DNA of 10,192 nucleotides from Promethearchaeota archaeon (GTDB lineage Archaea; Asgardarchaeota; Odinarchaeia; Odinarchaeales; JBHLKK01). Below, piece by piece: positions 1 to 10,192 of the stretch; the stretch's first letter is position 1, and each line of letters begins with the position of its first letter. The DNA is taken from assembly GCA_048939465.1 (NCBI GenBank), contig JBHLPL010000071.1, positions 1 to 10,192 of the forward strand, given 5' to 3'. Under the pieces are notes generated by a model. The model did not search any database, was not told where the DNA came from, and saw only the letters and a list, made by a program, of their open reading frames with translations. A program made the translations under genes and the position numbers.

Positions 1-1
1 C

Positions 2-457
2 GAGAAATATGAGCTTGAGGGTGCGAAAACGACTTCCTTGATTCCTGGAGCCAAAAAGACTCTGGAAGAACTCAAAAGAAGAGGATATAGGTTGGGAGTT
101 TTTACTTTGAATAGAGATTCAATTGCCCGCTATGTTCTTGAAAAGACAAGAATTAGGACATTTTTCGACGTAGTTGTTACTCGAGACGATGTTTCCGAGC
201 CCAAACCTAGCGTTGAGCATTTGGCGAAAGCTATCGAACTTCTCGGGATTTCGACAGAGAAAACAATAGTTGTCGGGGATCATCCGATTGATTTTCAGGC
301 AGCCAACAGTATTGGGGTCACAACCATTGGCGTGGAGACTTCCTCCAGAACGGCAGAAGAGTTAAGGAAGGGAGGGGCCGACCACGTAATCAAAGGAGTG
401 TCAGAACTGATAGATTTCATCGATAGCCAACGCCACCGGCCAAATAACAAGCTTTAA
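2..457 (+). CDS. HAD-superfamily hydrolase (phosphoglycolate phosphatase/Gph-like), 5' end outside the window
   Basis: Frame 2 is open from base 2 (EKYELEGAKTTSLIPGAKKTL...), so the TTG at 38 is probably internal. HAD motif II (GVFTLN), motif III Lys (EPKPS) and motif IV (VVGDHPID) are visible; motif I (DxD) is not in the window. Confidence 0.85.
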   Translation, partial: EKYELEGAKTTSLIPGAKKTLEELKRRGYRLGVFTLNRDSIARYVLEKTRIRTFFDVVVTRDDVSEPKPSVEHLAKAIELLGISTEKTIVVGDHPIDFQAANSIGVTTIGVETSSRTAEELRKGGADHVIKGVSELIDFIDSQRHRPNNKL

Positions 458-460
458 ATA
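453..460 (+). promoter_or_regulatory. Putative archaeal TATA box (TTTAAATA) for the DUF211 gene
   Basis: TTTAAATA overlaps the HAD stop codon and follows an A-rich stretch (AACAAGC). An SD-like GAGGTG lies at 497-502 before ATG 514. Motif match only. Confidence 0.4.
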
Positions 461-513
461 ATCCCAGAGGACTATCGAGTATAGCCTTAAACTCTTGAGG
501 TGTCGTTACATAA

Positions 514-801
514 ATGAGTTATGGCATTAAGCGTTTTGTGCTGGACGTTCTTAAGCCGCACAACCCACCACTACATGCACTGGCGGAAAAAATAGCAAGA
601 CTCGAAGGAGTATCTGGAGTTAACATCTGTCTGATTGAGGTCGACTCTGAAACAGAGAGTGTCAAAATTACCATAGTAGGCCCTGATCTGAATTTTGACT
701 TGATCAAACAACAGCTGGAAGAGCTTGGCGGTTCTATACACAGCGTAGACCAAGTAGTTGCAGGACAGAAAATTGTCGAAGAGGCAGAGACACATCAATA
801 G
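514..801 (+). CDS. DUF211 family protein (COG1888-like, uncharacterised, mostly archaeal)
   Basis: Recognisable family motifs: IKRFVLDVLKPH.P at the N-terminus, LEGVSGVNI..EVD.ETES.KITI.G.DL, and LEELGGSIHSVDQVVAG at the C-terminus; 95 aa. Confidence 0.85.
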   Translation: MSYGIKRFVLDVLKPHNPPLHALAEKIARLEGVSGVNICLIEVDSETESVKITIVGPDLNFDLIKQQLEELGGSIHSVDQVVAGQKIVEEAETHQ

Positions 802-940
802 ATGGTCCAGAATTAAGAACAGAGTCTTTCAAGAACTGTCCGACCACAAATGCTCACCACAAGAATTCATTAAATCTATCCATGTTCCAGCAGCATAACA
901 GCGTACTGCTTTCTGTCGAGATCCTGAAATGCGTTTAGCC

Positions 941-1375
941 CTAGGTTTGAGATCCGTGCAATGCCCACTCCGGAGCTTTGGCCTCGAGAATTGTGTCGTT
1001 TCTTGAAAGATAGGGCTTTACGTCGATTATCGGAGATCCTTCAAATGCATCCAGACCTTTCACAACTAGTGTGCAATCCATTATTTTCATAATCTCTACA
1101 ACACAGAATCCGATCGGGTTTGGTCTACTCGGGCTTCGGGAGGCAAAAACTCCAACTGGCGGTGCCCCGGGATGTCTCCTGGGAACCACACTCAGAACGC
1201 TTCTTTCCTCCTTGTTATCTCTGAGATGAAACCAGTATAAGATAATTGCGTGTGAAAAATCGGCCAGACCTCGCAAGCCTGAACAGTACTCTGGGAACAT
1301 TTCTATTTCAGACAGGGGTCCAGACTTTTGAACGACACCGATGGTTCTAAAAGCAAATGATCTTCTTTTGCACAA
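941..1375 (-). CDS. trmO: TrmO/TsaA (YaeB, UPF0066) family SAM-binding protein, putative tRNA m6t6A37 methyltransferase; short single-domain form
   Basis: Family motifs: GL.GL.DFSH.IILYWFH, GVFASRSP.RPNPIG, LVVKGLDAFEGSPIIDVKPY and a terminal PEW. TTG 1375 is the first possible start after an in-frame TAG at 1384-1382. Activity is inferred from family membership only. Confidence 0.85.
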   Translation of the reverse strand: MCKRRSFAFRTIGVVQKSGPLSEIEMFPEYCSGLRGLADFSHAIILYWFHLRDNKEERSVLSVVPRRHPGAPPVGVFASRSPSRPNPIGFCVVEIMKIMDCTLVVKGLDAFEGSPIIDVKPYLSRNDTILEAKAPEWALHGSQT

Positions 1376-1412
1376 AAGAACCTATACCTGTGTTTCTTGA
1401 TTGTAAGAGAAG

Positions 1413-1559
1413 GGAAGTGAACTACTCCTAACTTCCATAATGCGCCCCCTGTCTCATCCATTCCCCAACAGGATATGTCTGACAGGCTCTGCGGGCAGTT
1501 CCTGCCCTGAAACTCTGAATTTACGAATTGGTAAGTGTTGCCTCGACTCAATTCCCCAA
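1413..1559 (-). other. Structured intergenic segment or long 5' leader upstream of trmO (three hairpins, 9-nt direct repeat)
   Basis: Inverted repeats: GGAAGT/ACTTCC (1413-18/1431-36); CCTGTC/GACAGG (1448-53/1481-86) with inner ATCC/GGAT; GGGCAG/CTGCCC (1493-98/1502-07). ATTCCCCAA occurs at 1460-68 and 1551-59. 1441-1510 is 42/70 G+C by hand count. Confidence 0.35.
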
Positions 1560-1577
1560 GCTTATCGCGAAAGCAGG

Positions 1578-1585
1578 TATTTAAA
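1578..1585 (-). promoter_or_regulatory. Putative TATA box (TTTAAATA on the minus strand) for the trmO transcript
   Basis: The minus strand reads ACGAGGAG-TTTAAATA (purine-rich BRE-like stretch, then TATA), which would put the TSS near 1555. Motif match only. Confidence 0.4.
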
Positions 1586-1649
1586 CTCCTCGTAATTCAT
1601 CTCCGCGCTTTCTGATGGAGTTTCCTTGTGGGCAATAGACAGAGAGAAT

Positions 1650-2048
1650 TCAACGATAAGGCAGTCGTTCAATCATTACACATACGCCATATACTACGTC
1701 TATGCCATTTTCTTGGCAGAATCTGATTGCTACATCAGATTCAGACCCCGGCTGTAACCAGACTTTTGTTATCCCAATTTTCTTGCATGTTTTGACGATC
1801 TCTTCAGTTATTTTGGGGGGAACGACTACATCGACAACATCGGGCTTTTCTGGCAGACTCTCCAGATTTGGATAGACCTTGTCACCCAAGAGTTCTTGTA
1901 TGTTCGGATTTATTGGGTATACTTTGTAGCCTGCACCTTTCAGGTCTTTATAGACTCGATGGCCATATTTCTCAGGATCTTTACTAACTCCTACAACTGC
2001 ATAAACATTCTTCTTATCAACAAACCTCTTAATTAGGTCTTGAATCAC
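1650..2048 (-). CDS. CoA-binding protein, YccU/COG1832 family (Rossmann-like CoA_binding_2 domain)
   Basis: Family motifs: YAVVGVSKDPEKYGHRVYKDL, YKVYPINP, VYPNL.SLPE.PDVVDVVVPP, KVWLQPG.ES and a terminal VCVM. GGAGG (2058-2054) is 5 nt from GTG 2048 but only 2 nt from the ORF-track TTG 2051, so GTG is preferred. Confidence 0.9.
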   Translation of the reverse strand: MIQDLIKRFVDKKNVYAVVGVSKDPEKYGHRVYKDLKGAGYKVYPINPNIQELLGDKVYPNLESLPEKPDVVDVVVPPKITEEIVKTCKKIGITKVWLQPGSESDVAIRFCQENGIDVVYGVCVMIERLPYR

Positions 2049-2070
2049 CAATCCCTCCTCTAGGGGCAGT

Positions 2071-2628
2071 TTATGACGATTCCGAGGTTTTCTTTTCCCA
2101 CATCTTCTCTAGGGTCCATCTTATGGTCCTTCGTATTTCATTGCGTCTCGCCTGACTTCTTGCGTTTATTATGTCTATCTCTTTGAGGATTCCGTTTTCA
2201 ATTTTAACGCTGAATTCGAAGGCTTCTTCCTGGGGTAATTCTCCCGCTTCTACTTCAGTTTGATCTTCTTCTTTCATGTTGCTCATTATTCTCTTTATGA
2301 AGAATGAATCGAAAGGAGGTATCTCAGGATTGAATTGATGCTCAGATGCGGGAATTATCCGAACTCTGTTATCATCAATGTGCATTGTAGCTAACTCAAT
2401 ATTCCCTGACTTTACGGGGATAGTTTTTCTGGTATTCCCAGCTTTAGGTTCTTCCGCTCTACTGGCGAGCGCATCCGCAGTCTTGAAACTGCTCTTTGCC
2501 AAGAAAGAATCAACAGCTTTCAGAAAACGTCTAAGCTTATTCACCTCTTCTCGCTTTCTGCTGACCTCTTTTTCTATGAAACTCTTTAATTCTGCAAGAA
2601 TCTCGACTTCTTCTTCCGACAATGCCAT
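2071..2628 (-). CDS. Hypothetical archaeal protein: N-terminal coiled coil, linker, globular C-terminal domain
   Basis: 185-aa ORF with SD GGAGG at 2633-2629; TTG 2622 (MSEEEV...) has better SD spacing than ATG 2628. Charged helical N-terminus (LAELKSFIEKEVSRKREEVNKLRRFLKAVDSFL), then SSFKTA, PPFDSFFIKRI and IRWTLEKMWEK. It lies ~20 bp upstream of the CoA-binding gene, suggesting co-transcription. Confidence 0.75.
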   Translation of the reverse strand: MALSEEEVEILAELKSFIEKEVSRKREEVNKLRRFLKAVDSFLAKSSFKTADALASRAEEPKAGNTRKTIPVKSGNIELATMHIDDNRVRIIPASEHQFNPEIPPFDSFFIKRIMSNMKEEDQTEVEAGELPQEEAFEFSVKIENGILKEIDIINARSQARRNEIRRTIRWTLEKMWEKKTSESS

Positions 2629-2713
2629 CCTCCCTCTTAAATCGATAGTGAGAAGTAGTAAATTAATCTTTAGTCAAGAAAGACGCATCAGAAGCATGAC
2701 ATTGACAAATCAG

Positions 2714-2721
2714 TATTTAAG
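2714..2721 (+). promoter_or_regulatory. Possible TATA box (TATTTAAG) for the Zn-ribbon/wH gene pair
   Basis: TTTAA element after an A-rich stretch, within the 168-bp divergent intergenic region. Motif match only. Confidence 0.25.
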
Positions 2722-2796
2722 AACACCACACTTGGCCTGGATTCCGCCAATACGATGGCTTTTTAGGTGGAAACAACAATCTTAGATTGATGGAAA

Positions 2797-3246
2797 ATGG
2801 CCAAGAGATACGTTATATTCGTTTGTGACAATTGTGGACTTCCGCTCTTTGCCAAGGAATTCCAGAAAACAAGGAAGTGCCCCAGGTGTTATCACAACAT
2901 AAGAATAGAGCGTGCCCGTAAGATAGGACATGCCGATGATGAACTCAAGGCGAGCAGAATCGTTCGATTCATTAAGCTTCCCAAGGACCTAAAGGCTGAA
3001 TTCAAACCTATCAACCCTAGCACACTTCAAGGGGGATCTAAGCGGGATCAGTTTATGAAGATTATGCTTTCACTAACCAAAAATGTCGAGGGAAAGGCCA
3101 TTTCCGAAAATGAATTATTCAAAATATCCAAGAACCATGGACTGGATGAGAAATGGGTAAGAAACCAGCTAGCTCGAATGGAAAGAAACGGGTCTATCAT
3201 GAGGCCTAAAGACGGATTCATAGTCTATCTCTCCCAATCAGTATGA
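2797..3246 (+). CDS. DUF1922-like Zn-ribbon protein with a C-terminal winged-helix-like domain
   Basis: The N-terminus YVIFVCDNCG..FAKEFQKTRKCPRC...GHADD..ASRIVR resembles the DUF1922 pattern (two CxxC pairs, then ADD). The C-terminus is helix-helix-helix ending GSIMRPKDGFIVYL, a typical wing hairpin. Confidence 0.7.
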   Translation: MAKRYVIFVCDNCGLPLFAKEFQKTRKCPRCYHNIRIERARKIGHADDELKASRIVRFIKLPKDLKAEFKPINPSTLQGGSKRDQFMKIMLSLTKNVEGKAISENELFKISKNHGLDEKWVRNQLARMERNGSIMRPKDGFIVYLSQSV

Positions 3247-3262
3247 TGAAGAGGGGAGGTCC

Positions 3263-3982
3263 TTGAAAAAGAAGTTTTCAGTGTTTATTTGTCCTAATTG
3301 CGAGCAATTCACATACATACCAGCAGAAAACAGAATCAGGATATGTAACCACTGTGGCAGAATGATTGTGGCTAATCCTCAGAACTCAAAATCGGTTCGT
3401 GGGCTAAGAAGGACCTATGCCGAAATTAGAGAGTATAGCAAGAAGGGGGGGAAGAGGAGGTTCTTCTTGGAGGTTGGAGCTAGTCCCGAGTCAAATAATG
3501 TCTCAATCGAAGATCTTAAGGATTTTGAAGTCGATGTCAAAAGTCCCAAAGACGGACGTTTGGTTCATATACTGAAAAACTACTGTCTTAAATCAACATC
3601 CCTTGATTATTTCCATAAAATGTGTGTTAAGGCTCAACTAGATTGGGACTGGATAGGGAAGAGAATCATTCTCCTGGCGAACCAGGGTGGAATAATATTC
3701 CCTAATCCATGGACAATAAAATACATTATGACGGATTTACAACCGGGCAAAGAAGAGAAGCCAAGAGTTCTCAAAAGAAGGAAGATTGTTGGTACGAGAT
3801 TATGGCAACTCTTTGGAAGGTCATCAGAACCCGTATCTGAAGGCTACGTCTACTCACAAATGAAGGACCGTGGTTATGAGCAAGAAGAGGTAGAGCCGGT
3901 CCTCAATGATTTGATTAATGAGGGTTACATCATAAGACCTCGACCAGGCTTTCTAAGATTCATCGAAGACTGGAGAGACTAG
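3263..3982 (+). CDS. Paralogue of the upstream gene: DUF1922-like Zn ribbon plus two winged-helix-like repeats
   Basis: TTG start after GAGGGGAGGT. FSVFICPNCEQF..CNHCG supplies two CxxC pairs. Two repeats end in GGIIFPNPWTIKYI and GYIIRPRPGFLRFI. Confidence 0.65.
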   Translation: MKKKFSVFICPNCEQFTYIPAENRIRICNHCGRMIVANPQNSKSVRGLRRTYAEIREYSKKGGKRRFFLEVGASPESNNVSIEDLKDFEVDVKSPKDGRLVHILKNYCLKSTSLDYFHKMCVKAQLDWDWIGKRIILLANQGGIIFPNPWTIKYIMTDLQPGKEEKPRVLKRRKIVGTRLWQLFGRSSEPVSEGYVYSQMKDRGYEQEEVEPVLNDLINEGYIIRPRPGFLRFIEDWRD

Positions 3983-3987
3983 GACCC

Positions 3988-5313
3988 CTATATCTCCGTT
4001 AGGACTTTTCCAGAATGTACGGCAACATACCCACCTGAAAGCTGGAAATTCTCGACTTCACTGTCCACTTCTTGAACTGATTTCATAAGATTAATGCAAT
4101 TATCCGCAATCGTTGCCCCGTATACTGGTTTCTCCAGTTCACCTCGCTTGATTCTGTACGCCTGTATAACGGCTACTCCGAAGCTGCCAGTCACACTATT
4201 CGACGTGTGGGCTCCACTAACATCTCGTACATACCATCCCGAATCCAACTGTGTTGTCAAGGAACCCTTGGCAGTGGAAGGTATGAAGAAACTGTTCAAG
4301 GCAATAATGGGAACAGCATTGTAACTTCGCTGCGCATTGCCAGTACTTCCATTTCCTGTTCGGTTGCCCCACTCAATATCATAAATGAAGGATTTGAGTA
4401 TGCCTTTCTCAATTATCTTATTCTTTCTGATGGGAGTTCCCTCTCCATCATAGGGGTGCGAGTTAAACAAAGGCTCGAAGCTCCCCCAGTCATAAATTTG
4501 GAGCTTCTCGGAAGCTATTCTCTCGTTCAATAGATCGGCCAGAAAGCTTCGACCCCGATATACGTTTTCCCCATTTATGGCTGGTTCCAGCGTGTAGGAT
4601 AGCACTTGAGCAAAAGAGTCTGGATGAAATAATACAGGACCATTGATTATACTAACTCTTTTGGGTTTTAATGACTTGGTCAAAACATCAACAAACTCTT
4701 CGCTCAGCTTTTCTGTTGATTTTCCAATTCCCTTGGCCAGACATTCTGTGACTCCGCATTCAAGCGAGGGGGGATTCGTTGCTTTTCCCCCTATTCCTTT
4801 TTTGAGCAGCGACTTCTCATATTGGATATCTAATCCCAGAGTGTTTAGAATTCTTACTCTGCCTACGCCTCTGACAAGTCCTCCGCTAATTACTGCGTCT
4901 ATTCCCATTTTCTTGATGATATCCTGAGTATTATCTAACATGTTTCTTGCGTTTTCAACAAAGTAATCGTAAGGCAAGCTAGAGACTTCTGGATCAAGGA
5001 AATCCTTTGTTCGGTCCTTACTAGCTTCTGCGAAGCTTATGAAAGGATTTTCACGATTGATTTTTGCCAGGGCAATTGCCCTGTCCAGGCTCTTTTCCAG
5101 GCTTCTTTCCGTCATTGTATTTGTTGAGGAGAAACCCAGCTTATTTCCACGGATTATTCTGATCCCGACGCCTTTGGAAACTCCTGTTCCAAATTCATTT
5201 AAAACATTGTTCTCAAAGCTACAGTCAGTGATCTCTCGATAGGCGAAGAAGATCTCAGCCTCAACACCTTTCTTTTCAGCTTTCTTCATTGTCTTCTCCA
5301 ACATGTCCTTCAT
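3988..5313 (-). CDS. pmbA: PmbA/TldE family protein (non-catalytic partner of TldD)
   Basis: GVGIRIIRGNKLGFSST; FDGEG-like YDGEGTP; IIEKGILKSFIYD; STGNAQRS; V.GAHTSNSVTGSFGV. No HExxxH motif. Its ATG directly abuts the tldD stop (5314-5316). Confidence 0.9.
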   Translation of the reverse strand: MKDMLEKTMKKAEKKGVEAEIFFAYREITDCSFENNVLNEFGTGVSKGVGIRIIRGNKLGFSSTNTMTERSLEKSLDRAIALAKINRENPFISFAEASKDRTKDFLDPEVSSLPYDYFVENARNMLDNTQDIIKKMGIDAVISGGLVRGVGRVRILNTLGLDIQYEKSLLKKGIGGKATNPPSLECGVTECLAKGIGKSTEKLSEEFVDVLTKSLKPKRVSIINGPVLFHPDSFAQVLSYTLEPAINGENVYRGRSFLADLLNERIASEKLQIYDWGSFEPLFNSHPYDGEGTPIRKNKIIEKGILKSFIYDIEWGNRTGNGSTGNAQRSYNAVPIIALNSFFIPSTAKGSLTTQLDSGWYVRDVSGAHTSNSVTGSFGVAVIQAYRIKRGELEKPVYGATIADNCINLMKSVQEVDSEVENFQLSGGYVAVHSGKVLTEI

Positions 5314-6717
5314 CTACTCTCCTCCGATACTGAGCTTTGGAACTCTTATGGGGGGTCCACCGCTCCCAACACTTATCTGTTGCCCCTTTCCGCAAATGCC
5401 GATATCTGTCCCGAAATCCTTGCCGATCGCATCAAGCGTTTTCAGGGTTTCCAGAGTTGAACCGGAAATAGCAATATCCCGAATTGGAGTAGTTAATTGT
5501 CCTTTTTCAATTAACCACCCTACTTGCCCAGCAAACTGAAACATCCCAATCAAAGAAGCTTGACCACCCATGAACTTCTCGACATATATACCTCGGCGCA
5601 TATCTTCAATCAGTTCCTCAAAATCGAGATCGCCTCTTTCAAGATATGTATTTCGCATTCTAATCATGGGAGGTGCATGATAACTTGATGTTCGCGCATT
5701 ACCTGTAAGGTCTAGACCCAGCTTGGCAGCATATTCTCGGTTAACCATGAAAGTCCGTAGTACACCATCCTCAACCAGTATGGTTTTTTCACGCTTAACG
5801 CCTTCATCATCATAAGGAACCCAAGCACCATTTTGTCGAATACCGTCATCAATGATCGTTACCCCATTGTTGGCTATCTTAGTCTCGATCATGTCTTTGC
5901 TTAAGATTCCTCCGGCCATGACAAGATCCGCTTCACAAAGGTGGCCAAAGGCTTCATGAATCAACGTTCCGGTCATAGATTGGTCTAAGACGACCGAATA
6001 ATCCCCTTTTGGGGGTCTTCTACCTTTCAATGCAACCATTCCTCGGTTCAGAACCGAATCTGCCAGTTCGAAAGGTTTCCAACTGTTGCGCTCTCCGTAG
6101 AATTCTAATCCGTATGTTCCCCCAATTGCATCTGCAGTCTTTGCCAGTCTTCCGTCTTTTTGCAGCACAGCTGAAAAGGTCATTACAGTGAAGGGGGATT
6201 CCATTGCAATTTCTGATCCTTCGCTATTAACGAAGAACTCCTCCCCATACGATGCGGCAACGGAAATGGTGTAAGATTTTAGTGTTTTGAGGGTTTTGCT
6301 CTCGGACTGAAGTCTTTTGTGAAGTGATAGCGGTATACCGCAAATCTCGTCAACTGGGGTATTCTGAATGTTTCTTTTGCTCTTTACCTGCACTAGGTCC
6401 TGAATCGTTCTAGTTTCAGCTACTTCGAGAGTCTCGCTTCCTCTACTTCTACATGCTGCCTTAACCATATCCCTAACTTGATTCTGCATTTTTCCTCTGG
6501 AGGGATTGTCAAGAGATGAAAAATGCCACATATCATTCATCAAAAAGCGTACGCTCAGACCTCTATTCTCACTGAAATCGACTCTTTTTACTCCTTCTTC
6601 TGAGATTACTACTGTGAGAGATTCTGTAGATTCTGCTCTGGATTCTACCAGTTTAGTTCCTTGTTTTAAGGCCAGTTCCACGGACAGTCTAGCAAGATCC
6701 TTTAGATCTGTGGCCAT
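5314..6717 (-). CDS. tldD: TldD family metalloprotease
   Basis: Metal-binding HEAFGHLCEAD (5958-5941 for HEAFGH); YDDEGV; LVEDGVL; TGNAR..SY..PP.IRMRNTY; terminal CGKGQ..SVGSGGP with the conserved Cys. SD GGTGAGG precedes ATG 6717. Confidence 0.93.
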   Translation of the reverse strand: MATDLKDLARLSVELALKQGTKLVESRAESTESLTVVISEEGVKRVDFSENRGLSVRFLMNDMWHFSSLDNPSRGKMQNQVRDMVKAACRSRGSETLEVAETRTIQDLVQVKSKRNIQNTPVDEICGIPLSLHKRLQSESKTLKTLKSYTISVAASYGEEFFVNSEGSEIAMESPFTVMTFSAVLQKDGRLAKTADAIGGTYGLEFYGERNSWKPFELADSVLNRGMVALKGRRPPKGDYSVVLDQSMTGTLIHEAFGHLCEADLVMAGGILSKDMIETKIANNGVTIIDDGIRQNGAWVPYDDEGVKREKTILVEDGVLRTFMVNREYAAKLGLDLTGNARTSSYHAPPMIRMRNTYLERGDLDFEELIEDMRRGIYVEKFMGGQASLIGMFQFAGQVGWLIEKGQLTTPIRDIAISGSTLETLKTLDAIGKDFGTDIGICGKGQQISVGSGGPPIRVPKLSIGGE

Positions 6718-6748
6718 AACCTCACCCTAAAGCATTGTTGTGAGCAAA

Positions 6749-7273
6749 TTATCCATACTTCTCCCAATATATGACAGAGCTTAGAGATTTTCTTCGAGTG
6801 GCAGATGGTTCTTCAGCTGGATAGCCTACGGGTATGAGGGCAACAGGACGAACTTTAGGGGGGGTTCTTACAACTCCGCGTGCAGAATCCTCATCAAAAG
6901 CCCCGACCCAGCAGCTTCCAAGACCTAGTGCATAGGCAGCTAATAAGATGTTTTGAATCGCCGCAGCTGTGTCCTGAATACAATACAGACTTCTCCCTCT
7001 TGAACCGTACCCCCAAGCTGAGGCTCTCTCGTCTGCGCAGACAACTATTACTAATGGAGCCTCTGCGATGAACATCTGACCATAAGCGGCCATGGCGAGA
7101 TTTCTCCGTCCATTTGCATCCTTTACAACAATGAATATCCAAGGTTGAATGTTTCCAGCGGAGGGCGCATGGATTGCAGCATCCAAAATTGCCTTCAAGT
7201 CTTGGGCGGAGACTTCCTTGTCAGAATACCTTCTTACACTCCTCCGTCCCTTGATGACTTCAAAGACATCCAT
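6749..7273 (-). CDS. Nitroreductase family FMN-dependent oxidoreductase (single domain)
   Basis: RRSVRRY (FMN phosphate binding), APSAGNIQPW, QD.AAA.QNILLAA.ALGLGSCWVG and IPVGYP. SD GGAGGAG at 7285-7279. It ends 31 bp upstream of tldD. Confidence 0.92.
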   Translation of the reverse strand: MDVFEVIKGRRSVRRYSDKEVSAQDLKAILDAAIHAPSAGNIQPWIFIVVKDANGRRNLAMAAYGQMFIAEAPLVIVVCADERASAWGYGSRGRSLYCIQDTAAAIQNILLAAYALGLGSCWVGAFDEDSARGVVRTPPKVRPVALIPVGYPAEEPSATRRKSLSSVIYWEKYG

Positions 7274-7313
7274 CAGAACTCCTCCTTATCGATCGTTAGC
7301 TTTAAGGTGAAGA

Positions 7314-7324
7314 TATTATTAAAA
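7314..7324 (-). promoter_or_regulatory. Putative TATA box (TTTTAATAATA) for the nitroreductase-tldD-pmbA operon
   Basis: AT-rich element ~40-50 nt upstream of ATG 7273 on the minus strand, consistent with a short SD-containing leader. Motif match only. Confidence 0.35.
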
Positions 7325-7346
7325 GGTGAAGGTTACGTGCACAAGG

Positions 7347-7354
7347 TTTAAATG
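7347..7354 (+). promoter_or_regulatory. Putative TATA box (TTTAAATG) for the leuS transcript
   Basis: TTTAAA preceded by ACAAGG. Typical archaeal spacing puts the TSS near 7375-7380, just before the uORF SD. Motif match only. Confidence 0.5.
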
Positions 7355-7380
7355 TGAGCAACCCACCTCTTGCTTCTAAC

Positions 7381-7417
7381 AAGGAGATGAAATGAAGTGG
7401 GGTATTGCATTCTCCTT
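7381..7417 (+). promoter_or_regulatory. 5' hairpin of the leuS leader, sequestering the uORF SD and start codon
   Basis: AAGGAGA (7381-87) pairs perfectly with TCTCCTT (7411-17). The stem continues inward as TG/CA, a 1x1 mismatch, then AATG/TATT (one G-U), with an 8-nt loop. Confidence 0.5.
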
Positions 7418-7487
7418 AGATAGTCTATTTTTGAAATTACCTTTAGTGATTCGCCCGTTCAGATTTTGGAGGAGTAATACGTGGTAG
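7392..7487 (+). CDS. Putative leuS leader peptide (uORF), MKWGIAFSLDSLFLKLPLVIRPFRFWRSNTW, 31 aa
   Basis: SD AAGGAG (7381-86) lies 5 nt before ATG 7392. Leu codons TTA, CTA, TTG, TTA, TTA fall at codons 9, 12, 14, 16 and 18. The TAG at 7485-87 overlaps the leuS start region (GTG 7481). Translation is not demonstrated. Confidence 0.45.
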   Translation: MKWGIAFSLDSLFLKLPLVIRPFRFWRSNTW

Positions 7488-10192
7488 ACTGGAAAACGGT
7501 TGAGTCAAAATGGCAAAAGAAGTGGCTTGATAGCAAGATTTTTGAAGCCGACCCAGATGAGCGAGATAAGATATTTGTTACATTTCCGTATCCGTACATG
7601 AATGGTCCATTTCATCTGGGACATGCCCTAACGTGTTCCAGGGTCGATATCTACGCCAGATTCAAGCGAATGCAAGGGTACAACGTGATGTTCCCCTTTG
7701 CTTTTCATGCCACTGGTGAGCCCGTAGCAGGAATAGCCGAGAGAGTTCGAAGAGGAGATCAAGATCAAATAGACATATTGATTAAGGGTGGAGTATCAGA
7801 GGCCGATATCAAGAATTTCGAAAATCCCGAATATATTGTCAACTACTACAGGAAAGAAACCACAGAAGCTGCAAAAGGGATGGGTTATTCTATAGATTGG
7901 CGAAGAAGCTTCATTACAATAGATACCCCATATGTTCGTTTTATTGAGTGGCAATACTTGACTTTACGCGAAAAAGGATATGTTAGTCTTGGTACTCATC
8001 CGGTCATTTGGTGTCCCAACTGCAAAAGCCCAACCGGAGATCATGACAGACTAGCTGGCGAGGGCATATCCCCTGTTGAATATACTGTACTGAAATTCAA
8101 ATATGGTGATGCTTGGCTGGTAATGGCCACATTAAGACCCGAAACCATATATGGTGTTGTCAATGTATGGATTAACCCCGATTCGATTCTCGTCACTGCA
8201 AAGGTAGACAACGAGAAATGGATAATGAGCAAAGAAGCAGCAGGGAAATTGAAGGAACAAGCCAAGAAAGTGGAAATCATTTCCGAATTTCGCGGCAGTG
8301 ATTTGATCGGCAGATACTGCACAAATCCCGTCTTGAATAATGATATACCCATACTCCCGGCGAGCTTTGTGGATCCAAGAAGTGCCACTGGGGTTGTTAT
8401 GAGCGTCCCCAGTCATGCTCCTTATGATTGGCTGGGTCTGAGAGACCTACAACTTCGTCCCGAAGAGTTGAAGAGATTTGGATTATCTTCGGATATACTG
8501 GATACTATTAGACCAATCTCTCTAATCAAGACCCCGGGACTAGGAGACCATCCTGGCTTAGATATAGTCAAACAAAGGAGGATTAAGGATCAGAACGATC
8601 CAAGAGCTGATGAAGCCACAAAAGAGATCTATAAGAAAGAATTTCATCAGGGCGTACTCAAAGAAAACACGGGCAAGTATGCGGGAATCCCGGTTCGTGA
8701 TATTAAGGATAGACTCGTCCAAGATTTCAAAGCACAAGGAATAGCGGATTCAATGTGGGAAACCGCAGACAAGGTTGTTTGTAGATGCAATTCACAATGC
8801 ATTGTTAAGATACTGGAGAATCAGTGGTTCCTGAATTATGGTGATCAGCAGTGGAAGGAAAAATCAAGAAAAGGCCTGAAGAACATAATAATCCTTCCAG
8901 AGGAGGCCAGATCTGCTTTCGAATACACCATCAACTGGCTTTCGGAAAAAGCATGTGTCAGAAGGACAGGGCTAGGGACCAGACTCCCTTGGGACCGGCA
9001 ATGGATAGTAGAGACACTTTCCGATTCAACTATTTATATGTCATTCTATACGATTGTCAACTTAATAGAAGAGAATAACATCCCTGCTGAGAAATTAATT
9101 CCAGAGGTCTTTGATTACGTACTTCTCGGAGAGGGTGATTGCAGAGAAGTATCAAAGGAGGCCAAGCTGGATCCAAAGCTACTGGAGGGCATGCGCAAGG
9201 AGTTCCTCTACTGGTACCCCGTGGATTTGCGCAATTCTGCGAAGGAGTTGATCTATAATCATTTGACTTTCTTCATATTTCAACATGTAGCGTTATTTCC
9301 CAAAGAGCTTTGGCCTAGAATGATCGGAGTGAACGGAATGTTGAGTATTGAAGGGATACCCATGTCAAAATCCCGTGGTGTTTTTACCACAGTAAGAGAA
9401 GTGCTGGAGAAGTACGGTGCAGATGCGACCAGGATCGAGCTGGCTTACTCATCGGAAGGTATGGCCGACCCGGATTGGAGGGCAAAAGATGCAGAAGGGC
9501 TGAGAGAGAGGTTAAACGCTTTACATGACTTCGCAACCGGGTTGCCTGAAACGAGCCAAGAGTACAGTGACATAGATTACTGGCTGACGAGTAGGATTCA
9601 TAGTAGAATTAAGAGAGCGACAGAACACTACGAGAGAATGGAAACAAGATCTGCGCTTCAGGAGGGCCTGTTTAACCTATATAATGATATCAGATGGTAT
9701 GTAAGGAGAGCCGACACTTATTCAAATGTGATTCAGCAGGCCATTGAAACGTTGGTTAAGCTAATTGTCCCTATTGTACCTCATATATGCGAGGAGATCT
9801 GGGAGAGGCTAGGTCACGAAGAGTTCTTATCTACGAGCAAATGGCCCGAATATGATGAAAAAAAGACAAATGAGGAACTGGACACTGGGGAGGAGCTTAT
9901 ATCGAGAGTGTTAGAGGATTCTAGAGAAATAATCAAGGTTTTGAAAATCAAGAAGCCAAAAGAATTGATTTTGTATGTGTCTCCTAACTGGAAATACGAA
10001 ATCTATGAAGAAATACGAAGGGGTACTGAAGATCTAATAAAACGAATAATGAAAAATCCCGAGATTAGGATGCATGCATCAGAAGCCACTGACTTCGCTA
10101 AGAAACTGATGAAGAGTCCGAACCTGCTGCCAGTACTGTCACCAAAGAGAGAATTCACGATCCTAACGGGTTCAAAATCATTCTTCACGAAG
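7481..10192 (+). CDS. leuS: Leucine--tRNA ligase, archaeal/eukaryotic type, 3' end outside the window
   Basis: Hand translation gives 904 codons with no stop from GTG 7481 (SD GGAGGAG 7468-74; in-frame TAA at 7475 excludes an earlier start). Motifs: TFPYPYMNGPFHLGH (HIGH motif, HLGH at 7613-24); CPNC..PTGDHDR; CP1 editing ATLRPET (8126-46) and ATGVVMSVPSHAPYD (8384-8428); GTRLPWD; SDSTIYM; MSKS (9362-73); KYGADATR; PHICEEIW. Confidence 0.97.
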   Translation, partial: MVDWKTVESKWQKKWLDSKIFEADPDERDKIFVTFPYPYMNGPFHLGHALTCSRVDIYARFKRMQGYNVMFPFAFHATGEPVAGIAERVRRGDQDQIDILIKGGVSEADIKNFENPEYIVNYYRKETTEAAKGMGYSIDWRRSFITIDTPYVRFIEWQYLTLREKGYVSLGTHPVIWCPNCKSPTGDHDRLAGEGISPVEYTVLKFKYGDAWLVMATLRPETIYGVVNVWINPDSILVTAKVDNEKWIMSKEAAGKLKEQAKKVEIISEFRGSDLIGRYCTNPVLNNDIPILPASFVDPRSATGVVMSVPSHAPYDWLGLRDLQLRPEELKRFGLSSDILDTIRPISLIKTPGLGDHPGLDIVKQRRIKDQNDPRADEATKEIYKKEFHQGVLKENTGKYAGIPVRDIKDRLVQDFKAQGIADSMWETADKVVCRCNSQCIVKILENQWFLNYGDQQWKEKSRKGLKNIIILPEEARSAFEYTINWLSEKACVRRTGLGTRLPWDRQWIVETLSDSTIYMSFYTIVNLIEENNIPAEKLIPEVFDYVLLGEGDCREVSKEAKLDPKLLEGMRKEFLYWYPVDLRNSAKELIYNHLTFFIFQHVALFPKELWPRMIGVNGMLSIEGIPMSKSRGVFTTVREVLEKYGADATRIELAYSSEGMADPDWRAKDAEGLRERLNALHDFATGLPETSQEYSDIDYWLTSRIHSRIKRATEHYERMETRSALQEGLFNLYNDIRWYVRRADTYSNVIQQAIETLVKLIVPIVPHICEEIWERLGHEEFLSTSKWPEYDEKKTNEELDTGEELISRVLEDSREIIKVLKIKKPKELILYVSPNWKYEIYEEIRRGTEDLIKRIMKNPEIRMHASEATDFAKKLMKSPNLLPVLSPKREFTILTGSKSFFTK

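Follow-up and report, generated by a model that had tools for sequence, protein, structure and literature searches.

How are aminoacyl-tRNA synthetase genes regulated in archaea without T-boxes or classical attenuators? The question is taken up here with a leuS locus of an Asgard archaeon, a member of the lineage closest to eukaryotes. The window, that is, the whole stretch of 10,192 nucleotides analysed here, is one entire contig (C133) of a 1.96-Mb, 91% complete genome (G000), and its DNA is present in mangrove and sediment metagenomes. No RNA run is listed among the sequencing runs containing it, and a search of one DNA run at the raw-read level gave no reads from this stretch. An archaeal-type leucine-tRNA ligase gene (leuS) occupies positions 7481-10192 of the plus strand, on which all features below lie unless stated otherwise. 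It matches TIGR00395 (leuS_arch) with 1079 bits against a cut-off of 648.5, and its coding end lies beyond the contig end. Its Shine-Dalgarno (SD) sequence, GGAGGAG at 7468-7474, has an aligned spacing of 7. The TATA-like box pointed out by the sequence-only reading is indeed present (TTTAAAT, 7347-7353) and is found in both congeners; I infer that the leader/leuS transcript starts at about 7375-7380. A nitroreductase-family gene runs divergently to leuS from 7273. The interval 7276-7345 holds its back-to-back promoter, with a TTTTAATA-like box near 7316-7323 and an SD near 7279-7287 on the minus strand, and both congeners keep it. Adjacent ORFs of 441 and 467 amino acids on the minus strand (3988-6717) resemble what I take to be a TldD/PmbA pair. 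A tRNA scan of the window yielded no tRNAs, and a DNA search with the spacer had matches in the two congeners only. No match to a LeuA-type (HMGL-like) gene was found in the genome at its 91% completeness. Thus, leucine may be externally supplied, and this archaeon is a possible leucine auxotroph.

The sequence-only reading had proposed that a 31-codon ORF starting at ATG 7392 controls leuS through a cluster of Leu codons. The letters were confirmed: an SD (AAGGAG, 7381-7386) lies five nucleotides before the ATG, and the 31 codons include L-D-S-L-F-L-K-L-P-L, with three TTA, one CTA and one TTG. The claimed overlap with leuS exists as a 7-nt overlap, but the stop codon (TAG, 7485-7487) sits in leuS codons 2-3 and not on the GTG start codon. 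The caution that the Leu count is modest was justified (five Leu in 31 codons, P = 0.18 at the genome's 9.7% Leu); five Leu in ten codons are seen in 3.4% of open shuffles. When relatives were aligned, the expected conservation of this ORF failed: the ATG is missing in the congener G001, where the same frame has a TGA at codon 3. Likewise, a related strain (about 90% alike; a single contig at a depth of about 5) has a G7400A change, giving a TGA at codon 3 of the 31-codon frame. Thus, conservation does not extend to the 31-codon ORF in the form proposed. The aligned SD spacing of the ATG is 3, while the genome has a mode of 6-7 and a range of 6-9. By conservation and by SD spacing, the ATG (7392-7394) is lineage-specific and probably incidental, although it could provide a basal leak into the frame discussed below. 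What goes far beyond chance in the 31-codon frame is the part after 7412 and its stop codon at the leuS start.

Which unit is conserved, then? It was found that a shorter uORF of eight codons, MGYCILLR* (7397-7423), starts at GTG 7397 in another frame. The congeners have MRYCVLLQ* and MGYCILLK*. Its SD, AGGAGATGA at 7382-7390, has an aligned spacing of 8 to the GTG, which falls in the genome's 6-9 range (mode 6-7). With a weight matrix, the motif was found before leuS at 69 of 111 Asgard loci belonging to 14 families, and at 0 of 111 on the other strand. All of these 69 leaders have an in-frame start 4-8 codons 5′ of a Leu codon and an in-frame stop 0-9 codons 3′ of it, and the SD score is at least 4 in 67 of them, compared with 48% of control positions. 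The Leu codon, hereafter called the control codon, is CUC in the window (7412-7414); among the leaders it is CUC in 43, CUU in 17 and CUA in 9. As in leader peptides, there is a uORF with an SD, a start codon and a cognate codon; rather than a run of cognate codons, there is a single fixed Leu codon, with a second Leu in 17 of the 69. The idea of a translated leader sensing Leu-tRNA is therefore partly retained: leuS appears to have one and the overlap seems to matter, but the start, the sensor and the mechanism had been assigned wrongly. The sensor would be the one conserved CUC in the frame of GTG 7397 instead of the Leu cluster.

The leader of family f6 also stands before a named Thorarchaeota leuS, which agrees with an Asgard identity of this phylum. 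Such leaders were not found at about 40 non-Asgard archaeal leuS loci searched, nor before leuS in the sampled families f2, f7, f9, f11, f16, f17, f19, f27 and f28. The congener G002 has a broken orthologous leuS (L124, contig C176) whose leader is still present, and also a second, distant leuS (L054, C35) with a leader resembling that of family f12; the latter gene is either a replacement by transfer or bin contamination. A U5 tract lies just 3′ of the uORF stop in the window (7428-7432) and is a possible FttA/aCPSF1 signal. T4 tracts occur at +6 to +44 in 48 of 69 leaders, a weak enrichment over the 21 of 69 upstream and the 37 of 69 further downstream. Thorarchaeia-type leaders (such as L075, L078 and L222) have a second fixed motif about 20-45 nt 3′ of the Leu codon, consisting of a U-tract, CGAG and then UUUAUAG; its +1 reading is F-C-E-S-F-I, with the AUA invariant. 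This motif may represent a TATA box or a terminator, or else another slippery/hungry pair.

Is the control codon specific to leucine? In this genome, ileS has a leader ending in R-D-R-E-I and valS has one ending in R-A-C-F-V, both with the spacing seen at leuS. To assess the association, matches were collected by a rule that takes no account of the last three scaffold codons and is blind to the control codon, which is the fifth. The control codon was Leu at 66 of 74 leuS matches, Ile at 25 of 25 ileS matches and Val at 7 of 10 valS matches; on the reverse strand the same rule gave eight matches with mixed codons. Thus, the control codon follows the downstream synthetase, which points to an element that senses how much of the cognate aminoacyl-tRNA is available. 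The leader is absent before this genome's genes for the Pro, His, Ser, Gly, Asp, Glu, Trp, Tyr, Arg, Ala, Lys, Met, two Cys and Phe alpha synthetases, whose identities were taken from Pfam matches and reading of the sequences. One ileS gene (leader L293 of G131) is preceded by tandem cassettes, MRDHEI... and MRNHEI.... A different, multicopy element occurs in G000 at C84:8649-8753 (minus), C41:8644-8728 (minus) and at least 15 further places, mostly as two parts about 200 nt apart. Joined copies lie about 200 nt before cysS and tyrS, and one copy adjoins a TnpB-like-looking ORF (C70). It is probably a non-autonomous remnant of the IS605 type and not specific to synthetases.

Seen from the control codon, the 31-codon frame is the +1 frame, which is most likely entered by frameshifting, as its constraints suggest. 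In the window it comprises 24 codons and a TAG (7413-7487), the 3′ part of the ORF drawn earlier, and it ends 4 nt past the first base of the leuS start. None of the 69 leaders has a +1 stop in the first 17 codons counted from codon -4, while frame 0 has a median of 2 codons to its stop. At 65 of 69 loci, drawn from 13 of 14 families, the +1 frame runs on without a stop until it is within 15 nt of the leuS start; shuffles predict 12.5 such loci. Since the genomes are related, such raw counts overstate the case; a conservative product with one leader per family is about 1e-11. Leader length ranges from 55 to 310 nt, and the open set includes seven leaders of 246-308 nt. A +1 stop lies within 15 nt of the leuS start, which was chosen by script like those of the other synthetases, at 57 of 69 loci, compared with 6 of 69 for the third frame. 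The stop/start overlap is exact at 41 of 69 (16 of the ATGA type and 25 of the ATGNNTGA type). Thus, a stop codon overlapping or near a downstream start with an SD is present, as in termination-reinitiation. Twelve leaders outside the set used to build the motif all follow the same pattern (6 of 6 further loci and 6 of 6 leaders of about 200 nt). At two loci, L017 (G019) and L073 (G100), the +1 frame continues directly into the leuS reading frame, and frameshifting there would yield LeuRS with an N-terminal extension, as in prfB.

How could ribosomes reach this frame? At 40 of 69 loci, from 11 families, it has no ATG, GTG or TTG upstream, and at 38 of 69 it is shut by a TGA within the uORF start (ATG-AGG). 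A downstream start with an SD in the +1 frame occurs at one of 69. As the frame lacks its own start and is closed at the uORF start, ribosomes must come in from another frame. In the nine leaders (three families) whose control codon is CUA, the next base is C or U in every case, so that the first +1 codon is never UAA or UAG. The +1 frame also avoids the cognate codons. At leuS, CUH codons occur at 0.26 times the expectation (35 seen, 136 expected) and AUY at 1.18 times; at ileS the values are 0.36 for AUY and 1.13 for CUH; at valS, with seven loci only, they are 0.41 for GUY and 1.79 for GUR. Of the codons at leuS, CUH make up 2.1% in the +1 frame and 7.7% and 6.8% in the other two. With one leader per family, the depletion is about twofold, and the +1 frame is the lowest of the three in 8 of 14 families. 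The five Leu codons in the window's own +1 frame (four UUR, one CUA) run opposite to the family trend. The sequence of the +1 peptide is not conserved among leaders and diverges freely; a function of this peptide is therefore unlikely.

The sister leaders share the open frame, which reaches the start at 21 of 28 ileS and 7 of 7 valS loci. The seven ileS leaders that have not kept it include six (L151, L152, L155, L268, L281 and L283, from families f7 and f19 and from G160) whose -1 frame is open to the start, and five of these six are without the AGG motif. Although the numbers are small, this suggests a -1 version of the switch at some ileS genes.

At the proposed shift site, the P-site codon AUU (7409-7411) precedes the control codon and could re-pair on UUC (7410-7412) after a +1 slip. 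The codon at this position is GUU, AUU, CUU, UUU or AAU at leuS, CAA, AAA, GAA or UUU at ileS, and UUU or AAA at valS. After a +1 slip, two or more pairs would remain with any of these codons, a property of 19-20 of the 61 codons, while the same score is reached in 3 to 33 of 69 leaders at neighbouring positions. NUU is favoured by the leuS matrix itself; the ileS and valS sets, however, were collected without regard to the slippery codon. Most of the re-pairings hold only two of three pairs (GUU to UUC, CAA to AAA). An internal SD-like hexamer, GUGGGG in the window (7397-7402), ends 6 nt before the slippery codon. Its consensus at codons -5/-4 is AUGAGG or AGGAUG, each one mismatch from AGGAGG and in the same register; some families have a GGUGA variant, the other half of the SD. 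The hexamer is present even where it is non-coding or is not the start codon. Bacterial +1 stimulators have the SD 3 nt from the shift site (PMC5009743), and the 6-nt spacing here makes the role of the motif uncertain. It may be a milder stimulator fitting the genome's longer spacing, or an anchor against drop-off of a five-residue peptidyl-tRNA. A conserved shift site is joined to a conserved open new frame, as expected of regulatory frameshifting. Transcriptional slippage was rejected, as the site has no long homopolymer and slippage would have no link to an amino acid; a -2 shift was rejected because re-pairing would be impossible.

Taken together, I propose that the leuS leader senses charged tRNA-Leu through a hungry-codon +1 programmed frameshift followed by termination-reinitiation on leuS, and I give this reading a probability of about 0.8. 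The ribosome is predicted to initiate at GTG 7397, where SD, start and frame are conserved. When Leu-tRNA is plentiful, it would read the CUC, terminate at UAG 7421 and be released 57 nt upstream of leuS, so that leuS output would be low. When Leu-tRNA(GAG) is short, the A site would stay empty at the CUC and the peptidyl-tRNA-Ile would slip from AUU to UUC, with the internal SD-like hexamer helping or holding the slip by pairing with 16S rRNA. The slip is deduced from the sequence constraints and from known hungry-codon and prfB frameshifting; +1 shifts are favoured by slow A-site decoding (PMC5009743). The shifted ribosome would bypass the early stop, cross the leader in the +1 frame and terminate in the leuS start region, and may then reinitiate on leuS by way of the SD at 7468-7474. 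In Haloferax, overlapping stop/start pairs are strictly coupled by termination-reinitiation (PMC6728339). By staying on the nascent transcript, the ribosome may in addition protect the RNA against termination by FttA, and the extra LeuRS would recharge tRNA-Leu and close the loop. The ileS and valS leaders would be the same device with Ile and Val codons. The predicted accessibility of the leuS SD is 0.42, compared with 0.39 for ordinary genes. Since the SD is as accessible as those of ordinary genes, de novo initiation on leuS would have to be kept at a low basal level either by a family-particular structure or by FttA termination on U-rich RNA free of ribosomes (PMC13681488).

What else could the leader do? 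The strongest of the improbable alternatives is attenuation by stalling without a shift: as in tnaC, a ribosome on the Leu codon would block loading of FttA/aCPSF1 on the U-tract. A cognate codon at a fixed place and the T4 tracts at +6 to +44 agree with it, and archaeal termination does use U-rich RNA and FttA (PMC13681488), but U-tracts are nearly as frequent later and are missing in several leaders. Moreover, stalling would leave unexplained the open +1 frame, its stop at the start, the slippery codon and the depletion of cognate codons. Within the frameshift model, it may still contribute a second layer of output. Considerably less probable is a switch like the LEU element, in which the Leu codons (UUCUCCUU) pair with the leuS SD until a stalled ribosome frees it. 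One minimum-energy fold does pair 7406-7420 with this SD, and two families have helices of their own, but the window folds no better than shuffles (z = -0.31), masking of the Leu region moves SD accessibility only from 0.42 to 0.44 over the 69 leaders, and the ileS and valS leaders have no anti-SD. A universal RNA structure was rejected, as none is shared across families, and an anti-SD switch would again give no reason for the +1-frame constraints.

Equally hard to credit are two overlapping uORFs without slippage, the +1 frame being entered at a near-cognate start (AUU, AUA, AUC or GUG) or by backward reinitiation. An AUH does lie in the +1 frame within the cassette, and at some loci a GUG or AUG; however, their SD spacings are unsuitable, being 0-4 nt for the internal SD or about 15 nt for the initiation SD, whereas the genome uses 6-9. 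The 40 of 69 loci without a canonical start also speak against this reading, which leaves the slippery codon and the fixed cognate codon without a reason. The model of the sequence-only reading, a 31-codon ORF from ATG 7392 sensing leucine through five Leu codons, now seems barely tenable: its frame, Leu cluster and overlap all exist, but its ATG is not conserved, its frame is closed at codon 3 in G001 and the near strain, its Leu count is ordinary and relatives are depleted in Leu codons there. Least probable of all, at a negligible level, is an untranslated site such as a DNA operator, a protein-binding site on RNA (GAG-N10-CTC) or a T-box-like specifier. In its favour are unusually fixed third codon positions and a weak palindrome, but SD, start and stop share one frame in 69 of 69 leaders, the codon switches with the synthetase, and triplet-wise constraints extend over up to 100 codons. 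The leader also belongs to no Rfam family; an Rfam scan gave no match but one chance hit (E = 5.8). A T-box riboswitch was likewise rejected, with no Rfam match and the control codon inside an ORF.

Sequence comparison across the loci makes it probable, if slightly less so than the leuS reading itself, that such leaders work phylum-wide: starvation would trigger a programmed +1 frameshift (-1 in a few lineages) and thereby bring ribosomes to the gene of the cognate synthetase. This would be a third control beside attenuators and T-boxes, the first natural hungry-codon sensor and the first archaeal +1 programmed frameshift. If true, starvation-induced frameshifting, long seen as an error, becomes a selected sensor; anti-SD pairing by elongating archaeal ribosomes would be shown; and the 20-nt cassette would be a portable amino-acid-specific switch, whose input is changed by changing one codon. 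A review of 2016 knew of no starvation-specific use of hungry-codon shifting (PMC5009743). A literature search, with most subscription journals outside its coverage, found no published description of this element. Archaeal recoding has almost no examples, and frameshifting goes unmentioned in PMC5370408. The archaeal fucA1 (PMC8211752) also has a programmed frameshift, but it is a -1 shift within a gene and without a known sensing role; a review of 2021 named it as the only reported archaeal -1 case (PMC8211752).

How does the leader compare with known systems? The closest resemblance is to prfB (PMC5009743), which also has a short zero frame, an internal SD-like motif, a slippery P-site codon, a +1 shift and negative feedback, the regulated product being needed to decode a slow A-site codon. 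In contrast, the A-site codon here is a cognate sense codon instead of UGA, the SD-like motif is 6 nt instead of 3 nt upstream, and the +1 frame ends at the start of the protein, being fused to it at 2 of 69 loci, in an archaeon. Of the prfB-type cassette, thus, the slippery P-site codon is found, and the 3-nt SD, the A-site stop and, as a rule, the fused product are not. Yeast Ty1, ABP140 and EST3 shifts of the CUU_AGG_C type and E. coli hungry-codon shifts (PMC5009743) also have a P-site tRNA slipping +1 before a slow A-site sense codon, but there the codon is constitutively rare and a fused protein is made. On the output side, frameshifting that acts via ribosome movement on a downstream ORF is a recognized class, with ermCL as the example (PMC5009743). 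In ketolide-induced ermCL, frame-changed leader ribosomes likewise enter the spacer and switch on the downstream gene. Unlike here, the trigger is an antibiotic and largely sequence-independent, the output is the unfolding of an mRNA hairpin, and the description includes neither a cognate control codon nor a conserved stop/start overlap (PMC5009743).

As for sensing, E. coli pheM-pheST and the predicted Streptomyces leuS and trpS attenuators (PMC1262725) share with the leader a cognate-codon uORF, sensing of charged tRNA and a synthetase target. They differ in that the leader has a single control codon and not a run of them, lacks a conserved terminator/antiterminator, and has a conserved open +1 frame, which they do not need; a search for classical attenuator hairpins with a U-tract gave no structure shared across families, and the window folded like shuffles. 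The actinobacterial leuA LEU element (PMC1262725) also has a Leu-codon uORF, and in this genus the Leu codons can pair with the downstream SD. However, the leader has no conserved stem or pseudoknot sequestering the SD and no general SD pairing, and Ile and Val sisters exist. As proposed, the leader would act in the manner of prfB, with an output like that of ermCL frameshifting or ordinary coupled gene pairs. Its task would be the one that pheM or T-boxes carry out elsewhere, but it is a member of neither, nor of the prfB or LEU class; it is a variant of regulatory frameshifting that comes close to a class of its own.
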